DNA from: Spirochaetia bacterium
GTDB taxonomy: Bacteria > Spirochaetota > Spirochaetia > WTKD01 > G963693115
NCBI GenBank assembly: GCA_965218205.1
Contig: OZ244590.1
Coordinates: 840,857-904,856, forward strand
DNA: 64,000 bases
Direction of reading: 5' to 3'
A program made the translations under genes and the position numbers. This document shows, piece after piece, positions 1-64,000 of the stretch. Under the pieces are notes generated by a model that was not told the origin of the DNA, searched no databases, and saw only the letters and a list, made by a program, of their open reading frames with translations. Positions within the stretch are counted from its first letter, which is position 1, and each line of letters starts with the position of its first letter.

Positions 1-836
1 GTGAAGATTTTTTTATTAGCTTACGATGGGGATCTAAAGAGAATATAGTATGTCCGCATTGTAATTGTGAGAAAGTGTATGTAATGAAAAGCAAAGTTCC
101 TTTTAAGTGTTCTAAGTGCAGAAAATTGTTTAGTATTAAAACTGGTACTGTGTTAGCAGAGAGTAATGTAAAACTACAAACATGGTTATTAGCTATCTAT
201 TTTCTTACTTCTAGTAAAAAAGGCATGTCAAGTGTAGAATTATCAGAGAAATTAGGATGTACTCAGAAGACGGCATGGTTTCTTGCTCATAGAATAAGAA
301 AAATGTACGAAACTTCTACTGTTATTGGTGGAAATATAGAAATGGATGAAACATTTATAGGCGGAAAAGAAGGCAATAAGCATAGTAGTAAAAAGCAAGG
401 GTATCATGGAACAGAAGGTAAGACTGCAGTCATGGGAGCAATATCAAGAGAAGATAAGCAAGTAGTAGCGTATCCTGTAAAAGAAGTATCTTATAACACT
501 GTAGAAACATTTAGAGAGCATAATATAAAAAAAGACAGCATGCTTTATTCTGATGAATGTAAAGCATATGAAGGGCAATCTCATTTCAAAGTTAATCATA
601 GTATGAAAGAATTTGTCAGAGATGGCCATATTCATACTAATACCATAGAAAGTTTCTGGGCTATCATAAAAAGAGGATATATTGGTATATACCATTGGTG
701 GAGCGGTAAACATCTAAAACGATATATAAATGAGTTTGTGTATCGTTATAATAAAAGAATAGAAGATGACATAATAAGTCAAACAGTACATAATGGTATT
801 GGTAAAAAACTAAGTTATAAAATGCTGATACAATAA
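1..836 (+). CDS. IS1595-family (ISXO2-like) transposase, 5'-partial. The reading frame is open from window position 3, and the ORF-track ATG at 75 is internal.
   Basis: The translation shows an N-terminal zinc ribbon (CPHCNCEKVY...FKCSKCRKLF), then LAIYFLTSSKKGMSSVELSEKLG and a DDE-type C-terminal region typical of the ISXO2-like transposase domain. The frame runs off the 5' edge of the window. Confidence 0.8.
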   Translation, partial: EDFFISLRWGSKENIVCPHCNCEKVYVMKSKVPFKCSKCRKLFSIKTGTVLAESNVKLQTWLLAIYFLTSSKKGMSSVELSEKLGCTQKTAWFLAHRIRKMYETSTVIGGNIEMDETFIGGKEGNKHSSKKQGYHGTEGKTAVMGAISREDKQVVAYPVKEVSYNTVETFREHNIKKDSMLYSDECKAYEGQSHFKVNHSMKEFVRDGHIHTNTIESFWAIIKRGYIGIYHWWSGKHLKRYINEFVYRYNKRIEDDIISQTVHNGIGKKLSYKMLIQ

Positions 837-842
837 TAATAT

Positions 843-1073
843 ATGGCAAGACCTACTAAAAAAATAATAGAGCCTATTCCTGCTAGTTTTCATGCGGTAG
901 CAAAAGCATTAGTAACTCCACAAAAATCTATTGTACTCAATCGATTAGAAAAAAGTAAATCATACCTACAATCATTACAAGAAATACCTAATAAGTATCA
1001 AAAGACTTATAAAGAAATTGAAAGAGTACAAAATCAAATACAAAAAGACACTCAAATATTAGAAACTTTGTAA
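843..1073 (+). CDS. Hypothetical small protein (76 aa) immediately downstream of the IS1595 transposase.
   Basis: Only the ORF is visible; no recognisable motif. It may be an IS passenger or a spurious ORF. Confidence 0.3.
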   Translation: MARPTKKIIEPIPASFHAVAKALVTPQKSIVLNRLEKSKSYLQSLQEIPNKYQKTYKEIERVQNQIQKDTQILETL

Positions 1074-1081
1074 TATAAAAG

Positions 1082-1435
1082 TTATATTCCTAATATTTCA
1101 GTAATAATAGTACCTATAATAAATACTATAATGGATATTATAATTGGTTTAATTACCTTATCCCAGATATAAGAATTTTTTATTTTGTTTGAAAATTTTT
1201 TATTTTCTAACCAATCAATTCCTTCTTTTGTAATACCATTTATTAGTGCAATTCCTGCCCATGTTGTTTTTGCTACAATATACTCAAAATTTATTAGTTC
1301 GTCAACACTATCACTAAAAAATTTCTGTAGTCCTTTAGGCAAAAAATCTGCTGTAAGCTCTGTGGGGCATCCTCTATTATAAATTTCTTGTAAAATTAAA
1401 ATTTTTACTTTATCAATTTTTTTTCTATTTTTCAT
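1082..1435 (-). CDS. Hypothetical protein with a C-terminal transmembrane anchor (117 aa).
   Basis: ORF with a hydrophobic C-terminus (IIISIIVFIIGTIITEILGI); no family recognised. Confidence 0.4.
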   Translation of the reverse strand: MKNRKKIDKVKILILQEIYNRGCPTELTADFLPKGLQKFFSDSVDELINFEYIVAKTTWAGIALINGITKEGIDWLENKKFSNKIKNSYIWDKVIKPIIISIIVFIIGTIITEILGI

Positions 1436-1608
1436 ATTATATTATCTTACATAATAATATCACATTTAAGTTGTAATTTTATCTAGGTTAACATTGTATA
1501 TAGCTCCCAGCTATTCTTTCCTTTCTTTAAATTGCATAAACTGATATTATATGTATGAGTATGTATACTATGCTGTATATATACATAAAAGTTATGAGAG
1601 GTTACGTT

Positions 1609-4521
1609 ATGCAAAAATCTATATCGTTTCATTTTTTTATTTATGTGTGTTTGTTAGTTATAATCAGTACTATTACTTCTGTAATGCCATTACAGGCATA
1701 TGAATATGAAGATAAGAGTATAGTTCCTAAAAACATAGGGTATCCGATTGATTCGGGTTTTATCATAGGGGAATTTAACAATAAATTACGCTATTTTATG
1801 CGTGAAAATGATAATCCGAAAGACACTGTTATAGTGAAACTTATTGTAGAAGCAGGTTCAGCATACGAAGAGGAGAATGAGCAAGGCTTAGCTCACTTTT
1901 TAGAGCATATGGCATTTAATGGCACAAAGAATTTTCCGGGAACAACAGCCATTGATTTTATGCGAGAGAAAGGCATTGGGGAAGGGGGTCATTACAATGC
2001 AAGTACAGGCTTTTATACTACGAGTTATGATTTAGAACTGCCATCACCATCAGAGGATCCAGAAACATTTAGGACAGGGTTGCAAATTATTCGAGATTGG
2101 CTATTTTACATTACTTTTGATAGTGCAGAAATAGAGAAAGAGCGAGGGGTAGTGCTAAGTGAGTTACGTGTAAGACGCGGGTTTAATCAAGATGTATCTG
2201 ATTTATTGGTATCAAATATATACAAAGATACAGTGTTGTCACAGCGTCTTCCTATAGGAAAAGAAGAACATATAGAGGCATTTACTAAAAAGGATTTTGA
2301 GAAATTTTATAAGCGTTGGTATCATCCTCAGAATGCAGCACTGGTGGTAGTCGGAGATATTGACTTAGATGTATATTTTCCCATTATAAAGCAGATGTTT
2401 TCTGTTACAGTAGAAGAAGAATTTTTACCTCCAAGCCCCTCTTTGTTTGAAGTTCCACGTTTTTCTCGTAAAGATATGGCAGATATATTTACTATGCACA
2501 GTGAACAAGCCACTGATTCTGAACTAATTATTGCTTTCAAACTTCCTCCTATCCCTGTTACTTCTTCAATCAAAGATATTGAAAAAACACTACTGTTTTT
2601 TTTATTGTATCAATGTGTGAATGAGCGATTGACTGAGCTAACACAGGAAGAGAATTCTCCTGTACTATCAGCATATATGTCTGATTTTGATTTTAATTTG
2701 AATAATAAGGCAGCTCCTGTTGTTTTATTTTATGCTTACATTGATGCCGAAAGAAAAGAAGAAGGCATTAGTGCTTTTACCGAAGCTCTTGTAAAAATAT
2801 ATGATTATGGTTTTAGTGAAGACGAAATTCAGAGTGCTAAAGATATACTTATCTCACAATTCTATCTTGACGCAGACTCAGAAGATAGCGGATCTTTTGA
2901 GTTTGTATTTGGGGTTGAGGCAGCAGTAGTGAGTAAAAATTTTCTGTATATCGCAGATGATGAGTGGTTGAGTGATTCGGTAAGTGATTTGTTGGAGCCT
3001 TTTAAGAAAGAGCATGTACAGTATGTAGTTTCACAGATATTTGAGAGTGAGGATAGAGTGGTGCTATTTTCTGAAAAGGAGGAAGATATAGAAGCAGATA
3101 CTATAAGAGAGATATTTTTTGAAGGTATTACTGCTCAATATACTCCTCCTGAAGAAAAACAACGGCAGACATCATTACAGTTTAGTCCTGTATTACAAAT
3201 AGAATCTAATGAAGATGCCATTGTAAAAGAGCATTATTATCAAGAACTTGATATGTATAAATGGGAGCTCAAAAATGGGATAACAGTATACAGTAAAGAT
3301 ACAGATATTGAGGACAGTTCTATTTACTTTTCGGCTGAAAAAATAATTGATAGATTTTCTGATCTGGAAGATGCTAAGATAGCTTTGTCTTCTCGTGACA
3401 TTGCAGGTAATTCAGGGCTTGCTAATTTTGATGCAACAGAGTTTAGAAGGTATTCTGATACATTACAGTTAAGCATAAGTCATAGTGTATATTCTGATAA
3501 ATTAAAGATAGATGGTTTTTCTAAAACATTTGATTTTGAAGAAGGGATGAAAATACTATACGAGAGTCTTGTGTACCCTAAATTTGATAAGAAAGCTATT
3601 CGTATATGGCAAAATGAAGTAAATAATGCCTTAAAACAAGAGCAGGACCCGTATTCTGTTTTTTCTGATAGAATAAACAGAATTGTTAATTCGTATGATC
3701 CTCGTTATGAACGTATAAAAGCATCTACCGTAAATTCGGTAACACAAGAAAAATTATTGTCTCTCAATAAAGAAATGTATGGTAGTTTTAAGAATTGGAA
3801 ATTTTTCTTTGTAGGAAATTTAGATAAAGTGGACTTCAAGGATACTATAGTAAAATATATTGCAAACCTTCCTTATGATACAAATGAAATAGAACACAAA
3901 GTGCAACCTACAGGGCTTTCTCTTGAGGGGTTTCGAGACATAGAGCTTGAATTTGAATCTATAGAGGAAAGCTCCACTGTAGCTCAGCTTATAGTGCCAA
4001 TGGACAATGATATGCTCTTATTTGATAAAAAAGTATTAGCAAGAGCATTAGGATTGCTTATAGATGTTCGCACTAATGATCTTATACGGGAAGATTTAGG
4101 ACTTTCTTATTCTCCTTATGCTGGTACATATTATAGTGAAGATGATGATACATTAGTGTTATATGTACGAGTATCACATGAAAAAGAAAATCGTCAAAGA
4201 ATTGAGCAAGCAATATTTAATATTATACAAGATATAAGCGTAGGAAATATATCATTGTCAGAGTTGCAAAACATAAAAAAAGCAATTATAGAAGAAAGAT
4301 ATAGTTTACTTGATAGTAATAAACTGATGATTAGCTATTTGAGTTATGCTCTCAGCAAAAGAGATGCTGATCAATATGTTAAAGATTATGTGTATCCGGG
4401 ATACATCCTTGATATACTCATTGAAGATATTACTGTAGATAAAATTGCTGATTTTGCGAAATATATTTCTGAAGAAGCACAAGGGCTTATTATTGCAACA
4501 CTATCGCCAAGTGAAGATTAA
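1609..4521 (+). CDS. M16-family (insulinase/pitrilysin-like) zinc metallopeptidase, secreted.
   Basis: HxxEH zinc motif (HFLEHMAFNG) in the N-terminal domain, with a tandem M16 inactive domain. There is a signal peptide after the internal Met (MQKSISFHFFIYVCLL...); the ORF track starts at 1555, but 1609 is the more likely start. Confidence 0.8.
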   Translation: MQKSISFHFFIYVCLLVIISTITSVMPLQAYEYEDKSIVPKNIGYPIDSGFIIGEFNNKLRYFMRENDNPKDTVIVKLIVEAGSAYEEENEQGLAHFLEHMAFNGTKNFPGTTAIDFMREKGIGEGGHYNASTGFYTTSYDLELPSPSEDPETFRTGLQIIRDWLFYITFDSAEIEKERGVVLSELRVRRGFNQDVSDLLVSNIYKDTVLSQRLPIGKEEHIEAFTKKDFEKFYKRWYHPQNAALVVVGDIDLDVYFPIIKQMFSVTVEEEFLPPSPSLFEVPRFSRKDMADIFTMHSEQATDSELIIAFKLPPIPVTSSIKDIEKTLLFFLLYQCVNERLTELTQEENSPVLSAYMSDFDFNLNNKAAPVVLFYAYIDAERKEEGISAFTEALVKIYDYGFSEDEIQSAKDILISQFYLDADSEDSGSFEFVFGVEAAVVSKNFLYIADDEWLSDSVSDLLEPFKKEHVQYVVSQIFESEDRVVLFSEKEEDIEADTIREIFFEGITAQYTPPEEKQRQTSLQFSPVLQIESNEDAIVKEHYYQELDMYKWELKNGITVYSKDTDIEDSSIYFSAEKIIDRFSDLEDAKIALSSRDIAGNSGLANFDATEFRRYSDTLQLSISHSVYSDKLKIDGFSKTFDFEEGMKILYESLVYPKFDKKAIRIWQNEVNNALKQEQDPYSVFSDRINRIVNSYDPRYERIKASTVNSVTQEKLLSLNKEMYGSFKNWKFFFVGNLDKVDFKDTIVKYIANLPYDTNEIEHKVQPTGLSLEGFRDIELEFESIEESSTVAQLIVPMDNDMLLFDKKVLARALGLLIDVRTNDLIREDLGLSYSPYAGTYYSEDDDTLVLYVRVSHEKENRQRIEQAIFNIIQDISVGNISLSELQNIKKAIIEERYSLLDSNKLMISYLSYALSKRDADQYVKDYVYPGYILDILIEDITVDKIADFAKYISEEAQGLIIATLSPSED

Positions 4522-4620
4522 TATGGTTTACATATAAGTATAATGCTCTATTGTATGCCTATAGTGTAATTTTTTGAATTTGTTATTTAGAATCATTTCA
4601 ATATACCGAAATTCTAAATA

Positions 4621-7600
4621 ATGAAAACTGTACGTATTTGTTTATCAGCTATCATGTTAATAGCTGGTGCTATTGTTCTCACTTTTTTGGTTGTTAATAC
4701 ACAAGATGTAAAAAATAGTATAGGCAATTTTTTACTGTCTAGCTATTCCTTTATGGGTTACACTGTACCTCTTTTTTTCTTTTGGCTATTCTATATTATC
4801 ATGAGAAAAGATTCTGTATTACGTTCAGTGACATGGCCCTTGTTTGCATTGATTCCTTTCTTTTTCTTTAGCTTATCGTTTCGTACTTTCTTGTGGAGTG
4901 CAGGAGCAACATTGCCTCCTTTTTGGGCAGTAACACAGTTGTTTGGTCAAAGTGGAGCGGGAGTATTTTGGGTAGTGTTAGGAACAAGCACTGTATTAGC
5001 ACTGTCTCTATTGTATTATATATCAAGTGCAAGAGCTATAGTGCAACAAAATTCGTTACAGTACAATGAAAATATCACTCCTTATGCTCGATACCAAAAA
5101 AATCCTATTCTTACACAAAAAATAACTGCTCAGCAGTATAGTCCTACAACAGTATCTTCACAATCTATGTATCATCATGAGAGTGTTCATGATACCGCTC
5201 TTAAGAATGAAGCTCCTGCTGTTGCCTTTACTAAAAGAGAAGTTTCTCCTATAGATGCTTCTCAAGAGAGAGGCAATGAACAAAAGGATATGCATTTACA
5301 ATATGCTTCATATCCAACAGGGCTAGAAACAGAGAGAAATGAAGAAATACCCCTTTCAAGAAATGATTCTCGGTATATTCTTTTCTTTCATAAAGATAAC
5401 TCTGTACGTAAACAGTTATATTATACTGAATACGAACGTGAGCTTTTACAGGATCGTATTCCTATAGGAGTAGAAGGATTTACTAATGTTCCTAAAGATT
5501 CTTCTGTGCAAGAAAAGAAGCATACTATTACTACTGCAAGTGAACCACGCAATAGTATAGCCTCTAACAGTAGTAGACTGTTGTCGAAGCATGACACTGA
5601 CAATAGTAATGCACAAGAGGGAGCAAGAGGAGAGTCAAGGACTGCTGTGCTGGATCGTGTATCTCATGAAAATGAAGTGTTTAGTAATGATGAAGTTGAT
5701 ATTTTTGATATACATACTACAGATACCCTTATAGAAGCAAACAACAATAATGATGAGAATGCTTTTTTACAATTAGATGAAAATGATGAAATGCTTGCTT
5801 ATCAGAAAGAGTTTGAGACTGAAGAGTTAGAGTATGCACTAGATGATACTGATTTTGATGGGTATTTTGATGAATCTATATCTGATGCCGATAATTCTCG
5901 TATGCAACAAGATAAACAAGCACCTGTATTTGTAATAGAGGATAGTCATAAAAAGCAGGATGTATATGAAGATGAAGGAGTGCATACTAAAGAATCTATA
6001 CATAAAGAGTTAGATGAGATAGTGGAAAAAAAGCTAAAGATGCAACAGCAAGAAAATGCTGATGTTTCGAAAGAGCAATCAGTGTCTCCTTCTTTACAGA
6101 AAAATAATACTATAGTGAATGCACAGCAGGCTACGGAAGATGCCCATATATCCCATACACAAAGTGAAGAAAGTAACAAAACAGGAGATAATGATACTTT
6201 TGCTGATATTAGTGCTGATACTATTAACAAGGGAGACATACCAATATCTGAGTCTTTTAGCAGAAAGAGTGGCACTATGCTTACAAAAGAACATATTGTA
6301 GATGCAAGTGAGACTGATTCAAATGCACCTATAGATATGAAAAAAAAAACCACTAAAACAGCCGCTTCCTCTTCACAGTTAAAGAAATGTAAAAAGAAGT
6401 ACTTTATTCCAATATCTGGAGTCTTAAATCCTCCAATACAAGTATCATCTTTAGATACTTCTGCTTTACAAGAAATATCGCAACGACTTGAAGTAACATT
6501 ACAAGAGTTTAGTATTCAAGCAAAAGTTGTATCTGTGTGTAGAGGACCAGTAGTAACATTGTTTGAAATAGTACCTGCATCAGGAGTGAGGGTACGTCGT
6601 ATTGTTGAGCTGAGTGATAATATTGCATTGCGTTTAGCGGCTCCAAGTATACGTATTGTGGCTCCTATTCCTGGGAAAGAAGCGGTAGGTATTGAGGTCC
6701 CAAATAAAAACAGTGATATTGTGAGTTTTTCTGAACTTATATCTCAAAGTGAGTTTCATAATAAAAATTTTGTGTTGCCAATAGCACTTGGTAAAAGTAT
6801 TCTTGCAAAAACAGTTGTTGTTGATCTTGCAAAAACTCCTCATATGCTTATTGCTGGTGCTACTGGGAGCGGTAAATCAGTGTGTGTTAACTCTATTATT
6901 TGTTCGCTCCTGTATAGTTGTGAACCTGAAAATGTCAAACTTATTCTTATTGATCCTAAGATTGTTGAGTTGAGTTTTTATAATGATATTCCTCACTTGC
7001 TTACTCCCGTAATAAGTGATCCTGTTAAGTCAGTAAAAGTATTGCATTGGTGTGTAGAGGAAATGGAACGAAGATATGCTATGCTTGAACAGTATAATGT
7101 AAGAGAAATAGAAAGCTATAACAAGAAAATTTATATGCATAATCCTAATGCACAAAAGATGAGCTATATAGTTATTATCATAGACGAATTTGCTGATTTA
7201 ATGATGACAAGCGGTAAGGAAATAGAAACGCTTGTATCGCGCATTACGGCTAAATCAAGAGCTATAGGGATACATCTTGTTATTGCTACTCAGAGACCAT
7301 CGACTGATGTTATTACTGGACTTATTAAATCTAATGTTCCTACTCGTATATCGTTTATGGTTGCCAGTAAAATAGATTCTCGGATTATACTTGATGTAAA
7401 CGGTGCAGAAAAATTGCTTGGAAAAGGAGATATGCTCTATTCTTCGGCACAACATCCTTTTCCTGATAGATTACAAGGAGCATATCTTGAAGAGGGAGAA
7501 GTAGAGCGGGTGGTAGAACAAGTAAAGCAAATAGGAGGAAGTCCACAATATATGGATGAATCTCTATTTGAACAAGATAAACAAGAAGGAGAAGGCATTG

Positions 7601-7794
7601 GAGGGGTAGATGATTTATTATGGGATCAGGCAATAGAAGAGGTTATACAAAGCAGAAGGGCTTCTGCGTCTCATTTACAACGGAGATTTAAGATAGGGTA
7701 TAATAGAGCAGCAAGGCTTATTGATGATATGGAATACAAGGGGATTATTGGTCCACAACAAGGAGGAAAACAACGAGAAGTACTTATTGCATGA
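4621..7794 (+). CDS. ftsK: DNA translocase FtsK.
   Basis: N-terminal multi-TM domain, a long acidic low-complexity linker, a motor domain with Walker A GATGSGKS and Walker B IIIDEFADL, and a C-terminal gamma winged-helix (SASHLQRRFKIGYNRAARLID). Confidence 0.9.
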   Translation: MKTVRICLSAIMLIAGAIVLTFLVVNTQDVKNSIGNFLLSSYSFMGYTVPLFFFWLFYIIMRKDSVLRSVTWPLFALIPFFFFSLSFRTFLWSAGATLPPFWAVTQLFGQSGAGVFWVVLGTSTVLALSLLYYISSARAIVQQNSLQYNENITPYARYQKNPILTQKITAQQYSPTTVSSQSMYHHESVHDTALKNEAPAVAFTKREVSPIDASQERGNEQKDMHLQYASYPTGLETERNEEIPLSRNDSRYILFFHKDNSVRKQLYYTEYERELLQDRIPIGVEGFTNVPKDSSVQEKKHTITTASEPRNSIASNSSRLLSKHDTDNSNAQEGARGESRTAVLDRVSHENEVFSNDEVDIFDIHTTDTLIEANNNNDENAFLQLDENDEMLAYQKEFETEELEYALDDTDFDGYFDESISDADNSRMQQDKQAPVFVIEDSHKKQDVYEDEGVHTKESIHKELDEIVEKKLKMQQQENADVSKEQSVSPSLQKNNTIVNAQQATEDAHISHTQSEESNKTGDNDTFADISADTINKGDIPISESFSRKSGTMLTKEHIVDASETDSNAPIDMKKKTTKTAASSSQLKKCKKKYFIPISGVLNPPIQVSSLDTSALQEISQRLEVTLQEFSIQAKVVSVCRGPVVTLFEIVPASGVRVRRIVELSDNIALRLAAPSIRIVAPIPGKEAVGIEVPNKNSDIVSFSELISQSEFHNKNFVLPIALGKSILAKTVVVDLAKTPHMLIAGATGSGKSVCVNSIICSLLYSCEPENVKLILIDPKIVELSFYNDIPHLLTPVISDPVKSVKVLHWCVEEMERRYAMLEQYNVREIESYNKKIYMHNPNAQKMSYIVIIIDEFADLMMTSGKEIETLVSRITAKSRAIGIHLVIATQRPSTDVITGLIKSNVPTRISFMVASKIDSRIILDVNGAEKLLGKGDMLYSSAQHPFPDRLQGAYLEEGEVERVVEQVKQIGGSPQYMDESLFEQDKQEGEGIGGVDDLLWDQAIEEVIQSRRASASHLQRRFKIGYNRAARLIDDMEYKGIIGPQQGGKQREVLIA

Positions 7795-7817
7795 TAATAC
7801 TATTGGAGTAAAAAGTA

Positions 7818-8573
7818 CTATGTAATATTACGTTCTTTTCGTATGCTATCCCATGCGTTTTGTATTTCCAAAAAACGTTTCTTTGCCTGTTCTATCATAG
7901 AAGGAGACATTCCTTTGCTTTTTAGCATATCAGGATGATATTCTTTTACTAGCCGCTTGTATGTTTTTTTGATTTCAATATCGCTTGCATCTTTGCTAAC
8001 ACCGAGTATGTGATACGACTGCTCAGTGCTTGCTTGAAATGAATTCATCATATGATGTAATTCACTCATGCTTATTGAAAATATTCTTGCAACACTTTGT
8101 AGTATACTTTCTTCTTCGGATGATATTACTCCATCTGCTGATGCTATGCCTGCAAGCTGATAGAGTAGTTGTCTTTCTACTTGGGGGGCATTATGAAATA
8201 AATTGTGAAATTCATGTGCGAGCTCGTCAATGCTTTTTGTTTCGTTTTTTGCATTATTAAAATAGTGTATTGCTGAACTCTTGTACTCTGTATTAAGATT
8301 TAGTTTATTGATAAGATCAACTACATAGTCTCCTTCCTGTTTTGATATAGTTCCATCTGCTTTTGCTATTTTTCCTAACAGGGTAAAAAAGGTATAGAAG
8401 TATAATTCTTGCATTTCTTGAATTCTACTTCCATTAAATGTACTAAATATACTTGAGTATCCTCGTCTTGCTCTTGCATTTAAGAATAGATTGCCAAGAA
8501 ACATTCCAAGAAAAACACCAAAAATACTGCGAAAAATATAATAGCCAAGTATGGCTCCAATTAGCATGCCCAT
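7818..8573 (-). CDS. djlA: DjlA-like co-chaperone with an N-terminal TM helix, a TerB-like domain and a C-terminal J domain.
   Basis: C-terminal J domain with YHILGVSKDASDIEIKKTYKRLVKEYHPD (HPD motif). The upstream tellurite-resistance TerB-like region and the N-terminal hydrophobic helix match DjlA architecture. Confidence 0.7.
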   Translation of the reverse strand: MGMLIGAILGYYIFRSIFGVFLGMFLGNLFLNARARRGYSSIFSTFNGSRIQEMQELYFYTFFTLLGKIAKADGTISKQEGDYVVDLINKLNLNTEYKSSAIHYFNNAKNETKSIDELAHEFHNLFHNAPQVERQLLYQLAGIASADGVISSEEESILQSVARIFSISMSELHHMMNSFQASTEQSYHILGVSKDASDIEIKKTYKRLVKEYHPDMLKSKGMSPSMIEQAKKRFLEIQNAWDSIRKERNIT

Positions 8574-8575
8574 AT

Positions 8576-10054
8576 TTATAATTCCTTATAACTTTTTTCT
8601 CTTTTTTCTATTAATATATCACGTAACTCTTTTAATGTTTTGTTGATAGATACCTTGTACAGATGAGGGTTTAATAATCGCTTGTAGCTGTGGTCAAGGC
8701 ATATGAAATTGTTTGCTACTTGTTGTTTGATGGAGCTAAGACTAGTATGTAGTTTTTTCTGTCCTTTGTGTAAAACACACGCAAGGAGTGGAAAGGCTTG
8801 TATATTATTGGGAAGTTGAAATTTACGAGTATCAAGATACGGATGATATACTGTCTGTAACGAAAAAGAGGTGTTTGTAGGGACATCTGTAGTATGTTCA
8901 TGTACCACTACATCAGCAACATACGATCGATTAGTATTTGTTTGTTGATAACATCGGTATATTTGTTTGATGCCAGGAAGTGAATTTTTTTCTATATTAT
9001 TGGATAATTTTAATAATGGTTGTATACGCTTGTTACCAGTATCAGAATCTATTGTTTCTTTTGCACTTAGCTTGTATACTCCACTAAGGCTTTCTTCAAT
9101 ACTATTTGCCACAAGTTTTGTTCCTATTCCCCAACTATCGACAGGGCAATTATTTGCGGTAAGATCGGATATGATATACTCGTCTAAGTTATTTGAAGCA
9201 ACAATAAATGCCTCTGTTAATCCTGCTTTGTTAAGTCCTTTGCGTACAGCATGTGAAAGATAGTCTATGTCACCACTATCAAGGCGTACCCCAAAATTTT
9301 TTCCTTGTTTTTGTAACATTTTTCCTACCTGTATAGCTGCAGGTAGTCCACTGCTAATGGTATTGTAGGTATCTAATAGAAATACTGACATATCGGGGTA
9401 CATGCGAGCATAGGTATTAAAGGCTTCTATTTCATTTTCAAAATTCATGATCCAAGAATGCGACATAGTTCCAATATAAGGAATACTAAATTCTTTGCAT
9501 GCAGCTACATTAGATGTAGCACTTGTTCCACCAATATATGCAGCTCTGCTTGCTAACATAGCACCACTTGGTCCAGGTGCTCTACGTAATCCCATCTCAA
9601 ATATTTTTTTTCCTTTTGCTGCATAGGACATACGAGCGGTTTTTGTGGAAATATAACTACTGTAGTTAATGAAGTTTAGAATTAGCCCTTCTATAAGTTG
9701 AGCTTCTGCTACAGGAGCATGTACACGAATAAGCGGTTCGTTAGGGAAACATACAGTTCCTTCTGGTACGGCATATATTGTGCCTCTAAATCGAAAATGA
9801 GAAAGATGATCGAGAAAGCTTTTTGTAAACTGCTTTGTGCTGTGTAAAAAATCTATATCTTCTTTTTTGAAATGCAAATTACTAATAGTATCAAGCAAGG
9901 GATCTAATCCTGAAAAAACAATATAGCCTCCATGCGGAGCACTACGAAAAAACATATCGCATACCACATTATAATCATGCTTAGCATTGTAATACCCTTG
10001 CATCATAGTGAGTGTGTAAAAATCAGTAAATAATCCGCTTAAGTTAAAATCCAC
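8576..10054 (-). CDS. pncB: Nicotinate phosphoribosyltransferase.
   Basis: N-terminal TDFYTLTMMQGYY motif and overall NAPRTase length and domain order. Confidence 0.85.
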   Translation of the reverse strand: MDFNLSGLFTDFYTLTMMQGYYNAKHDYNVVCDMFFRSAPHGGYIVFSGLDPLLDTISNLHFKKEDIDFLHSTKQFTKSFLDHLSHFRFRGTIYAVPEGTVCFPNEPLIRVHAPVAEAQLIEGLILNFINYSSYISTKTARMSYAAKGKKIFEMGLRRAPGPSGAMLASRAAYIGGTSATSNVAACKEFSIPYIGTMSHSWIMNFENEIEAFNTYARMYPDMSVFLLDTYNTISSGLPAAIQVGKMLQKQGKNFGVRLDSGDIDYLSHAVRKGLNKAGLTEAFIVASNNLDEYIISDLTANNCPVDSWGIGTKLVANSIEESLSGVYKLSAKETIDSDTGNKRIQPLLKLSNNIEKNSLPGIKQIYRCYQQTNTNRSYVADVVVHEHTTDVPTNTSFSLQTVYHPYLDTRKFQLPNNIQAFPLLACVLHKGQKKLHTSLSSIKQQVANNFICLDHSYKRLLNPHLYKVSINKTLKELRDILIEKREKSYKEL

Positions 10055-10159
10055 CTATAATAGTATATCAGTAATCAAAAAAATGTGTGTTAAGAAGAGG
10101 AACTTATACAGACTCAAACTTGAAAGATGGTATTATTTGTTACTCTAGTGTAATACTAT

Positions 10160-10981
10160 TTAGTATTCTGTATTAGCTGTATAAGATTGTTGTAGGGTAG
10201 CAGTTATTTCTGTTTCAAACCATTTCACAAGGGCAAACATTCTATATAAAAGGCTTTTTGTTGCTCGTAACCGTATTCCTTCAAAAGGCATACTAATATT
10301 ACTATAGCTAACAGCATATATTGTAAATGTATTTTCTTTTCTTTGAATAAGAATATTGTTCAATAAAGTCTTTGGTGATGCAATAAGAATAAAAATATTA
10401 TAAAAAACATGCTCTAAATTTTTAATTGAAATGAGAAATTCATGTGAGTCTTTATACATAATGTCATAACTAAACAGCCCTTTGCCAAAAGAGCTATCGT
10501 ACTTAAAAATAGTTGTGTTCATTGATGGTTGAAGGGTAGAAGGAACTATGTCTGCTATGGGAGTTTTATCATCCTTTGATACTGCAGTATATATATCCTT
10601 AATAAAAGTGCGATATGTCTGACGACTGTTAGAGTAGTATGTTATATTTTTTTGAGAGCGTATCGAAAGTAAGGTTTTTAATGTGAGTAAATCAATCTCA
10701 GTATCTGTCATTGTTTCAAGATGTTCTTTGGGTATAGTAAAAGAGTAGTGTAGCTCGCTCCCTATGTTAGGGGTTTGCTCTTCTATTGTCTCTTGTACTG
10801 TATCAATGAGTACAGAAGCAGGAGCTAGCTGAATAGAGAAAGGTTGAGTGTATAAAAAATGAGGAAACTCTGGAGCAGGAATTTTTTCTTCTGCATATGC
10901 CAAGATATGAGCAAAAAGTATAAAGCACGTTATCATTCCATAACGTAGGGTACTGCTATGATTATATATAAAAAAATTCAC
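10160..10981 (-). CDS. Hypothetical secreted protein (273 aa).
   Basis: N-terminal signal peptide (MITCFILFAHILAYA); no recognised domain. Confidence 0.5.
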   Translation of the reverse strand: MNFFIYNHSSTLRYGMITCFILFAHILAYAEEKIPAPEFPHFLYTQPFSIQLAPASVLIDTVQETIEEQTPNIGSELHYSFTIPKEHLETMTDTEIDLLTLKTLLSIRSQKNITYYSNSRQTYRTFIKDIYTAVSKDDKTPIADIVPSTLQPSMNTTIFKYDSSFGKGLFSYDIMYKDSHEFLISIKNLEHVFYNIFILIASPKTLLNNILIQRKENTFTIYAVSYSNISMPFEGIRLRATKSLLYRMFALVKWFETEITATLQQSYTANTEY

Positions 10982-11074
10982 TATTACTATCCTTGTACAC
11001 TGTGCTTATATTGATCTTATACATTAGCCTTATAAACTAGTGTAATATGTTGTATTATTAGTATACTAGAATAT

Positions 11075-12238
11075 ATGGATAGCTCTCAATATATTATTTT
11101 TGCAGGAGGAGGAAGTGGAGGCCATGTATTTCCTGGATTAGCAGTATGGGAATCTTTACAGGAACGAGATATATGTAATTGTATATGGATAGGATCTCAC
11201 AAGGGTCCTGAAAAATCACTTGTTACTAAGTACGGAATTCCTTTTTATGCAATAGCAACTGGAAAATTGAGGCGATATATGTCACTGAAAAATGTAAGTG
11301 ATATATATCGTATTATGATGGGTATTGTGCAAGCACGGAGATTACTGAAAAAACATAAAGCACGATATGTTATCTCTACAGGAGGGTTTGCTTCTTTTCC
11401 TGTTGTATTTGCTGCATGGACTTTAGGCATACCTGTAGCAAGTGTTATACTTGATATTAGTCTTAGTTTAGCAAATAAGCTCAATAAAGCGTTTTCTTCT
11501 GTGTTGTTCTTTTCGTATGCTGCAACTATGGATAAGGTAAAAAGCAAAGTTCCAAAAATATATTCTGCGTATCCTGTACGTTCCCAAATATATGCAGCAA
11601 ACCCAGTTCTTATTGAACAATTATACGATATCAATGTATATGATAAAAGAGTACATAACAAGACTTCCTCTGTGTATCAGAAACATAAGAGAATTGTTTT
11701 TTGTGTAGGAGGAAGTCTTGGAGCAAAACAAATAAATGATGTAGTCGTTCATCTACGAAAAGCACTTTCGGATGATGTGCTTATATTTCATCAGACAGGG
11801 AAGCAGCTTGAACAACAGGATTCTCACATACAAAAAGACAATACACAACAAGAAAACATATCTTCCCATAACTATATTCAGAAAGACTTTTTTTCAAAAG
11901 AGTATGCACATATATTGGCAGCTGCAGACCTTGTGCTCAGCCGTGCTGGGACAGGTGCAATTTGGGAATGCATAGTGTTATCACGTCCTACAGTACTGCT
12001 ACCCTTACCTCGCTCTCATTCACGGGGGGATCAAGTAGAAAATGCTGCGTATTTTGCAAAAAAAGGAGCTATGATTGATCTTGGAACAGATATGTCTTCT
12101 CAAGATATAGTGAAATCTATACAGCTATTGCTCTATGACGAAAAGAGACAAAAAGAGTTATCAATGGAATGTCATGCACTGCTCCCTTCTCATAAGAGTG
12201 TGGATATTATTGCAGACTATATTGTATCTTGTGTATAA
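11075..12238 (+). CDS. murG: UDP-N-acetylglucosamine--N-acetylmuramyl-(pentapeptide) pyrophosphoryl-undecaprenol N-acetylglucosamine transferase MurG.
   Basis: N-terminal GGGSGGHVFPGLAV glycine-rich motif and the GT-B C-terminal domain (GGSLGAKQIN). Confidence 0.85.
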   Translation: MDSSQYIIFAGGGSGGHVFPGLAVWESLQERDICNCIWIGSHKGPEKSLVTKYGIPFYAIATGKLRRYMSLKNVSDIYRIMMGIVQARRLLKKHKARYVISTGGFASFPVVFAAWTLGIPVASVILDISLSLANKLNKAFSSVLFFSYAATMDKVKSKVPKIYSAYPVRSQIYAANPVLIEQLYDINVYDKRVHNKTSSVYQKHKRIVFCVGGSLGAKQINDVVVHLRKALSDDVLIFHQTGKQLEQQDSHIQKDNTQQENISSHNYIQKDFFSKEYAHILAAADLVLSRAGTGAIWECIVLSRPTVLLPLPRSHSRGDQVENAAYFAKKGAMIDLGTDMSSQDIVKSIQLLLYDEKRQKELSMECHALLPSHKSVDIIADYIVSCV

Positions 12239-12297
12239 TAAATATATTGGTATGTAGTATAGGTTCGCATACATATAATATATAAAGGCGATATAGA

Positions 12298-12795
12298 ATG
12301 GGTCAAGTTATAAATTTTTTAATTATTGCTATTTGTCTTTATTTTGCTATAAGAGGGCTATTTTTTGGTTTTGTGTCAGGAATATTTTCTTTACTTGCAT
12401 ATGTCATAAGTTATTTTGCTGCAATGATATTTGCTCCTATGTTGATACAACTTGTAAAAGAGAATACTGCTATAAATGAACTTCTTATTCAAATAATTTC
12501 ATATGTCGTAATTTTTTTACTATCTTATATTATCATTAAGATTTTTGAAATGCAGATAGCTCGTATTACAAATACTAGTATATTATCAGGATTAAATAGG
12601 GTGTCAGGGATTATATTGGGATTGTTGCAGGGGATAGTGGTAGTAGTATTTATTGATTTTCTCTTACAGGTGCAACCTGTGTTTGAATTTTCTTCATTTC
12701 TTAATAGTAGTTCTGTCCTTATGTACTTGCGTGATATGTCCACTGTAGTACATCAGTACATACGTACTGTTATTCCTTCTACTCCTAGTATATAG
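12298..12795 (+). CDS. cvpA: CvpA-family (colicin V production) membrane protein.
   Basis: 165-aa protein with four TM segments and a CvpA-like N-terminus (INFLIIAICLYFAIRG). Confidence 0.65.
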   Translation: MGQVINFLIIAICLYFAIRGLFFGFVSGIFSLLAYVISYFAAMIFAPMLIQLVKENTAINELLIQIISYVVIFLLSYIIIKIFEMQIARITNTSILSGLNRVSGIILGLLQGIVVVVFIDFLLQVQPVFEFSSFLNSSSVLMYLRDMSTVVHQYIRTVIPSTPSI

Positions 12796-14045
12796 TGGTA
12801 TCTCCAATGTTTGAATCTATTATAGGGTACAGTGAAATATGTAAACAATGTGCAGAGTTTGTGCATACTAACTCTACCCCTTCTGTATTTCTTATATCAG
12901 GAAATCGTTATGCTGGCAAATGTAGTATTGCTCTTGAATTTTCACGTTTATTGCTTTGTGAAAGAACAACCGAAGAAATATCTTCACAAACACAGTGTAT
13001 GTGTAATAGCTGTATGCTAGCAAGAAAACAGAATCATCCTGATATTAAAGTGTTAGGAAACCGAAATTTTTCTATTGAGCTTGATGCAGTATTTAATGCC
13101 TTTATTGCTAATAAACAGGAGCAGACAAGACAGGCTTTGTTGCAGGTGTTGAGAAAATTGCTTGCAAGAGCAGATTTTATTGTATGGGAAGATACAGAAG
13201 TTTGGTCCTCAGGAATAAAATCTGCAAGTGCAGCTCTGGCTGATAAGTTATACAAATACGAAACAATGGAAAATGATGAATGGCAACGGATCTCTGTGAG
13301 TGTGTTTACTGATATATATAAGGCAGCACTAAAACTTATTCAGTCTTTTCCTGAACAAATGTACACGGTAAAAGGTATTCGCAATATTATTTCTTGGGCT
13401 AAAGTAAGTTCGCGTAGTAATCTAAAAATAGTAATTTTTGAATATGCTGATAAAATGTCAAGTATGGTGGAAAATATGCTCTTAAAAACATTGGAAGAGA
13501 GTCCACAAAATACTATTTTTTTTGTATTAAGTGATAATCCCTATGCATTGTTAGAGACTACACGTTCGCGACTGTTTCATATATCTGTTCCTCAACGATC
13601 TATAGCACAAGAGTTACAGGTAATTGAGCAAATTTTGGGAGTAACACAGGAACAGCTAGCTGCTAAAAAAGTACCTATTAAAACAATACGAGATTTTATG
13701 CAGCATTTTTCACAATCACAAGGAAATCATGATGTATCTATGTATGCTGATAGGTATTTACATGCCCTTCAACAACACAAGCATTTTGATGCTACATTGT
13801 TAGAGTTTCTTCGTGCCACTCATACAAAGCAATCAAAACTAGCTCTGTTTTTTTTGGAAATGATACGTACTAAAATTCATCAGTACCTATTTACCTCGCA
13901 GAAATATGCAACTGCATTGCCATTGATATGGAAAACAGTAGAAGAAACATATATAAGAATAGAAAAGTATCATGTATCACCAAAGTATATTTTAGAATCT
14001 CTTTACTATTCATTGGCTCAGTGGTATGAAAAATTTTCTCTCTAA
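12795..14045 (+). CDS. holB: DNA polymerase III delta' subunit-like AAA+ clamp-loader protein.
   Basis: P-loop-like SGNRYAGKCSIALEF followed by a Cys cluster (CMCNSCM) resembling the delta' zinc module, and an SRC-like region. Confidence 0.6.
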   Translation: MVSPMFESIIGYSEICKQCAEFVHTNSTPSVFLISGNRYAGKCSIALEFSRLLLCERTTEEISSQTQCMCNSCMLARKQNHPDIKVLGNRNFSIELDAVFNAFIANKQEQTRQALLQVLRKLLARADFIVWEDTEVWSSGIKSASAALADKLYKYETMENDEWQRISVSVFTDIYKAALKLIQSFPEQMYTVKGIRNIISWAKVSSRSNLKIVIFEYADKMSSMVENMLLKTLEESPQNTIFFVLSDNPYALLETTRSRLFHISVPQRSIAQELQVIEQILGVTQEQLAAKKVPIKTIRDFMQHFSQSQGNHDVSMYADRYLHALQQHKHFDATLLEFLRATHTKQSKLALFFLEMIRTKIHQYLFTSQKYATALPLIWKTVEETYIRIEKYHVSPKYILESLYYSLAQWYEKFSL

Positions 14046-15219
14046 AGCAAAACGTACTCTTTCAAAATTAGATAATCAACAGATTATAGAACTATACTCT
14101 AATGTGCTGAGTGAACAGAGTAATATTGATAGTTTATTTCAGTCTTTGCCAGAATTATTTATTATCTATGATATAGAGGGCAAGGTACTATTTTATAGTA
14201 ATCATTTATTAGATCGCTACGGGTTTGTAAAACGGATAAAAGGAAAATATATATGGGATGTTCTTATCAATACTCAGTTATCTGATAAAATACAAAAGGC
14301 ACTTAAAAATAATGAAGATGTAGATGAAGTATTACTCGTAAAACATGACTCTAAAAGTGACGAAGTGTATCACACACGGTTTCGTACTTTACCATTTGTA
14401 CAAGAAAAAAAAATTACAGGGACAATACTCATTGTTTCTGATTATACTGCAGAAAAACAGTATATTGAAGACATAGTGCGTTTAGGGAGGATATCTTCAA
14501 TGTCCGATATATCAAGTGGCATTGCCCATGAGATAAGAAACCCTCTTGCTGCTATTGGACTGCATTTACACTTAATACAGAAAGAAATTGATCGCATATC
14601 AAAACAAAATCCTACTATTGAAACAGAAAAACTTACACGATATACAAAAATCATTGAAGAAGAATGTCAATCTATGGATGATGTTGTAAGTTTCTTTTTG
14701 TATAATACAAAGAAAGAGTCCTTTGAGGTGGATATGATAGATATTAATAGTCTTATCCGATCAGTGTTAGAGTTAATAGTCCCTGAATGTGAGCAAAAGA
14801 ATATACATGTTTATACGCAGCTAAGTGATGGAAAAGCATTTGTTCTTATTGCTCCATCGGCAATACGGCATGTATTGCTAAATTTGATAAAAAATGCAAT
14901 GGATGCTATGACACAAGAAGATATAAATGAAAAGACCTCAAAAGATATTACCATAGGGAGCAGAGTAAAAGATAATATAGTACAGGTATGCGTTGCAGAT
15001 ACAGGGAGAGGGATAGACAAAAGCATTAAAGATAAAATTTTTAATGCCTATTTTACTACAAAGGACGATGGTACTGGTATTGGATTAGCTATTGTAGAAA
15101 AAATTATGGAGCTTCATAAAGGAAAGATATATCTTGAAACGCAATATAAAAAAGGAGCTTGTTTTGTATTAGAATTTCCAGCCTATGCAAAATATTTTTT
15201 ACAGAAAGAATCTTTTTAG
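14026..15219 (+). CDS. Sensor histidine kinase (PAS-HisKA-HATPase).
   Basis: H-box SSGIAHEIRNPLAAI; N, G1 and G2 boxes (NLIKNAMDA, DTGRGI, GTGIGLAIV). It overlaps the previous gene by 20 nt. Confidence 0.8.
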   Translation: MKNFLSKAKRTLSKLDNQQIIELYSNVLSEQSNIDSLFQSLPELFIIYDIEGKVLFYSNHLLDRYGFVKRIKGKYIWDVLINTQLSDKIQKALKNNEDVDEVLLVKHDSKSDEVYHTRFRTLPFVQEKKITGTILIVSDYTAEKQYIEDIVRLGRISSMSDISSGIAHEIRNPLAAIGLHLHLIQKEIDRISKQNPTIETEKLTRYTKIIEEECQSMDDVVSFFLYNTKKESFEVDMIDINSLIRSVLELIVPECEQKNIHVYTQLSDGKAFVLIAPSAIRHVLLNLIKNAMDAMTQEDINEKTSKDITIGSRVKDNIVQVCVADTGRGIDKSIKDKIFNAYFTTKDDGTGIGLAIVEKIMELHKGKIYLETQYKKGACFVLEFPAYAKYFLQKESF

Positions 15220-15294
15220 CCTACATTATACACAAAACAGTGCTATAATAAGAGTAGGTGTAAGTAGTATGTGCTACTCCTATGAAACATATGT

Positions 15295-16641
15295 ATGAAA
15301 TTTAGAATTCTTATAGCAGATGATGAAGTGAATCTCAGAGCAGGCCTTATAGAGGTATTGAGTAGTGATTACGAGGTGCAAGGGGTTGCCAATGGAAAAG
15401 AAGCAATACAAAAGCTTTCTGAGGAAGAGTTTGATCTAGTATTATCAGATGTCAAAATGTCTCCAGTATCAGGAGAGGCACTGTTACATCATATTATAAC
15501 AAACTATTCTACTATACCAGTTATTATGTTTACTGGACACGGAACAGTAAAGAATGCAGTAGATGCAATGCACAGGGGAGCTTTTGATTATATTAGTAAG
15601 CCCATCAATATACAGCATTTACAACAGCTTATTCGTCGTGCTTTGCAAAATCGTAATGTATCATTGAAAAATAGAGCGATAGATGAAGAATTAGCACAGT
15701 TAAGTGAACAACTTCATTTTATTACTAAGAATAAAAGAATGCTTCAGTTATTGGATAATATAAAGTTAATTGCACCTACTAATTCTGTTGTCTTACTGAC
15801 AGGAGAAAGTGGAGTAGGGAAAGAGATTCTTTGTAATCGTATTCATAAGTTATCCGATAGGAGTAATAAGCCCATAGTCTCCGTGCATTGTGCAGCATTA
15901 TCCGAATCTTTGCTTGAGAGCGAGCTATTTGGTCATGAAAAAGGAGCATTTACTGGTGCTATTGCACAACGTAAAGGGCGTTTTGAGCTTGCAGACGGAG
16001 GAACTATATTTTTAGATGAGATAGGGGAAATAGATAAAAATCTTCAAGTGAAACTTTTGCGGGTATTGCAAGAAAAAAGTTTTGAGCGTGTAGGAGGAGA
16101 AGAATCTATTAGTGTTGATGTGAGGATTATTGCTGCGACTAATAGAAATTTACGACAGGAAGTTGAAAACGGTAATTTTAGAGAAGATCTATACTATCGT
16201 TTAAGTGTCATTCATATTGAAGTGCCTTCTTTGAGTGACAGGCCTGAAGATGTACTGTTATATGCACAGCATTTTTTGCAGCAATTTTTAGTGTTATACA
16301 ATAAACAGCATATACAAGGATTTTCAAAAAAAGTACTTCTCATTTTTACGAAGTATCACTGGCCAGGCAACATACGTGAATTACGTAATTGTGTAGAACG
16401 AGCTGTTATTATTGCTCGTTCTAAGATAATCAATGTGGAGGATCTTCCTAATGAAATTCATGAAGAAAGAGGAGCTCGTCATATAGAGTTTTCGTTAGGG
16501 ATGCGTCTTGAAGAAGTAGAAAGGCTGTATATACAGCGGATGCTTGATTATTTTGATGGTAATAAAAGTGAAACTGCGAAAGCACTAGGTATTGGACGCA
16601 AGACACTTCATAATAAAATCAATAAGTATCATTTATTGTAG
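15295..16641 (+). CDS. Sigma-54-dependent response regulator, NtrC family (REC, AAA+ and Fis-type HTH domains).
   Basis: Receiver Asp (ADDE...SDVKM), Walker A GESGVGKE, ESELFGHEKGAFTGA (GAFTGA motif), Walker B FLDEIGE, and a C-terminal HTH (ETAKALGIGRKTLHNKI). Confidence 0.9.
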   Translation: MKFRILIADDEVNLRAGLIEVLSSDYEVQGVANGKEAIQKLSEEEFDLVLSDVKMSPVSGEALLHHIITNYSTIPVIMFTGHGTVKNAVDAMHRGAFDYISKPINIQHLQQLIRRALQNRNVSLKNRAIDEELAQLSEQLHFITKNKRMLQLLDNIKLIAPTNSVVLLTGESGVGKEILCNRIHKLSDRSNKPIVSVHCAALSESLLESELFGHEKGAFTGAIAQRKGRFELADGGTIFLDEIGEIDKNLQVKLLRVLQEKSFERVGGEESISVDVRIIAATNRNLRQEVENGNFREDLYYRLSVIHIEVPSLSDRPEDVLLYAQHFLQQFLVLYNKQHIQGFSKKVLLIFTKYHWPGNIRELRNCVERAVIIARSKIINVEDLPNEIHEERGARHIEFSLGMRLEEVERLYIQRMLDYFDGNKSETAKALGIGRKTLHNKINKYHLL

Positions 16642-16671
16642 GAGATACAGTATCTTTTTTGTAAAGAGGAA

Positions 16672-16696
16672 GAGCTGTCTTTATAGAAAACAGCTC
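16672..16696. terminator. Putative bidirectional intrinsic terminator hairpin between convergent genes.
   Basis: GAGCTGT-cttatagaaa-ACAGCTC perfect 7-bp stem between the NtrC-like gene (+) and ssb (-). Confidence 0.4.
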
Positions 16697-16717
16697 TCCA
16701 GCTATTAGAGTCAGTTC

Positions 16718-17137
16718 TTAAAAAGATACTTCCTCAACTTCAGTGTTTCCTTGAACTTGCGACTCAGCTTCAAAGTTTTGATTTTCTTGTTCTTTGCTGT
16801 TATTGCCTTGCTTTTTTTTAGGGAAAAAATCAGCGTGTTCCCCAATGACTTTTATGGTCTGTCGTGCATTATCATTGGCATCTTTCCAACGTTCCTGTTT
16901 CAGCCTGCCAACAATTCTAATGCCATTGCCTTTATGTAAATATTTTGCACAATTTTCAGCAGTTTTTCCCCAGAACTCAATTTGAAAAAATGAAGTCTCT
17001 TGGATATTTACATCATCTTTTTTATAGAATCTATTGCAGCCTATGGAAAAAGTACATAGACTTTTTGATTCAATTTGTTTTAGTGTAGGATCTTGAGTAA
17101 GATGTCCTTCTAATAGTACAGAATTTAAGTTATTCAT
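16718..17137 (-). CDS. ssb: Single-stranded DNA-binding protein.
   Basis: OB-fold N-terminus (MNNLNSVLLEGHLTQDP...) and an acidic C-terminal tail ending EEVSF (D/E-x-x-F type). Confidence 0.85.
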   Translation of the reverse strand: MNNLNSVLLEGHLTQDPTLKQIESKSLCTFSIGCNRFYKKDDVNIQETSFFQIEFWGKTAENCAKYLHKGNGIRIVGRLKQERWKDANDNARQTIKVIGEHADFFPKKKQGNNSKEQENQNFEAESQVQGNTEVEEVSF

Positions 17138-17225
17138 GTAACCTCCTTATATAGAGTAATATATGTATTTCTTGCTTTTGATTGAAAAAATCAGTAAAAA
17201 ATAAGAAAATACAGTACAATGAGGT

Positions 17226-17681
17226 ATGCAAAGAAAAGACAATAGCAATATCCTATTACACTATAGAGTAGCGATGCAAGTACGAGATTACGAATGTGAT
17301 GCACAGGGAGTAGTGAACAATGCAGTGTACCTTAACTATTTAGAACATGCGAGAAATCAGCTTTTTTGGAATAAAGGGCTTTCTTTGACAGATTTACATG
17401 CTATAGGGGAAGATCCTGTTGTTGCAAAAATTGAAGTACAGTATATGCGTTCTTTACATGCACGATCCTATTTTTATGTTGATACTCAAGTGGAAACAAA
17501 AGGGAATTTTAAGCTCCTCTTTCATCAAACGATACTAAAAGGATCATCACAGCAAAGAGAACAGGAGGCTAATGATCTAGAATCAATAGTACATGCAAAA
17601 GCTATTGTTACTGTGGCAGTATTACAGCAGGGGAGTCCAACACGGATAAAGAATACAACATTATACACTGCACTTGTGTAG
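17226..17681 (+). CDS. Acyl-CoA thioesterase, 4HBT/YbgC-like hotdog fold.
   Basis: The DAQGVVNNAVYLNYLEHARNQ pattern is typical of YbgC/4HBT thioesterases. Confidence 0.65.
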   Translation: MQRKDNSNILLHYRVAMQVRDYECDAQGVVNNAVYLNYLEHARNQLFWNKGLSLTDLHAIGEDPVVAKIEVQYMRSLHARSYFYVDTQVETKGNFKLLFHQTILKGSSQQREQEANDLESIVHAKAIVTVAVLQQGSPTRIKNTTLYTALV

Positions 17682-17712
17682 CTGTGTATCTGCTCTATTG
17701 TGTATTGTGTCC

Positions 17713-18216
17713 TTAAGATTTACAGCCACATGAGCCACCACAGCCACATCCTTGATTTTCATCAGGCATGGTAATATTGGTGATAGTGGCAGTAAAAAAT
17801 AACTCTTTTCCTGCTAAAGGATGATTGCCATCTACTGTTACCAGATCATTTTCCACTGCAGTAATAGTCATCTGCGTATTGTTGATAGAGACAGTGTTTC
17901 CTACTGTAATTTGGTAGTCAGCAGGAAAAGAATTGCGAGGAAGCACATGTACTAAACCAGAGTCCTTCTCTCCATATGCTTCGCCTGCAGGAACGCTAAA
18001 GGTACGTGTCTCTCCCACAACTGCCCCTTCAAGATTTTTTTCTAAACCGGGAATTGCATCACCAAAGCCAGCGAGGAATGTGTATTCTCCACTATGCTCA
18101 GAGCTTCCCAATATAGTATTATCTTTATCAGCAAAGGAGTACTCTATACTGATACTGTAGCCTTGTTCTACTTGCAATGTGTTTTGTGATATGTTTTGTT
18201 GCATTTCGTTACTCAT
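17713..18216 (-). CDS. slyD: FKBP-type peptidyl-prolyl cis-trans isomerase SlyD.
   Basis: FKBP domain plus an insert-in-flap and a Cys/Gly-rich metal-binding tail (GCGCGGSCGCKS). Confidence 0.8.
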   Translation of the reverse strand: MSNEMQQNISQNTLQVEQGYSISIEYSFADKDNTILGSSEHSGEYTFLAGFGDAIPGLEKNLEGAVVGETRTFSVPAGEAYGEKDSGLVHVLPRNSFPADYQITVGNTVSINNTQMTITAVENDLVTVDGNHPLAGKELFFTATITNITMPDENQGCGCGGSCGCKS

Positions 18217-18372
18217 AACGATATATATTGTAGTACAAATTGTTTTTTTGTGCTATTGTAAGAAGGGGTATGAAAATTCAAATTAGAAGCCGAACAGAAG
18301 TACCAAAAAACACCTCAAAAGGGATGTATTGTATTGACCATAAGGCTATGCTATGATATAGTAATAGTAAGT

Positions 18373-18444
18373 GCGAGCGTCGTATAGCGGCTATTATATC
18401 AGCCTTCCAAGCTGAGGATGCGGGTTCGATTCCCGCCGCTCGCT
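18373..18444 (+). tRNA. tRNA-Gly (anticodon UCC).
   Basis: Cloverleaf: acceptor GCGAGCG/CGCTCGC, anticodon stem TCAGC/GCTGA with loop CTTCCAA, T-arm GCGGG-TTCGATT-CCCGC. Confidence 0.85.
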
Positions 18445-18486
18445 ATAGTATTGAAATTATTGCAAAAAAATTAAGCAGGGGGAAAT

Positions 18487-18750
18487 ATGAAATTACGGGG
18501 AGAAATTTACTCAGATAAGTATAGTACTTCAAATGGTCGTAGAACATATTTTTTTAATGTCAAAAAAAATAGAGAAGGCGATCTTTTCTTAAATCTTGTC
18601 GAAAGCATGAAGAAATTTGATGGTCGTTTTGATAGACAAGAAATTATTATCTATGAAGAGCATATAGAAGAGTTTAGAGACGCTTTTAATAGGGTTATTG
18701 ACGAATTTATTGTTCTAAAGCAAAAACACAGTAAAGATTCACCTGAATAA
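18487..18750 (+). CDS. PUR-alpha-like nucleic-acid-binding protein (DUF3276 family).
   Basis: YSDKYSTSNGRRTYFFNVKKNREGDLFLNLVES...GRFDRQEIIIYEEHIEEF resembles the bacterial PUR repeat found in Bacteroidetes and spirochetes. Confidence 0.5.
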   Translation: MKLRGEIYSDKYSTSNGRRTYFFNVKKNREGDLFLNLVESMKKFDGRFDRQEIIIYEEHIEEFRDAFNRVIDEFIVLKQKHSKDSPE

Positions 18751-18871
18751 GATTCACCTGAATATTTAGTACAGGTATCTTATTACGATACCTGTATATT
18801 TTCTTTCCATTCTCTTTGTTGTTATAGTATATCGTGAATATGCTTGTTCTATGCAATTTGCAAAGTAATGT

Positions 18872-19771
18872 TTATATACTCACTTTTAGTTGAGATAACA
18901 AGTCCTTTGGTACTTTATTTTGTGGTCTAGAACCTAGTAAATATGCAAGGAACATAGCACGTGGTGCTGAATCTGATCCTGCTATGATATTACTTTGCAT
19001 TAGTTTCATGAAATCAAATTCTTCACGTAATAGTAAAAGAATACAGTAAGGAAGATTACTTCGAATATCACATCCTAATCCAGCATCTTCTATTAACAAA
19101 CGGGTACTTTTGTCTGTTGACGCAAGTGCCTGTCCTTTTTTAATAAGATCAATCAGTTCTGTATCATTTGTGTTACTATTGGCATACTGTATTGTTTGTT
19201 CTATACTGTACTCGTTTGCTACTGCTATGCTAGCATGTATAAGCCATTGTATGCCTGCTCTAATAAGGGCATGATTATGGGTCATATTACTTCTTTTTTG
19301 TATTGATGTAATAATATCTTCTGCACTGTTGTCAGCATGAGATTGTACGATAAGAGATACCCCACACAGTACTCCACAGAAATCGGTACTCGTAGTATAG
19401 TATGGAGTTATATTTTTTTGTAAATTTTGAAGTGTACTCTTTGTGCTACCATCTTTATGTCCATCATAGTTTTCTACAAACTGCTGCCAAGATTTGCTGT
19501 ACTCATCAGTAGAAAAAGAGCTATTGTTTTTTCCATAATGATATAAATGTAAAAGCATGTCACCGTAATGGCTTTGTTGTCCTTTTTCTTTGTTAGCAAA
19601 ATAAGTGTTATATTTTCCTGAATTAAGCATAGAGAGATCAATAGAACCATTTTCAATAAGAGTATCTATGTTTTTAAAATCATAGTTCCAATGCAAAGGC
19701 ATAGTATATGAATCAGCCACGAATATATGTTGTAAAAGATTTTGTATATTTAGGTTTTTAATAGTATCCAT
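18872..19771 (-). CDS. ADP-ribosylglycohydrolase-family-like protein (tentative).
   Basis: Weak resemblance to ARH motifs: N-terminal VADSYTMPLHW, THNHALIRAGIQWL, and C-terminal IIAGSDSAPRAMFLAYLLGS (GGDTDT-like). No strong signature. Confidence 0.4.
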   Translation of the reverse strand: MDTIKNLNIQNLLQHIFVADSYTMPLHWNYDFKNIDTLIENGSIDLSMLNSGKYNTYFANKEKGQQSHYGDMLLHLYHYGKNNSSFSTDEYSKSWQQFVENYDGHKDGSTKSTLQNLQKNITPYYTTSTDFCGVLCGVSLIVQSHADNSAEDIITSIQKRSNMTHNHALIRAGIQWLIHASIAVANEYSIEQTIQYANSNTNDTELIDLIKKGQALASTDKSTRLLIEDAGLGCDIRSNLPYCILLLLREEFDFMKLMQSNIIAGSDSAPRAMFLAYLLGSRPQNKVPKDLLSQLKVSI

Positions 19772-19876
19772 AGTTGTATTATAGTATATTTATTCTGTTT
19801 TTGCTCATTTGTCAATTTAATGCTTGAATTTCCAGATGCTTGAGCTTGTGATTTGAACTTTTGAATTTGAATTTCT

Positions 19877-19893
19877 AAATAAAGCCCTTTTTT
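19877..19893. repeat. 17-bp direct repeat (AAATAAAGCCCTTTTTT) flanking IS copy A on the left; identical copy at 21108-21124.
   Basis: Exact sequence identity at both IS boundaries. Confidence 0.85.
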
Positions 19894-21107
19894 GTAGTTT
19901 TACCGTTTCGTGTGAACCCTTTTGATAAAATCAGTATACTGCAAAATTTCTATTATGCCAAGTGTGTAATGTTCGTTTAGTAAGGAAAGTATCAACAATA
20001 AGAGGGCGCAGAGTAAGTACACAAGGATCCAGAGAAGGACTTTTTTCTTTGAGCAACAAAGCAGGAGAGCCGTGTTTATAAGAGTTATGGCGTTGATGAT
20101 TAAAGCTATATTGATACTCAGCACTTTTGAGTAAAAAAGTACTGAGAGTAGGATTCTGCATTTTTGCATAGCATTCAGTTTCAATAAGTTTATGAGAAGC
20201 CTCGACATCAGAATTGTAAGTAGGAGAAGCATATGGGATAGTAGTATGGTGTGCCTCGTATGCTGCAAGAGAAGCAACAAAAGCAGATTGTTTAGTACTA
20301 AAAGCCCCTGAGATAAACTCAGAGCCATTATCAGTTTGAATAGTAATAGAGGAAGTATCAACGTGAAAAGAAGCAAGATGAGTAAGCAGATATTCAATAA
20401 ACAAAGCGGTATGAGAAGAGCTTTTTTGAGTGGCAAAGCATATCCATAAAGCCCCTGTAGCAACATCGCGTGCGGTAATTTGATACTTTGGGAGGCAAAA
20501 TTTGCGTAATGAGAAGTATAATTCAGGGATATCGGTAAGATATTTAATATCTACTTGTATTTTTTGACAAAACTGCAGCAGTTGCTTCCATAGGCGTGCC
20601 TCTTGTTTCTTTTCTGCTTTTTGCTTTTTATGTGTCTTAAAAAACCCCATCTTTCTCAGATGCTTAATGATAGTCTTTATGGAATAAGGAATGGCATACT
20701 CTCGTTTTATATGAGAGGCAATACATCGTTGATGATAGTGCTGTAATGTTTCGCATATCTCTTTGAGTTTTAACTGATAGTAAGGTATCATGGTATTAGG
20801 ATGTTCTACTGAAGCAGGACGCCTATCATAGAGCATAGCTTTCGGCTTCTCTTTGTATCTTTGCAGCCATTTGCGTACGGTATTAGGAGATATATGAAAG
20901 ATACGAGCAGTACTTTTGATACCGTGTTCTTTTGCAGAAAGTGCTATAGCTAAGCGTACTTTATGCAGTTCTTTTTGATTTCTTGTATTATAAAGTGTAG
21001 AGTATATCATGTACTCACCCCCTTTTTTTTTATTTTTGTTTGTTATTTCCATGATAGTATAATTACTATCATGGATTTTGGGGGGTCACACGAAACGGTA
21101 AAACTAC
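19894..21107 (-). mobile_element. IS481-family-like insertion sequence, copy A (1214 bp), with imperfect ~24-bp terminal inverted repeats (GTAGTTTTACCGTTTCGTGTGA...).
   Basis: Near-identical over 1214 bp to the element at 58515-59728 in opposite orientation. It has terminal inverted repeats and a single DDE/rve transposase gene. Confidence 0.85.
19931..21010 (-). CDS. IS481-family DDE transposase (rve integrase core with an N-terminal HTH), copy A.
   Basis: HTH (GIKSTARIFHISPNTVRKWLQRY), IQVDIKYL, TDNGSEFIS catalytic core. 359 aa from MIYSTLYN; the ORF track extends it to 21052 through an A9 tract. Confidence 0.85.
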   Translation of the reverse strand: MIYSTLYNTRNQKELHKVRLAIALSAKEHGIKSTARIFHISPNTVRKWLQRYKEKPKAMLYDRRPASVEHPNTMIPYYQLKLKEICETLQHYHQRCIASHIKREYAIPYSIKTIIKHLRKMGFFKTHKKQKAEKKQEARLWKQLLQFCQKIQVDIKYLTDIPELYFSLRKFCLPKYQITARDVATGALWICFATQKSSSHTALFIEYLLTHLASFHVDTSSITIQTDNGSEFISGAFSTKQSAFVASLAAYEAHHTTIPYASPTYNSDVEASHKLIETECYAKMQNPTLSTFLLKSAEYQYSFNHQRHNSYKHGSPALLLKEKSPSLDPCVLTLRPLIVDTFLTKRTLHTWHNRNFAVY

Positions 21108-21124
21108 AAATAAAGCCCTTTTTT
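21108..21124. repeat. 17-bp direct repeat (AAATAAAGCCCTTTTTT), right flank of IS copy A.
   Basis: Identical to 19877-19893. Confidence 0.85.
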
Positions 21125-21167
21125 TTATTGACTTTTATTGATTTTTATATTACTATAAAAAAGATAC

Positions 21168-21241
21168 GCCATCTTAGCTCAGCTGGCTAGAGCACGTGAC
21201 TTGTAATCTCGGGGTCGTCAGTTCGAATCTGACAGATGGCT
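21168..21241 (+). tRNA. tRNA-Thr (anticodon UGU).
   Basis: Acceptor GCCATCT/AGATGGC, D-arm GCTC...GAGC, anticodon loop CTTGTAA, T-arm GTCAG-TTCGAAT-CTGAC. Confidence 0.8.
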
Positions 21242-21246
21242 AAACA

Positions 21247-21328
21247 GGGGAGTTTCCCGAGCGGTCAAAGGGGGCAGACTGTAAATCTGTTGGCGTCGCC
21301 TTCGCAGGTTCGAATCCTGCACTCCCCA
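21247..21328 (+). tRNA. tRNA-Tyr (anticodon GUA), class II with a long variable arm.
   Basis: Acceptor GGGGAGT/ACTCCCC, anticodon stem GCAGA/TCTGT with loop CTGTAAA, long variable arm, T-arm GCAGG-TTCGAAT-CCTGC. Confidence 0.85.
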
Positions 21329-21604
21329 AAATGTATTGCAAATATATTGCGTAATGCTTGAATTATTGAAAGGAATGTGTAGATCTATAATAGAGAAGGA
21401 AATAAGTATCGCAGTCGTGTTTTGTATTACGTTAATAGTAAGCTCTTAGTTTTTATCTGTTTTTCTTTTAGTATTTATTGATTTTATATGATTGTAATGA
21501 TAGCATTAAATATGTGTGGTAGTATATATATGAGAGATATGTACTATAGTGTATAATGAAATTATACCAGAGGTATAATAAAATATATTATTTTTGTTAC
21601 AAGT

Positions 21605-22567
21605 ATGAAATTTTGTTGTAGAGGAGTCAGAGGATCTCGCACTGTTATCAATACAGTTGAAGACTATATGCATAATTTTGCACGATTCTTTCTGTCCCTT
21701 GATAAGCATGAGCTTCTTTCTCTTGGTGATGATTTAGAGTCAGTAAAGAAGCATTTCTACTCAGTGTCTTCGCGTGAAAAAATGCATTCAATACTAGGGT
21801 ATGGAAATAATACTCCTTGTGTTGAATTACAGTGTGATGATGAGGATACATCCTTTATTTTTGATCTTGGAAGTGGTGCTAGTAATATTGTTCTTCCTAA
21901 GCACTTAAAGTCGGTCCATATATTTTTTTCACATTTTCATTATGACCATATTATTGGTATTCCTTTTACAAAATTTTTACAAAGAAAAGATATTGATATT
22001 CATTTTTATAGTCCTGTTGAAAATTTTGAAAAAATAGTTCGTGATTATCTACAACCGCCCTTTTTTCCTATTGATTTAGATATAATTACAAGGTACAATA
22101 AAAAAGTATATTTTCATTCATTACATGATAAAAAGAGTATAAACATAGCAGGAAAAGATATAACATGGATGGAGCTTAATCATCCTGGTGTTTCTTATGC
22201 ATATAAAGTGAAAGATGGAAGTAAATCATTTTGTTATTTTACTGATGTAAATATAATAGATGACTATTTTTTTGCATCGGAAGAAAGAACCTTATTTTTA
22301 GATACTATTGATAGTATGATTATTGATGCATCACTTAATTTTGCTGATTCATTGCAGAAAAGATCGTGGGGACACACCAATATTTATGAAGGAGTAAATT
22401 TTGCAACAAAATGGGGAGTAAAAAAAATATATCTTTTTCATTATGATCCAGAAGATAGTGAGCTTGCAATTAATATAGGGTATCAAACTGCTCTTTGGTA
22501 TAAGAAAATGGTATCTTCACAGACAAAAATTTTTCTTTCTCATGAAGGACAGTGGGTTACCGTATAA
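21605..22567 (+). CDS. MBL-fold metallo-hydrolase (RNase Z/ElaC-like or a related phosphodiesterase).
   Basis: HxHxDH motif (FFSHFHYDHIIG) and the downstream His/Asp ligands typical of the metallo-beta-lactamase fold. Confidence 0.55.
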   Translation: MKFCCRGVRGSRTVINTVEDYMHNFARFFLSLDKHELLSLGDDLESVKKHFYSVSSREKMHSILGYGNNTPCVELQCDDEDTSFIFDLGSGASNIVLPKHLKSVHIFFSHFHYDHIIGIPFTKFLQRKDIDIHFYSPVENFEKIVRDYLQPPFFPIDLDIITRYNKKVYFHSLHDKKSINIAGKDITWMELNHPGVSYAYKVKDGSKSFCYFTDVNIIDDYFFASEERTLFLDTIDSMIIDASLNFADSLQKRSWGHTNIYEGVNFATKWGVKKIYLFHYDPEDSELAINIGYQTALWYKKMVSSQTKIFLSHEGQWVTV

Positions 22568-22816
22568 TTGAAAGTATCAGATTCTTCTTTAGAGTCAAAT
22601 ATGTATACTCTCTTATGTGATGAAAAAGAATTGAAGGAAATGTATGCTGTTCTTTGTTCTTTTGAAAATTTACCGAGTAGTTTATGGAATTTGCAAAAAA
22701 GAATAGGAAAGTTACTTACAAAGAAAATAACGGTACACGAATTGCTTACAATGAAGAGTAGGATGAAGCATCTATTCCTTGGGACATTGATTGAAAAAAA
22801 TGAGAAGTTAGATTGA
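22568..22816 (+). CDS. Hypothetical small protein (82 aa).
   Basis: ORF only; abuts dnaG. Confidence 0.3.
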   Translation: MKVSDSSLESNMYTLLCDEKELKEMYAVLCSFENLPSSLWNLQKRIGKLLTKKITVHELLTMKSRMKHLFLGTLIEKNEKLD

Positions 22817-24726
22817 TCATGAATTCATTATTAAACAAAGGCTTTATTTCTAAGCACATTATAGATGAGATTGAAAGAAAAATTGACATAGTATCAGTCA
22901 TTGGGCGTTATGTTGCACTTCATAAACGAGGAGGAAAATATTGGGGATTAAGTCCTTTCAAAGTAGAAAAGACTCCATCGTTTACTGTTGATCCTGTAAA
23001 GAAATTGTATTATTGTTTTAGTACACAGCAAGGAGGAAATGTATTTACTTTCATTAAATCTGTTGAAAATGTCAATTTTGTAAATGCTGTGCATATCCTA
23101 GCAAAAGAAGCAGGGGTTGTTATTCCTGATGTGCAACATGCTTCTACAGGGAAAGCCCAAGATGAAAATAGTGTCTATGAGAGAGTGCTTAAGATACTAT
23201 CGTATATAAGTGAGCAGAGTGTTGCTCTGTTATCTCATGATCCACAGGCTTATACGGTGAGAGAATATCTTCATAGAAGAAACATACATCAGGATAGTAT
23301 ACAACGCTTTCGTTTGGGATATGTTCCACCTAAAAGAGATTGGGCTTATCAGCTTTTGAAGCAAAAAGGGTTTAGTGATCATGAAATGGCATCTTCTGGG
23401 TTATTTAGTAAAAAATCTCCACAATACTGTCTTTTTACACAGCGATTGGTGTTTCCTATTATGAAATTATACGGACAAGTTGTTGCTTTTGGTGGGCGTT
23501 TATTAGAAGGAGAGGGACCTAAGTATCTTAATTCTCCACAAAGTAGCTTTTTTGAGAAGAAACAAATGGTGTATGGTTTGTATGAGGCTACACAAGGAAA
23601 ATATAATTTTGAAAAACTCTATGTAGTTGAGGGATATTTTGACGTTATTGCTATGCATCAAGCTGGTATCACTAATACAGTGGCTCCATTAGGTACTGCA
23701 TTTACTGTTGAGCATGCACGAATACTACGAAGGTTTACGGATACCATCGTACTGGTGTTTGATAACGATGAGGCAGGGAGACAAGCTGCATTGCGTGCAG
23801 CAACTATATGTGAGAGCATAGGGTTTCGAGCTATTCGTACAGTAGAGCTTCCAAAAAAAGATGTGGCTGATATTCTACAAGAGTATGGAGAAGGAGGCGT
23901 AAGAGATGAAGTACTTGAAGATAGGGATTTTTTTGATTATTATATTGATAGGTTACTTTTAGGACAGAACGAAAGTCAAGAGTATAGAGAAAAGGCTTTG
24001 TTAGAGATAAGTTCGTATATTTCTGGTGTGTCACTAGGGTATAGAAAGGAAATGTATCTTGCAAAGGTTACACAGTTATTTGGAGTAACAAAAGCTACAT
24101 TACAGGGGATTATGAAATATATGCCAAAACAAAGGGGGGATGGAAACAGTACTCATTATGAAGAACAGCATGATTCTACTGGGGTAACACAGCAGAAGCC
24201 GAGTAAAAAAGTTTCAAAAACAGCTGAATTATTGTTTGTAGCAGCATTAAGTTATAATCTTACAAATTATGAGGTGATAAGACGAGAGATAGCAGCAGAT
24301 GATTTACTTGATAGTAATGCAAAGCATGTGTATCTGAAAATAGAAGAATTATACAGAACAGATACTCTTAGTTTTACAGAGTTAATGGAACAGATTGACC
24401 AAGATGTGGCTACTACTATTCGTACCTTAGTGTTTAGCGGAGAAGTTTCAAAGTATGCTAATGTGTTAGTAACAGAGTTTATAGATAAGCATAAAATATT
24501 AAAATATCGTCATAGAAGCAATGAAATAAATAGGTTGCTTGCAATAAAAGAGCAACAGCTTGTTCAACAAAATGCTTTGGGTGATGGTAATGTTTTGTTA
24601 ATGAGAAAGGAGATGAAGGAACTTTTAGAAGAGAAAAAGTATATCAATACTATGCTGCTACACCTCAGTAAAAATAAAGGAAATGGCAGTAATAGTGATG
24701 ATGGAAAGACATATTCTGCGGTATAA
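22813..24726 (+). CDS. dnaG: DNA primase DnaG.
   Basis: Zinc-binding domain (GLSPFKVEKTPSFTV...YYCFSTQQGGNVFTF), TOPRIM (LYVVEGYFDVIAMHQAG...VFDNDEAG), and a C-terminal helicase-interaction region. Confidence 0.9.
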   Translation: MIMNSLLNKGFISKHIIDEIERKIDIVSVIGRYVALHKRGGKYWGLSPFKVEKTPSFTVDPVKKLYYCFSTQQGGNVFTFIKSVENVNFVNAVHILAKEAGVVIPDVQHASTGKAQDENSVYERVLKILSYISEQSVALLSHDPQAYTVREYLHRRNIHQDSIQRFRLGYVPPKRDWAYQLLKQKGFSDHEMASSGLFSKKSPQYCLFTQRLVFPIMKLYGQVVAFGGRLLEGEGPKYLNSPQSSFFEKKQMVYGLYEATQGKYNFEKLYVVEGYFDVIAMHQAGITNTVAPLGTAFTVEHARILRRFTDTIVLVFDNDEAGRQAALRAATICESIGFRAIRTVELPKKDVADILQEYGEGGVRDEVLEDRDFFDYYIDRLLLGQNESQEYREKALLEISSYISGVSLGYRKEMYLAKVTQLFGVTKATLQGIMKYMPKQRGDGNSTHYEEQHDSTGVTQQKPSKKVSKTAELLFVAALSYNLTNYEVIRREIAADDLLDSNAKHVYLKIEELYRTDTLSFTELMEQIDQDVATTIRTLVFSGEVSKYANVLVTEFIDKHKILKYRHRSNEINRLLAIKEQQLVQQNALGDGNVLLMRKEMKELLEEKKYINTMLLHLSKNKGNGSNSDDGKTYSAV

Positions 24727-24848
24727 TTTTTATTGTACTGATAGTTAAAAAAATAGCTAAAAAGCTAGTTAAAAAAACAGCAAAAAGATGGATTTACTAT
24801 AATAATATAGGTATATATATGCACTATAAACATAAAAAAGGATAGCGT

Positions 24849-26981
24849 ATGGAAAAAAAAGAGAAAAAAAGTAATATTACAAAGAAGAAGCAAAAAATGG
24901 ATGAAAATAAGAAAATAAAAAGCAGTATTACTGAAAAAAAGAACATTGCAGTGAGTGCTAAAAAGAATGTTCCTAAAAAAGAGGTAAAAAAGAAGAGTAG
25001 TACTACAGAGAAAAAAGGAGTAGATAAGGAAACAAAAATTTCTCGTAGTAGCAAAAAAAATGCTACTACTGTTGGTAAGAAAGCAAAAGTAAGTGTAAAG
25101 CTAAGTAATGTTGATGTACAGAAAGATGTACAGAAAAAGGAAAATGTACCTAAGAGAAAGAAGAAGTCATCTGAGTCTACTGCTGTCAAAAAGAAGGTTG
25201 CAGCTTCGGCAGAGGATATGCTTGGGACTGATATGGATGAGGCGAGTTATAGCGTACAATTACCAAAGGATATTCAAGATAGTGTTGATGAGTTGTTATT
25301 GGACGCTAATGTAAAGACACCAATATCCGTTGATAAGCTCATAGAAGGGGTGAGTAGTGATGAGATGATAAGCGCTAAAAATGTTAAGAATATTTTGAGT
25401 TATGTACAAAAAAGAGGTTTTACGGTAACGGACATTGATTTAGAAGGAAAGGATGGTTTGATAAGTGATGTAGATGAGAATGAGGATACCATTAATGATC
25501 CTGTTCGACTGTATTTGCGAGAAATAGGGAGAAAAAAATTATTAAGTGCAGAGGATGAAATAAATCTTGCACGTGAAATGAGGGAAGGTGAGCAAAAAAT
25601 TGCAAGTATCATAAAAACATCAGGATTATTTTTGTTAGAGCTAAACAATATAATGTTCAATATGAAAAAGACAAAAGATAATGATACCGAATCTGATACC
25701 TTACATAAATCTGAAAATGAAGAGTTCGATTCTAATATAGAAATTAAGCGTTTGTCTCAGCTGTATAGATCTATTATTAGTCAGATTGAAAATCCTTTGA
25801 CACAGTATTTACACTTAAAGAAAAAAGCGTTTATGAATGGGGAAAATTTTTTTGATGATCCTGCTATTCTTAAGCTGAGAGAAGGTATATTTAAGAAGAT
25901 TAAAAAGGTTGTAATTGATGCATCAGAAATACAACGGATAACTGATGTGTTTTTCTCTATCTTAAAGACTATTGAGGGATATAAAAAACGAAAGCAAACT
26001 ATATGTAATTTATTTCAAGTAAGAGACCCTAAGGAAGTACGAAAGTTTGGACGTAATTTAATTACCGCTACGCAGAGAAAAGAAATATATCAAAAGTTGG
26101 GGATTTCTATTTCTGATATAAAAAAGTATATACAAGAATTTAAGGAAGCTGATAAACGCTTGTCTCATGTAGAATACTATTATGATATGACATTACAAGA
26201 GATAAAGGATATGCTGTCTAAAATTGCAAGATTACACCTTCATCTTCAAGAGGTAAAGGAAAATCTTATTGAATCTAATTTGCGATTAGTGGTGAGTATT
26301 GCAAAAAAATATACAAATAGAGGACTTATGTTATTTGATCTTGTACAAGAAGGAAATCTTGGTTTAGTAAGAGCGGTGGAAAAATTTGAATACTTGAAAG
26401 GCTTTAAGTTTTCTACCTATGCAACATGGTGGATTCGACAAGCAATAACGAGAGCTATTTCTGATCAAGCGAGAACTATTCGTGTTCCTGTGCATATGAT
26501 AGAACAGATAAACAAGGTATCACGGGTAGAGAAAAAGCTCATGCAAGGATTAGGAAGGGAAGTGAGTGATGAAGAGATAGCAGAAAATTTAGGATGGGAA
26601 AAAAATAAAGTGAAGAATGTTCGTAATGTGTCGCGTGAGCCTATTTCTTTAGAGACTCCTGTTGGGGAAGAAGATGATTCGTTGTTGAGTGATTTTGTAG
26701 AAGATAAGAGTACTCATTCTCCAAATCAGCTTACATCGTTTTATTTATTGCAAGAACAGTTACGGGAAGTGCTGTCAACATTGCCTCATCGTGAACAACA
26801 GGTCATTCGTTTGCGTTTTGGGTTGGACGATGGATATCCTCTCACTTTGGAAGAGGTTGGGTTGCATTTTAATGTAACGCGTGAGCGTATTCGGCAAATA
26901 GAATCAAAGGCATTGAAACGTCTTCAAAATTCGCGATTTAGACTAAAATTACGTGACTATCTTGAAGAAGATGAGAAATAG
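24849..26981 (+). CDS. rpoD: RNA polymerase primary sigma factor RpoD with a ~230-aa lysine-rich N-terminal extension.
   Basis: Region 1.2 ([12 protein letters not shown]), region 2 ([54 protein letters not shown]), region 3, and region 4 ([28 protein letters not shown]). Confidence 0.9.
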
Positions 26982-26994
26982 TGTATAATAGATT

Positions 26995-27987
26995 ATGAGA
27001 GATACTATAGTGGAGGAAAGAGTGCTAAAAAATACATTAGAACAATTAAGAAAATTTCAGGAGATTCTTAACCAAAAATTTGAAGTTGAAAAACAGCTTC
27101 AGGAACTTCCTAAGGAAATTGAACGAAGAGATGAAATAGTCATTCGTATGAAAGAAAATTTCCTTGAGTTTAATGATAAGCGAAATGCTTTAAAGAAAGA
27201 AATCATTGTTAAGCGAGATGAGCTTGATAAAGTGGTAGAGAAAACGTCTAAACTTGAAAAAGAAGTGGGAAACGTAAGTTCTCAGCGAGATTATGAACAA
27301 ATTGATAGGGCTATTAAGGATAATAATGAGTCTGAGCAAACCTTACGTAGAGAAATACAAGTAGCTGAGAAAAAGATACATGATTTTCAAGAAGAGTTTA
27401 CGAATGCAGAAACATTGTTGCAAGAACAAGAGCTTTCTCTTATGAATATTAAGGATAAAATTGAACAAGATATTATAAAGTATGAAGTGCAGCTGAAAGA
27501 ACTGGAAGCAAAGAAACAAGAAGTGACAATGTATATGGAAGATAATCTAGTGTTTAAGTTTGAGCGCATTCTAAAGTCGAGGGAAGGTGATGGTATTGTT
27601 CCTATTCGGCAGAATGTATGTTATGGGTGTCATATGCTCCTTCCTCTTAAGATAGTAAATGAAGTATGTGAAGAACAGAGGGTAGTCACTTGTCCTTATT
27701 GTTCTAAAATTTTATTTTATGATGGAGATAGCGATAAAGAAGAAGTTGAGAACATAGAGATTGCAGGGTTGAAAGATCTTATTGATACTCAAGATATTTC
27801 TCTTGATGATTTTGATGAAGAGGACTATCATAGTTTTATGCAAAAAGATGATCTAGGATCTGATGAGTATATTCCTGCTCAAAATTTAGAAGAGATGGAA
27901 GATGAGATAGAGGATGATTTAGACGATGATGAGATAGAGGATGAATTAGGTGACGATATAGAGGATGAAGATTTAAGTGATGAGTAA
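26995..27987 (+). CDS. Zinc-ribbon coiled-coil protein (COG1579/DUF164-like) with an acidic C-terminal tail.
   Basis: Long coiled coil, then CYGCHMLLP...CPYCSKILF C4 zinc ribbon, then a D/E-rich tail. Confidence 0.6.
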   Translation: MRDTIVEERVLKNTLEQLRKFQEILNQKFEVEKQLQELPKEIERRDEIVIRMKENFLEFNDKRNALKKEIIVKRDELDKVVEKTSKLEKEVGNVSSQRDYEQIDRAIKDNNESEQTLRREIQVAEKKIHDFQEEFTNAETLLQEQELSLMNIKDKIEQDIIKYEVQLKELEAKKQEVTMYMEDNLVFKFERILKSREGDGIVPIRQNVCYGCHMLLPLKIVNEVCEEQRVVTCPYCSKILFYDGDSDKEEVENIEIAGLKDLIDTQDISLDDFDEEDYHSFMQKDDLGSDEYIPAQNLEEMEDEIEDDLDDDEIEDELGDDIEDEDLSDE

Positions 27988-28041
27988 TACTCTATATACA
28001 TAGCTGGTATTTGTATGTATAATAAGATGAGAACAATTATA

Positions 28042-28357
28042 GGTAGTAAGGGGTACTGCTACAATTATTTGTAGAGGAAAGTCCGGACTCCACAGAGAAA
28101 GTCACTGGGTAATGCCCAGCGAGCGTGAGCTTAGAGAAAGTGCCACAGAAAATATACCGCCAAAAGGTAAGGGTGAAAAGGTAAGGTAAGAGCTTACCGA
28201 TTTTATAGCAATATAAAATGCATGGTAAACCTTGACTGGAGCAAAACTAGAAAGTAAAGGATCTCTCGTCTTTATTTACAGGTAAGTTGCAAGAATACAG
28301 TACAATACTGTATCAAGATAAATGGTGCCCATTACAGAATCCGGCTTATGTACTGCC
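28042..28357 (+). ncRNA. rnpB: RNase P RNA (bacterial type A), compact.
   Basis: Conserved blocks: AGGAAAGTCCGGACTCCACAG (P4 5' strand), GGTAAGGGTGAAAAGGT...GGTAAGAGC, GGTAAACC...GGAGCAA, and ACAGAATCCGGCTTA (P4 3' strand). P1 GGTAGTA pairs with TACTGCC at the 3' end. Confidence 0.8.
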
Positions 28358-28444
28358 TATAGTTGTTTTTACTTTTTAAGATTTTCTTTATAGTGTATAA
28401 TCAATAGTGAGTGTAGATATATACTGTATAATTAGGGAGGGAAT

Positions 28445-29359
28445 GTGAGGAAAACTCATTTATTTCTTATTATTGTATTACTTATAAGCATTCTCTTTAT
28501 TGGATATTTTGTGTTTCGTGGTCTATTTATACAAAGTAGGGAAAGAGAGGTACATTTACATACTATCAATAAGTATTGGAATGCACAGGATTATGAAGGA
28601 CTCATAGAGTTTGTAGATACATATCAAACACAATTTTTAGATGATGATTATGTAATGCTTTTGAAAGGATTCTCTCTTTTTAATGTTATTTTTTTAGAAA
28701 GCATCCATGATTTAACTACCCTTAATCATCAAAAATTATGGGAGGCTATTCGGTATATACGCAGAGTGATTGCTTTACATAGCTCAAATGAGTGGATAGC
28801 TGAAGCATATTATGTGTTAGGAAAAGCGTATTATTTTTTATCAAAAAATAATCTTAATAAATCTATAGCTTATTTTGAGATGGCACAAGCACAAGGGTTT
28901 TATTTAGAAGATATGAATGAATATTTGATAGCTGCTTATAGGGAACTAGGGGATATTGAGATGCTTGAAACGATACTTATACGTTCAATTCAAGAGAATC
29001 CAAAGTTTGAATATTTTGAAATATTACTGGATCTGTATTTAGAAACAAAGCAAGATAATAATATTTCTGATACAATAAAAAAAGCAGAGCAATTTGTAGT
29101 TTCACAAGCTGATACTGAAGCATTAACGATTATAGAAGCAAGACATTTAATGAATAACAATCAGCTTGATAAAGCAGAAGCATTATTGCTCAATATTTTA
29201 GAATCCAATGTACAGTCTGCACAAGCCTATTTTTTTCTAGGAAATGTATATGAAAGAATGGGGAAAATGGTAAAGGCACGCTTTAATTGGAGGCAAGCAT
29301 ATAAATTACGGCCTACATGGGAGGAAGTAATTATAAAACTAAAAGATAATAATAGCTAA
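28445..29359 (+). CDS. TPR-repeat protein with an N-terminal signal anchor.
   Basis: N-terminal TM helix and several TPR-like helical repeats (AYYVLGKAYYF..., AYFFLGNVYERMGK). Confidence 0.55.
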   Translation: MRKTHLFLIIVLLISILFIGYFVFRGLFIQSREREVHLHTINKYWNAQDYEGLIEFVDTYQTQFLDDDYVMLLKGFSLFNVIFLESIHDLTTLNHQKLWEAIRYIRRVIALHSSNEWIAEAYYVLGKAYYFLSKNNLNKSIAYFEMAQAQGFYLEDMNEYLIAAYRELGDIEMLETILIRSIQENPKFEYFEILLDLYLETKQDNNISDTIKKAEQFVVSQADTEALTIIEARHLMNNNQLDKAEALLLNILESNVQSAQAYFFLGNVYERMGKMVKARFNWRQAYKLRPTWEEVIIKLKDNNS

Positions 29360-29381
29360 GTAAAAGCACAAAGAGGGAGCA

Positions 29382-30401
29382 ATGGGTTTTTTTTCTAATT
29401 TTATTCGTTCTGATATTGGGATTGATTTAGGTACTTGTAATACATTGGTTGCAGTATATAATAAAGGCATTGTAATTGATGAGCCTTCGGTGGTGGTAGT
29501 ACATCTTGAGACTAACAAGATTATTGCGGTAGGAAAGGAAGCACAATCAATGTTACACAGGACTCCTGGCTACTATGATGTCATATGTCCATTACGGGAT
29601 GGTGTAATAGCAGATTTGGGGATGACAGAGAGGATGATTCGTCATTTTTTAGGAAAGGTATTACAACATAGGCGTTTCATCAGTCCTCGTATTGCTATTG
29701 GAGTTCCTTCTTGTATTACCGATGTAGAGAAACGAGCAGTAGTCGAATGTGCAGAAAGAGCAGGTGCGCGTCAGATACGGGTAATACATGAATCACTTGC
29801 TGCAGCAATAGGGGCAGATCTTCCTATTTATGAACCTGAAGGGAACATGATTTGTGATATTGGGGGCGGAACTACTGAAATATCTGTGTTGTCTTTAGGG
29901 GGCATGGTAATATCTAATGCAATTCGGGTAGGAGGAGATGAATTTGATGAGGCTATTATACGTAAAATTCGTAATGAACATAACATAACAATAAAACAAC
30001 CGACTGCAGAAAAAATAAAGAAAACTATAGGTACACTTGATCCGCAGGATAATAGCGATGTGATGGAAATTCGAGGAAGAGATGCTTTGACAGGCTTACC
30101 AAAGAAATTAGAAATTAACAGTCGTGAGATAAGCGAAGCTCTTATGGAGCCATTTAATATTATTATTGATGAAGTGAAAAAAACCTTAGCACAAACTCCT
30201 GATGAGCTGGTATCAGATATTATTGAAAGAGGTATTGTGTTAGCAGGTGGTGGGGCTTTGTTAAGAGGTATTGATGCCAAGCTCGCTGAAGGTATTGGGA
30301 TACCAGTAATTATTACAAAAGACCCTCTTCGTTGTGTTGCTGAAGGTGCAGGAAAATATTTTGAGCATGAGAGAAAAATAAAAGCACTGTTTAGACATTA
30401 A
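29382..30401 (+). CDS. mreB: Rod-shape-determining protein MreB.
   Basis: Actin-fold phosphate-1 motif (DIGIDLGTCNTLVAV), DIGGGTTEISV, and LAGGGALLRGID. Confidence 0.9.
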   Translation: MGFFSNFIRSDIGIDLGTCNTLVAVYNKGIVIDEPSVVVVHLETNKIIAVGKEAQSMLHRTPGYYDVICPLRDGVIADLGMTERMIRHFLGKVLQHRRFISPRIAIGVPSCITDVEKRAVVECAERAGARQIRVIHESLAAAIGADLPIYEPEGNMICDIGGGTTEISVLSLGGMVISNAIRVGGDEFDEAIIRKIRNEHNITIKQPTAEKIKKTIGTLDPQDNSDVMEIRGRDALTGLPKKLEINSREISEALMEPFNIIIDEVKKTLAQTPDELVSDIIERGIVLAGGGALLRGIDAKLAEGIGIPVIITKDPLRCVAEGAGKYFEHERKIKALFRH

Positions 30402-30423
30402 TAATGTTGTTATTGTATTAGTA

Positions 30424-31266
30424 TTGTTGTTGAATTATATGTTCCAAATTCTACAAAAGCGTGTATTTTACTTTATTATATTATTAGTAATTTCAATTCT
30501 TTTTATTGTCAATTATAAGATAAACTCGCGTCTTTTATATAATCTTAGTTCCTATGCTCTTAATACATCGGTAGCAATAAAAGAAGGAATAGGGTATATC
30601 GTGTTCAAGCTCAATAATTTTCGAGAATCTATAGCAAGCAATTTTGTGTTGCGTGAACGTATTAAAACATTAGAAAAGGAAATTTTAGAGTACGAACAAA
30701 ATTATCGTTCTACAGTATCGCTTGATTATCAAATATCACGTTTACAGCAGATGCTGGGATTTTCTCTCAATACTGACTATGAGTTGCTTCCTGCATTTCT
30801 TTATTCTCAAGATACTACATTTCCTCACCGATATTTGATAAACAAAGGGCAACAGGATGGAGTCTATGATGATAATCCTGTGCTTGCTATGTATCAAAAT
30901 AAATTAGTATTTTTAGGAAAAATAAAAGAGAGCTATGATGGTTCTTCTCTGTTTGTTTCGGTCAATGATATAGATTTTTTTGTTCCTGTTATTACTGATG
31001 TTACGAATCAAATAGGTATATTGTATGGGAATGGTATGAGGGATAATACTATGACATTAGAGCTAGATGCTATTTCTGGTATAGAACAATTGTTTGTTGA
31101 TGAGGTGGTGTTAGTCAATGAGTTTTCAAAAAATTATCCTCCAGGTATTCCTATAGGGCGAGTAGTAAATGTCAGTTATGGAAAAGAAGATCTTCTTATT
31201 AGAGCAACAGTGAAACCGTATGTGGATATAAAATCTATTGATATAGTGTTTATATATAAGCAATAA
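30424..31266 (+). CDS. mreC: Rod-shape-determining protein MreC.
   Basis: N-terminal TM helix, coiled coil, C-terminal beta domains. Its position between mreB and mreD supports the call. Confidence 0.7.
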   Translation: MLLNYMFQILQKRVFYFIILLVISILFIVNYKINSRLLYNLSSYALNTSVAIKEGIGYIVFKLNNFRESIASNFVLRERIKTLEKEILEYEQNYRSTVSLDYQISRLQQMLGFSLNTDYELLPAFLYSQDTTFPHRYLINKGQQDGVYDDNPVLAMYQNKLVFLGKIKESYDGSSLFVSVNDIDFFVPVITDVTNQIGILYGNGMRDNTMTLELDAISGIEQLFVDEVVLVNEFSKNYPPGIPIGRVVNVSYGKEDLLIRATVKPYVDIKSIDIVFIYKQ

Positions 31267-31276
31267 AGAGAGTAGT

Positions 31277-31783
31277 ATGTTTATTTTTGTGTTATTGTTT
31301 AAGCATATAGTGCCAGGCATACTATTGCTCTCTATTCAACAGGTTTTGTCCTTGCAAGTACATTCTGCATTTTCTCTTCCTGATGTACTGTACATATATG
31401 TATTATTACTGCTTTACTTTAATGAAGAACAGAACCTGTGGATATTTATTGCTGCTTTTGTTCTCTCTCTTATTCAAGAGTATAATTCTGGTCAGATAAT
31501 AGGTATTACTTCTTTATATTTTCTGCTGTTTTCTTATTTTTATTCTAGGATAAGTAATCTTTTTTCTCATAATACTTTTTTTATCGTTATTGCTGTATTG
31601 TCTTATATAGCATGGATCTGTTTTGAAATTCTTATGCATTTTATATTAGGATTTCCGTTACCTGTATATTTTTTTTCCGTTACTATGTTGGTTAAATTTG
31701 GTATAAACATTGTCATTATTATGATATTTTATTTCTTCTTGTCAGTTATTCTTTCTAAAAAGGATTCAAGATATGAAGAGTAA
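31277..31783 (+). CDS. mreD: Rod-shape-determining protein MreD.
   Basis: Small polytopic membrane protein immediately after mreC and overlapping the mrdA start. Confidence 0.55.
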   Translation: MFIFVLLFKHIVPGILLLSIQQVLSLQVHSAFSLPDVLYIYVLLLLYFNEEQNLWIFIAAFVLSLIQEYNSGQIIGITSLYFLLFSYFYSRISNLFSHNTFFIVIAVLSYIAWICFEILMHFILGFPLPVYFFSVTMLVKFGINIVIIMIFYFFLSVILSKKDSRYEE

Positions 31784-33605
31784 GTTTGTTTATTTAGGAA
31801 TTTTTTTTAGTAGTGTAATTCTCTTGTTTTTATCTTTTTTATATCGGTATCAAATTGTAGATAATCAGCAATATCGAGATTATATTGATAAACTTGCTAC
31901 ACGACAAAATCAGCTACGTTCTTTGCGAGGAAATATTTATGATCGTAATAAGGATGTACCTCTTGCAATGAATGTCAGCGCGTATCGTATTATTATGGAT
32001 ACGAAAAAATTTCCAATGAAAGAGAGAGCAAAGTTGGTAGAAGATCTTTCTCTTTTACTAAATGTAAGTGAAAATTTTATATATTCTGTACTGGATGAAA
32101 AAAAGAAAGAGCCTGTGCCTCAGGTTTTATTGGATAATTTACAATATGAAGAAATAATAAATATAGTAGAAAAAATAGGTAATTTTCCGGGCGTAACATG
32201 GCAAAGAGTAATAAACAGATATTATCCTCATAATAGTTCTATGTCACATATTATTGGTTTTATAGGAAAAATAACAGATGCAGAGACACGTTTATTAAAC
32301 TATGAAGGGTACACGGTCTATGATGAAATAGGAAAAGCAGGGATTGAAAAAGAGTATGAAAAGGAATTACGAGGACAAGCGGGGCAAAAAAAAGAGTTAG
32401 TCAATGTCTTTGGTGAAAAAATTGAACAAGAAAAAGAGATTGTAGAAACAGTAAAGCATGGACATAATCTTATATTAAGTATAGATAGAAATATTCAGGA
32501 GATTGTAGAAAAAGCTATTGGTGATAGGGTAGGAGCAGCGGTGATATTGAAACCACATAGTGGAGAAATTCTTTCGATGGTGTCGTATCCTCGTTTTAAC
32601 CCTAATATTCTCTCTCTTAGCTCTGATAAGAAACTTATTTCTGACATTATATCAAATGTAAATTCTCCTTTTTTTAATAGAGCCATTCAAGCAAGCACTT
32701 CTCCTGCATCTACCTTTAAGGTGCTTATGGCACTTGCATTTTTACAAGAGTATCCTCGTCAATGGGATTATTCAATATATGATGAAGGGTATATTACTAT
32801 TGGAGATAGAGTTTTTACTGATTGGTATCGTTTAGGACGTGGCTGGGTTTCTATTTCTGATGCTCTTGCGTATTCTAATAATACATTTTATTACAATATA
32901 GGAGTGGATAAACTAGGCATTTCAAATATAGTGCGATATTCATCGTTTATGGGCTTAGGAAAAAAAACGAACATAGATTTACCAGGAGAAGTGAAAGGAA
33001 CAATACCTAGTCCTCGTTGGAAATTTTTACGGTATAGAAAGCCTTGGCTTGCTGGTGATACGGCAAATATCTCTATAGGGCAGGGGTATCTTTCTACTAC
33101 CCTTATACAGCTTGCAAACCTTACTGCAGGAATTGTGAATGAAGGTACTATTTATACCCCACATCTTCTTAAAGAAGTAAGGGAGCAAATTTCTGGTACA
33201 GTGATTAAAAAAATTGAGCCTAAAGTTCTTTATACTATAGATACTGTAGATAAAAAAGTATTTAAGAGAATGAAAAAGGATATGCGTGGAGTAGTACAAT
33301 ACGGTACTGCAGAGAAAGTTATTACTACTGATGCAGTTGCGATAGCTGCAAAGACTGGTACAGGACAGGTGTATGCAGATGTAAGTGAACCTCATTTTAA
33401 TTCAATGTTTATTTCCTATGCTCCCTATGATGCTCCTGTTGCAGATCAAATAGTGTTAGCTATTTGGATAGATGCAGTAAATGAATGGGAATGGTGGGCT
33501 CCTAAGGCAGCGAATATTATTTATCATGCTATCTTTACTGATAGTACTTATGAGGAAGCTCTAAAATCATTGAAAGATAAAGGGACCTGGTATTTATATG
33601 AATAA
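31773..33605 (+). CDS. mrdA: Penicillin-binding protein 2 (elongasome transpeptidase).
   Basis: N-terminal TM helix and PBP dimerisation domain. The transpeptidase motifs are STFK (SPASTFKVL), SxN (YSNNTFY) and KTGT (AKTGTGQV). Confidence 0.85.
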   Translation: MKSKFVYLGIFFSSVILLFLSFLYRYQIVDNQQYRDYIDKLATRQNQLRSLRGNIYDRNKDVPLAMNVSAYRIIMDTKKFPMKERAKLVEDLSLLLNVSENFIYSVLDEKKKEPVPQVLLDNLQYEEIINIVEKIGNFPGVTWQRVINRYYPHNSSMSHIIGFIGKITDAETRLLNYEGYTVYDEIGKAGIEKEYEKELRGQAGQKKELVNVFGEKIEQEKEIVETVKHGHNLILSIDRNIQEIVEKAIGDRVGAAVILKPHSGEILSMVSYPRFNPNILSLSSDKKLISDIISNVNSPFFNRAIQASTSPASTFKVLMALAFLQEYPRQWDYSIYDEGYITIGDRVFTDWYRLGRGWVSISDALAYSNNTFYYNIGVDKLGISNIVRYSSFMGLGKKTNIDLPGEVKGTIPSPRWKFLRYRKPWLAGDTANISIGQGYLSTTLIQLANLTAGIVNEGTIYTPHLLKEVREQISGTVIKKIEPKVLYTIDTVDKKVFKRMKKDMRGVVQYGTAEKVITTDAVAIAAKTGTGQVYADVSEPHFNSMFISYAPYDAPVADQIVLAIWIDAVNEWEWWAPKAANIIYHAIFTDSTYEEALKSLKDKGTWYLYE

Positions 33606-34935
33606 AAAAATAGATGTTGTTATGCTTCTGTCTGTTGTCATTTTGCTTATTGTAGGGGTGCTGGCAATTTATTCTAGTTCAGTTGATATACATAATGAAA
33701 TTAAATCAAACGAGTATATACGTCAAATTATTTTTATTGTACTTGGTATTGGTTTATTTTTGAGTATACATCTTATTTCGCTAAAAGATATTCAAAAATA
33801 TGCTGTTGTATATTATATAGTGTGTATTCTGTTGCTTATTATAACATTATTTTTTGGACAGATAAGAAATGGAGCGAAATCATGGATTGGTATTTGGAAT
33901 TTTGGAATACAAATTTCTGAATTTTCAAAAATTGCGGTAGTGTTAATGCTGGCTAAGATTGCTGAAGATGGAGGAGAATATAATTTTAATGCAAGGTTTA
34001 TCGTACGTGCTTTGTGTCTTGTTGCTCTTCCTTTTGCACTTATATTATTACAGCCCGATATGGGTACTGCTTTGGTATATATTCCTATACTGCTTTCTAT
34101 TTTTTTTGTGTCTGGGGTACAGTGGCATCGTATTATGTTTGTAGTGTTTGTTGGGATTGTGGGTATTATTACATTGATTTTGTTGTTTTTCTTTTATTCT
34201 TCTGATATTGCCTCTATCAGTCCTGAAGATATTATTCGTCAATCAACTTCTATGATAACTATTTATATCATAATACTGCTCTCCTTAGTTCTTTTGAGTT
34301 TGGTAGGTGTCAACCTTTCCCATTTTAAGAAATTTTTTCATGTTTCATTATATATATCGTCAATGCTGAGTGTAGGGACTGTTTTGGCAGTAGCTGCTTT
34401 ACGCATACTGAAACCGTATCAGTTACAACGGCTGCTTATTTTTATAAACCCTAACTCCGATCCTCTTAATACTGGATGGCATATTTTACAATCGAAAAAT
34501 GCTATTGGAACTGGAGGTGTGTGGGGACTAGGCTTTCTTGAAGGTAATCAGTCAAAATTACAATATCTTCCAATGGCACAAACTGATTTTATTTTTTCGG
34601 TTATAGGAGAAGAGTTTGGATTTATAGGAGCATCGTTTGTATTGTTGTTGTATTTTGCTATTATGTGGAGAATACTCATTATTGGCTATAAATCTTCTAG
34701 TATTTTTAGTGCTATCTGCTGTGCTGGTATATTTGCTATTTTCTTTACTCATTTTACGGTGAATGTTGGCATGACATTGGGGTTAATGCCAGTAACAGGC
34801 ATTCCTCTGATGTTGCTTTCGTATGGAGGCTCTTCTTTATGGACAGCTCTTATGTGTGTAGGAATAGTCCATACTATTTTTTTTCAAGAAACGAAGTATA
34901 AAGCTGGGGCTGTTGCGTTACTTGTAGTAAAGTAA
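33598..34935 (+). CDS. rodA: Peptidoglycan glycosyltransferase RodA (SEDS family).
   Basis: FtsW/RodA/SpoVE polytopic membrane protein (PDMGTALVY, GGSSLW) immediately after mrdA. Confidence 0.85.
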   Translation: MNKKIDVVMLLSVVILLIVGVLAIYSSSVDIHNEIKSNEYIRQIIFIVLGIGLFLSIHLISLKDIQKYAVVYYIVCILLLIITLFFGQIRNGAKSWIGIWNFGIQISEFSKIAVVLMLAKIAEDGGEYNFNARFIVRALCLVALPFALILLQPDMGTALVYIPILLSIFFVSGVQWHRIMFVVFVGIVGIITLILLFFFYSSDIASISPEDIIRQSTSMITIYIIILLSLVLLSLVGVNLSHFKKFFHVSLYISSMLSVGTVLAVAALRILKPYQLQRLLIFINPNSDPLNTGWHILQSKNAIGTGGVWGLGFLEGNQSKLQYLPMAQTDFIFSVIGEEFGFIGASFVLLLYFAIMWRILIIGYKSSSIFSAICCAGIFAIFFTHFTVNVGMTLGLMPVTGIPLMLLSYGGSSLWTALMCVGIVHTIFFQETKYKAGAVALLVVK

Positions 34936-35120
34936 TAGTAACATATCCAATAGGTAGATCATATTTAGGGATGCAGTAGTGTATTGAAAAAATATGCACA
35001 AAGATTAAATTAGATAATAAAGTATGAGAAAATATATAAATGTACATAAAAAATAAGATATTTTTATGTATTATACTATCATTATTAGATAAAATACTAT
35101 ATACTTAAAACAGAGGCTGA

Positions 35121-35579
35121 GTGAGAATGCAAAGAGGACTTTATGATGTCATTGATTTTTCAAAAAGGGTATTGGTAGATATTCCTTTTGGTATCACAAA
35201 TCTAAAATTACAAAAATTAATGTACTTTATCTATGGGACCTATTATTGCGAAACAGATAAGGAATTATTTAATGAAAGACCACAAGCATGGGATTATGGT
35301 CCTGTATTTCCTAAAGTCTTTTATAAATACAGAAGCAGTGCTGGTGGAGATATAGATAATACTCACATTTTTTCTGAACTAGAAATTGACGATAAGAAAG
35401 TAAGAAATATAAAAGAGGCAGTGCTAAACCAATTAGCCGATAAATCTGATTCTAAGTTAATTGGTATGACACATATAGATAATGCTGCTTGGAGTCGTGT
35501 CTATAAACCTGGGGTAAGAGGCATACTTTTAGATCTAAAGGATATTAAGAAGGATTTTGCTAAATATGTCAGAAAATGA
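35121..35579 (+). CDS. Panacea-domain (DUF4065) protein, a putative PanA-type antitoxin.
   Basis: KLQKLMYFIYGTYY...FNERPQAWDYGPVFPKVFYKY closely matches the Panacea/DUF4065 core (KLQKLLYF...F.AW.YGPV.P.VY). Confidence 0.7.
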   Translation: MRMQRGLYDVIDFSKRVLVDIPFGITNLKLQKLMYFIYGTYYCETDKELFNERPQAWDYGPVFPKVFYKYRSSAGGDIDNTHIFSELEIDDKKVRNIKEAVLNQLADKSDSKLIGMTHIDNAAWSRVYKPGVRGILLDLKDIKKDFAKYVRK

Positions 35580-35928
35580 ATCAGAAGATACATTAGAATA
35601 TGATTACAATGATCCACAAGTTCAAGAAAAAAATAAAGACGATAATAGAGAACAAGAGTTAGAGAAATTAAGAGAAAAAGTAAATCAACTAGAAGCTGAA
35701 AGACAAAAATTAGCTGCATTAAGTTCAACATATATAAGTATTATTGTGATTGGAAGTGCTTTGCTTTTTAATATCTATATATTTCATAATTTTAATTTCA
35801 ATATAGTGGGATCTATTATTATAGGGTTAATTGAGGTGATAGCACTGCTTATAATAGCAAAAATGTATAAGATAAGCGTCATCAATAATCTGTGGGAAGA
35901 AATTACATCGCTTTTTAAGAAACGATAA
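35566..35928 (+). CDS. Small membrane protein (acidic N-terminus, coiled coil, two TM helices), a putative PanT-like toxin.
   Basis: The ATG at 35566 overlaps the 3' end of the upstream Panacea gene by 14 nt; the ORF track uses TTG at 35557. C-terminal hydrophobic helices: YISIIVIGSALLFNIYIF...IVGSIIIGLIEVIALLIIA. Confidence 0.5.
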   Translation: MSENESEDTLEYDYNDPQVQEKNKDDNREQELEKLREKVNQLEAERQKLAALSSTYISIIVIGSALLFNIYIFHNFNFNIVGSIIIGLIEVIALLIIAKMYKISVINNLWEEITSLFKKR

Positions 35929-36027
35929 AAAATAACAATACTTACATCAGCGTTCTCCTTTTTTGCATGTAATGTTTGAATTTACATGTATGTAAGCCTT
36001 AAAAGTGCAAAAAATTCTCATTTTTAC

Positions 36028-36059
36028 TTGATTTTTTTTTTTTTTTTTTCTTTTACAAT
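36028..36059 (+). promoter_or_regulatory. Candidate sigma-70-type promoter (TTGATT, 20-nt spacer, TACAAT) whose spacer is a T18 homopolymer.
   Basis: TTGATT at 36028-36033 and TACAAT at 36054-36059, about 40 nt upstream of the first dynamin-like gene start. Confidence 0.3.
36032..36049. repeat. Homopolymeric T18 tract.
   Basis: 18 consecutive T residues read directly from the sequence. Confidence 0.95.
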
Positions 36060-36099
36060 AAAGTAAGTTATAGAAACAAATATAAAGAGGCATAATAAT

Positions 36100-37797
36100 A
36101 TGAGAAAAACATATCTCCATTTTTTACAAGAAATGGAAAAAGAATTACAAACGATTGATTATGATACCCAAAAGGTACGTGATTTACAACAGTCCATAGA
36201 ATCGAAAGAGCTATTGCTGCCAGTGATAGGGCAGTTTAGCTCTGGGAAAAGTACGCTCCTCAACTCGTTTATGGGGAGAGATATACTGCCAGTGGGCATT
36301 ACGCCTGAGACAGCACTGGCATCAGAGCTGAGATATGCAAGTGATGAAAGAATAGAGGCTATCAAAAAAGATGGGGGAGTCACAACATTTTCAATAGACG
36401 AAATAGAAAAGATAAAGGAAAGAGCAAAAGAGTTTTTGTATCTTACGTTTTTTATCAATAGTAATGTTGTACGTGATATTGCTCCGTTAATCCTTGTTGA
36501 TATGCCAGGCTTTAGTGCAGCCAATGAGTTTCACCAACAGGCTATTATGGAATATCTCAACAAAGGAGTGCATTATATCTGTCTTATCAGTGTTGAAGAG
36601 GGAACTATTCAAAAATCTATGGAAATACAGCTGAGGGATGTTAAAGAGTTTGAAAGAAAATTTTCAGTATTTTTAAGCAAGTGTAATCTCCGTTCTCCAG
36701 AGGAATCAAAGGAAATAGCCACTAATATACAAGAACAGCTCGAAGATAATTTTGACGAACATATCTCTGTTGTGCCAATAGATGACAATGGAGGCGAAAG
36801 TCTTGGTACAGTCATGCAAGAGATACATATTTCTGAGCTTGAGAAGCAAGTATTTTTCTCAGGAGTCGAAGCATTATATAGAGATACTTTAGGGAGCATC
36901 AATACAGAAATAGCATCTCTCACAAAAAGCAAAGAACAGAACGATGATGCCATTACAGCACTCAAAGAAAGTGTAGCAAAGATTGAACAAAAACGTGACC
37001 AGCTTATGAATGATGCTCGCAATGCCTACACAGAGCAACATGCCCGTCAGATTATTGAAGCAGTAGGCTCTGATCTTTCAAGCAGTGTAGAGCAGTTTGT
37101 ATCTATTGCAATGTCAGGAAACTCTGATGAGATGTCACGACAAATATCGGAGGTAGCACGTTCCTCCTTAATTTCAAAAGTGAAAGAAGTTATGACTACC
37201 ATAAGCAATAGTGTTATTGATACATTTCAACTTAGCATACGGGGTATTGAGACGAATGTATCGGGCTATACTTCTAATGTTTCATTGCTTGAGAATCTTA
37301 CAGATACAGTAAAAGGGAGAATGTCAGGTATTGAACAGGGCATGACGAATATGGTAGCTAAACGTCAAGAACAAGAAGCTAAAGGTAGAATGTATAGATC
37401 TATTACAACTGTTCTAGGACTTACAACTAAATTTGTTGTTCCAGCAGTAGAAATTTTAATTATATTTTTGCCAGATATATTGAATAGTCTTTTTAAGAAA
37501 TCGCGAGAAGAAAAACAAAGAGAACAAATCAGATCTACATTGCTCACACAGACATTTCCATCAATAAAAAGAGAAATAGCAACTAAAGTAGAATCGTTAT
37601 TGGAAGAGCAAACAAAAAATGTAATACAAGGCATTGGTACTCAGTATCAGGAATTGTTGGAACAAAAAAGCAAAGAGATTGAAAAAGCAGAGGAAGAAAA
37701 AAATAAAAAAATACAGGATATTGAACAGGTAATAGCTACAAAAAAAGAATGTGTGGCACATATTACCTCTCTTGCAAACGAGAAATTATACGGATAA
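36100..37797 (+). CDS. Bacterial dynamin-like GTPase (LeoA/BDLP-like), paralogue 1.
   Basis: G1 GQFSSGKSTLLNS, G2 region GITPET, G3 DMPGF. A long helical stalk contains a hydrophobic paddle-like segment (ITTVLGLTTKFVVPAVEILIIFLP). Confidence 0.7.
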   Translation: MRKTYLHFLQEMEKELQTIDYDTQKVRDLQQSIESKELLLPVIGQFSSGKSTLLNSFMGRDILPVGITPETALASELRYASDERIEAIKKDGGVTTFSIDEIEKIKERAKEFLYLTFFINSNVVRDIAPLILVDMPGFSAANEFHQQAIMEYLNKGVHYICLISVEEGTIQKSMEIQLRDVKEFERKFSVFLSKCNLRSPEESKEIATNIQEQLEDNFDEHISVVPIDDNGGESLGTVMQEIHISELEKQVFFSGVEALYRDTLGSINTEIASLTKSKEQNDDAITALKESVAKIEQKRDQLMNDARNAYTEQHARQIIEAVGSDLSSSVEQFVSIAMSGNSDEMSRQISEVARSSLISKVKEVMTTISNSVIDTFQLSIRGIETNVSGYTSNVSLLENLTDTVKGRMSGIEQGMTNMVAKRQEQEAKGRMYRSITTVLGLTTKFVVPAVEILIIFLPDILNSLFKKSREEKQREQIRSTLLTQTFPSIKREIATKVESLLEEQTKNVIQGIGTQYQELLEQKSKEIEKAEEEKNKKIQDIEQVIATKKECVAHITSLANEKLYG

Positions 37798-37839
37798 CAA
37801 GAAGAAAAAACAATACTAACTATTAAAAGAGGTATATAT

Positions 37840-40026
37840 ATGAATAAAGAAGAATTATTGACAAAGCTAAAAGGTATTGAAGCTATTGTTAATAGCAATC
37901 ATACTGTTATTGGAAAGGATGCAGAATATCTAGCAGATGACTGTGGCATAGAAGAATCATCGAAAATACAAGATGCTATGAAAGATACTGAATACAAAGG
38001 GCGTCTATTAAAAATTGGTATCATAGGCAGGGTAAAGGCAGGAAAATCTTCATTATTAAATTCACTTATCTTTGAAGGAAAGGATATTCTCCCAAAGGCA
38101 GCCACTCCCATGACTGCCAATCTCACTGTGCTGTCCTATGGTGAGAGGAATGCAGCAGAAATAGAATATTTTAGTTCTGAGGATAGAGAAGATATTAAAA
38201 AGAAACATGACATATACGAAAAAAGAATGAATGATTTAATAGAACAATACCAACAGGAACATAAAGAAAAGCAAAAAGAAGAGCCAGCTGACAAAGAAAG
38301 GATAGAACGCAGAGCAAAGCGAGAATTAAAAGGCAGTATTGAAGAAGCCTCGTATGATCAGTACAAGCGTATGCAGAAGTCAGGGGTAGATCCAACTCGC
38401 CTTGAAGAGAAAACAACGCTAGAATCAAATACAATGAAGGAGCTAGCCAATGAGCTAATAGACTATGTCTCGGCTGAAGGAACATACATGCCATTTACAA
38501 GAAGTATCCGTGTGGCATTGCCGAATGAATTTCTCAAAGACATAGAAATTGTTGATACGCCTGGATTGAATGATCCCGTAGTATCAAGAGAAGAAAGAAC
38601 AAGGGAGCTATTACGGTACTGTGATGTTATTTTTATTGTGAGTCCTTCGGGGCAGTTTATGACCGAACAAGACATAGAATTATTACAGCGTATATCGACA
38701 AAAGAGGGACTGAGAGAGCTGTATGTGGTAGCAAGTCAGGTTGACACACAGCTATTTGGGAGCGAAAAAAAAGCTACAGTCATTGATGCTATTGATGGAC
38801 TTAGCAACATACTTGCTACAAGATTGCAGGAGGTAATTTCAAAACTAAAAGAACATTCCCCTGAGGTAGGAGATAAATTGAATAAGCTCATTGAAGATAA
38901 TCGTGAGCGTATTATATGCTGTTCGGGGATAGCACAATCCATTCTTTTGCGTATGTATGACTCTGGCACAATAACGGATGAAGGACAAACAACAGTATGG
39001 AATAATCTCAAACATCATTATCCAAATAATTTTTCTGATGGAGACAAAACTACATCGGAAGAAAGTCTAAAAGTACTTGCAAACATTACAAAAGTGGAAG
39101 AAAAAATACGATATGTACGCTCTCAAAAAGATAAGATTTTTGAAGACAAGCAGAAAGATTATATACATACAAAATCACAAGCACTGAGTAGCTATCAACA
39201 AGCACTCCTTGATGCAGTAGAGAAAAAAATACAAGAACTTCAAGAAGCTGATATAGATGAGCTGAAAAAGAAAAAAGAAAAACTACAAAAAATCAAAAGT
39301 ACAGGGGAAGGACAGCTTAGTGATACATTTAATAGTTCGGTACGCGATCTATATGTGTGTATGAAGAAGAAACTCAGTGATGGAATAGAAGTGCTATTTG
39401 GAGACACATCAAAAAGAGTAGGAGATGCTGAAGGATCTGTTACTGAAACATATACTACGGGATGGTGGTTGTGGAAAAAAGATCATCATAGAGATGTGAC
39501 AACAGTACGAGCAGGAGATATACGAGATAAGCTGGAAACTATAACATCAAAGATAAAATTAAAGATAGAAGATATAGCAAATGAGAAAATAAAAGCATGG
39601 AAGAGTAAAATACGAAAGGATATTTTATATTCTATTAGGGATGTAGTGGATGATAAATACTTGAATGATTTGACAATTAAAAGTAGTTTTCATGTTATTT
39701 TCTCAAAAATTGTAGACCCTAATATATCTTTTGAAGATAATAGTCTTAATTCTACTCTACAACAATCAGAGATACTTAAAGGATATGAAGCAAAGGAGTA
39801 TATGAAGGAAGCTAGCAACTATATAAATACATTTAAGAGTTCTGTCATTAAAAGAATAGAACAATATACAGAGCAACTAAAAAATACACTTTCCAAATAT
39901 GAAATTGGAACAGAAATATTTGCAAACATTGATGAGACTATCACTGCTTTTGAAAAAGATATAGAAAATAAAAAGGCGATATTAGCGCAATATGACACAA
40001 TAGAAAAAAATTTAAAGGAATTATAA
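37840..40026 (+). CDS. Bacterial dynamin-like GTPase, paralogue 2 (728 aa).
   Basis: G1 GRVKAGKSSLLNSLIF, G2 TPMTANLTVL, G3 DTPGLND; long coiled-coil stalk. Confidence 0.7.
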   Translation: MNKEELLTKLKGIEAIVNSNHTVIGKDAEYLADDCGIEESSKIQDAMKDTEYKGRLLKIGIIGRVKAGKSSLLNSLIFEGKDILPKAATPMTANLTVLSYGERNAAEIEYFSSEDREDIKKKHDIYEKRMNDLIEQYQQEHKEKQKEEPADKERIERRAKRELKGSIEEASYDQYKRMQKSGVDPTRLEEKTTLESNTMKELANELIDYVSAEGTYMPFTRSIRVALPNEFLKDIEIVDTPGLNDPVVSREERTRELLRYCDVIFIVSPSGQFMTEQDIELLQRISTKEGLRELYVVASQVDTQLFGSEKKATVIDAIDGLSNILATRLQEVISKLKEHSPEVGDKLNKLIEDNRERIICCSGIAQSILLRMYDSGTITDEGQTTVWNNLKHHYPNNFSDGDKTTSEESLKVLANITKVEEKIRYVRSQKDKIFEDKQKDYIHTKSQALSSYQQALLDAVEKKIQELQEADIDELKKKKEKLQKIKSTGEGQLSDTFNSSVRDLYVCMKKKLSDGIEVLFGDTSKRVGDAEGSVTETYTTGWWLWKKDHHRDVTTVRAGDIRDKLETITSKIKLKIEDIANEKIKAWKSKIRKDILYSIRDVVDDKYLNDLTIKSSFHVIFSKIVDPNISFEDNSLNSTLQQSEILKGYEAKEYMKEASNYINTFKSSVIKRIEQYTEQLKNTLSKYEIGTEIFANIDETITAFEKDIENKKAILAQYDTIEKNLKEL

Positions 40027-40029
40027 AAC

Positions 40030-41814
40030 ATGGACAATAAGAAACTACAAGGACTAGAAGAGAAATATACACAAGCAAAGGATAAACTAGACTTAGTAAG
40101 TGCTATTCTTAGTGCAGAACTCCCTAGCAATGCTGGATTGATTGAATTTAAGCGGTTATTACGTGAAGATTTTTTTAACTTTGCTAATGAAGAATCTTCT
40201 GTAGCAGAAGAGGCTGCATGTGTGTTAAGATTACAGAACATTGAAAAAGAGCTAGAACTTATGAGCAATTATTCTGCCATTATAGGAAAAACACGTATTG
40301 CTGTTGCAGGGGGCTTTAGCAGTGGAAAATCTAGTTTCTTAAATGGAATTATCCCTGATACAAACATTAAGCTCCCTACGGGAGTAAATCCTGTAACGGC
40401 AATTCCTACCTATATCATATCTCAACAATCAAAGAGTGCTGATACTACTATTACTGCTTTTTCCACAAAGGGAGGAAATACGCCTATCTCTAGTGAAATA
40501 TATAATAAATTATCCCATGATTTTATCAATTCACTAGGGTTTAATCTAAAAGATATTCTTGCGTTTATGGCAATAACCATTTCAGAAAAAAGATATGAGC
40601 ATATTTGCTTTATTGATACCCCTGGAATTTCAAATGATGAGTCTGATAAAAAAACAGCATCTGAGTTTGTGGAGCAATCTGATATAGTACTGTGGTGTAT
40701 TGATATTGAAAGAGGTACTGTGCCAAAAACAGATCTTGAATTTATAAGGGAACATTTAAAAGAAAAAACAATCTATGTAGTGATGAGCAAGGCTGATATA
40801 AAATCCTCTGAGGAAATTGAAGATATACTTGATGAGGTGGAAGAAATGCTCCACGATGAAGATATTGCCATAGAGGGAATCTCAGCCTGTAGTTTTCTTA
40901 ATGGCAAAGAGAAGACAACATCAAGAAAAATGAGTATATACGATTTTCTCACATTGTATAACAAAAACAGTACAAAGCATGAAAAAGAAACACTCATTGC
41001 TCGCGTAGAGGAGGTTTGTGATATATACGATAAGGCTATCAATGAAAGTATCAAATTTAGCAAAGAGCATAAGGAAGAATTACGCTCTATTGGGCTTGAT
41101 GTACTAGCATTAGGAGAGGAGGATGAGGAGGAATTAGCTAGAAAGAGGTTAAAGGCATTCAAGATGAAATTCGGAGAGGCAAGTAAGGCATTCAAGGTAT
41201 ACCAAGTGAAATTAAGAGAGACATTTGAGGCATTCAAGGTGAAAGTTGGAGAGGCATCAGGGGTGAAAGTTGGAGAGGTATTAGAATCAGCATTCAAGAT
41301 GAAATGGGGAGAGGCATTCGGACATGGGTTAGAGGCATTCGGAGAGGTGGTATCTGAGATAAAATTAAAAGAGGCATTTGAAGTATTAATAGGGGCATCT
41401 GAGGCATTAGGAGAGGCATTAGATGTATTTGAAGAGGTGGCATCTGACGCGAAATTAGAAGAGGCATCTGAGGCATTCGGAAAGGCATTTCAGGTATTTA
41501 AAGGAGCATTAGAGGCATTCGGAGATGCATCTGAGGCATTCGGAGAGGTGGTATCTGAGACGAAATTAGAAGATGCATTTGAAGAGGTGGCATTAGAGGC
41601 ATTAGGAGATGCATTAGAGAGATTTGGTGTGAAATTAAGCGAGATAGAAAAAAGCGGCAGTAACATCAGCATAAGCGATAAACTAAGAGAGATGCAGCAA
41701 AAATTTGATTATAAGAAACATCAAGGGCAATTAAAGAAATTAGCTACTATCAGAACACAAATGATAGGTGCTATACACGATACATTTAAGGCGAGTAATA
41801 GCAAAAAAAGATAA
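40030..41814 (+). CDS. Bacterial dynamin-like GTPase, paralogue 3, with a C-terminal EAFG/EALG tandem-repeat region.
   Basis: G1 GGFSSGKSSFLNGII, G3 DTPGISND, G4 VMSKAD. The start is 4 nt after the previous gene's stop. Confidence 0.7.
   Translation: MDNKKLQGLEEKYTQAKDKLDLVSAILSAELPSNAGLIEFKRLLREDFFNFANEESSVAEEAACVLRLQNIEKELELMSNYSAIIGKTRIAVAGGFSSGKSSFLNGIIPDTNIKLPTGVNPVTAIPTYIISQQSKSADTTITAFSTKGGNTPISSEIYNKLSHDFINSLGFNLKDILAFMAITISEKRYEHICFIDTPGISNDESDKKTASEFVEQSDIVLWCIDIERGTVPKTDLEFIREHLKEKTIYVVMSKADIKSSEEIEDILDEVEEMLHDEDIAIEGISACSFLNGKEKTTSRKMSIYDFLTLYNKNSTKHEKETLIARVEEVCDIYDKAINESIKFSKEHKEELRSIGLDVLALGEEDEEELARKRLKAFKMKFGEASKAFKVYQVKLRETFEAFKVKVGEASGVKVGEVLESAFKMKWGEAFGHGLEAFGEVVSEIKLKEAFEVLIGASEALGEALDVFEEVASDAKLEEASEAFGKAFQVFKGALEAFGDASEAFGEVVSETKLEDAFEEVALEALGDALERFGVKLSEIEKSGSNISISDKLREMQQKFDYKKHQGQLKKLATIRTQMIGAIHDTFKASNSKKR
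41150..41640 (+). repeat. Degenerate in-frame tandem repeat array (GAGGCATTCGGAGA-like units) inside the dynamin-like paralogue 3 CDS.
   Basis: Repeated DNA units encode repeated peptides such as EAFGEVVSE(I/T)KL(K/E)(E/D)AFE, EASEAFG and EALGDAL. Spurious minus-strand ORFs in the same interval are by-products. Confidence 0.75.
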
Positions 41815-41828
41815 ATATTATAATGTAT

Positions 41829-42251
41829 CTACATACACAACTCTTCGTATTCTAGCTGTTGTGGTGAATGTGTTGCTGCAGTTGCGGTGGGAGTTTTGAA
41901 TATAGTGTGTGTAAACACCTGTTGCCAGTGCAGTATTTTTGCTGTTTCTTTTGTTTTTTGTCTAAACAATGTGAGTGTTGCTTCGTATGTATCGCTAAGT
42001 TCATATATGAAGTATAAGTATATTTCGTATAGTTTTGATTGAGAGAAGTATGTATTGTTATATGCGGTATGTACTGCATCAATAGTATATAACAGACTGA
42101 GAAGATGCTGTACATGGTAGTCTATTTCTGACATATGTATAGTCTCTGTGTCGGTATGTGTTAAGTGTGTTTGTATGTGTGTACATAATTCAATAGCGGT
42201 ATGTACAGAGTCAATTTGTTTTTTAATACTATAGGCCTTAGTTTCTTGCAT
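41829..42251 (-). CDS. Hypothetical protein downstream of fliS (possible flagellar-associated protein).
   Basis: ORF only; the call rests on its position next to fliS. Confidence 0.3.
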   Translation of the reverse strand: MQETKAYSIKKQIDSVHTAIELCTHIQTHLTHTDTETIHMSEIDYHVQHLLSLLYTIDAVHTAYNNTYFSQSKLYEIYLYFIYELSDTYEATLTLFRQKTKETAKILHWQQVFTHTIFKTPTATAATHSPQQLEYEELCM

Positions 42252-42265
42252 ATCTTCTTGTATAT

Positions 42266-42706
42266 CTATAGTGAAATATTAAGTCCTTTTCTTGTATTTG
42301 GCATAGTCTTGCTGGTAGTCCGTACTACTTCTTTCCATGCTTCTAGTAGTTCTTTTAAGCAGTGAATAATAGGAATGATTCTTTTGCTATCTTTAGTAAA
42401 GTTTGCTTCTCGTAGCTCTTGATTAAAATAAAGATATAAATTATATAGGTTATCATACAATGAGCTACTTGCATTTTTGTTGAGAGAGAGCATAAGCTCG
42501 GTAATAAGTGCTTGAGATTTAGTGAGGAGATTGTTTACTGTATCAAACGATCTATGTTTTTCTTTTTCTAGTAATGCTACTGCTTGTTCTAAAAAAGTTA
42601 TAGTTTCTTCATACATGGTAATGATTAAAGTGCCACTATCCGCAGTTTTTAAATCTATTTCTTTATACATTTTTGCTAATTCGTATTGTTCTTGGTTCTG
42701 ATTCAT
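42266..42706 (-). CDS. fliS: Flagellar export chaperone FliS.
   Basis: Length (146 aa) and pattern TADSGTLIITMYEETITFLEQAVALL...LLTKSQALITEL...LYDNLYNLYLYFNQEL...LLEAWKEV match the FliS four-helix bundle. Confidence 0.65.
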   Translation of the reverse strand: MNQNQEQYELAKMYKEIDLKTADSGTLIITMYEETITFLEQAVALLEKEKHRSFDTVNNLLTKSQALITELMLSLNKNASSSLYDNLYNLYLYFNQELREANFTKDSKRIIPIIHCLKELLEAWKEVVRTTSKTMPNTRKGLNISL

Positions 42707-42796
42707 ATGCTATGTCCTGTACTAATTATGCTTGTAAGTAGTAATATATATAGTATCGGCTTTCATACACAAAAGTTTATATGTTTTGCATTGCTT

Positions 42797-44476
42797 CTAT
42801 GTACCCGTTTTGTTGTTTTTGTCTATTTGCTGTAAAAATAAATAGGCCTGCTCTTTTGCTTGTGCGCTAAACATAGCGCTCCCATTCATAGTAGAACAAC
42901 CGTGTTGTTTTGCTTCTCGGAGAAATTTTGTTTCTGGGGGAGTATAGATAATATCATAGACAGTTTCTTTGCCCGAAAAATGATATGCAGGCAGAGGGGA
43001 TATATCTTCTGTCATGCCAACACTCGTAGTTTGTATAATAATATCTGCGTTCCATTGTTTCATTGTTGCATACTCTTGTAATAAACAATAAGAGATAGGA
43101 TAGGGAGAGAAGTGCTGTGCTATTGTTTTTGCGTTATCAATGCTTCTGTTGGCTATGAGGATATTTGCTCCACAGAGCTGTAACGCATAGGCTACTGATT
43201 TTGCTGATCCTCCTGCTCCTATAATGAGGCAGGATATATCTTTAAGTACATTATGGTAATTGTCAATACTGAGAGGCGATGTGTGTTCTTTATAGGGAAT
43301 ATGGAGTGTTTCCAGTAATGGATGTAAAAACCCAAATACATCAGTATTGTATCCTTTCCACTCTTTTGTTGTGCAGAGTACTGTGTTGCAAGATGCACAT
43401 GCTTGCACTACTTGGTTGCTATATTTTAAGGTACTGATAATAGTACTTTTATGAGGTACTGTTACCGATAAGCCTTGTATGTTCATATATTCTGCTATGC
43501 TCTGTATGTGTGTGATAGCATCGCTGTGGAGATGAATATACACTGCTTTTTTATTTCTTTCTTGAAATAAGGCATTAAAATACTGGGGGGATTTTGAATG
43601 GAGTACAGGGTTGCCTATGACTGCAAATACAGGAATATTGTTATTGGTGTTCAGTTGTAGTTCGTGATAACGATACATGGTATCAAGCTGATATGCTGAG
43701 ATTTGTCCTAGTGTTTGTGTAAGTGCTGAGGATGAGTCTGTAGTGTCAGGGAGATCTGGACTACAGTAGGTCCACAGTGATGAACTAAGATAACTGAGAA
43801 TACGAGCAGCTTGCCCAAAACTTCCCATAGGGATGAGAATATACTCGTGTGCGTCTTTTTGTAATTCATTACTCGCTATGAGGTATTGGTGAAAATCTGC
43901 ACTACTGTTACAGTGTATTGCGTATTTGATAATAGCAAAAGGGTATTTGTTTGCGTAATATCGTAGAGTGTGTATAAGCTCTTCGGCAAAAAAGGTAGGA
44001 GAAGCATTGTCTTTTTTATGATGCGTTTGCTTTTTTGTAGAGTGAGGGGTAAATACATGCTGTGAAAGAATAATACGGCAAGTGCTGTTATGTGCTATTG
44101 ATGTTTTATGTGCAGCAAGTATAAATGAGGTATTTTCTTGCTTGGTGCTGTCTTGTAATTCTATATCAACATATTCAAATAAGGATGCTTGTATTATCTT
44201 TATGAGTATATCTTGTTTGTGTAATGGGCTATTGTTGTTATTACTATCGTTATTACTGTCGCTATTACTCCAATGTCCGCCATCGTAGTGTTCACGAATG
44301 GTACATATGCCAGGCAATGAGAGCTGTTGTTTCCATTGTTCTATATTGTTCCAATGGAGCTCATTTTTATCAAGAAAATCGACTCGTAACTCAAATAAAT
44401 CAGCATAATTTTGATTTATTTGCAATAAATGATTATTTTTTTCAAAAGTAGTAGCATTTAAGCAGACACATATCAT
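42797..44476 (-). CDS. aroDE: Bifunctional 3-dehydroquinate dehydratase (type I) / shikimate 5-dehydrogenase (AroD-AroE fusion).
   Basis: N-terminal DHQase-I-like domain (ADLFELRVDFL). C-terminal shikimate dehydrogenase motifs (VIGNPVLHSKSPQYFNALF; GAGGSAKSVAYAL). An internal Ser/Asn/Asp low-complexity insert is present. Confidence 0.8.
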   Translation of the reverse strand: MICVCLNATTFEKNNHLLQINQNYADLFELRVDFLDKNELHWNNIEQWKQQLSLPGICTIREHYDGGHWSNSDSNNDSNNNNSPLHKQDILIKIIQASLFEYVDIELQDSTKQENTSFILAAHKTSIAHNSTCRIILSQHVFTPHSTKKQTHHKKDNASPTFFAEELIHTLRYYANKYPFAIIKYAIHCNSSADFHQYLIASNELQKDAHEYILIPMGSFGQAARILSYLSSSLWTYCSPDLPDTTDSSSALTQTLGQISAYQLDTMYRYHELQLNTNNNIPVFAVIGNPVLHSKSPQYFNALFQERNKKAVYIHLHSDAITHIQSIAEYMNIQGLSVTVPHKSTIISTLKYSNQVVQACASCNTVLCTTKEWKGYNTDVFGFLHPLLETLHIPYKEHTSPLSIDNYHNVLKDISCLIIGAGGSAKSVAYALQLCGANILIANRSIDNAKTIAQHFSPYPISYCLLQEYATMKQWNADIIIQTTSVGMTEDISPLPAYHFSGKETVYDIIYTPPETKFLREAKQHGCSTMNGSAMFSAQAKEQAYLFLQQIDKNNKTGT

Positions 44477-44501
44477 ATTATCATTGTAGAATATAAAAAG
44501 A

Positions 44502-45776
44502 ATGAATGAAAGAGTATATTGTAATGAATTATATAAGTATGTAGGTACACAGGTATGTATTGAAGGATGGGTACATAAGGTACGTGATTTAGGAGCAATA
44601 AGCTTTATTATTGTCCGCGATAGAACGGGCTTTGTGCAGGTTGTGAGTGATACTGTTGCTTGTAAGGTGGAAAGTGTAGTGCGTATGACGGGGACTGTGT
44701 TAGAAAATGAGAAAGCTCCAGAAGGGGTAGAACTGCAGTTACAGGATATGAAACTGTTCTCAGAGCCTGCTGATGAGCTTCCTATTTCTGTGTCTTTAGA
44801 GTATGAAAAATACGGCCTTGAGGTATTGCTAAATCAACGGCATCTGTCTCTGCGAAACCCAAAGTTGCGTTCGGTTTTTGAAGTGCAATCGGAGATTATC
44901 TATGCATTTTCGCAGTGTTTACGTGAAAAAGGATTTTATGAGATAAAGACAAGCAAAATTATCAATAGTGGCACAGAAGGTGGTACGGGATTATTTGAAG
45001 TACAGTATTTTAATACCACTGTGTTTCTTTCTCAGTCCCCACAGTTTTATAAGCAAGCGGCAGTAGCTACAGGCTTAGAGAAAGTGTTTGAGGTAGGTGC
45101 TGCATATAGGGCAGAAAAACATGAGACAAACAGGCATCTCAATGAGTATGTTTCTCTTGATTTAGAAATTGGGTTTATAGAAAGTCTTGATATATTGTTT
45201 TCAATAGAGAGAGACATTATGAGTTTCATAGCAGAACGCCTTTTAAGTACCTGTGCTACTCAGATACAATTATGGGATGTTACTATTCCGAGTCCTGAGA
45301 GTTTTCAAAAAGCTCCTGCCTTGTCCTATGATGAAGTAAAAGAGATAGCATCGAAGCAGGTAGGGAAAAAGCTTATGGAAATTGATGGGACAGCAGAAAA
45401 AGCTATTTCGGATTGGGCAAAGAAAGAACATGGTATTGCTGCAGTATTTATTTACGGGTATCCTAGAAGAAAGCGTCCTTTTTATACTATGCCCGATGAT
45501 GCAAAAACAAAGAGTTTTGATTTTATCTTTAATGGAGTAGAACTTACCTCAGGGGGATTACGTATTCATGATTATGCTATGTTATTAGAAAATGTAAAGC
45601 GTTTTGGAATGGATGCAAATACATTGCAAGATTATCTTTCCATTTTTAAGTATGGATGTCCTCCTCATGGAGGCTTGGCTATTGGCTTAGAACGATTGAC
45701 ACAGAAATTTCTTAATATAGACACAGTAAAACTTGCATCAATGTTTCCTCGCGATAGAAATAGAGTAAGTCCATAG
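44502..45776 (+). CDS. aspS: Aspartate--tRNA ligase, archaeal/type-2 (probably non-discriminating).
   Basis: Class IIb motifs: QSPQFYKQ, motif 2 YRAEKHETNRHLNEY, motif 3 GGLAIGLERL. The short ~424-aa architecture is typical of archaeal-type AspRS. Confidence 0.8.
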   Translation: MNERVYCNELYKYVGTQVCIEGWVHKVRDLGAISFIIVRDRTGFVQVVSDTVACKVESVVRMTGTVLENEKAPEGVELQLQDMKLFSEPADELPISVSLEYEKYGLEVLLNQRHLSLRNPKLRSVFEVQSEIIYAFSQCLREKGFYEIKTSKIINSGTEGGTGLFEVQYFNTTVFLSQSPQFYKQAAVATGLEKVFEVGAAYRAEKHETNRHLNEYVSLDLEIGFIESLDILFSIERDIMSFIAERLLSTCATQIQLWDVTIPSPESFQKAPALSYDEVKEIASKQVGKKLMEIDGTAEKAISDWAKKEHGIAAVFIYGYPRRKRPFYTMPDDAKTKSFDFIFNGVELTSGGLRIHDYAMLLENVKRFGMDANTLQDYLSIFKYGCPPHGGLAIGLERLTQKFLNIDTVKLASMFPRDRNRVSP

Positions 45777-45799
45777 TGTAAGGGCTGGATTATAAGCAT

Positions 45800-46927
45800 A
45801 TGCAATCACAGAAAAATATTGAACTTATGTTAGGGCATAGCCCTTCCTCTATTTGTTTTGTATCATCGTTGCAAGAGCTATTTTCTATGCTTGTGTCTAC
45901 TGATATGGTGGTACTTGATAGGGCAATACAGGATAATTTTTCTTTTCAATCGTTATTGGATGCTTCCTCTCATCTTGTGATGAATGGAGGTGAGCTAGTA
46001 AAAACACAGTCATCAGTACGAGAGATAACAGACGCTTTTTTTCAATACACTCTGTTACGCACAAGTACTGTCACTGCAGTAGGAGGAGGAGCAATTTGTG
46101 ATAGCGTTGCTTTTGCAGCTTCTCTGTACATGAGGGGGGTGGACTGTGTGCTAGTACCAACGACCTTGCTTGCTATGGTAGATGCATCCATTGGAGGAAA
46201 GACTGCAATAAATGCCTATCATCGTAAAAATATTATTGGGAGTTTTTATCCTCCTAAACAAGTTATTGTCTGTCCTGAATTTTTGTCTGCTTTGCCACAG
46301 CGTCATTATATAAGTGGTATTGCAGAAATTATAAAAGCAGGGATGTTGTATGATCCTGTTATTCTGAGTATGTTTGAAACACTGGTATCTCAAAGTGAAC
46401 TTTCTGATGATAACAAAGAACATACACATACCAAAGATGTTTGCTCTTTGTTACGACAAGAATCTCATAGTGCAGTGTTGCTTGAGCTTATTGAACGAGC
46501 TGTTTTAGTCAAAAAAATGGTAGTAGAAACTGACTTTAAGGAACAGAATATTCGTTCTTTTCTTAACTTAGGCCATACCTTTGCTCATGCTATTGAGAGT
46601 AATGCACAAAAGAAAGGCTTGGATATGTTACACGGAGAAGCAGTAGGACTAGGGATACGAAGTGCTTTGAAACTAGGGGAACGCCTAGCAATGACAGAGA
46701 GTGCCTATGCAAGCAGAATATATGCCCTGCTTGATGCTATAGGGTTTCTGAAAGAGTATACTGTATTTAGTATGGACGATATTCTCTCTGCCATGAAACA
46801 CGATAAGAAAGTAGATGAAAAAGGATTGCGTTTTATACTACAAAAACAGCAAGGTGAGACCGAAATAGTATATGTAGAGGAAACTATAGTGAAAGAGGTA
46901 CTTCTTTCTATGAATATCTCTTCTTAA
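45800..46927 (+). CDS. aroB: 3-Dehydroquinate synthase.
   Basis: GGGAICD nucleotide-binding motif, KNIIGSFYPP, and metal-binding His residues (HTFAHAIE...HGEAV). Confidence 0.85.
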   Translation: MQSQKNIELMLGHSPSSICFVSSLQELFSMLVSTDMVVLDRAIQDNFSFQSLLDASSHLVMNGGELVKTQSSVREITDAFFQYTLLRTSTVTAVGGGAICDSVAFAASLYMRGVDCVLVPTTLLAMVDASIGGKTAINAYHRKNIIGSFYPPKQVIVCPEFLSALPQRHYISGIAEIIKAGMLYDPVILSMFETLVSQSELSDDNKEHTHTKDVCSLLRQESHSAVLLELIERAVLVKKMVVETDFKEQNIRSFLNLGHTFAHAIESNAQKKGLDMLHGEAVGLGIRSALKLGERLAMTESAYASRIYALLDAIGFLKEYTVFSMDDILSAMKHDKKVDEKGLRFILQKQQGETEIVYVEETIVKEVLLSMNISS

Positions 46928-46984
46928 AAATAGAGCCGTATATGAGTATTTATTGTAAAAACAAATAGGCATAAAACTAACAGT

Positions 46985-48139
46985 ATGAAAATATCAAACA
47001 TAGCATTTATATCCCTGTATCTTGTATGCACAGTGTTTTACAGCGTTGTAGGACAACAAGCATCGCAAAATCAAGATACAGCAGTAATTTCGGAACAAGC
47101 AAGAGAGGACATATCATCGTATGATGAAGCAGTACCAGTGGATGCTACGGGTACTCCTGTTGCGTATAGCCAGTTTCTTTTTAGTAGCAGTGGAGTTATA
47201 AACTCTCTTTCACAAACGGTAAATACAGTACTCTTAAAAGGAAGTACTGTTTCGTGGGATGTCGTTGCTAAAAAACGCTATGCGGCAGTAGTACAATCTT
47301 CAACATTAGATACTGCCATTCGTTTGAATGTAGATGGCATAACAGTATACCGCGATCTGTATCTTGGGGAACAAGCTGGGATTGTTTTTAGTCCCGTGCA
47401 AGACTCTACTGTACAATTAACAGCGTTTGCTAACACAACGTTTTTTTCTTATGATGAAGAAACATTTGATGGATCGTATGTTATGAAAGTATACGAGGTG
47501 CAAGCAGAACCTGATGTGATAGAGCAGTTTCCTTACAATAGTAGTTCTCGTATAGATGAACACCATTCTCTTGCATTACGCAAAGCAAGAGAGTATACTA
47601 TTGCTTTACAACAGGATGTACGGGTATACATCCGTTTGTTTAGTGATGTGTTTGATCCTTTGCTTGAACTGTCTGATACGTATGGAAGGAGCATTATATC
47701 AGATGACTGGCAAGGGGATGAATCAATCATTACATTGCTCTCTCCTAAAACAGATGATTATTTTATCACTGTAAGTTCTTTTGATGGAAGTCAAAGTGGT
47801 GCATATACATTGTTTGCTGCTACCAGTAATAATGAGATTGTCCTTGAAGAGAGTAGTACTATTTCACAGTCGGATACGCAATTACTATCGCAATATTACA
47901 AGGAGTACAGCATTACTATGGGCGAAAAAGATTTTCGAGCTCTTGATATACATGCTCTTGATGGGGATATTACCATTGCTTTTACCACTAAAGAAAAACA
48001 GACTATTGTACAGTATGATGTCGCAAAGAAACAGCGTTTATCTCTGCCGTTATTTGTCAGTAAAAGAGGAGAATATTTAATTATACTGTTATCTTCCACT
48101 CCTGCCATTGTAAACTATACTCTGACAATATATAAGTGA
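46985..48139 (+). CDS. Hypothetical secreted protein or lipoprotein (384 aa).
   Basis: Signal peptide (MKISNIAFISLYLVCTVFYS); no recognised domain. Confidence 0.5.
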   Translation: MKISNIAFISLYLVCTVFYSVVGQQASQNQDTAVISEQAREDISSYDEAVPVDATGTPVAYSQFLFSSSGVINSLSQTVNTVLLKGSTVSWDVVAKKRYAAVVQSSTLDTAIRLNVDGITVYRDLYLGEQAGIVFSPVQDSTVQLTAFANTTFFSYDEETFDGSYVMKVYEVQAEPDVIEQFPYNSSSRIDEHHSLALRKAREYTIALQQDVRVYIRLFSDVFDPLLELSDTYGRSIISDDWQGDESIITLLSPKTDDYFITVSSFDGSQSGAYTLFAATSNNEIVLEESSTISQSDTQLLSQYYKEYSITMGEKDFRALDIHALDGDITIAFTTKEKQTIVQYDVAKKQRLSLPLFVSKRGEYLIILLSSTPAIVNYTLTIYK

Positions 48140-48224
48140 TGCATAATACATACATGGTATAGAGGGAATGTATGCGTTGCTATTGTAGTTTGTAGTGTTG
48201 TATATAGGGAGTTATATATAATGC

Positions 48225-49721
48225 TTATTTATAGTTTCGTGGGTTTATAGCATATTTATTGATACGCAATCCTAGTTGGCGTTCTGTTAATTGTAAAAGC
48301 AAGGCTGCTTGCTTTATGTTTCCTCGTGAGCTTTTTAAGGCATCAATAATTAAATCGGTTTCTACTTGGGAAATTTTTATATGAAAACTTTCTGTAGTAT
48401 TGGTATTGGAGCTTTCTGCACTTTGTAAGCTAGGAGGAAGGAGGTGAGCATGGATGACTCCGCTTTCACAGGATCTGTAGGCATAGTTGATGACTTGTTG
48501 TAGCTCGCTTACATTTCCAGGCCAATGGTACGAAGTCAATAAATTGATAGCAGGGGTAGAGATACGTTTGATATTTTTTTTGAATCGTTTGTTTTCATTG
48601 TTTAAGAAATGGTTCATAAAAATTACAATATCATTTTTTCGTTTTCTCAGTGGAGGCACAGTAACCTTGTTTTGAATAAGCAAAGCATATAATTGTTCAT
48701 CAATCAAAGCATTGTCTTTAAGGACAGAGATAGTATCGGAGCTAGTAAAAACACAGCGAGTTTTTAGCGGTTCTATTGAATTATGAATAGCATATTCTTT
48801 ATTGAACAAAATTTGTATAATATGTTTTTGTAATACTAGGGGAAGTAATGTAAATTCTTCTATGATAAGGGTTGAATTTTGTGCTTGATGTAACGCTGTA
48901 TTAAATTCCTTCTCTAGTTCTTTAGGAGGCTTGTTATCGGACTTATAACAGTAATAGCTGATAGGAGCGAGTGTTTTTCGATTACTTGCGTAATGGATAG
49001 CATGTGCAAAAAAAGTCTTGCCACTGCCTTCTTCTCCGTATATCAGAATATGAGTATCAAGTTTGCTTATTTTGTATATTTCCATCTTAAAGTCTTTTAT
49101 TATGCCTGAATTGCCTAGTAAATTTTCTATTCTTAATTGAGAGTTTTCATGGGTAAGAAAGGGAGTTTCGTCTATTGATTGTAATTTTGTAAGGCGTCTC
49201 ACTACTGCTGGAGCAATAAGGAAAGAGAGTACTTTTAGCTTATTAGCAATGCCAAGCAATTTTGTCATACTTTGTTTTGGGGGAGTAATGCTAATAGTGC
49301 CAAGAATTTTTTGTTGATACAATATAGGGATACAGATAAATGCAAGTTGAGATAGCCGATTTCCGCGTTGCTTTGTTTTTTCTAAAAAGCGTTTCTCTTG
49401 GGATATGTCAGGGATAATCATTACTTGTTTTGATTGTACTACCTGTCCAATAATACCTTCTCCTGTTTTGTATTGTCCTTTCATTTTTTCTTCTGCTGAG
49501 AGCCCATAGGAAGAATCGATATAAATTTCTTCTTTTTGTTGATCATATATGGTGATAGCACCATCTTCAATCTCAAAGTAATCTGCGACAATCATAAAAA
49601 TAGGATTGAGTGTATCTTCAAGATTAATGTTGCTTTCCAATAAGTAACATATATCCATAAAGAGATTTAATTCTGTATTGTTGTCATCTGTTAAGGTTTC
49701 TTGAAAATTGTGTATTGTCAT
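48225..49721 (-). CDS. AAA+ enhancer-binding-protein-like transcriptional regulator (sigma-54-activator fold) that lacks the GAFTGA loop.
   Basis: GAF-like N-terminus, Walker A GEEGSGKTF, Walker-B-like IIEEF, and a C-terminal Fis-type HTH (GNIKQAALLLQLTERQLGLRINKY). The ESELFGH...GAFTGA segment is absent. Confidence 0.65.
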   Translation of the reverse strand: MTIHNFQETLTDDNNTELNLFMDICYLLESNINLEDTLNPIFMIVADYFEIEDGAITIYDQQKEEIYIDSSYGLSAEEKMKGQYKTGEGIIGQVVQSKQVMIIPDISQEKRFLEKTKQRGNRLSQLAFICIPILYQQKILGTISITPPKQSMTKLLGIANKLKVLSFLIAPAVVRRLTKLQSIDETPFLTHENSQLRIENLLGNSGIIKDFKMEIYKISKLDTHILIYGEEGSGKTFFAHAIHYASNRKTLAPISYYCYKSDNKPPKELEKEFNTALHQAQNSTLIIEEFTLLPLVLQKHIIQILFNKEYAIHNSIEPLKTRCVFTSSDTISVLKDNALIDEQLYALLIQNKVTVPPLRKRKNDIVIFMNHFLNNENKRFKKNIKRISTPAINLLTSYHWPGNVSELQQVINYAYRSCESGVIHAHLLPPSLQSAESSNTNTTESFHIKISQVETDLIIDALKSSRGNIKQAALLLQLTERQLGLRINKYAINPRNYK

Positions 49722-51493
49722 GGTTCATATGCATATAGTTCTTTGCCCGATATAATAATTTCTTTGCCATCAGGAATATCAGTAAATATTAATTTATTAG
49801 TTTGTACTAATATAGCAGTATTAGGAGCATACTTTTGTAATGTCTCTATGGGAACTTCTACTGGCATTTCTATCACTATCCCTGCAATTTCTGATAGTAC
49901 TGTAATTATTTGAAAATTCAATTTTTTAATGAAGTAGATATATTTTTCATTTTTGTTGCTATTTTCATCTTTGTGTTGAATGAGCTGCTGAGGGGTTTGT
50001 ACATGTACTATTTTTCCATGTATGGCTGGTCCTATACCAAATCTAGCACGTAGTATTATTTTTCCTTCAAAATGTATTTGTACTGTATTAAGCTGAAATG
50101 GTTTATTCATGGGAAAGCCACCAATAATAACGATTTTTTCATTTTTCTTGATGAGCTTTTTGGCGCGTATTTGTTCGATAACATCTTCGGGAGTATTGTT
50201 TGCGACATGTTTACTAATTAAAATTGGCTTTACTCCCCATAACAGATTGAGTTTTTTATAAATACGATGACTTGTAGTGGGGGCGATAATGGGCTGTTTT
50301 GGTCGTGTACATGCCATAATTCTAGGGGTGTTTCCTGAAGATGTTGGACATGCAAACATAGTAGCGTTTGATTTATCTGCCACCACCTGTGCAGCAGAAA
50401 CAAAGGTTTCGCTTGCAGAATCTCCAGTGCTTGTGTGTGTTTCTGTAAATTTTTGGCGAATATGAGTACTGAATAAACTGGATTTTTCTACTGCTAAGGC
50501 TACATTGTTCATTACCGTAATGGCTTCTACAGGATACTTTCCTTTTGCTGTTTCTCCCGAAAGCATAATGGCATCAGTTCCATCAAAAATAGCATTTGCT
50601 ACATCAGTAAGCTCTGCCCGTGTAGGAGCATTTGAATTTTCCATAGACTGTAGCATCTGCGTAGCAGTGATAACAATTTTTCTGAGTGCGTTGCATTGCG
50701 ATATAATATCTTTTTGTATCAGAGGGATAGTCTCTGCAGGCACTTGTTCTGCAAGATCCCCTCGTGCTATCATAATGCCATCAGCTACTTGGATAATGCT
50801 TTTTAAGTTATCAAGGCCTTCTTGGTTTTCTATTTTTGCAATGATGTGTATATCACTGCCATACTCTAGCAGTATTTCTCGTATTTCTTGAATATCTTCG
50901 GAGCTTCTAATAAAAGATGCTGCAATGTAATCAAAGTCATGCTGTACCGCAAACTTTATGTCTTCAATATCTTTTGCTGAAATGCTTGGTAATTGAAGAT
51001 GTGCTTCGGGAATATTGACATTTTTTTTGCTGCCGAGCAAGCCTCCATCGATGATGTCTGCTGTAATAATTTCTTCTTGTATATCTTTTATTCTAAGATG
51101 TATAGAGCCATCTGCAATTTTTATATTCATCCCTTTTTTTACTTCATTGTGTATACGAGCATACGAAAGGGCAATACATTTTGCGGTGCTTATGGTTTGT
51201 TTTCCTGACAGCATGATTGTCTTTCCTGTTTTAAGCTCTATAGGTTCGCCCTCTACAATACCAGTACGTACTTCGGGACCTTTTGTGTCAAGTAAATATA
51301 CTGAATCAATACCAGTTTTCTTTTCGGCTTCTTGCAGTAATGTAAGTCGCTCCAAGTGTTCTTTGTGATCACCGTGGCTGAAATTGAAACGTGCACAATT
51401 CATTCCTGCTTTTAGCATGTTCATGATAGTGTTGGTATCATGACATCCAGGTCCTAATGTTGCAATAATTTTTGTTCTTTTATAAGATTCCAT
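49718..51493 (-). CDS. pyk: Pyruvate kinase with a C-terminal PEP-utilising-enzyme mobile domain.
   Basis: N-terminus MESYKRTKIIATLGPG; the ORF track starts 29 codons upstream at 51580. Also K+/Mg2+ site motifs and a C-terminal PEP-utilisers domain (ISEIAGIVIEMP...). Confidence 0.85.
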   Translation of the reverse strand: MESYKRTKIIATLGPGCHDTNTIMNMLKAGMNCARFNFSHGDHKEHLERLTLLQEAEKKTGIDSVYLLDTKGPEVRTGIVEGEPIELKTGKTIMLSGKQTISTAKCIALSYARIHNEVKKGMNIKIADGSIHLRIKDIQEEIITADIIDGGLLGSKKNVNIPEAHLQLPSISAKDIEDIKFAVQHDFDYIAASFIRSSEDIQEIREILLEYGSDIHIIAKIENQEGLDNLKSIIQVADGIMIARGDLAEQVPAETIPLIQKDIISQCNALRKIVITATQMLQSMENSNAPTRAELTDVANAIFDGTDAIMLSGETAKGKYPVEAITVMNNVALAVEKSSLFSTHIRQKFTETHTSTGDSASETFVSAAQVVADKSNATMFACPTSSGNTPRIMACTRPKQPIIAPTTSHRIYKKLNLLWGVKPILISKHVANNTPEDVIEQIRAKKLIKKNEKIVIIGGFPMNKPFQLNTVQIHFEGKIILRARFGIGPAIHGKIVHVQTPQQLIQHKDENSNKNEKYIYFIKKLNFQIITVLSEIAGIVIEMPVEVPIETLQKYAPNTAILVQTNKLIFTDIPDGKEIIISGKELYAYEP

Positions 51494-51615
51494 ATTTCTA
51501 TTATAGAGCATTTTTGAATTATAGAAAAATAAAGGACTGGCATAGCAGAACCCGTGATTAATTTGAAATGCTATTTTCATAATTCCAAAAATAGAATAAA
51601 TGGTATAATAAGGCT

Positions 51616-51891
51616 ATGTCATATCAAGAAGAATTGAAAAAGGTAATAGAAGAATATCACAGTGCAAAGGAAGTATTTGAACGATTGCACAACAAAAAAT
51701 ATGAAGGCATATACAATCAAGAAGAATACGAAAAAGCAAGAGCAAAGGCATATGAAATGGCACAAAAAGCATATGACATAGGAAAAAAAGCATATGATGA
51801 AGGATATTATATGCATAAACAAGAATTTCAAGAAGTATTATCAGCATTAAAATCAGAATTAGATTATTATAATAATAGAAATAAGAAATAA
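51616..51891 (+). CDS. Hypothetical small coiled-coil protein (91 aa).
   Basis: ORF with a K/E/Y-rich helical repeat (KAYEMAQKAYDIGKKAYDEGYY); it heads the AT-rich cassette. Confidence 0.4.
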   Translation: MSYQEELKKVIEEYHSAKEVFERLHNKKYEGIYNQEEYEKARAKAYEMAQKAYDIGKKAYDEGYYMHKQEFQEVLSALKSELDYYNNRNKK

Positions 51892-51937
51892 TGTTTATAC
51901 TAATGCTAAAATATAAGAAATTATTTTAGGAGATTTA

Positions 51938-52954
51938 ATGAGTGAAATTAAAACACAAATTATAAAAGTAAATATTAAAAAATTATTTCTGGATGCAAAA
52001 AATCCACGTTTTCCTATTTCTTTTGAGACTAAATCTCAAGATGAAATATGGGAATGTATGAGTAGAGCTTTTAGGCTTGAAGAATTAGCTCTTTCAATGG
52101 TTGAGAATGGATATTTTGAAATTGAACCTATGGCAGTAATTCCAAAAAAAGAAATTTCCACTCAGAAAGAATATGATACATATAAAGTATCTGATAATGA
52201 GTTTATTGTTGTTGATGGTAATAGAAGGTTATCTGCTATAAGAGGGCTTATTGATAAAAAATTTCCTGATATAAAGATAACAGAGGATTTACAGAAACAA
52301 TTTGAAGATGGTGTTCCTGTACTATTTTATGCTAAGAGAGATGATATTTTGTCATTCTTAGGAGTGCATCATCTTGCTGGAGTAAGAAGTTGGGATATAT
52401 ATGATCGTGCAAGGTATATAGTGCATTTAAAAAGAGAAAAAGGTAAAACATTATCACAAATTCAAGATATGATAGGAAATGATACGAACTTACCAATAAA
52501 ATTGTATGTATCTTATCGACTGATTGAAATATTGAAAGAACATGATGATAATTTTGATGATAAGAGTGCCAAAGACAATTTCTCTTTTTTGACATTAGCA
52601 CTAAGTAAGCCAGAAATAAGAGCATATATCGGTTTACAAGCATGGCAAAAATTATCTGATAGTGAAGTTGAAAATCCCATTGCCTCTGAAAATCGAGAAA
52701 AATTAAGTAATTTATTCAGATACATATTTGACTATAATAGCGATACAAAACGTATAATAAGGGAATCTCGTGATATTGATACATTGTCTACAATTTTTTC
52801 TTCTGATGAAGGGATAAATCGTTTACTAGAACATAAAGATATTGATGAGGCATATGAAATAAGTATAGATGAAACTTGGCCTCTAAAAAATATAATGAAT
52901 AGTCTTTCTCTACTATATTTTTATAGTTCAGGAGGAAATAAAAAAATTATATGA
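51938..52954 (+). CDS. ParB/Srx-fold (DUF262-like) domain protein.
   Basis: NIKKLFLDAKNPRF and FIVVDGNRRLSAIRGL resemble the ParB N-terminal domain and the DGQQR motif of DUF262 (the GmrSD N-domain). The coding DNA is very AT-rich. Confidence 0.55.
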   Translation: MSEIKTQIIKVNIKKLFLDAKNPRFPISFETKSQDEIWECMSRAFRLEELALSMVENGYFEIEPMAVIPKKEISTQKEYDTYKVSDNEFIVVDGNRRLSAIRGLIDKKFPDIKITEDLQKQFEDGVPVLFYAKRDDILSFLGVHHLAGVRSWDIYDRARYIVHLKREKGKTLSQIQDMIGNDTNLPIKLYVSYRLIEILKEHDDNFDDKSAKDNFSFLTLALSKPEIRAYIGLQAWQKLSDSEVENPIASENREKLSNLFRYIFDYNSDTKRIIRESRDIDTLSTIFSSDEGINRLLEHKDIDEAYEISIDETWPLKNIMNSLSLLYFYSSGGNKKII

Positions 52955-52958
52955 ATGG

Positions 52959-53768
52959 ATGAACATGAAAAACAATGCAAAAGCAAAAGCAAAACTAGAA
53001 AAAGAATTATTACAGAAAAAGAGAATATCTAAGCAAGATATAGTAGCTTATTGGAGAGATTTAGGAAATGAAGATGATAGTATTGATAGTGAGGTTGATG
53101 ATGATATTAATAGATATAAGGAATTGTTTGATATTTACGGAGAAACTGTTTTTACATGGGATGATGAAACAAAGGCTATATCTCTCCATAAAGATTTTAA
53201 AGCAATAGAAGAATATCTATATTGCTTAGCATGTCATTTATTAACAGAAGAAGAAAAGGAGAAGGCTATAGGGAAAAATAAATTTTGTTTTGAAAAAATT
53301 GTTGGAGAGGTATTAAAAGTATTATTCGGAAAAGATTCACATTATGAGATTACTGATGCTCATAATACCCCCTCAATTAAAGATATAGCAGAAAAAATGA
53401 ATGAAGAATTTGTACAAGAAATCGAAAAAGGAAAAGATGCTGCTTGTGATATTGTATTTTGGAAATGTATTGAAAAATCTTTAGGGAGTAATATAATAGT
53501 ATTGGCTCAATGTAAGACAGGAAATAATTGGAAAGACGGTAAAAGTGTATATGTTGATTTTTGGAGAACTTTGATAATTTTTTCTATACCTCCAATAAAA
53601 GCATTTGCTATTACTGATTTAGTAGTAGACAGAAAAGATATAAGAAGATGTACAAAACAAAGAGGTTTATTTTTGGATAGGGCAAGTATTATAAAGATTC
53701 TCTCAAATCAGGATAATGAGGGATTACAGAATATTCGGGCAGATATATCTCAATTAGAGTTAGGATAA
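52959..53768 (+). CDS. Putative PD-(D/E)xK restriction-endonuclease-like protein (Mrr-cat-like C-terminal domain).
   Basis: The C-terminal AACDIVFWK...NIIVLAQCKTGNNW matches the D...(Q/E)xK catalytic arrangement of Mrr_cat (DGGIDii...vQcK). The start is 4 nt after the upstream stop. Confidence 0.5.
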   Translation: MNMKNNAKAKAKLEKELLQKKRISKQDIVAYWRDLGNEDDSIDSEVDDDINRYKELFDIYGETVFTWDDETKAISLHKDFKAIEEYLYCLACHLLTEEEKEKAIGKNKFCFEKIVGEVLKVLFGKDSHYEITDAHNTPSIKDIAEKMNEEFVQEIEKGKDAACDIVFWKCIEKSLGSNIIVLAQCKTGNNWKDGKSVYVDFWRTLIIFSIPPIKAFAITDLVVDRKDIRRCTKQRGLFLDRASIIKILSNQDNEGLQNIRADISQLELG

Positions 53769-53832
53769 AGATTGAAAAAAGAAATGTAAATACATTGAGC
53801 CTGCACTCTCTAGTAACTATCTATACGGATAT

Positions 53833-54111
53833 TTATGACTCAATAGCTTCATCTAAGCGAGAGATGAGTTTAGATGCAGAATAGGCAGTATCATTGCTCA
53901 GTTCTACATTGAATTTTTTCTCATCAAGCAATTCATGGGAGAGGAGCAGAGATACCATAATAGATAATTTAAGAGGATCAGAACAATCAATTTCGCTTTG
54001 TATGCTCTGCATTCTTGCTTCAATTATTTCACATAATTGCTGTATGTAAGCACTGCTTTCGTCACTATGTAAGATAAAGGAAGTTCCAAATAAATTAACT
54101 CTTGTTTTCAT
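53833..54111 (-). CDS. zapA: Cell-division protein ZapA.
   Basis: A 92-aa protein with the ZapA pattern (VNLFGTSFIL...YIQQLCEIIEARMQ...LSIMVSLLLSHEL). Confidence 0.55.
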   Translation of the reverse strand: MKTRVNLFGTSFILHSDESSAYIQQLCEIIEARMQSIQSEIDCSDPLKLSIMVSLLLSHELLDEKKFNVELSNDTAYSASKLISRLDEAIES

Positions 54112-54130
54112 GCTTGTTCCAGTGAAATTG

Positions 54131-54841
54131 CTAGAGAATTTCTAGTTTAGTATGTTCTTCCTCTTTTCTGTCTGAGAGAGGATCAAAGTCGCTTGCAAAA
54201 TCAATTTCATCAATGTTTATATCATTATCATTGTGAAACATATTATCTTCATCATGAAAAGAATCACCAATATCTAGCGAGGTATCGCCCATAGATGAAT
54301 TAAGTGAATCATTCATAGTATCATCTGATACAAAAATTGTGTCACCTTCATCGTGTGATGAGCCTGAAGCAACAGCACTGTTTGTAGAAGTATGCTCTGC
54401 ACTCTGTGTAGGAGTATTCGTATCCGTATTGCTACGAGATGTTGGCACTGTGTTATCGGTAGGGGTATGACTTTCTTTCGCTTTTGTACTGGAATTGTTA
54501 CTGTTGTCTACGGTAGCAGAGGGCTGTGTTTGTGTGCCTGTAAAATCTACGCCATTTTGAAGCTCTTCAATAGTTTCAAAGTTGCTTATGGCATTTACGA
54601 CACTTTTTTCGAGATTAGATTGCTCTTTTTGGGCAGAATCTACTAGCTTTTCTAATTCTAGTACACGTTCTTCGTATTCGTCAAGTTGTCCCTGAATCGT
54701 TTCTTCATACTCTTGAAACTTTTTCTGCATTTGTTCTTTCTCTAAGGATATTTGTGTTATTCTTTGTTTTAGTTGTTGAATAAGATCAATAGCAGCTTCC
54801 ACTTTTGTTTCTAGCTTAAAGATAATTTGCTTAGGACTCAT
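54131..54841 (-). CDS. Coiled-coil protein with a Ser/Thr/Asn-rich linker and an acidic C-terminus (hypothetical, possibly division-associated).
   Basis: N-terminal coiled coil (QLKQRITQISLEKEQMQKKFQEYEETIQGQLDEYEERVLELEK) immediately upstream of zapA on the same strand. Confidence 0.4.
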   Translation of the reverse strand: MSPKQIIFKLETKVEAAIDLIQQLKQRITQISLEKEQMQKKFQEYEETIQGQLDEYEERVLELEKLVDSAQKEQSNLEKSVVNAISNFETIEELQNGVDFTGTQTQPSATVDNSNNSSTKAKESHTPTDNTVPTSRSNTDTNTPTQSAEHTSTNSAVASGSSHDEGDTIFVSDDTMNDSLNSSMGDTSLDIGDSFHDEDNMFHNDNDINIDEIDFASDFDPLSDRKEEEHTKLEIL

Positions 54842-54873
54842 AATTCCCCCTTAATTTTCCTATAAAAATATTG

Positions 54874-55218
54874 TTAGGCTATGAGTTCAATAATTTTGTT
54901 GAACTCACTACTATTTGTAACGGCAAGATTAGAGAGTACTTTACGATTTATTTGTATATTTTTTTGGGCTAGCCTATGTATAAAGTCTGAATAACGAAGT
55001 CCTTTTGCACGAACGGCTGCTGAAATTCTTGCTATCCATAGCCGTCTGAACTCTCGTTTTTTGTTTTTTCTATCTCGATATGCGTATAATAACGCCTTAG
55101 ACACAGCGTCTTTGGTACTACGATAGAGGTTTTTACGTCTTCCCCAATATCCCTTTGCTAATTTCTGTAATTTTTTACGATGAGTTTTTCGAATACTTCC
55201 GTTTGTTGCTCGTGGCAT
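54874..55218 (-). CDS. rplT: 50S ribosomal protein L20.
   Basis: MPRATNGSIRKTHRKKLQKLAKGYWGRRKNLYR... is a canonical L20 sequence. Confidence 0.9.
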   Translation of the reverse strand: MPRATNGSIRKTHRKKLQKLAKGYWGRRKNLYRSTKDAVSKALLYAYRDRKNKKREFRRLWIARISAAVRAKGLRYSDFIHRLAQKNIQINRKVLSNLAVTNSSEFNKIIELIA

Positions 55219-55263
55219 GTACTTCCTCCGATACTAAATAAGTTTGGTTATGTTGGTAGCTTT

Positions 55264-55458
55264 TTAATTATTAAGCATCAATGAAACTCGCTTTGTTTCA
55301 CTTGATGATAAAATACTAGGCTTACGTAAATTTCTTTTTCTTTTCGTACTTTTCTTTGTCAATATATGTCGTAATCCCTGTCTTTTGTACTTAATTTTAC
55401 CAGACGCAGTCTTTGAGAATCGTTTAGCTACACTTTTAACTGTTTTTTGTTTTGGCAT
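55264..55458 (-). CDS. rpmI: 50S ribosomal protein L35.
   Basis: [36 protein letters not shown] is a canonical L35 sequence. Confidence 0.9.
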
Positions 55459-55629
55459 ATTACTCCTAATGTATATTAGTTTATATAACTTTTTATAGTA
55501 TACTAACTTTTGAAAAATTAAGTCAACTGTAGAATACAGATTTTTGTATTATTGTTATATTGTAAAGAAATTTAGTATATCTATAGTGGATGTGATACAA
55601 TAGTAATAGTATAAATAGGAGGAAAACAT

Positions 55630-58044
55630 ATGGCAGAAAGTAAAAGCATAGGACAATTACAAAAAGACGCAGAGCAATTTTTTAAGGATAAAAAATATGA
55701 TAAATGTATAGAGGTTTGTACAAAGATTATTAGTAGGGATGATGCAACAGAAGCTGATAAAGCAAGTGCGTATTTTAACAGAGGAAAAGCGAAAGATAGA
55801 CAAGGAAAGTATGAAGAAGCGATAGCTGATTATGATAAAGCGATAAAGTTATATCATTTTTTTGTTCCATATAAAACTCCTTATACTCTAGCTGATTACG
55901 ACAAAGTGATAAAGTTATATCCAAAATATGTAAATGCATACATCAACAGAGGAAACACAAAAGATAGGCAAGGAAAATATGAAGAAGCAATAAAAGATTA
56001 TGACAAAGCAATAGAGCTAGATCCACAAAATGCAATAGCATACAGTAATAGAGGACTTATGGAAGATAGGCAAAGAAGGTATAGAAAAGCGATAGCTTAT
56101 TACACTACAGCGATAGAGAAAGATCCAAAATATGTAAATGCATACATCAACAGAGGAATTACGAAACGGAAACGAAAAAAATATAAAGAAGCGATAGCTG
56201 ATTACACTACAGCGATAGAGCTAGATCCAAAATATGTAAATGCATACATCAACAGAGGAAATGCAAAATATAGTCAAGGAAAATATGAAGAAGCAATAAA
56301 AGATTATAACAAAGCAATAAAGCTAGATGAACAAAATGAAACAGCATACAACAACAGAGGCAATGCAAAATATAGTCAAAAAAATTATAAAGAAGCGATA
56401 AAAGATTATGATAAAGCGATAGATTTAGATTCAAAATATACAACAGCATATATAAACGGAGGAAATGCACAATATAGGCAAGAAGATTATAAGAAGGCGG
56501 AGGATTACTACACTAGAGCGATAAATACAAATAAAAAAAATGCAACATTATACAACAGCAGAGGAAATGCGAAATATAAACAAAAAAATTATAAAAAAGC
56601 GATAAAAGAATATGACAAAGCGATAAAGAAAAATCCAAAATATGTAGAAGCATATTACAATAAAGGTTATACAAATTTTATGCTAGGAAATTATGAGGAG
56701 GCGATAAAAGATTACGATGAAGCGATAGGTATAGATGGAAAAAAAGCAGAAGCACACTATTATAAAGGAACTGCGAATTTTATGTTAGGAAATTATGAGG
56801 AAGCGATAGATGATTATGATAAAGCGAAAAAGTGTAAAGAAGATTTTGCATCAGCAAAAGCCGATTATTCCATATTAAAATATTTATTATATACTAAAAG
56901 TGATGATTCAAAAGTATCAAAGGTATCAAAGTTTATTGAGAACTTGAATAAGGCCTTACGAATAGGTATAGCTGAAAAGTATAAGGAATCTAATATTAGT
57001 GATAATAAAAAATATTGTAATAAAAAATATATATTTTGTATATTTCAAAATGTAGTAAAGATATTAGATGAGTTAAAAGTAAAAGTAAATAAGAAGAGCA
57101 ATAAAGAAGAGTATCTTTCGCATACTACTCGTTTATCTGTATTGAAACAGCTTTTACCCATACCACCCACTCAAAAAGAAGATCTGTCCTCCCAAAGTGT
57201 AGCTTCAATATTTCGATTGTACCATATTGTGTATTCAAATGATCCGACTGAAGGAAAGATTCTCTTTAAGAAATTAAGTATTGACGATGAAACAGAAATC
57301 CCTTTCTATGTAATGATAGCGAGCTTTTCTAAAGGTGTCATCTCAGGTGATGACTTCTCAGAATTAGATACTATTCCTATATGGCACATGTATGGAGATG
57401 ATGCAAAAGGGATATCTCTATTATTTAAGACAACAGATATAGCCTCTGATGAAACAAGACATATTGGTAACCCTGTACAGAATTTGAATATATTAGAACA
57501 AGATCATACACAGGATATTGATGGTTCTGAAGTTAAGAGAGTATTGGAAAATATACACCAGATACAAAATATAGATGACAATCCTCTTTTGAAGCCAATA
57601 CTCTATAAGGTTCATTATACTGATGTAAAAAAACCTCTAAAGGATAGCGACAAAGGAAAAATAGTTGGTTATCTCAGAGATATACAAAATAGGCTTAAAG
57701 AGATAGAAAAAAAGGAAGACGAGAAGATATACAAAAAAACTTTAGAATTATTATCTGGATTGAGGTATCTTATTAAGGATAAGAGATATGAATATGAAAA
57801 TGAATATCGCTTAGTGTGTTTTCTTACACTTGATAGTATACAATATGATGAAAAAGATCCTGAAAACGATGCAATAAACCGTATGTATGTAGAAGAGGAT
57901 ATCATAGCAAAATTGGATAGCATAATAGTAGGAGCTAAAGTTCCTCCAGCAAAAGTGCTTGAAATAAAATATTTACTAAGAAAGTGTGATAAGACTAAAG
58001 ACAGAAAAATTAAAGTAATTCCAAGCAGTATTCCCTACCGCTAA
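55630..58044 (+). CDS. TPR-repeat protein fused to a DUF2971-like C-terminal domain.
   Basis: About 12 tandem 34-aa TPR units (AYINRGNAKYSQGKYEEAIKDYDKAIELDPKYVNA), then a C-terminal domain with YSNDPTEG and IWHMYGDDAKG resembling the DUF2971 N-D-P-x-E and M-W-s-h-Y motifs. Confidence 0.55.
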   Translation: MAESKSIGQLQKDAEQFFKDKKYDKCIEVCTKIISRDDATEADKASAYFNRGKAKDRQGKYEEAIADYDKAIKLYHFFVPYKTPYTLADYDKVIKLYPKYVNAYINRGNTKDRQGKYEEAIKDYDKAIELDPQNAIAYSNRGLMEDRQRRYRKAIAYYTTAIEKDPKYVNAYINRGITKRKRKKYKEAIADYTTAIELDPKYVNAYINRGNAKYSQGKYEEAIKDYNKAIKLDEQNETAYNNRGNAKYSQKNYKEAIKDYDKAIDLDSKYTTAYINGGNAQYRQEDYKKAEDYYTRAINTNKKNATLYNSRGNAKYKQKNYKKAIKEYDKAIKKNPKYVEAYYNKGYTNFMLGNYEEAIKDYDEAIGIDGKKAEAHYYKGTANFMLGNYEEAIDDYDKAKKCKEDFASAKADYSILKYLLYTKSDDSKVSKVSKFIENLNKALRIGIAEKYKESNISDNKKYCNKKYIFCIFQNVVKILDELKVKVNKKSNKEEYLSHTTRLSVLKQLLPIPPTQKEDLSSQSVASIFRLYHIVYSNDPTEGKILFKKLSIDDETEIPFYVMIASFSKGVISGDDFSELDTIPIWHMYGDDAKGISLLFKTTDIASDETRHIGNPVQNLNILEQDHTQDIDGSEVKRVLENIHQIQNIDDNPLLKPILYKVHYTDVKKPLKDSDKGKIVGYLRDIQNRLKEIEKKEDEKIYKKTLELLSGLRYLIKDKRYEYENEYRLVCFLTLDSIQYDEKDPENDAINRMYVEEDIIAKLDSIIVGAKVPPAKVLEIKYLLRKCDKTKDRKIKVIPSSIPYR
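55690..56860 (+). repeat. Near-identical tandem ~102-bp DNA repeats (TPR units) within the CDS.
   Basis: Blocks such as CCAAAATATGTAAATGCATACATCAACAGAGGAAA recur at ~55921, ~56121 and ~56221 with very few mismatches. Confidence 0.8.
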
Positions 58045-58498
58045 ACAGTAGAGAGTACGCAGTATATATACTAATCAAGCTGGTATTTTCATAGCATATC
58101 TCTACTGAAGTCTTTGTTTTTTTTGTTTATTTATACATTTGCATAAGACAGGCACAAGACGAAAAAACAAAATATGAACAACTATAGGTGCAAGTATTAT
58201 TAGTAAAAACCACCAGTTAAAGTCAGATAAGAAAGAAGAAATCAATAAGGACAGAAAAAAACCAATAAAAAGTTCAGCAGTAAAATATTCTCTCTTTTTT
58301 ATTACTGTTTGGTATACTTTATAGGTTTTTAGTTTTTCATATTCTTCTTTAAAGCATTTAAAATGGCAGAAGCCATAGAATAGTTGTTCTTTTTCTATCT
58401 TTTTTATAACTGCAAATTTTGCATCATTTAAACGCTTATATGAATGTACATTGCAAAGCCATAGTATAGAAACACATAATCCAAGAATACTTACGAAA

Positions 58499-58514
58499 AT
58501 AATAGATAGAGTTG
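58499..58514. repeat. 16-bp direct repeat (ATAATAGATAGAGTTG), left flank of IS copy B; identical copy at 59729-59744.
   Basis: Exact sequence identity at both IS boundaries. The repeat lies inside the disrupted ORF, consistent with a target-site duplication. Confidence 0.85.
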
Positions 58515-59728
58515 TGTACTTTTACCATCTCGTATGAACCCCCAAAATCCATGACAGTAATTATACTATCATGGAAATAACAAACAAAAATAAAAAAAAG
58601 GGGGTGAGTACATGATATACTCTACACTTTATAATACAAGAAATCAAAAAGAATTGCATAAAGTACGCTTAGCTATAGCACTTTCTGCAAAAGAACACGG
58701 CATCAAAAGTACTGCTCGTATCTTTCATATATCTCCTAATACCGTACGCAAATGGCTGCAAAGATACAAAGAGAAGCCGAAAGCTATGCTCTATGATAGG
58801 CGTCCTGCTTCAGTAGAACATCCTAATACCATGATACCTTACTATCAGTTAAAACTCAAAGAGATATGCGAAACATTACAGCACTATCATCAACGATGTA
58901 TTGCCTCTCATATACAACGAGAGTATGCCATTCCTTATTCCATAAAGACTATCATTAAGCATCTGAGAAAGATGGGGTTTTTTAAGACACATAAAAAGCG
59001 AAAAGCAGAAAAGAAACAAGAGGCTCGCCTATGGAAACAACTGCTGCAGTTTTGTCAAAAAATACAAGTAGATATTAAATATCTTACCGATATCCCTGAA
59101 TTATACTTCTCATTACGCAAGTTTTGCCTCCCAAAGTATCAAATTACCGCACGCGATGTCGCAACAGGGGCTTTATGGATATGCTTTGCTACTCAAAAAA
59201 GCTCTTCTCATACCGCTTTGTTTATTGAATATCTGCTTACTCATCTTGCTTCTTTTCACGTTGATACTTCCTCTATTACTATTCAAACTGATAATGGCTC
59301 TGAGTTTATCTCAGGGGCTTTTAGTACTAAACAGTCTGCTTTTGTTGCTTCTCTTGCAGCATACGAGGCACACCATACTACTATCCCATATGCTTCTCCT
59401 ACTTACAATTCTGATGTCGAGGCTTCTCATAAACTTATTGAAACTGAATGCTATGCAAAAATGCAGAATCCTACTCTCAGTACTTTTTTACTCAAAAGTG
59501 CTGAGTATCAATATAGCTTTAATCATCAACGCCATAACTCTTATAAACACGGCTCTCCTGCTTTGTTGCTCAAAGAAAAAAGTCCTTCTCTGGATCCTTG
59601 TGTACTTACTCTGCGACCTCTTATTGTTGATACTTTCCTTACTAAACGAACATTACACACTTGGCATAATAGAAATTTTGCAGTATACTGATTTTATCAA
59701 AAGGGTTCACACGAAACGGTAAAACTCC
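58515..59728 (+). mobile_element. IS481-family-like insertion sequence, copy B (1214 bp), inverted relative to copy A.
   Basis: Same length as copy A and near-identical to it, differing by a few SNPs and an A8 versus A9 tract. Terminal inverted repeats GTACTTTTACCATCTCGTATGAACCCCC / GGGTTCACACGAAACGGTAAAACTCC. Confidence 0.9.
58612..59691 (+). CDS. IS481-family DDE transposase, copy B (359 aa).
   Basis: Identical to the copy A transposase from MIYSTLYN onward, except for two substitutions (IQREY versus IKREY; KKRKAEKK versus KKQKAEKK). Confidence 0.9.
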   Translation: MIYSTLYNTRNQKELHKVRLAIALSAKEHGIKSTARIFHISPNTVRKWLQRYKEKPKAMLYDRRPASVEHPNTMIPYYQLKLKEICETLQHYHQRCIASHIQREYAIPYSIKTIIKHLRKMGFFKTHKKRKAEKKQEARLWKQLLQFCQKIQVDIKYLTDIPELYFSLRKFCLPKYQITARDVATGALWICFATQKSSSHTALFIEYLLTHLASFHVDTSSITIQTDNGSEFISGAFSTKQSAFVASLAAYEAHHTTIPYASPTYNSDVEASHKLIETECYAKMQNPTLSTFLLKSAEYQYSFNHQRHNSYKHGSPALLLKEKSPSLDPCVLTLRPLIVDTFLTKRTLHTWHNRNFAVY

Positions 59729-59744
59729 ATAATAGATAGAGTTG
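59729..59744. repeat. 16-bp direct repeat (ATAATAGATAGAGTTG), right flank of IS copy B.
   Basis: Identical to 58499-58514. Confidence 0.85.
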
Positions 59745-60113
59745 CTAATTGTTCCCATGTAGGAGTATTATTAGAATTAGATAGAAGTTCAAATATGCAT
59801 TGAAATGTTAATTTTTTTGTAAAACTACCTTTGTTTTTCAATACATAAATAACAATCCCTCCAATAGAAGTAAGTATAAGGGAGCAAATAGAAAAATAAA
59901 AGTTATTACTTCGCAGTCTTCTATCGCTAGTATCCTCTGCTGTTTTTAAGTATATTTTGTATATTTCTAGTAAATGTTTTTGATATTTATCATTATCCAT
60001 ACCATAATTATATATCGTTTAGCAGTTTCCGTTACATTTTTGTTACAACATGCTTTACATATTTTTTATTCTATGGTATTATCTTATTATGGGAATAATA
60101 AAGGGGGACAGTA

Positions 60114-61724
60114 ATGATTATTCGCGGTATAGAATCTATTGGTGAGCAGGAAGGCACGCCGTCAGCACATGAGCAACATAGTCGAGAAGTAAATACAAGC
60201 CATACCCATGGAGCTTTTTCAGGAAACATGTCTGAAAGAGAAAATGGTGTCTCAGGCACATCACAAGGAGCAACTGCTCCTGCTAATACCATTGTAAATA
60301 ATAGCACTATTGATACCTCTGTGTCAAACTCCGAGTTATTTTATAAGAAACGCGTTATTGGGGGAATAGAGAGTGCATTTAGTCCCACAAAGATAGCCGT
60401 TATTGGTGTTGGTGGAGGCGGGGTAAATGCAGTAAGCAGTATGGTAGACTTAGAATTAGATGGCATAGACCTGTGGGCTGCAAATACCGATGCCCAAACC
60501 TTAAGCGACTGTCCCGTGAGTAATGTCATATTGCTTGGTTCTAAATCCTGTAATGGTCTCGGAGTAGGAGGAGATCCACAACGGGGAGCCGAAGCTGTGT
60601 ATGAGATGCAAGAGGATATTAGTGGCGTATTAAAAAACTATGACATGATATTTCTTGCCACAGGCTTAGGAGGAGGAACAGGCTCTGGAGCTATTCCTGT
60701 ACTTGCAAAAATAGCACGGGATAGTGGCGTACTTGTTGTCTCTATTGTTACTATGCCATTTCTCTACGAAGGACAGAAAAGACAAAGCAATGCCGAAAAC
60801 AGCTTGGAAGAACTAGAAGAATTTACAGACGCACTGATAATAGTGCCTAATAACAGCCTTATCACTACCAGTGCTTCTCGCTCTGATGTGTTTGTGGAAG
60901 ATAGCTTTCATACTGCCAATAAGATTTTATCAGATACCGTCAGCTCCATTACTAATATTCTCACAACAAGAGGACGTGTCAATATTGATTTTGCAGATAT
61001 TAAAAGCTGTATTCAAAATTCTGGTCTTATTTCGGTTGGCATTGGAGAATCGAATATTGAAGAAAGTCATGGAGGCAATGCTCACAGAGCCACTGAAATA
61101 GCCCTTACAAATAAATTGCTGTCCGAAGAGAACGCACAGGTACTCTCGTATGCGGACAATATTATTGTAAATGTTGTACTAGGAAAGAGCTGTCCTATGC
61201 ATGATTATGCCGCTATCACAGATATGATTATTTCACGTACCTCTGTTAAGCCAAGCAATATAAAAACAGGACATCGTTTTGAATCTACCTGGGACCATAA
61301 AGTGCAAGTTACCATCATTGCAGCATCCAGCTTAAAAAGTCATGGAAAAAAAATAGTCAATCCTAACAGAAGCATGAGCGATGCAAGGAGCATGTCCGTA
61401 CATGATACAAGTAGACATGCCACTGTCAATCATGTGCCTACCTCTGTAGCTCCAGCACATGATACTGTGTACTCACACGCGTACACTGAAGAACAAGCAG
61501 CACATAACAATAGTCCTCCATATCCCTACGATAGAGAAAAAAGAGACATCAGTTTACAAGGCATGTACGAAACCTCTGACTCAGATCAAAAATACATAGA
61601 CAGCGATGTGTTTCGTTCGTTGATAAATCAGCCCATGAGAGATGTCAATGAAATTTTACAGGAAGAACTTGACACAATGAAAAAGACAACACCAGTACAA
61701 CAGTATTCTGATATCATTCCATAA
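60114..61724 (+). CDS. ftsZ: Cell-division GTPase FtsZ with a ~95-aa N-terminal extension and a long C-terminal linker.
   Basis: Tubulin/FtsZ core: IAVIGVGGGGVNAV, NTDAQTL, the GGGTGSG signature, and T7-loop-like NIDFADIK. Confidence 0.9.
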   Translation: MIIRGIESIGEQEGTPSAHEQHSREVNTSHTHGAFSGNMSERENGVSGTSQGATAPANTIVNNSTIDTSVSNSELFYKKRVIGGIESAFSPTKIAVIGVGGGGVNAVSSMVDLELDGIDLWAANTDAQTLSDCPVSNVILLGSKSCNGLGVGGDPQRGAEAVYEMQEDISGVLKNYDMIFLATGLGGGTGSGAIPVLAKIARDSGVLVVSIVTMPFLYEGQKRQSNAENSLEELEEFTDALIIVPNNSLITTSASRSDVFVEDSFHTANKILSDTVSSITNILTTRGRVNIDFADIKSCIQNSGLISVGIGESNIEESHGGNAHRATEIALTNKLLSEENAQVLSYADNIIVNVVLGKSCPMHDYAAITDMIISRTSVKPSNIKTGHRFESTWDHKVQVTIIAASSLKSHGKKIVNPNRSMSDARSMSVHDTSRHATVNHVPTSVAPAHDTVYSHAYTEEQAAHNNSPPYPYDREKRDISLQGMYETSDSDQKYIDSDVFRSLINQPMRDVNEILQEELDTMKKTTPVQQYSDIIP

Positions 61725-61727
61725 TCA

Positions 61728-62627
61728 TTGACTGCCCCCATTCCTGTTTACGATATATTTGATATGTATGTTGATTTTCTCGTAATAGAAAAGCAGCATC
61801 TTCCTTTGACAATAGAAACATATAAACAAGAGATTCGTTTTTTTTGTGATTTTCTTGAACAACATGCTCTGCATGTACAAAATGTATCGCTTGATGTTAT
61901 TCAATCTTACATTATTGAAAGAAACACTAAAAAAGAATTATCAGGAAAAACAATAAATAAAATAGTGTCTACTCTAAACAGCTTTTTTCTTTTTTGTATA
62001 AAAGAACAACATGTGCATCACAATCCATTACAATTTTTATCAAAAGCAAAAACTACCATAACATACCCAAATGCTATGACAGAACAACAAGTACAGACCG
62101 TGTTAGAAAGCATTGATACTTCTACGGTACTAGGGCTACGCGACAAAGCCATTTTTGAGTTGATCTATGCATGCGGATTACGAATACATGAAGTGGTGAA
62201 TTTACAATTATCTTCCTTGTTTCTTGATGATGAGTATATTGTGGTGCATGGCAAAGGAGATAAAATTCGTATTGTTCCTGTGGGAGAACAAGCAAACGAT
62301 GTATTACAGTCGTATCTACAAAGAGGACGCCCAAAGCTCATACGAGTTGGAACACAATATTCCAGTGTGTTCTTAAATTATCGTGGAGAACCCATATCTC
62401 GTAAAGGCATTTGGAAAAAATTTAAGGCATTGCTAGGTCCAGAGCTAAAGCATTTTAAGGTGCATAGTCTACGGCATTCTTTTGCGACGCATCTGTTACA
62501 ATCAGGCATGAATCTTCGGGCGGTGCAAGAGCTACTGGGACATGCTGATATTAGCACTACGAGTATTTATACAAATATTTCTGATACTTCTCTTAAAAAA
62601 TCGCATTCAAAATATCATCCTAAGTAG
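61728..62627 (+). CDS. xerD: Tyrosine site-specific recombinase, XerD-like.
   Basis: N-terminal core-binding domain (FLVIEKQHLPLTIETYKQEI). Catalytic region with ACGLRIHEV, HSLRHSFATHLL, and the C-terminal Tyr (TSIYTNI). Confidence 0.75.
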   Translation: MTAPIPVYDIFDMYVDFLVIEKQHLPLTIETYKQEIRFFCDFLEQHALHVQNVSLDVIQSYIIERNTKKELSGKTINKIVSTLNSFFLFCIKEQHVHHNPLQFLSKAKTTITYPNAMTEQQVQTVLESIDTSTVLGLRDKAIFELIYACGLRIHEVVNLQLSSLFLDDEYIVVHGKGDKIRIVPVGEQANDVLQSYLQRGRPKLIRVGTQYSSVFLNYRGEPISRKGIWKKFKALLGPELKHFKVHSLRHSFATHLLQSGMNLRAVQELLGHADISTTSIYTNISDTSLKKSHSKYHPK

Positions 62628-62688
62628 TATATAGTATATATGCCACTTTCTGTTTCTATAAGAAACATAGATATAAGCAGATGATGAA

Positions 62689-63579
62689 ATGAGAGAAATA
62701 CAAATAGCACTCTTTTTACAACATATACCGTTTCTCAAGCCTATTGAGAAGCTACGCATGTATCACACAAAACATACACTGCAAACTATGGCAACATGGG
62801 AAAAATACGATTGGGAACTACAGATAGGAAGAGCAATACGAAGTAGTAAAGCGACATCTTCTTTCTTTTCTCAATCTATCTTAAAAAGAGTTAATTTTGA
62901 TCTATGGTGGGCAAATAGTGGAAGAGGATGGCTATGCTGTATAAGCGATACCGATTACCCTGAATTATTACGGCATATCCCTGATCCTCCGTTGCTGTTG
63001 TATGGAAAAGGAAATAAAACTGCATTATCAAATACTTGTATTTCAATAGTAGGAACACGCAGTCCCGATGCTTTTGGTACATGGGCATCGCAACAGCTAG
63101 CTCATCATTGTGTAGAAAAAGGAATGACCATTGTCTCTGGGCTTGCCTATGGTATTGATGTTGCATCTCATAAAGCAGCACTGGAAAAACACGGATCATG
63201 CATAGCAGTGTTAGGAACAAGCATAGATTATGTGTATCCTAAAGCACATAAAAGTATAGCTATAGATATTCTTAACAATAAAGGAGCAATCATTAGCGAA
63301 ATAGCTCCAAGAAAGCAGACAGCAAAATATCGTTTTATTGGCAGAAATAGAATTATAAGTGGAATGTCAATGAATACTATCATTGTGCAAGCTCCCCACT
63401 CATCGGGAGCTTTAGCAACAGCAGATTTTGCGTTAGAGCAAAATAGAACAGTACTAGTACATCGTGCAGGAATTCAAGATGCATTTATGGGAAGTGTTAG
63501 ATTATGGCAAGATGGAGCTACCGTATGTTCGTGGGAAGATGAGTTTTCGCTTGTCAATGTTGAAGACTACAGTTGCTAA
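62689..63579 (+). CDS. dprA: DNA processing protein DprA (Smf).
   Basis: Rossmann-like DprA core: ISIVGTRSPDAFG, GLAYGIDVASHKAAL, GSCIAVLGTSIDYVYPKAH. Confidence 0.75.
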   Translation: MREIQIALFLQHIPFLKPIEKLRMYHTKHTLQTMATWEKYDWELQIGRAIRSSKATSSFFSQSILKRVNFDLWWANSGRGWLCCISDTDYPELLRHIPDPPLLLYGKGNKTALSNTCISIVGTRSPDAFGTWASQQLAHHCVEKGMTIVSGLAYGIDVASHKAALEKHGSCIAVLGTSIDYVYPKAHKSIAIDILNNKGAIISEIAPRKQTAKYRFIGRNRIISGMSMNTIIVQAPHSSGALATADFALEQNRTVLVHRAGIQDAFMGSVRLWQDGATVCSWEDEFSLVNVEDYSC

Positions 63580-63648
63580 CGTAACTATAGTGTCATGCAA
63601 GATATGTTTTATTATAGGCAAGCATTATGTCGATACTACTATAGTAAG

Positions 63649-64000
63649 ATGAGTAAGATGCCCCAGCCATTAGAACAGCATAATAGTCCTATACCATCTC
63701 ATATAGAAGCGTTACTGAGAACATATATAAGCGAACTCTATACCATTAGAAAATTAAGCAAGCATACCTTAGTAGCATATAAAACAGATGTTCTTCAGCA
63801 TCTTGTATGGCTTATTGACAAAAAGCAAGACATACTTAGCGTGGATAGCACAATCTTACGAAGCTACTTACGATTTTTATCAGATAAAAAAATAGCCAAG
63901 AGCAGTATCAACAGAAAAATGGCTGCGTTAAGAGGGTTTTACTCACTGTTACAGCGGGATGGGTATTGTACGCATAATCCTTTTTTGCAGTTTCATTCTC
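63649..64000 (+). CDS. xerC: Tyrosine recombinase XerC-like, 3'-truncated by the window end.
   Basis: N-terminal core-binding domain (LLRTYISELYTIRKLSKHTLVAYKTDV...INRKMAALRGFYSLLQRDGY); the ORF runs off the window. Confidence 0.65.
   Translation, partial: MSKMPQPLEQHNSPIPSHIEALLRTYISELYTIRKLSKHTLVAYKTDVLQHLVWLIDKKQDILSVDSTILRSYLRFLSDKKIAKSSINRKMAALRGFYSLLQRDGYCTHNPFLQFHS

What the first reader, a model, noticed from the sequence alone, without database searches (positions are those of the whole stretch)
36100..41814. Operon of three tandem dynamin-like GTPases (LeoABC/Eleos-like) adjacent to a toxin-antitoxin-like pair
Three consecutive, translationally coupled genes (565, 728 and 594 aa) each have G1 (GxxSxGKSxxLN), G2 (T), G3 (DxPG) and helical stalk regions characteristic of bacterial dynamin-like proteins; paralogue 1 has a hydrophobic paddle. 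Paired or triple BDLP loci (LeoA/LeoBC, DynA, the 'Eleos' defence system) mediate membrane remodelling and phage defence. A three-gene version in an AT-rich spirochete-like chromosome, directly downstream of the elongasome operon and a Panacea-type TA, is unusual. The combination (TA pair, phase-variable promoter, triple DLP with a repeat-expanded third member) may function as one accessory/defence island.
Basis: partly seen in the sequence, partly recalled or inferred. Interest (0 to 1): 0.7.

Follow-up and report, generated by a model that had tools for sequence, protein, structure and literature searches.

The report
Conserved mobile three-dynamin GTPase cassette
The three neighbouring genes really are three different dynamin-like GTPases, and they form a three-gene cassette that recurs in the same order across many bacterial phyla and on plasmids, often beside defence genes, and that I found described in no searched paper or defence-gene library.

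Summary
Observation confirmed. ORFs 36100-37797 (P1, 565 aa), 37840-40026 (P2, 728 aa) and 40030-41814 (P3, 594 aa) all pass Pfam Dynamin_N.

They are three distinct families, not recent duplicates:
- P1 is a short dynamin-like protein (DLP) with a conserved hydrophobic hairpin. Its best solved relative is Cj-DLP2.
- P2 is a full BDLP/Cj-DLP1-like DLP.
- P3 is a mitofusin-like G domain plus one helical bundle, with variable ends.

The LeoABC/Eleos label is only remote homology. Eleos is a two-DLP system, and its models are matched weakly and only in part.

The trio is not a spirochaete oddity. In 49 of 52 metagenome loci with enough upstream sequence, P1-P2-P3 recur in the same order. So do genomes of several phyla and plasmids of Pseudomonas, Escherichia coli and Calditerrivibrio.

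Half of the non-redundant loci carry a WYL-WCX regulator directly upstream, and neighbours include restriction, Zorya-like and other defence genes.

In this lineage the about 5.9-kb block is accessory: a relative with identical flanking synteny lacks it. The Panacea pair is an older resident of the site.

Trunk tips and P3 ends evolve fast, while G domains are conserved.

Most likely it is an inducible hetero-oligomeric membrane-remodelling or defence machine. That function is inferred, not shown.

The parts
35121..35579 (+). SocA/Panacea-domain protein (antitoxin-like). It is a neighbour of the cassette, not part of it.
   Evidence: Pfam SocA_Panacea 50 bits against a cut-off of 25.7. NCBIfam SocA_antitoxin 71.5 bits, below its equivalog cut-off of 190. 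It is retained in degenerate form at the empty site of L093.
35557..35928 (+). Small 123-aa protein with a charged N-terminal half and hydrophobic C-terminal segments, overlapping the Panacea gene. Candidate membrane toxin partner. A neighbour only.
   Evidence: Sequence; no significant family hit. Homologous but interrupted by stops in L093.
35929..41865 (+). Accessory segment of about 5.9 kb (promoter region plus three DLP genes), present here and in relatives about 95% identical in DNA, and absent from a more distant syntenic relative. The boundaries are good to about 30 nt.
   Evidence: About 57 nt of L093 (12226-12283) stand in place of window 35904-41894. The flanks align at 73-82%. L093 has no DLP ORF.
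36029..36060 (+). Promoter-like element: TTGATT, then a 20-nt spacer made mostly of T18 (36033-36050), then TACAAT. It lies 40 nt upstream of the P1 start codon.
   Evidence: The relative L002 has T16, giving an 18-nt spacer. Whether it acts as a promoter, or varies in phase, is inferred.
36100..37797 (+). P1: short DLP (565 aa) of the Cj-DLP2/LeoA size class. G1 is GQFSSGKST, G3 is DMPG, and G4 is the non-canonical SKCN.
   Evidence: Dynamin_N 66.6 bits. Best PDB sequence hit is 5owv_C, Cj-DLP2. It is 34-42% identical over its full length to the first gene of trios in three of the four other genomes compared; the fourth, Haemophilus, is 25%.
37411..37509 (+). P1 hydrophobic hairpin (aa 438-470, VLGLTTKFVVPAVEILIIFLPDIL), the predicted membrane-inserting tip. 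It lies inside a fast-evolving stretch.
   Evidence: Kyte-Doolittle 2.0, and conserved in 30 of 32 family representatives. dN is 0.11-0.30 over aa 361-480 against 0.007-0.02 elsewhere.
37840..40026 (+). P2: full-length BDLP/Cj-DLP1-like DLP (728 aa). G1 is GRVKAGKSS, G3 is DTPG, G4 is SQVD, and a helical insert sits inside the G domain.
   Evidence: Dynamin_N 84.5 bits. Best PDB sequence hit is 5owv_A. AlphaFold2 model with pLDDT 82.6; Foldseek best matches are SynDLP, Cj-DLP1, IniA and BDLP at E 1e-14 to 1e-11.
39280..39819 (+). P2 hypervariable trunk tip (aa 481-660), including the beta-hairpin at 531-557 whose loop reads GWWLWKK.
   Evidence: dN is 0.24-0.53, with dN/dS up to 1.6 at aa 541-600, against 0-0.05 in the G domain. 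Alignment to L002; position in the model; the same stretch is variable across the family.
40030..41139 (+). P3 conserved core (aa 1-370): three N-terminal helices, a G domain (G1 GGFSSGKSS, G3 DTPG, G4 SKAD) and one long helix. This equals a mitofusin-like G domain plus helical bundle 1.
   Evidence: Dynamin_N 62.8 bits. The model is confident over aa 1-350, and Foldseek best matches are MFN1/2 minimal GTPase constructs, Fzo1, IniA and Cj-DLP2. It is 42-44% identical to the third gene of other trios.
41140..41814 (+). P3 strain-specific C-terminus, including a 7-residue-periodic Glu/Ala/Phe/Gly-rich repeat array. No homologue was found for it.
   Evidence: Tandem repeats. No database hit extends much beyond residue 410 (highest query cover 69%). 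Relatives L001 and L002 have unrelated, shorter C-termini. Modelled with low confidence, pLDDT 35-60.

Best explanation
The locus is one copy of a conserved, horizontally mobile three-gene cassette. Each gene encodes a different kind of dynamin-like GTPase, always in the order P1-P2-P3.

The three parts:
- P1 is a short DLP that inserts into the membrane through a conserved hydrophobic helix-Pro-helix hairpin.
- P2 is a full-length BDLP/Cj-DLP1-type DLP with a beta-hairpin at its trunk tip.
- P3 is a minimal DLP (G domain plus one helical bundle, as in mitofusin minimal GTPase constructs). Across the family its N-terminal coiled coil and its C-terminal domain are exchangeable.

Inferred mechanism:
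- By analogy with the solved Cj-DLP1/2 pair, which is inactive unless both partners are present, P1 and P2 form a heterotypic complex that binds and remodels the cytoplasmic membrane.
- P3 docks on that complex through G-domain or bundle contacts. It supplies a variable recognition or targeting module.

Inferred biological role: an inducible envelope-guarding or anti-phage/anti-plasmid function, related in kind to Eleos and DynA. Elsewhere the cassette is usually under a WYL-WCX repressor. Here it sits behind a poly-T-containing promoter.

Shown: gene content, folds, conservation of order, mobility, accessory status, the pattern of fast-evolving parts.
Inferred: complex formation, P3 as adaptor, the defence role.
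For: Three distinct families: each window protein aligns with its positional counterpart in other trios (P1 and P2 over their full length, P3 over its first 350-410 residues), at 34-44% identity to three of the four other genomes compared and 25-36% to the fourth, Haemophilus. The three proteins resemble each other only within the G domain.

Conserved order:
- Denitrovibrio, Haemophilus and an unnamed 3.5-Mb genome.
- 49 of 52 metagenome loci with at least 4.3 kb upstream of P3, falling into 51 clusters at 80% identity.
- Two of two loci sampled from the P2 side, Sulfurovum and Aliarcobacter.
- Plasmids of P. aeruginosa, Calditerrivibrio and E. coli.

Family size: 930 clusters at 50% identity with E at most 1e-30.

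Folds.

Membrane hairpin in P1.

Variable P3 ends: ankyrin, TPR, WG, FGE-sulfatase, helix-hairpin-helix, biotin-lipoyl-like and coiled-coil extensions.

Context:
- A co-oriented WYL-WCX regulator lies upstream in 11 of 22 non-redundant loci.
- Neighbours match type I and IIG restriction, DRT, IetA, Mokosh, Juk and PDC models, plus transposases and integrases.
- In P. aeruginosa the neighbours include an EH_Signature (ZorC-like) gene and a helicase.

Accessory status in this lineage.

Evolution: dN/dS is 0.27-0.56 for the three genes against 0.01-0.14 for most neighbours (0.24 for the adjacent 140-aa gene). Change is concentrated in the P1 and P2 tips and the P3 ends, while the G domains are nearly invariant.

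Biochemical and phage precedents.
Against: - No experiment bears on this cassette.
- None of the three proteins reaches any PADLOC 2.0 or NCBIfam family threshold.
- In this window the cassette is flanked by housekeeping genes (the rod-shape mreB-rodA operon, fliS, aro genes). It is not in a defence island, and there is no WYL gene.
- WYL regulators also control non-defence DNA-damage genes.
- Individual PADLOC hits among neighbours do not prove complete systems, and I could not compute a formal enrichment.
- dS is also raised in the hypervariable stretches, so recombination rather than positive selection may explain them.
- The window's P3 lacks about 77 N-terminal residues, including the transmembrane helix its closest relatives have. 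It also lacks 6 residues after DTPG, including a nearly invariant Tyr. Its 20-nt promoter spacer is suboptimal. This copy may therefore be weakly expressed or partly impaired.
Confidence: 0.6

Rival explanations
1. General membrane-repair or stress machine, as proposed for B. subtilis DynA, mycobacterial IniA/IniC and Cj-DLP1/2. The trio seals or remodels damaged cytoplasmic membrane after antibiotic or envelope stress. Any anti-phage effect would be a by-product.
For: P1 and P2 are closest to Cj-DLP2 and Cj-DLP1, BDLP and IniA, for which membrane tethering, fusion or fission has been shown. P1 carries a conserved membrane hairpin. In this window the neighbours are cell-envelope genes.
Against: A housekeeping repair role fits poorly with several results:
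- the patchy, plasmid-borne and transposon-flanked distribution;
- absence from a close syntenic relative;
- WYL-WCX regulators at half of the loci;
- exchangeable sensor-like domains on P3;
- fast-evolving tips.
Confidence: 0.22
2. Vesiculation or secretion factor, the role first proposed for ETEC LeoABC. The trio would promote outer-membrane vesicle release or host interaction in this spirochaete.
For: There is remote homology to LeoA and LeoBC, and the leo genes affect vesicle release in ETEC. Cj0411 is reported as a colonisation factor.
Against: None of the three proteins has a signal peptide-like N-terminus in the sequences read. The cassette occurs in free-living marine, sediment and hot-spring bacteria. 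The Leo operon itself has been reinterpreted as the defence system Eleos.
Confidence: 0.06
3. This particular copy is a decaying remnant: still open reading frames, but switched off or functionally impaired.
For: - P3 has lost the N-terminal transmembrane and coiled-coil segment present in L001 and L002, and 6 residues next to switch II.
- The promoter spacer is 20 nt, against 18 nt in L002.
- P3 carries a strain-specific low-complexity repeat expansion.
Against: - All three ORFs are intact, and every invariant family residue is kept.
- G domains are under strong purifying selection between strains, with dN about 0-0.02.
- N-terminal length varies widely across functional-looking P3 family members, with G1 at residue 92 to 495.
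Confidence: 0.12

Closest known systems
Campylobacter jejuni Cj-DLP1/Cj-DLP2 heterotypic pair (PDB 5OWV/5OXF; PMC6104087)
   Same: It has adjacent genes for one long BDLP1-like DLP and one short LeoA-subtype DLP. P2's best PDB sequence hit is Cj-DLP1, and P1's is Cj-DLP2. The P2 model matches Cj-DLP1 by fold.
   Different: - Gene order is reversed (short then long here).
- Sequence similarity is confined to the G domains.
- P2 has only about 55 residues before G1, against the 119-residue assembly domain of Cj-DLP1.
- There is a third, obligate-looking DLP (P3), whereas the C. jejuni operon's third gene is an HcpA-like beta-lactamase.
Eleos defence system (LeoA + LeoBC) and ETEC LeoABC (10.1101/2022.05.11.491447; PMC4159319)
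   Same: It is an operon of dynamin-like GTPases, accessory, often in defence islands. One partner carries a membrane-binding segment. Weak profile similarity exists: P1-family members hit LeoA and LeoBC at best E 4e-14 and 2e-11.
   Different: - Eleos has two DLPs. The 'three genes' of ETEC are one DLP plus a second split into LeoC (P-loop, switch 1) and LeoB (the rest).
- Here three complete G domains come from three families.
- Matches to the PADLOC models are partial, and P2 has none.
- NCBIfam LeoA_gen scores 23 bits against a cut-off of 325.
Mitofusin/Fzo1 minimal GTPase domain (G domain plus helical bundle 1)
   Same: The P3 core (three N-terminal helices, a G domain and one long helix) is most similar in fold to MFN1/MFN2/Fzo1 minimal constructs, at E 1e-11 to 1e-9.
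   Different: Sequence identity is only 13-16%. P3 has no second helical bundle and no transmembrane hairpin of the mitofusin type. Instead it carries exchangeable N- and C-terminal modules.
Bacillus subtilis DynA (two fused DLPs; phage and membrane-stress protection)
   Same: It combines more than one DLP unit in a single machine. A role in limiting phage damage has been reported (cited).
   Different: DynA is one fused polypeptide and a chromosomal housekeeping gene. The NCBIfam DynA model scores 24 bits against a cut-off of 1600 for P1.
wHTH-WYL-WCX (BrxR/CapW-type) regulated defence cassettes (PMC9122601; PMC11662680)
   Same: Half of the non-redundant trio loci have a co-oriented WYL-WCX gene directly upstream. 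This is the arrangement described for BREX, CBASS and other defence systems.
   Different: The window's copy has no WYL gene. Regulation of the trio by WYL proteins has not been tested.

Membership tests
Dynamin superfamily / bacterial dynamin-like proteins | G domain matching Pfam PF00350 Dynamin_N above the gathering score | tested here: met
   66.6, 84.5 and 62.8 bits against a cut-off of 27 for P1, P2 and P3.
Dynamin superfamily / bacterial dynamin-like proteins | G1 P-loop, G2 Thr, G3 DxxG and G4 motifs | tested here: met
   G1 and G3 are present in all three and invariant in each family. G4 is SKAD in P3 and SQVD in P2. In P1 it is SKCN, with Asn conserved where Cj-DLP2 has Asp. That is a deviation, not an absence.
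Dynamin superfamily / bacterial dynamin-like proteins | Helical neck/trunk bundles attached to the G domain | tested here: met
   P2 has full neck and trunk, and its best fold matches are SynDLP, Cj-DLP1, IniA and BDLP. P3 has the neck bundle only.
Dynamin superfamily / bacterial dynamin-like proteins | Oligomerisation-stimulated GTP hydrolysis and membrane binding | not testable with these tools
   This needs purified proteins. Only the hydrophobic hairpin of P1 speaks to membrane binding.
Eleos (LeoA + LeoBC) defence system | Two-gene (or split three-gene) operon encoding exactly two DLP units, LeoBC then LeoA | tested here: not met
   There are three complete G domains, in the order short, long, minimal.
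Eleos (LeoA + LeoBC) defence system | Full-length match to the LeoA and LeoBC profiles | tested here: not met
   PADLOC hits are partial (E 1.6e-6 to 5e-4 for P1, 2e-8 to 1e-6 for P3, none for P2). NCBIfam DLP_LeoA_gen scores 23.4 bits against 325.
Eleos (LeoA + LeoBC) defence system | Protection against phage that depends on the GTPase P-loops | not testable with these tools
   Experimental.
Cj-DLP1/DLP2-type heterotypic pair | Adjacent long BDLP1-like and short LeoA-subtype DLP genes | tested here: met
   P2 best matches 5owv_A and P1 best matches 5owv_C; the P2 fold agrees.
Cj-DLP1/DLP2-type heterotypic pair | N-terminal assembly domain (about 119 aa) on the long DLP that mediates pairing | tested here: inconclusive
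   P2 has three short helices (aa 3-51) before G1. This is about half the size of the Cj-DLP1 domain, and no sequence match to it was seen.
Cj-DLP1/DLP2-type heterotypic pair | 2:2 tetramer with mutual GTPase activation | not testable with these tools
   This needs biochemistry or multimer modelling, neither of which was available.
Panacea (PanA/SocA-like) toxin-antitoxin pair (neighbour) | Panacea-domain antitoxin next to a toxin gene | tested here: inconclusive
   The domain is above the Pfam cut-off (50 against 25.7 bits) but below the NCBIfam SocA equivalog cut-off (71.5 against 190). The overlapping 123-aa hydrophobic-tailed partner has no family hit, so its toxin role is inferred.
WYL-WCX-regulated defence cassette | wHTH-WYL-WCX regulator directly upstream and co-oriented | tested here: not met
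   It is absent from the window. It is present at 11 of 22 non-redundant trio loci elsewhere, and on the P. aeruginosa plasmid.

The most novel reading that the evidence does not exclude
The P1-P2-P3 trio is a distinct, widespread three-component dynamin-like immune system that has not been described. In this reading, a modular third dynamin (P3) with exchangeable repeat or ligand-binding domains senses an invader or envelope insult. It then switches on a P1/P2 membrane-remodelling engine, and expression is usually gated by a DNA-damage-sensing WYL-WCX repressor. The hypervariable trunk tips would play the role that loop L4 plays in antiviral Mx proteins (from my own knowledge, not checked here).
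Probability: 0.4. Interest if true: 0.8.

Novelty: new variant of a known kind. Interest (0 to 1): 0.62.

Why it matters
Work on bacterial dynamins has been organised around pairs: Cj-DLP1/2, LeoA/LeoBC, DynA's two fused halves, IniA/IniC.

A ternary cassette whose gene order is conserved across phyla adds a new element. Its third member is a minimal, domain-swapping dynamin. That suggests how a generic membrane-remodelling GTPase engine could be coupled to specific recognition. The same question is open for Eleos and for eukaryotic Mx, GBP and mitofusin systems.

The trio also occurs on E. coli IncF plasmids and P. aeruginosa megaplasmids. The idea can therefore be tested directly in model organisms rather than in an uncultured spirochaete.

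For genome annotation, the three genes are at present labelled only 'dynamin family protein'.

Tried and rejected
1. Era/EngA/Der-type GTPase: rejected. Those hits are short P-loop matches far below their cut-offs. Dynamin_N and the fold searches are decisive.
2. Membership of Eleos or LeoABC: rejected on architecture and profile scores.
3. Three recent tandem duplicates: rejected. The paralogues share only G-domain similarity, and each has full-length orthologues elsewhere.
4. Core gene of the lineage: rejected by the empty site in L093.
5. TA pair plus trio as a single island: rejected. The TA pair remains at the empty site.
6. Phage-borne element: no hit among 50,697 phage records or 2.9 million viral contigs.
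7. Target-site duplication: a 19-nt imperfect direct repeat (35852 and 41796) is not at the junction.
8. Known RNA element in or around the locus: none.
9. Consensus promoter and terminator scan: fewer promoter-like sites than in shuffled sequence, and the terminator-like count is within the shuffled range, so it was uninformative.
10. Literature searches for a three-dynamin operon or defence system: nothing found.
11. Naming the source organism: the window's genome could not be named. An identical P2 exists on a 2.36-Mb contig, but no name or gene record could be retrieved. The closest named record is 'MAG: Spirochaetia bacterium'.

Full report
**1. What is there**

Three same-strand ORFs occupy exactly the stated coordinates:
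- P1, 36100-37797, 565 aa
- P2, 37840-40026, 728 aa
- P3, 40030-41814, 594 aa

All three pass Pfam Dynamin_N far above the gathering score, at 66.6, 84.5 and 62.8 bits against 27. Hits to Era, Der, HydF and EF-Tu models are short P-loop matches far below their cut-offs.

G1 and G3 motifs are present in each protein. G4 is SKCN in P1, SQVD in P2 and SKAD in P3.

P1 and P2 are separated by 42 nt that carry an AAAGAGG ribosome-binding site. P2 and P3 are 3 nt apart and share a frame. No Rfam family matches the region.

**2. Three different kinds of dynamin-like protein (DLP)**

P1:
- Its best solved relative by sequence is Cj-DLP2 (5owv_C), as a single sequence and as a family profile.
- It carries a hydrophobic helix-Pro-helix hairpin at aa 438-470. 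This is conserved in 30 of 32 family representatives.

P2:
- Its best solved relative is Cj-DLP1 (5owv_A).
- Its AlphaFold2 model (pLDDT 82.6) matches SynDLP, Cj-DLP1, IniA and BDLP at E 1e-14 to 1e-11.
- A beta-hairpin at residues 531-557 sits between two very long helices, at the trunk tip.

P3:
- Residues 1-350 are modelled confidently as three N-terminal helices, a G domain and one long helix.
- The best fold matches are mitofusin-1/2 and Fzo1 minimal GTPase constructs, IniA and Cj-DLP2.
- The C-terminal 200 residues are a strain-specific array with a 7-residue period, rich in Glu, Ala, Phe and Gly, encoded by 21-nt and 111-nt repeats. No database hit reaches into it.

The three proteins resemble each other only within the G domain.

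**3. The trio is a conserved cassette**

P3 homologues (298 hits, about 40% identical over the N-terminal 60% only) led to loci in Denitrovibrio, Haemophilus haemolyticus and an unnamed 3.5-Mb genome. In each, two other Dynamin_N genes of about 580 and about 760 aa precede the P3 homologue.

Each window protein aligns with its positional counterpart (P1 and P2 over their full length, P3 over its first 350-410 residues). Identity is 34-44% to three of the four other genomes compared and 25-36% to the fourth, Haemophilus.

I classified ORFs in the best 80 with family HMMs built locally:
- 49 of 52 loci with at least 4.3 kb upstream of P3 have P1-P2-P3 on one strand.
- The three exceptions are one cluster with a truncated P2.
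- The loci form 51 clusters at 80% identity.

Sampling from the P2 side gave the trio in two of two cases, Sulfurovum and Aliarcobacter.

The trio is also on plasmids:
- P. aeruginosa megaplasmids.
- Calditerrivibrio pCALNI01.
- E. coli IncF plasmids, in 5 of 5426 complete genomes, always on a plasmid.

All of these genes are annotated only as 'dynamin family protein'.

A profile search of 1.84 billion cluster representatives found 930 P3-family clusters at E at most 1e-30. No phage record and no viral contig carries the family.

**4. Context elsewhere**

A co-oriented wHTH-WYL-WCX regulator lies upstream, usually directly, in 11 of 22 non-redundant loci with enough sequence. It is also present on the P. 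aeruginosa plasmid.

Other neighbours match type I and IIG restriction enzymes, DRT, IetA, Mokosh, Juk, PbeA and PDC models. They also match transposases, integrases and recombination genes. The P. aeruginosa copy adjoins an EH_Signature (ZorC-like) gene and a DEAD-box helicase.

This is suggestive of defence islands and mobile elements. I could not compute a formal enrichment.

Across the family, P3 carries exchangeable ends:
- N-terminal coiled coils of very different length (G1 at residue 92 to 495).
- C-terminal ankyrin, TPR, WG, FGE-sulfatase, helix-hairpin-helix or biotin-lipoyl-like domains.
- In E. coli, a short P3 followed by a separate, overlapping 829-aa gene.

**5. Context here**

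The closest named genome is a 'Spirochaetia bacterium' MAG.
- Two relatives about 95% identical in DNA (L001, L002) have the same locus.
- A relative with 80% identical RodA (L093) keeps the whole neighbourhood, from dnaG and rpoD through mreBCD, pbp2 and rodA on one side to fliS and aroDE on the other. It has no DLP gene.
- About 57 nt in L093 stand in place of window 35904-41894.

The block is therefore accessory.

The Panacea-domain gene and its small overlapping partner remain at the empty site, in degenerate form. They are an older resident of this site, not part of the cassette.

**6. Evolution between strains**

Compared with L002, most neighbours have dN/dS of 0.01-0.14 (0.24 for the adjacent 140-aa gene). 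P1, P2 and P3 have 0.27, 0.49 and 0.56.

The change is concentrated in three places:
- the P1 hydrophobic tip region (aa 361-480);
- the P2 tip (aa 481-660, with a ratio of 1.6 at aa 541-600);
- the P3 ends.

G domains have dN of about 0-0.02. dS is also raised in the hot spots, so allelic recombination is as likely as point-mutation selection.

The window's P3 differs from that of its relatives in three ways:
- It lacks about 77 N-terminal residues, including a transmembrane helix.
- It lacks 6 residues after DTPG.
- It has gained the repeat array.

The poly-T tract lies in the spacer of a -35/-10-like pair. It is T18 here (spacer 20 nt) and T16 in L002 (spacer 18 nt). This is compatible with slippage-controlled expression, but that is untested.

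**7. Comparison with known systems**

- ETEC LeoABC is two DLPs, one of them split. Eleos is a two-gene system.
- PADLOC LeoA/LeoBC and NCBIfam LeoA and DynA models are matched only weakly and in part.
- The nearest structural paradigm for P1 and P2 is the Cj-DLP1/2 pair, whose partners are inactive alone. Here the gene order is reversed, and a third DLP is added.
- Eight literature searches found no description of a three-dynamin operon. The library does not hold all journals, so prior description cannot be excluded.

**8. Verdict**

The Leo/Eleos label and the 'unusual spirochaete version' framing are wrong.

The best-supported reading has two parts:
- a conserved, mobile, ternary DLP machine (confidence high);
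- an inducible envelope-guarding or anti-invader role, with P3 as a modular adaptor (confidence moderate, inferred).

Noticed in passing
window 36029-36060; L002 12400-12460: The T18 tract fills the spacer between a -35-like TTGATT and a -10-like TACAAT, giving a 20-nt spacer. The close relative has T16, giving 18 nt. A length change of this kind could switch the operon on or off.
   Followed up: partly
window 36676-36687 (P1 aa 193-196); alignment A6: The G4 motif of the P1 family is SKxN. The Asn is at least 90% conserved, at the position where Cj-DLP2 has the Asp of NQKD. From general knowledge of GTPases, Asp-to-Asn at this position changes base specificity from guanine to xanthine. The natural nucleotide of P1 may therefore not be GTP.
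   Followed up: partly
window 40024-40074 versus L002 16437-16726: The P2 stop and the P3 start are in the same frame, one codon apart. Relative to L001 and L002 the window lacks about 230 nt here. That removes the N-terminal transmembrane helix and part of the coiled coil of P3.
   Followed up: partly
L100 4120-11708 (E. coli plasmid NZ_CP148279.1): This is a four-gene variant: P1, P2, a short 405-aa P3, and an 829-aa 'CFI-box-CTERM domain' protein that overlaps P3 by 8 nt and has no Pfam hit. The variable module of P3 may be encoded separately here.
   Followed up: partly
L028 7831-12592: One metagenome locus has two tandem P3 paralogues after P1-P2. The second has a biotin-lipoyl/HlyD-like barrel-sandwich C-terminal domain.
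   Followed up: no
L052-L054, about 7197-10248: This is the only exception cluster: a truncated P2-like gene (about 510 aa, with no G1 motif found) followed by P3, with no P1 in the 7 kb upstream.
   Followed up: no
L098 1-5216 (P. aeruginosa plasmid NZ_CP133095.1): The trio, with its WYL gene, lies next to an EH_Signature-domain gene and a DEAD/DEAH helicase (a ZorC/ZorD-like pair). An IS30 transposase and an integrase lie on the other side.
   Followed up: partly
L093 11336-12226 versus window 35032-35904: In the relative that lacks the trio, the genes for the Panacea-domain protein and its small hydrophobic-tailed partner are interrupted by stops. The pair is decaying there, while it is intact and under purifying selection in the window's lineage (dN/dS 0.06 and 0.14).
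   Followed up: partly
window 35852-35870 and 41796-41814: A 19-nt imperfect direct repeat (TAATAGCAAAAA..ATAA) is spaced 5944 nt apart, close to the size of the indel. It is not at the junction, so it is probably a chance match or an old recombination trace.
   Followed up: yes
window 41829-42251 (- strand): A 140-aa ORF with no family hit lies directly next to fliS. It is conserved in position in L001 and L093 (140 and 135 aa). It may be an unannotated flagellar chaperone-type gene.
   Followed up: no

What the first reader, a model, noticed from the sequence alone, without database searches (positions are those of the whole stretch)
51616..53768. AT-rich cassette of a ParB/DUF262-like protein plus an Mrr-cat-like PD-(D/E)xK nuclease: candidate split type-IV-like restriction/defence module
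Two tightly coupled genes (stop-to-start gap ~4 nt) sit between pyk and zapA, preceded by a small coiled-coil ORF. Their nucleotide composition is visibly more AT-rich than the flanking housekeeping genes. Gene 1 carries ParB/Srx-fold motifs (NPRF; VVDGNRRLSAI) reminiscent of the DGQQR NTP-binding motif of DUF262, the N-domain of GmrSD, BrxU and SspE type IV restriction enzymes. Gene 2 ends in a D...QCK arrangement matching the Mrr catalytic domain. A DUF262-like sensor/NTPase split from a PD-(D/E)xK rather than an HNH/DUF1524 nuclease is, to my knowledge, not a named system. Together with the compositional shift this makes it the strongest candidate in the window for an undescribed anti-phage or restriction module.
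Basis: partly seen in the sequence, partly recalled or inferred. Interest (0 to 1): 0.78.

Follow-up and report, generated by a model that had tools for sequence, protein, structure and literature searches.

The report
ParB-like plus nuclease restriction pair, methylase-less
The two coupled genes are real and encode a ParB-fold DNA-binding protein and a restriction-type nuclease. The same pair sits beside a DNA methyltransferase in almost every other genome carrying it, so it looks like the cutting half of a widespread, unnamed restriction-modification system. This copy has no methyltransferase nearby.

Summary
Three + strand ORFs lie between pyk and zapA: g0 (91 aa), g1 (338 aa) and g2 (269 aa). 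They form the lowest-GC 2.15 kb of the window (28.3% vs 34.0±2.1%).

- **g2:** models as a winged helix plus a PD-(D/E)xK nuclease with E112…D164…Q184-C-K186. Best hits are AF1548, SdaI, NgoMIV and MspJI.
- **Annotation:** neither protein passes any Pfam or NCBIfam model.
- **Co-occurrence:** the pair is strictly conserved, in 77 of 77 testable genome loci and 78 of 80 viral loci.
- **Methyltransferase:** about 95% of those loci also carry an adjacent DNA methyltransferase, usually C5 and sometimes N4/N6.
- **E. coli:** the trio occurs in P2-like prophages of 104 of 5,426 complete genomes.

The family therefore looks like an undescribed methylation-protected R-M-like module, not a type IV system. 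The window and its one sister genome lack the methyltransferase, yet both core domains show purifying selection (dN/dS 0.36 and 0.24). How this copy avoids cutting its own DNA is unresolved. The small upstream ORF is not part of the conserved module.

The parts
51616..51891 (+). g0: 91-aa K/E-rich helical ORF with KAY(D/E) repeats. It is lineage-specific and not part of the conserved module.
   Evidence: ORF. It is found only in the window and sister locus L001 among 82 genome loci. No significant family hit. dN/dS is about 1.2, but on only 7 differences.
51938..52954 (+). g1: ParB-fold protein, 338 aa. SD-like GGAG lies 6 nt before the ATG. The C-terminal tail is shortened relative to the family (about 372-395 aa).
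51938..52342 (+). g1 ParB/Srx N-terminal (NTP-binding type) domain, residues about 1-135. Box I NPR is at 52001-52009. Box II D93-G-N-R96-R97 is at 52214-52228.
   Evidence: Invariant family columns D19, N22, P23, R24, G94, R96, R97. hhalign places VVEGNRRL on Spo0J IVAGERRF, but weakly. The window has D93 where more than 90% of members have E.
52397..52927 (+). g1 helix-turn-helix region (residues about 154-202) followed by an all-helical domain (about 208-330).
52959..53768 (+). g2: nuclease subunit, 269 aa, starting 4 nt after the g1 stop.
   Evidence: AF2 pLDDT 79.4, pTM 0.81. Family profile finds 3,219 representatives at 50% identity.
52959..53198 (+). g2 N-terminal winged-helix-like domain (residues about 1-80).
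53271..53708 (+). g2 PD-(D/E)xK nuclease domain (residues about 105-250). Key residues: E112 (53292-53294), D164 (53448-53450), Q184-C-K186 (53508-53516), D240-R241 (53676-53681).

Best explanation
The cassette is the restriction half of a widespread, so far unnamed three-gene restriction-modification-like module. The module consists of a ParB-fold protein, a winged-helix PD-(D/E)xK nuclease and a DNA methyltransferase. This copy was acquired horizontally and sits between pyk and zapA without the methyltransferase.

Shown:
- g1 is a ParB-type N-domain with conserved NTP-pocket arginines, plus an HTH and a helical domain.
- g2 is a winged helix plus a restriction-type nuclease with an E…D…QxK site.
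- The two genes are translationally coupled and always adjacent across bacteria, archaea and prophages.
- A methyltransferase (C5, sometimes N4/N6) is adjacent in about 95% of relatives.

Inferred mechanism for the family:
- g1 and g2 form a complex.
- g1 binds DNA through its HTH and uses an NTP-dependent ParB-like switch to license or position g2.
- g2 cuts DNA that lacks the methyl mark written by the cognate methyltransferase.

Inferred for this window:
- The pair is still functional, because both core domains are under purifying selection.
- Self-protection must come from a methyltransferase encoded elsewhere in the 2.36-Mb genome, or from altered activity. This could not be tested.
For: - **Folds:**
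- **Conserved motifs:**
- **Gene-pair conservation:** 77 of 77 testable genome loci, with gaps of -8 to +7 nt in most. Also 78 of 80 viral loci.
- **Methyltransferase linkage:** 75 of 79 genome loci, 67 of them directly adjacent. It is C5 PF00145 in most and N6_N4 PF01555 in L073, L074 and L081, where g1 and g2 are also divergent. Vsr is present in 15 loci. In viral loci 76 of 80 carry it.
- **Closest relatives:** L002, L004, L005, L085 and L086 all carry the C5 methyltransferase.
- **E. coli:** the trio lies in a P2-like prophage between the portal gene and replication gene A, in 104 of 5,426 genomes.
- **Horizontal origin:** lowest GC of the window, and relatives are also AT-richer than their hosts.
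- **Selection:** dN/dS against the sister genome is 0.36 for the g1 core (p=0.003) and 0.24 for the g2 nuclease domain (p=0.05). The window's departures from family consensus are mostly shared with its methyltransferase-bearing subclade.
Against: - No methyltransferase is present in the 64-kb window or in the 17-kb sister locus. An active unprotected restriction enzyme should be lethal.
- Constraint on the cassette is weaker than on the neighbours. Whole-gene dN/dS is 0.41-0.50 against 0.00-0.22.
- The g1 C-terminal tail carries lineage-specific deletions.
- R243, which is 97% conserved in g2, is S in this lineage.
- No experiment exists for any member of the family. NTP binding, complex formation, cleavage and methylation sensitivity are all inferred.
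Confidence: 0.6

Rival explanations
1. Decaying remnant. After the methyltransferase was lost, the pair survived only because the nuclease was already crippled. The ORFs are intact but on their way to pseudogenes.
For: - The methyltransferase is missing.
- Whole-gene dN/dS is raised (0.41-0.50).
- There are indels in the g1 tail and in the g2 N-terminal and linker regions.
- This lineage carries g2 R243S and g1 E93D.
- A solo g1 with g2 and the methyltransferase gone exists elsewhere (L087).
Against: - Both ORFs are intact in two genomes separated by dS of about 0.1.
- Core-domain dN/dS is 0.24-0.36, significantly below 1.
- All invariant catalytic and Box II residues are retained.
- Q184 is the family norm, not a knockout.
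- E93D is conservative.
Confidence: 0.2
2. One reading: a split type-IV-like, modification-dependent restriction system, with a ParB/DUF262-like sensor NTPase plus a PD-(D/E)xK nuclease that attacks modified foreign DNA and needs no methyltransferase.
For: - This copy has no methyltransferase.
- g1 gives a weak GmrSD_N hit (E 8e-4).
- The g2 nuclease domain resembles the type IV enzymes MspJI and AspBHI.
- The D…QxK motif is Mrr/MspJI-like (own knowledge).
Against: - About 95% of relatives, including all the closest ones, have an adjacent methyltransferase. A modification-dependent nuclease would be incompatible with that.
- The GmrSD_N hit is below threshold, and only 5 of 37 family members show it.
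- No modified-base reader domain such as SRA is seen.
Confidence: 0.1
3. Same R-M family, but g1 is not part of the enzyme. It would be a ParB/KorB/DndB-like transcriptional controller of the operon, analogous to a C-protein, and g2 alone would be the restriction endonuclease.
For: - g1 has an HTH and resembles the repressor KorB.
- DndB is a ParB-superfamily protein in the DndABCDE system (cited in PMC12065111).
- g2 already has its own winged helix for DNA binding.
Against: - g1 is large (about 380 aa).
- It retains invariant NTP-pocket residues across phyla.
- It overlaps or abuts g2, suggesting stoichiometric co-translation.
- It is never lost from the pair in 155 loci.
Confidence: 0.2
4. 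Domesticated chromosome-biology function. The pair would be a Noc/ParB-like DNA-binding protein with a partner nuclease acting with the neighbouring division genes (zapA, a ZapB-like gene, ftsZ).
For: The cassette sits beside zapA, a ZapB-like gene and ftsZ. It is kept at the same site under purifying selection in two genomes.
Against: - Its GC3 is foreign.
- There is no ParA or parS.
- Relatives sit in unrelated contexts and in prophages, always with a methyltransferase.
- Only two genomes share this position.
Confidence: 0.05

Closest known systems
GmrSD / BrxU / SspE (type IV and related enzymes: DUF262 ParB-superfamily NTPase plus DUF1524 His-Me nuclease)
   Same: A ParB/Srx-superfamily domain with an acid-G-x-x-R motif is coupled to a DNA nuclease in a defence setting. 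g1 gives a weak GmrSD_N similarity.
   Different: - The nuclease is a separate polypeptide.
- That nuclease is a winged-helix PD-(D/E)xK, not DUF1524/HNH.
- The family is methyltransferase-linked, implying methylation-blocked rather than modification-dependent cleavage.
PD-λ-5 (Vassallo et al. 2022, PMC9519451) and PADLOC candidate PDC-M38 (Payne et al. 2024 preprint, 10.1101/2024.01.29.577857)
   Same: The g1 N-domain matches the first ~160-175 positions of PD-Lambda-5_A models (E 2e-14). Residues 81-309 match PDC-M38A (E 8e-20). The PD-λ-5 authors describe it as a compacted prophage RM+Abi system containing a methyltransferase.
   Different: - Matches cover only part of the much longer PD-Lambda-5_A (428-578 positions) and PDC-M38A (715 positions) profiles.
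- g2 and its whole family hit no PADLOC model, including PD-Lambda-5_B and the REase models.
- PDC-M38 is an untested candidate.
SdaI, AF1548, NgoMIV, MspJI/Mrr-type PD-(D/E)xK restriction nucleases
   Same: The nuclease core has the same fold. SdaI also combines a winged helix with the nuclease domain. The active site follows an E…D…QxK pattern like the D…QxK variant of Mrr and MspJI (the Mrr/MspJI motif is own knowledge).
   Different: - There is no sequence-level relationship: no Pfam hit for 24 members and no PDB sequence hit.
- g2 always comes with an obligatory ParB-fold partner.
- In most of the family the lysine sits 8 positions further on (QCA…K).
ParB / KorB / Noc / PadC CTP-switch DNA clamps
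   Same: The N-domain fold, the Box I NPR and Box II GxRR motifs, and the following HTH are shared.
   Different: - There is no ParA partner and no detectable ParBc Pfam match.
- The C-terminal domain is a different helical domain.
- The partner is a nuclease and the context is a methyltransferase operon.
- The 2025 survey of the ParB-CTPase fold (PMC12704722) reports domain fusions to methyltransferases and HNH. This operon was not found in its main text.

Membership tests
GmrSD_N / DUF262 (PF03235) | Sequence match to the Pfam model at or above the gathering score | tested here: not met
   Score is 20.0 bits against a cut-off of 33.2, E 8e-4. Only 5 of 37 family members give even a sub-threshold hit.
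GmrSD_N / DUF262 (PF03235) | Structural similarity to solved DUF262 domains (SspE 6jiv, BrxU 7p9k) | tested here: inconclusive
   [not shown]
GmrSD-type type IV restriction | DUF1524/His-Me nuclease partner and no cognate methyltransferase (modification-dependent) | tested here: not met
   The partner is a PD-(D/E)xK fold. The family carries a methyltransferase in about 95% of loci.
ParB N-terminal domain (ParB/Srx superfamily) | ParB/Srx fold with Box I and the Box II GxxR arginine motif | tested here: met
   [not shown]
Chromosome/plasmid partition ParB | ParA partner, parS context, C-terminal dimerisation domain | tested here: not met
   [not shown]
ParB-type NTP (CTP) switch | Binds and hydrolyses an NTP | not testable with these tools
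   Only conservation of the P-motif arginines can be shown. Nucleotide specificity is reported as not predictable from sequence (PMC12704722, section heading seen).
PD-(D/E)xK nuclease superfamily | Alpha-beta-beta-beta-alpha-beta core with an acidic residue before strand 2 and (D/E/Q)xK on strand 3 | tested here: met
   Topology and residue placement. Restriction-enzyme structural matches. E112 and D164 are invariant and Q184 is present in 97% of members.
Mrr_cat (PF04471) | Sequence match to the Pfam model | tested here: not met
   No hit at E≤1 for g2 and none at E≤0.01 for 24 family members. There is only fold-level and motif-level resemblance.
Restriction-modification system (methylation-protected) | Nuclease genes genetically linked to a DNA methyltransferase | tested here: met
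   This holds for the family: 75 of 79 genome loci and 76 of 80 viral loci. The methyltransferase type swaps from C5 to N4/N6 in some loci. It does NOT hold for the window copy or its sister.
Restriction-modification system (methylation-protected) | Cleavage of unmodified DNA that is blocked by the cognate methylation | not testable with these tools
   This needs biochemistry or genetics. No published test of any family member was found.
PD-λ-5 | Both PD-Lambda-5_A and PD-Lambda-5_B present | tested here: not met
   Only the N-terminal ~160-175 residues of g1 match the A models. g2 matches nothing in PADLOC.

The most novel reading that the evidence does not exclude
The g1-g2-methyltransferase trio is a new class of restriction-modification system. 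In it a ParB-type nucleotide switch, rather than an ATP-driven motor or a simple dimer, couples site recognition to cleavage by a separate winged-helix PD-(D/E)xK nuclease. The switch might act as a DNA clamp that loads at unmethylated sites. The Spirochaetia copy would then be a derivative that is kept under selection and works without a linked methyltransferase.
Probability: 0.3. Interest if true: 0.8.

Novelty: new variant of a known kind. Interest (0 to 1): 0.62.

Why it matters
If the reading is right, a large family escapes the annotation resources tested here as a system. g2 relatives form about 3,200 clusters at 50% identity. g1 relatives occur in at least 452 species representatives and in 104 complete E. 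coli genomes. The genes appear only as 'ParB N-terminal domain protein', 'hypothetical protein' and what looks like an orphan Dcm-type methylase.

Recognising the trio would reclassify many apparent orphan C5 methyltransferases as parts of restriction systems. It would also add a ParB-fold nucleotide switch to the small set of devices that control restriction enzymes (type I/III motors, McrBC, GmrSD).

The E. coli P2-prophage version makes the idea directly testable in a standard host. The methyltransferase-less spirochaete copy, apparently under selection, raises a sharper question: how can a restriction nuclease pair persist without its linked antidote?

Tried and rejected
- **QCK as an inactivating E→Q change: rejected.** Q184 is the consensus in 73 of 75 family members. 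The window subclade instead has the lysine moved from aligned position 194 to 186.
- **g1 E93D as inactivation: rejected.** The change is conservative, and all other deviations are shared with methyltransferase-bearing relatives.
- **g0 as a conserved third component: rejected.** It is present only in the window and its sister.
- **Methyltransferase elsewhere in the window: none found.** This was checked by tblastn, motif scan and Pfam. The rest of the 2.36-Mb genome could not be reached.
- **Empty-site search: uninformative.**
  - The metagenome scan with ZapA found no relative.
  - The look-up with RplT found only the sister genome.
  - The time and mode of insertion therefore remain unknown.
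- **Mobile-element boundaries: none.** No tRNA, Rfam match, flanking direct repeat or terminator was found.
- **Sequence searches of the PDB with family profiles:** only noise.
- **hhalign of the g1 family against a Spo0J sequence typed from memory:** it aligned Box II and the HTH, but with negligible probability. It is used only as an illustration.
- **Tool failures:** The afdb50 fold library was unavailable.
- **Palindrome depletion:** GCGC 0.24, CCGG 0.25 and GGCC 0.38 of expectation, but many other palindromes are depleted too. It cannot be attributed to this cassette.
- **Literature searches:** PD-λ-5, PDC-M38, ParB plus restriction, and P2 hotspots were searched. No description of this trio was found. 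REBASE could not be consulted.
Full report
**1. What is in the window**

Three + strand ORFs lie between pyk (49718-51580, -) and zapA (53833-54111, -). They are g0 (51616-51891, 91 aa), g1 (51938-52954, 338 aa) and g2 (52959-53768, 269 aa).
- g1 has a GGAG Shine-Dalgarno sequence 6 nt upstream of its ATG.
- g2 starts 4 nt after the g1 stop.

The cassette is the most AT-rich 2.15 kb of the 64-kb window. Its GC is 28.3% against 34.0±2.1%, and GC3 is 15-17% against 25-28% in the neighbouring genes. No tRNA, Rfam match, terminator-like site or flanking direct repeat marks its edges. One related Spirochaetia MAG (L001 = L014) has the same three ORFs at the same pyk/zapA site.

**2. What the proteins are**

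No Pfam or NCBIfam model reaches threshold for any of the three.

*g1.* It gives only a sub-threshold GmrSD_N hit (20 bits against a cut-off of 33.2). Among 37 family members just 5 show such a hit. An AlphaFold2 model from a 37-sequence alignment (pLDDT 88.9) shows a ParB/Srx N-domain, an HTH region and a further helical domain.
- Family-invariant residues include N22-P23-R24 (Box I-like) and G94, R96, R97 (Box II, the phosphate-binding motif of ParB-fold NTPases).

*g2.* Its model (14-sequence alignment, pLDDT 79.4, pTM 0.81) has an N-terminal winged-helix-like domain and a C-terminal alpha-beta-beta-beta-alpha-beta core.
- Foldseek's only hit at E≤0.001 is MspJI (E 3.5e-4; other MspJI chains follow at 1.1e-3 to 3.5e-3).
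- E112 lies on the first core helix, D164 precedes strand 165-170, and Q184-C-K186 closes strand 178-186.
- E112, D164, G188, W191, D240 and R241 are invariant in 75 homologues, and Q184 is present in 73 of them.

Membership of DUF262 or Mrr_cat at the sequence level does not.

**3. The family and its context**

The word-indexed protein search found about 40 g1 relatives and only one g2 relative. That turned out to be a sensitivity limit of the index.
- A scan of one genome per species found 452 species with a g1 relative.
- In the 79 non-redundant loci fetched, a g2 homologue lies immediately downstream of g1 in 77. The other two are cut by contig ends. Gaps are mostly -8 to +7 nt.
- A profile of the g2 family finds 3,219 cluster representatives at 50% identity (2,741 at E≤1e-10). 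The 150 best listed are 242-345 aa and match over a single stretch.

The decisive extra fact is a third gene. A DNA methyltransferase is present in 75 of the 79 loci and directly adjacent in 67.
- It is a C5 cytosine methylase (PF00145) in most loci.
- It is an N6_N4 methylase (PF01555) in L073, L074 and L081, where g1 and g2 are also unusually divergent.
- Of the four loci without one, three are truncated contigs. Only L010 truly lacks it.
- A Vsr mismatch endonuclease, the usual companion of C5 methylases, follows in 15 loci.
- The window's closest relatives (45-50% identity: L002, L004, L005, L085, L086) all have the g1-g2-C5 methylase trio, often dropped among housekeeping genes.

In IMG/VR viral contigs, 78 of 80 loci have the pair and 76 of 80 have an adjacent methyltransferase. 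It is usually about 311 aa and convergent with the pair, and it was confirmed as C5 by Pfam in the three examples tested. The same trio occurs in 104 of 5,426 complete E. coli genomes.
- In the example inspected (NZ_CP033635.1) it lies in a P2-like prophage between the portal gene and replication gene A.
- RefSeq calls the genes 'ParB N-terminal domain-containing protein', 'hypothetical protein' and 'DNA cytosine methyltransferase'.
- Homology to the window proteins is clear. g1 is 27% identical (E 2e-36). The g2 family profile matches the E. coli protein with 97.9% hhalign probability.
- PHROGs holds both families as 'unknown function' (phrog_3694 and phrog_14650).

**4. Comparison with what is known**

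*PADLOC.* Only parts of g1 are matched.
- The N-domain matches PD-Lambda-5_A.
- Residues 81-309 match PDC-M38A.
- g2 and its relatives match nothing, including the REase models.

*Literature.*
- PD-λ-5 is described by its authors as a compacted prophage RM+Abi system containing a methyltransferase (PMC9519451).
- PDC-M38 is an untested candidate derived from 'guilt by embedding' (10.1101/2024.01.29.577857).
- A 2025 survey of the ParB-CTPase fold reports domain fusions to methyltransferases and HNH domains. A term search of its main text did not find this operon (PMC12704722).
- A 2025 analysis lists the known ParB-DUF262 defence systems as GmrSD, PD-T4-2, Dazbog, SspE and Menshen (PMC12065111). 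None is this trio.
- The P2/P4 hotspot paper does not mention it in its text (PMC9122126).
- I could not consult REBASE, so a prior putative entry there cannot be excluded.

**5. How the family most likely works**

A nuclease pair welded to a methyltransferase, with the methyltransferase type replaceable and a Vsr often attached, is the genetic signature of methylation-protected restriction.

I infer that g1 and g2 form the restriction enzyme. g2 supplies the catalytic PD-(D/E)xK site and a winged helix. g1 supplies an HTH and a ParB-type nucleotide switch that licenses or positions the nuclease. This is analogous in logic to McrB with McrC, or to the DUF262 domain with DUF1524 in GmrSD, but here the enzyme would read the absence of a mark. 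Only the folds, motifs and linkage are shown. Complex formation, NTP use and methylation sensitivity are inferred.

A within-model alternative is that g1 is merely a KorB/DndB-like regulator. The invariant NTP-pocket residues, the translational coupling and the fact that g1 is never lost argue against that, but do not exclude it.

**6. The copy in this window**

This copy, and its sister, have no methyltransferase. None is found in the 64 kb by tblastn, motif scan or Pfam, and none in the sister's 17 kb.

I first suspected decay, but most of the evidence points the other way.
- Q184 is the family norm, not a knockout. In the window's subclade the lysine has moved to position 186 (QCK) from aligned position 194 (QCA…K).
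- Nearly all the window's departures from family consensus are shared with its methyltransferase-bearing relatives L002, L004 and L005.
- Lineage-specific changes are few: g2 R243S and R175L, and g1 L25F, V66A, E93D, D181N and G311D.
- Against the sister genome (dS about 0.1), dN/dS is 0.36 for g1 residues 1-313 (p=0.003) and 0.24 for the g2 nuclease domain (p=0.05).

Signs of relaxation do exist.
- Whole-gene dN/dS is 0.41-0.50 against 0.00-0.22 for the neighbouring genes.
- The g1 C-terminal tail has different deletions in the two genomes.
- g2 has indels in its N-terminal and linker regions.
- A fully decayed example, a solo g1, exists elsewhere (L087).

My reading is that the pair is still functional. 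It is protected either by a methyltransferase elsewhere in the 2.36-Mb genome or by altered activity. A slow-decay remnant is the main rival. A switch to modification-dependent (type IV) action is possible but has no positive support.

g0 occurs only in this lineage and has no recognisable relatives. It is not part of the conserved module.

**7. Verdict**

It is wrong on the key functional label, because the family is methyltransferase-linked rather than type-IV-like.

The finding points to a widespread, apparently undescribed variant of restriction-modification with a ParB-fold subunit. An E. coli prophage representative makes it experimentally tractable. The window's copy is an unusual methyltransferase-less member whose self-protection is unexplained.

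Noticed in passing
g2 family alignment (window residues 186 and 194; L002, L004, L005 against the rest): The putative catalytic lysine appears to have migrated. Most members read Q-C-A … K (aligned position 194). The window's subclade mostly reads (Q/E)-C-K … G, while L005 reads Q-C-R and keeps K at 194. The swap looks compensatory.
   Followed up: partly
L168 = E. coli NZ_CP033635.1 4834893-4837931 (and 103 other complete E. coli genomes): The homologous trio (ParB N-terminal domain protein, hypothetical protein, convergent Dcm-type methylase) sits in a P2-like prophage between the portal gene and replication gene A. A DUF3850 gene lies next to it. PADLOC sees only the methylase, with best hits to DruM2 and MTase_II models.
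   Followed up: partly
[not shown]
   Followed up: no
L087 5001-6131: A solo g1 homologue (376 aa) with neither g2 nor the methylase. A 45-aa ORF stub follows it and an rve transposase gene lies nearby. This is an example of decay of the module.
   Followed up: no
window 55630-58044: An 804-aa protein with more than 10 TPR repeats and a C-terminal DUF2971 domain. It is also low in GC (30%). The sister genome's version is 696 aa, so the repeat number varies.
   Followed up: no
window 51493-51616: The mechanical pyk ORF extends 29 codons upstream of the likely start (MESYKRTKIIATLG). The sister genome's gene call (591 aa) uses that internal start. A perfect TATAAT at 51604-51609 ends 6 nt before the g0 ATG, so g0 could be translated from a leaderless or near-leaderless transcript.
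   Followed up: no
whole window: There is strong, general avoidance of short palindromes relative to Markov expectation. Ratios are GCGC 0.24, CCGG 0.25, GGCC 0.38, GATATC 0.24, AAGCTT 0.22, CAATTG 0.09 and GGTACC 0 of about 10 expected. This is consistent with long exposure to many type II systems and is not attributable to this cassette.
   Followed up: partly
window 54131-54841 and 60102-61724: The gene after zapA is a weak ZapB-like coiled coil (sub-threshold Pfam hit, E 3e-4) with a long low-complexity S/T/N/D-rich tail that differs by indels from the sister genome (236 against 229 aa). The FtsZ homologue is long; the open frame scanned was 540 aa and the tubulin domain starts at residue 97 of it.
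   Followed up: no

What the first reader, a model, noticed from the sequence alone, without database searches (positions are those of the whole stretch)
58102..60000. IS copy B interrupts a ~228-aa multi-TM protein gene convergent with the TPR-DUF2971 gene; the gene is reconstructable in silico
The minus-strand ORF beginning at 60000 runs into the IS. Deleting 58515-59728 and one 16-bp repeat yields an uninterrupted frame through a stop at 58102, encoding a protein with an N-terminal soluble segment and 3-4 TM helices. This marks a recent insertional inactivation. The intact protein could be a membrane effector partnered with the adjacent DUF2971-containing gene, although that link is speculative.
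Basis: seen in the sequence. Interest (0 to 1): 0.5.

Follow-up and report, generated by a model that had tools for sequence, protein, structure and literature searches.

The report
IS-disrupted orphan Thoeris-type membrane protein gene
A 1.2-kb insertion sequence has split a small membrane-protein gene whose relatives usually sit beside a TIR immune-signalling gene; this is an ordinary knock-out of a probable phage-defence effector that here lacks its usual partner.

Summary
An IS481-like element (58515-59728, intact 359-aa transposase) is flanked by an exact 16-bp duplication. Removing it and one repeat restores a minus-strand ORF from 60000 to 58102 of 222 aa, not about 228, with four hydrophobic segments.

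The restored protein is a clear member of Pfam PF24838 (8xMP, "octameric membrane protein"; 67 bits, match spanning the junction). A related metagenome contig carries the intact gene in the same place, between ftsZ and TPR/DUF2971 genes.

Across 78 other genomes, 59 have a ThsB-type TIR gene within 300 bp of the 8xMP gene. This pairing matches the untested "3TM" candidate Thoeris effector class in a 2025 preprint. The window copy is an orphan: no TIR gene in 64 kb.

The proposed DUF2971 partnership is not general. No DUF2971 was found near 79 other 8xMP genes, and no 8xMP near 24 other DUF2971 genes. However, in one genome (L083) the closest relatives of both genes are neighbours, with a TIR gene between them.

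Verdict: an ordinary IS inactivation of a new member of a known, functionally untested family. Interest is low to moderate.

The parts
59745..60000 (-). 5' part of the split 8xMP gene: codons 1-85 and the first base of codon 86, encoding the N-terminal cytoplasmic helix, TM1 and the outer loop
   Evidence: This half alone matches the family profile at E=2.7e-18. It is 95% identical in DNA to L001.
59729..59744 (.). Right copy of the 16-bp target-site duplication ATAATAGATAGAGTTG, which encodes ATLSII at the start of TM2
   Evidence: Exact repeat; position within the protein.
58515..59728 (+). IS copy B, a distant IS481-like insertion sequence of 1214 bp. Inverted repeats lie at 58515-58543 and 59703-59728.
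   Evidence: Read from the sequence. About 98.4% identical to copy A. TGT terminus, single DDE ORF, 15-16-bp duplication.
58612..59691 (+). Transposase gene, 359 aa, with HTH and rve integrase-core domains; intact
   Evidence: Pfam HTH_23/HTH_28/rve. NCBIfam IS481 at E=7.9e-31 and 107.6 bits, below the 224-bit cutoff. About 25% identical to annotated IS481 transposases. Differs from copy A at 2 residues.
58499..58514 (.). Left copy of the 16-bp target-site duplication
58102..58514 (-). 3' part of the split 8xMP gene, including the stop codon: TM2, the conserved W..SYKRLNxAKFxVIxxIE cytoplasmic segment, TM3 and a lineage-specific TM4
   Evidence: This half alone matches the family profile at E=1.5e-20. 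Conserved residues retained.
55630..58044 (+). Convergent neighbour: an 804-aa protein with about ten TPR repeats and a C-terminal DUF2971 domain
   Evidence: Pfam TPR_1 at E=9e-91; DUF2971 at 25.6 bits against a 22-bit cutoff. Repeat families D1 and D2.
19893..21107 (-). IS copy A, the same element in the opposite orientation. It sits in a palindromic AAAAAAGGGCTTTATT site just upstream of two tRNA genes and has its own 15-16-bp duplication.
60114..61724 (+). ftsZ, transcribed divergently from the split gene; 113 bp separate the two start codons
   Evidence: ORF list. Tubulin/FtsZ Pfam family on the L001 orthologue.

Best explanation
A chromosomal gene for an 8xMP-family inner-membrane protein (222 aa) has been inactivated by transposition of a 1.2-kb IS481-like element. 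The protein has an N-terminal cytoplasmic helix, TM1, an outer loop, TM2, a conserved charged cytoplasmic segment, TM3 and an extra TM4.

The element landed in codons 86-91, at the start of TM2, and duplicated 15-16 bp. This separates the N-terminal helix and TM1 from TM2 and the invariant SYKRLN..KF segment. What remains is a 97-aa stub, so the allele is null. This part is shown directly by the sequence.

The function is inferred from family context. 8xMP proteins are most likely signal-activated, oligomerising, membrane-disrupting effectors of Thoeris-like abortive-infection systems. The upstream ThsB-type TIR protein would sense phage and make an ADP-ribose-derived signal. That signal would bind the conserved basic and aromatic cytoplasmic face (Y14, S25, R27, R28, N32, Y111, N115, K118) and open the assembly.

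In this lineage the gene is an orphan. It has no TIR partner within 64 kb and sits tail-to-tail with a TPR-DUF2971 gene in a variable, IS-prone segment beside ftsZ.
For: Disruption:
- Exact duplication and clean frame restoration.
- Pfam 8xMP at 67 bits against a 30-bit cutoff, spanning the junction; each half matches the family profile separately.
- Intact syntenic homologue in L001.
- Second IS copy with its own duplication.

Family context:
- 3862 family representatives; all 121 aligned members pass PF24838.
- A ThsB_TIR gene lies within 300 bp in 59 of 78 loci; 43 are immediately upstream on the same strand.
- The partner TIRs are 43-70% identical, and one is 100% identical, to TIRs labelled '3TM' effector in Table S1 of bioRxiv 10.64898/2025.12.03.692087. 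They are 62% identical to a validated type IV Thoeris TIR.
- That preprint shows other TM effectors (DUF2270, SLATT) work in this way.

This copy:
- It keeps 21 of 25 near-invariant residues.
- The conserved core shows dN/dS of 0.28-0.38 against L001.
- The AF2 model has pLDDT 84 and is all-helical.
Against: - No TIR gene lies in the window or in L001, so the defining partner of a Thoeris system is missing here.
- The '3TM'/8xMP class was not tested experimentally in the preprint.
- PADLOC (2023) has no model for it.
- No solved structure or specific fold relative was found. Pore formation, the octameric state and ligand binding are therefore all inference.
- Four otherwise near-invariant positions are changed in this lineage: L135C, P136H, W144Y and P165A.
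- The dN/dS estimates rest on few substitutions.
Confidence: 0.72

Rival explanations
1. The 8xMP protein and the adjacent TPR-DUF2971 protein form a functional defence pair. The TPR domain would sense infection. The DUF2971 domain, predicted to be ADP-ribosyltransferase-like in the lactococcal Abi protein Aristaios, would use NAD+. The membrane protein would execute the response, with DUF2971 replacing the missing TIR.
For: - The adjacency is kept in L001.
- In L083 the closest known relatives of both proteins are neighbours on one strand: TPR 514 aa, DUF2971 385 aa (39% identical), ThsB_TIR, then 8xMP (38% identical). That 8xMP is the best non-lineage match among 238 members.
- DUF2971 occurs in a validated single-gene antiphage protein with a predicted ART fold (PMC11381338).
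Against: - The orientation here is convergent, with 57 bp between the stop codons.
- No DUF2971 lies within +-10 kb of 79 other 8xMP genes; the profile is lineage-specific, so its sensitivity is limited.
- It is not among the common Pfam families of the immediate neighbours either.
- No 8xMP or TIR lies near 22 distant DUF2971 loci, nor in L082.
- L084 has DUF2971 directly upstream of ftsZ without 8xMP.
- In L083 a TIR is present, so DUF2971 is not needed as the signal source there.
Confidence: 0.1
2. The orphan 8xMP gene was already functionally dead before the IS arrived. It would be a leftover of a Thoeris-like operon that lost its TIR gene, and the insertion is one more step in neutral decay.
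For: - There is no TIR in 64 kb.
- Four near-invariant positions are altered in this lineage.
- The locus is mosaic and IS-prone: an IS1595 disrupts a paralogous TPR-DUF2971 gene in L001, and identity to L001 drops from 95% to about 75% inside the gene.
Against: - The ORF is intact in L001, and apart from the IS it is intact here too.
- 21 of 25 conserved residues are retained.
- dN/dS is 0.28-0.38 in the conserved core.
- About 15 of 75 assessable 8xMP loci in other genomes also lack an adjacent TIR, so orphans are a recurrent state.
- A TIR could be encoded elsewhere in the genome.
Confidence: 0.13
3. The protein is a housekeeping envelope or cell-division accessory factor linked to the divergently transcribed ftsZ, and is unrelated to defence.
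For: It shares a 113-bp divergent promoter region with ftsZ, in a core chromosomal region that also carries ZapA, L20/L35, XerD and DprA.
Against: - It is absent from the same position in L084, where DUF2971 is followed directly by ftsZ.
- Across bacteria and archaea the family's context is TIR genes and restriction or Abi genes, not division genes.
- The cell tolerates its disruption.
Confidence: 0.03

Closest known systems
'3TM' candidate Thoeris effector class (TIR + 3TM operons) in Table S1 and Fig. 1C of bioRxiv 10.64898/2025.12.03.692087, equivalent to Pfam PF24838 8xMP
   Same: It is the same protein family by Pfam score. Family members lie directly downstream of ThsB-type TIR genes. 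One partner TIR (L081) is 100% identical to a TIR listed as '3TM', and others are 43-70% identical.
   Different: The window copy has no TIR partner, an enlarged outer loop and a fourth TM helix, and it is disrupted by an IS. The class itself has not been tested experimentally.
Validated transmembrane Thoeris effectors: ThsF (DUF2270, type V) and ThsH (SLATT, type VII)
   Same: These are small multi-TM proteins encoded next to a ThsB TIR. They are predicted to oligomerise into membrane-spanning assemblies with basic inter-protomer pockets for cADPR-type signals. Seven of 121 8xMP members give faint sub-threshold SLATT_1 or SLATT_5 hits.
   Different: No significant sequence relationship to either family was found: E is 0.03 or worse for SLATT, and there is no DUF2270 hit. 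The signal molecule and oligomeric state of 8xMP are unknown.
IS481 family insertion sequences
   Same: About 1.2 kb, a single HTH+rve DDE transposase, TGT termini and a long target duplication. The best NCBIfam hit is IS481, and the best plasmid matches are annotated IS481.
   Different: It is only about 25% identical to annotated members and scores below the NCBIfam cutoff (107.6 against 224 bits). The 15-16-bp duplication is at or just above the family's usual upper limit; that limit is quoted from my recollection of ISfinder and was not checked here.
Aristaios, a DUF2971 single-gene antiphage protein from lactococcal plasmids (PMC11381338)
   Same: The neighbouring gene's C-terminal domain passes the Pfam DUF2971 threshold. 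Aristaios shows that a DUF2971 protein can confer abortive infection.
   Different: The window protein has a roughly 470-aa TPR array fused in front and is chromosomal, beside ftsZ. Its activity was not tested, and its similarity to Aristaios itself was not measured.

Membership tests
Pfam PF24838 (8xMP, octameric membrane protein family) | Score above the family's gathering threshold (30 bits) | tested here: met
   67 bits, E=2e-18, residues 11-180 matching profile positions 1-135 of 136.
Pfam PF24838 (8xMP, octameric membrane protein family) | Conserved motifs: N-terminal LLExYK..(x)..S.RR...N.F, then G...W....SYK.LN..KF.VI...E | tested here: met
   21 of 25 near-invariant columns are retained. 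The differences are L135C, P136H, W144Y and P165A, and positions 135, 136 and 165 are also changed in L001's protein.
Pfam PF24838 (8xMP, octameric membrane protein family) | Three-TM architecture of about 150-190 aa | tested here: inconclusive
   TM1-3 are present, but there is an extra C-terminal TM4 and a loop about 25 aa longer, giving 222 aa.
Pfam PF24838 (8xMP, octameric membrane protein family) | Homo-octameric assembly | not testable with these tools
   Only a monomer model could be made. No solved relative exists.
Thoeris-like TIR signalling defence system | A TIR-domain (ThsB-type) gene adjacent to the effector gene | tested here: not met
   No hit to a ThsB profile in the window's 64 kb or in L001. 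This is met for the family at large, in 59 of 78 loci.
Thoeris-like TIR signalling defence system | Effector activated by a TIR-made ADPR-derived signal; protection against phage | not testable with these tools
   The '3TM' class was not among the systems tested in the preprint.
IS481 family | Transposase reaches the NCBIfam NF033577 cutoff (224 bits) | tested here: not met
   107.6 bits, although IS481 is the best-scoring IS family at E=7.9e-31.
IS481 family | Single DDE (rve) ORF with an N-terminal HTH, terminal inverted repeats starting TGT, and direct target repeats | tested here: met
   Inverted repeats match at 22 of 30 in copy B and are near-perfect in copy A. A 15-16-bp duplication flanks both copies.
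DUF2971 (PF11185), neighbouring gene | Score above the gathering threshold (22 bits) | tested here: met
   25.6 bits, E=3.2e-5, residues 585-728.

The most novel reading that the evidence does not exclude
In this lineage the TPR-DUF2971 protein, a predicted NAD+-using ART-like enzyme behind a TPR sensor, has taken over the TIR's role as signal generator for the 8xMP membrane effector. Alternatively, TPR-DUF2971, TIR and 8xMP together form a larger composite system, as arranged in L083. Either reading would mean a Thoeris-like pathway whose signal is not made by a TIR domain.
Probability: 0.07. Interest if true: 0.65.

Novelty: new member of a known kind. Interest (0 to 1): 0.3.

Why it matters
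As an event it is routine: an IS knocks out a non-essential accessory gene. It is useful in three modest ways.

1. It assigns the broken ORF to 8xMP, a large family of about 3,900 representatives. Its genomic context marks it as a probable but untested Thoeris effector class.

2. It documents a TIR-less, four-TM variant kept intact in a close relative. That bears on whether such effectors can act, or be tolerated, without a cognate TIR.

3. It gives a concrete candidate locus (L083: TPR, DUF2971, TIR, 8xMP) for testing whether DUF2971 proteins cooperate with TIR-effector pairs.

Tried and rejected
- **Origin of the Pfam name.** Literature searches for '8xMP', 'PF24838' and 'octameric membrane protein' found nothing relevant, so the origin of the name could not be traced.
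- **Defence and phage libraries.** PADLOC and PHROGs have no hit for the membrane protein.
- **Solved structures.** PDB sequence searches with the single sequence and with a 121-sequence profile gave nothing significant; the best was MSL10 at E=0.16.
- **First AF2 model.** The model from 6 sequences was poor (pLDDT 66) and was replaced by one from 121 sequences (pLDDT 84).
- **Source organism.** The exact FtsZ and transposase proteins are not on record. The spliced protein could not be looked up. The organism therefore stays unidentified: 34% GC, core chromosomal genes.
- **Close relatives in metagenomes.** A JGI metagenome scan found none.
- **SLATT relationship.** Considered, but only sub-threshold hits support it, so it is not claimed.
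- **Terminator between the convergent genes.** None was detected, and promoter-like sites are no more frequent than in shuffled sequence.

Full report
**1. The observation**

The sequence at 58499-59744 shows an exact 16-bp direct repeat, ATAATAGATAGAGTTG, bracketing a 1214-bp element. The element begins TGTACTTTTACC... and ends ...GGTAAAACTCC, giving imperfect terminal inverted repeats (22 of 30).

It carries one intact 359-aa ORF on the + strand (58612-59691) with HTH and rve (DDE integrase-core) domains. Its best IS-family match is IS481: E=7.9e-31 and 107.6 bits, below the curated 224-bit cutoff. It is only about 25% identical to annotated IS481 transposases on plasmids.

A second copy lies inverted at about 19893-21107. 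It differs at 19 bases and one indel, and by 2 amino acids in the transposase. It is flanked by its own 15-16-bp duplication, AAAAAAGGGCTTTATT. One shared A makes the duplication either 15 or 16 bp.

Deleting 58515-59744 restores a single minus-strand ORF from ATG 60000 to the stop at 58102. Deleting the IS without one repeat breaks the frame.

**2. What the restored protein is**

It matches Pfam PF24838 (8xMP, "Octameric membrane protein family") at 67 bits against a 30-bit cutoff. The match covers residues 11-180 and so spans the junction. Each half on its own matches a profile built from 121 family members, at E=2.7e-18 for 59710-60018 and E=1.5e-20 for 58105-58521.

Hydropathy and an AF2 model (121-sequence alignment, pLDDT 84, pTM 0.72) give this layout:
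- a long N-terminal helix whose last third is TM1 (about 34-54);
- a loop of about 25 residues;
- TM2 (about 85-107), continuing into a charged cytoplasmic helix that carries the family's W..SYKRLN.AKF.VI..IE motif;
- TM3 (about 163-182);
- a lineage-specific TM4 (about 186-210).

The duplicated 16 bp encode ATLSII, codons 86-91, at the start of TM2. The insertion therefore leaves a 97-aa stub (helix 1 and TM1 plus 7 IS-encoded residues) and removes everything conserved downstream.

**3. Relatives with the intact gene**

A word-index search found a 231-aa homologue, P0001, at 70% identity. It lies on a 34-kb metagenome contig (L001) in the same position, between ftsZ and TPR/DUF2971 genes. The flanks are about 95% identical in DNA.

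Identity drops inside the gene, after about codon 57. It is about 75% through the gene's 3' half and the TPR-DUF2971 gene. The outer loop and C-terminal TM are essentially unalignable, while the conserved core is kept: dN/dS is 0.38 for codons 1-53 and 0.28 for 96-175, on few substitutions.

L001 also carries a second TPR-DUF2971 paralogue broken by an IS1595-type element. This is a mosaic, IS-prone segment in an otherwise core chromosomal region that encodes FtsK, DnaG, RpoD, RNase P RNA, AroDE, pyruvate kinase, L20/L35, ZapA, FtsZ, XerD and DprA.

**4. The family and its context**

A profile search of 1.84 billion representatives found 3862 members. A scan of one genome per species found 210 loci across bacteria and archaea, of which 80 were fetched. 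Typical members are 150-190 aa.

In 43 of 78 assessable loci, the gene immediately upstream on the same strand encodes a 125-170-aa protein, often overlapping by 4 bp. Forty-three of the 49 small upstream proteins scanned match Pfam ThsB_TIR. Counting either side, 59 of 78 loci have a ThsB-like TIR ORF within 300 bp. A few others have STING or CAP12-type TIR neighbours, and restriction or Abi genes are common nearby.

A 2025 preprint surveying TIR signalling systems (bioRxiv 10.64898/2025.12.03.692087) lists "3TM" as a putative, untested effector class. One of its "3TM" TIRs is 100% identical to the TIR upstream of the 8xMP gene in L081. Others are 43-70% identical to my partner TIRs, and a validated type IV Thoeris TIR is 62% identical.

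8xMP is therefore, very probably, that "3TM" class. The same preprint shows experimentally that other small TM proteins next to ThsB (DUF2270/ThsF and SLATT/ThsH) are signal-activated effectors.

By analogy, 8xMP is most likely a TIR-signal-gated, oligomeric membrane-disrupting effector. This step is inference. No structure or assay exists, and PDB sequence and fold searches gave only generic helical matches.

**5. This copy is an orphan**

No ThsB-like TIR is encoded anywhere in the 64-kb window or in L001. Upstream of the gene there are only 113 bp before the divergent ftsZ.

Orphans are not rare. Eighteen of the 78 loci lack a TIR, and three of those are too close to a contig end to judge.

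The window protein retains 21 of 25 near-invariant residues. It differs from the family at L135C, P136H, W144Y and P165A; three of these four changes are shared with P0001, which has D at position 144.

**6. The proposed link to DUF2971**

The 804-aa neighbour has about ten TPR repeats and a C-terminal DUF2971 domain just above Pfam's threshold. DUF2971 occurs in Aristaios, a validated lactococcal single-gene abortive-infection protein with a predicted ADP-ribosyltransferase-like fold (PMC11381338). The neighbour is therefore itself a plausible defence gene.

Evidence against a general partnership:
- No DUF2971 of this type lies within +-10 kb of the 79 other 8xMP loci. The profile is lineage-specific, so its sensitivity is limited.
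- It is not among the frequent Pfam families of the +-1 neighbours.
- None of 22 more distant DUF2971 loci from metagenomes has an 8xMP or TIR gene.
- L082 has TPR, a 614-aa protein and DUF2971 next to type III restriction-modification genes, without 8xMP.
- In L084, DUF2971 sits 133 bp upstream of an ftsZ 49% identical to the window's, with no 8xMP between them.
- The orientation here is convergent.

One point in favour comes from L083. Its genes run on one strand in this order: TPR (514 aa), DUF2971 (385 aa, 39% identical, with the same SSIPYR C-terminus), ThsB_TIR (137 aa), 8xMP (156 aa), then GmrSD, all inside a type III restriction-modification and HicAB island. That 8xMP is the closest non-lineage relative of the window protein among 238 members in hand, at 85 bits against 74 for the next.

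The two genes therefore appear to have travelled together, and the window lineage lacks the TIR that lies between them in L083. This fits co-inheritance within a defence island. It does not show functional coupling, but it does not exclude it either.

**7. How recent is the insertion?**

The duplication is perfect, and the 669 bp of split coding sequence carry no stop or frameshift. However, the two IS copies differ at about 1.6% of positions. Copy B's left inverted repeat has 5 changes in 24 bp relative to copy A, whose repeats are near-perfect. The two copies are therefore not products of a single very recent burst. "Recent" is plausible but not demonstrated.

**8. Verdict**

This is a real and ordinary IS-mediated knock-out. 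The target is a new four-TM, TIR-less member of the known Pfam family 8xMP, whose context marks it as a probable but untested Thoeris-type membrane effector.

"Membrane effector" is reasonable. "Partner of DUF2971" is not supported as a rule, and the family's regular partner is a TIR protein that is absent here.

Noticed in passing
window 19893-21107 (flanks 19877-19892 and 21108-21124); tRNA genes at 21168-21241 and 21247-21328: IS copy A is inserted in a palindromic, terminator-like site (AAAAAAGGGCTTTATT) about 60 bp upstream of two tRNA genes. Its inverted repeats are near-perfect, whereas copy B's left repeat carries 5 substitutions in 24 bp, so copy B may be less mobile.
   Followed up: partly
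window 59661-59733 (+ strand): Two sigma-70-like promoter matches lie at the right end of the IS: TTGGCA-17-TATACT inside it, and TTCACA-16-CATAAT across the IS/duplication junction. Both point towards ftsZ (60114), so the insertion could alter ftsZ transcription. Promoter-like sites are no more frequent here than in shuffled sequence, so this is only a lead.
   Followed up: no
window 55539-59831 compared with L001: DNA identity to the relative drops from about 95% in the flanks to about 75% across the TPR-DUF2971 gene and the 3' two-thirds of the 8xMP gene. One boundary lies inside the 8xMP gene, near codon 57. The outer loop (dN/dS about 1.4) and the C-terminal TM are replaced. This suggests allelic replacement or diversifying selection at the locus.
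   Followed up: partly
L083 6460-12148: One genome has, on one strand, TPR (514 aa), DUF2971 (385 aa, overlapping the TPR gene by 4 bp), ThsB_TIR (137 aa), 8xMP (156 aa) and GmrSD, within a type III restriction-modification and HicAB island. It could be a composite system or simply a tight defence island.
   Followed up: partly
L084 155-2770: A DUF2971 gene sits 133 bp upstream of ftsZ in a bacterium whose FtsZ is only 49% identical to the window's. The DUF2971-ftsZ adjacency is therefore older than the 8xMP insertion between them, which is odd for a presumed mobile defence gene.
   Followed up: partly
L001 8486-11935: The relative carries a second TPR-DUF2971 paralogue that appears split by an IS1595-type transposase gene, leaving TPR fragments on the far side. 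The locus attracts different IS families in different strains.
   Followed up: no
window 55764-56907: The TPR array is visible at the DNA level as about ten tandem 102-bp units at 61-79% identity, which could allow repeat-number variation.
   Followed up: no
window 36100-41814, especially 41310-41629: Three consecutive large ORFs (565, 728 and 594 aa) have no NCBIfam match at E<=1e-10. The last contains 21-bp periodic repeats encoding E-A-F/L-G-like heptads.
   Followed up: no
window 60114-61724: FtsZ is unusually long at 536 aa. It has an N-terminal extension of about 77 residues and a long, low-complexity C-terminal tail compared with the 444-aa homologue in L084.
   Followed up: no
L058 7549-9948 and L063 8189-9793: The two spirochaete MAG loci in the 8xMP set (Leptospiraceae and Salinispira) also lack a ThsB-type TIR neighbour. 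In L058 the upstream 800-aa protein has only a faint nucleoside 2-deoxyribosyltransferase-like hit near its N-terminus.
   Followed up: partly
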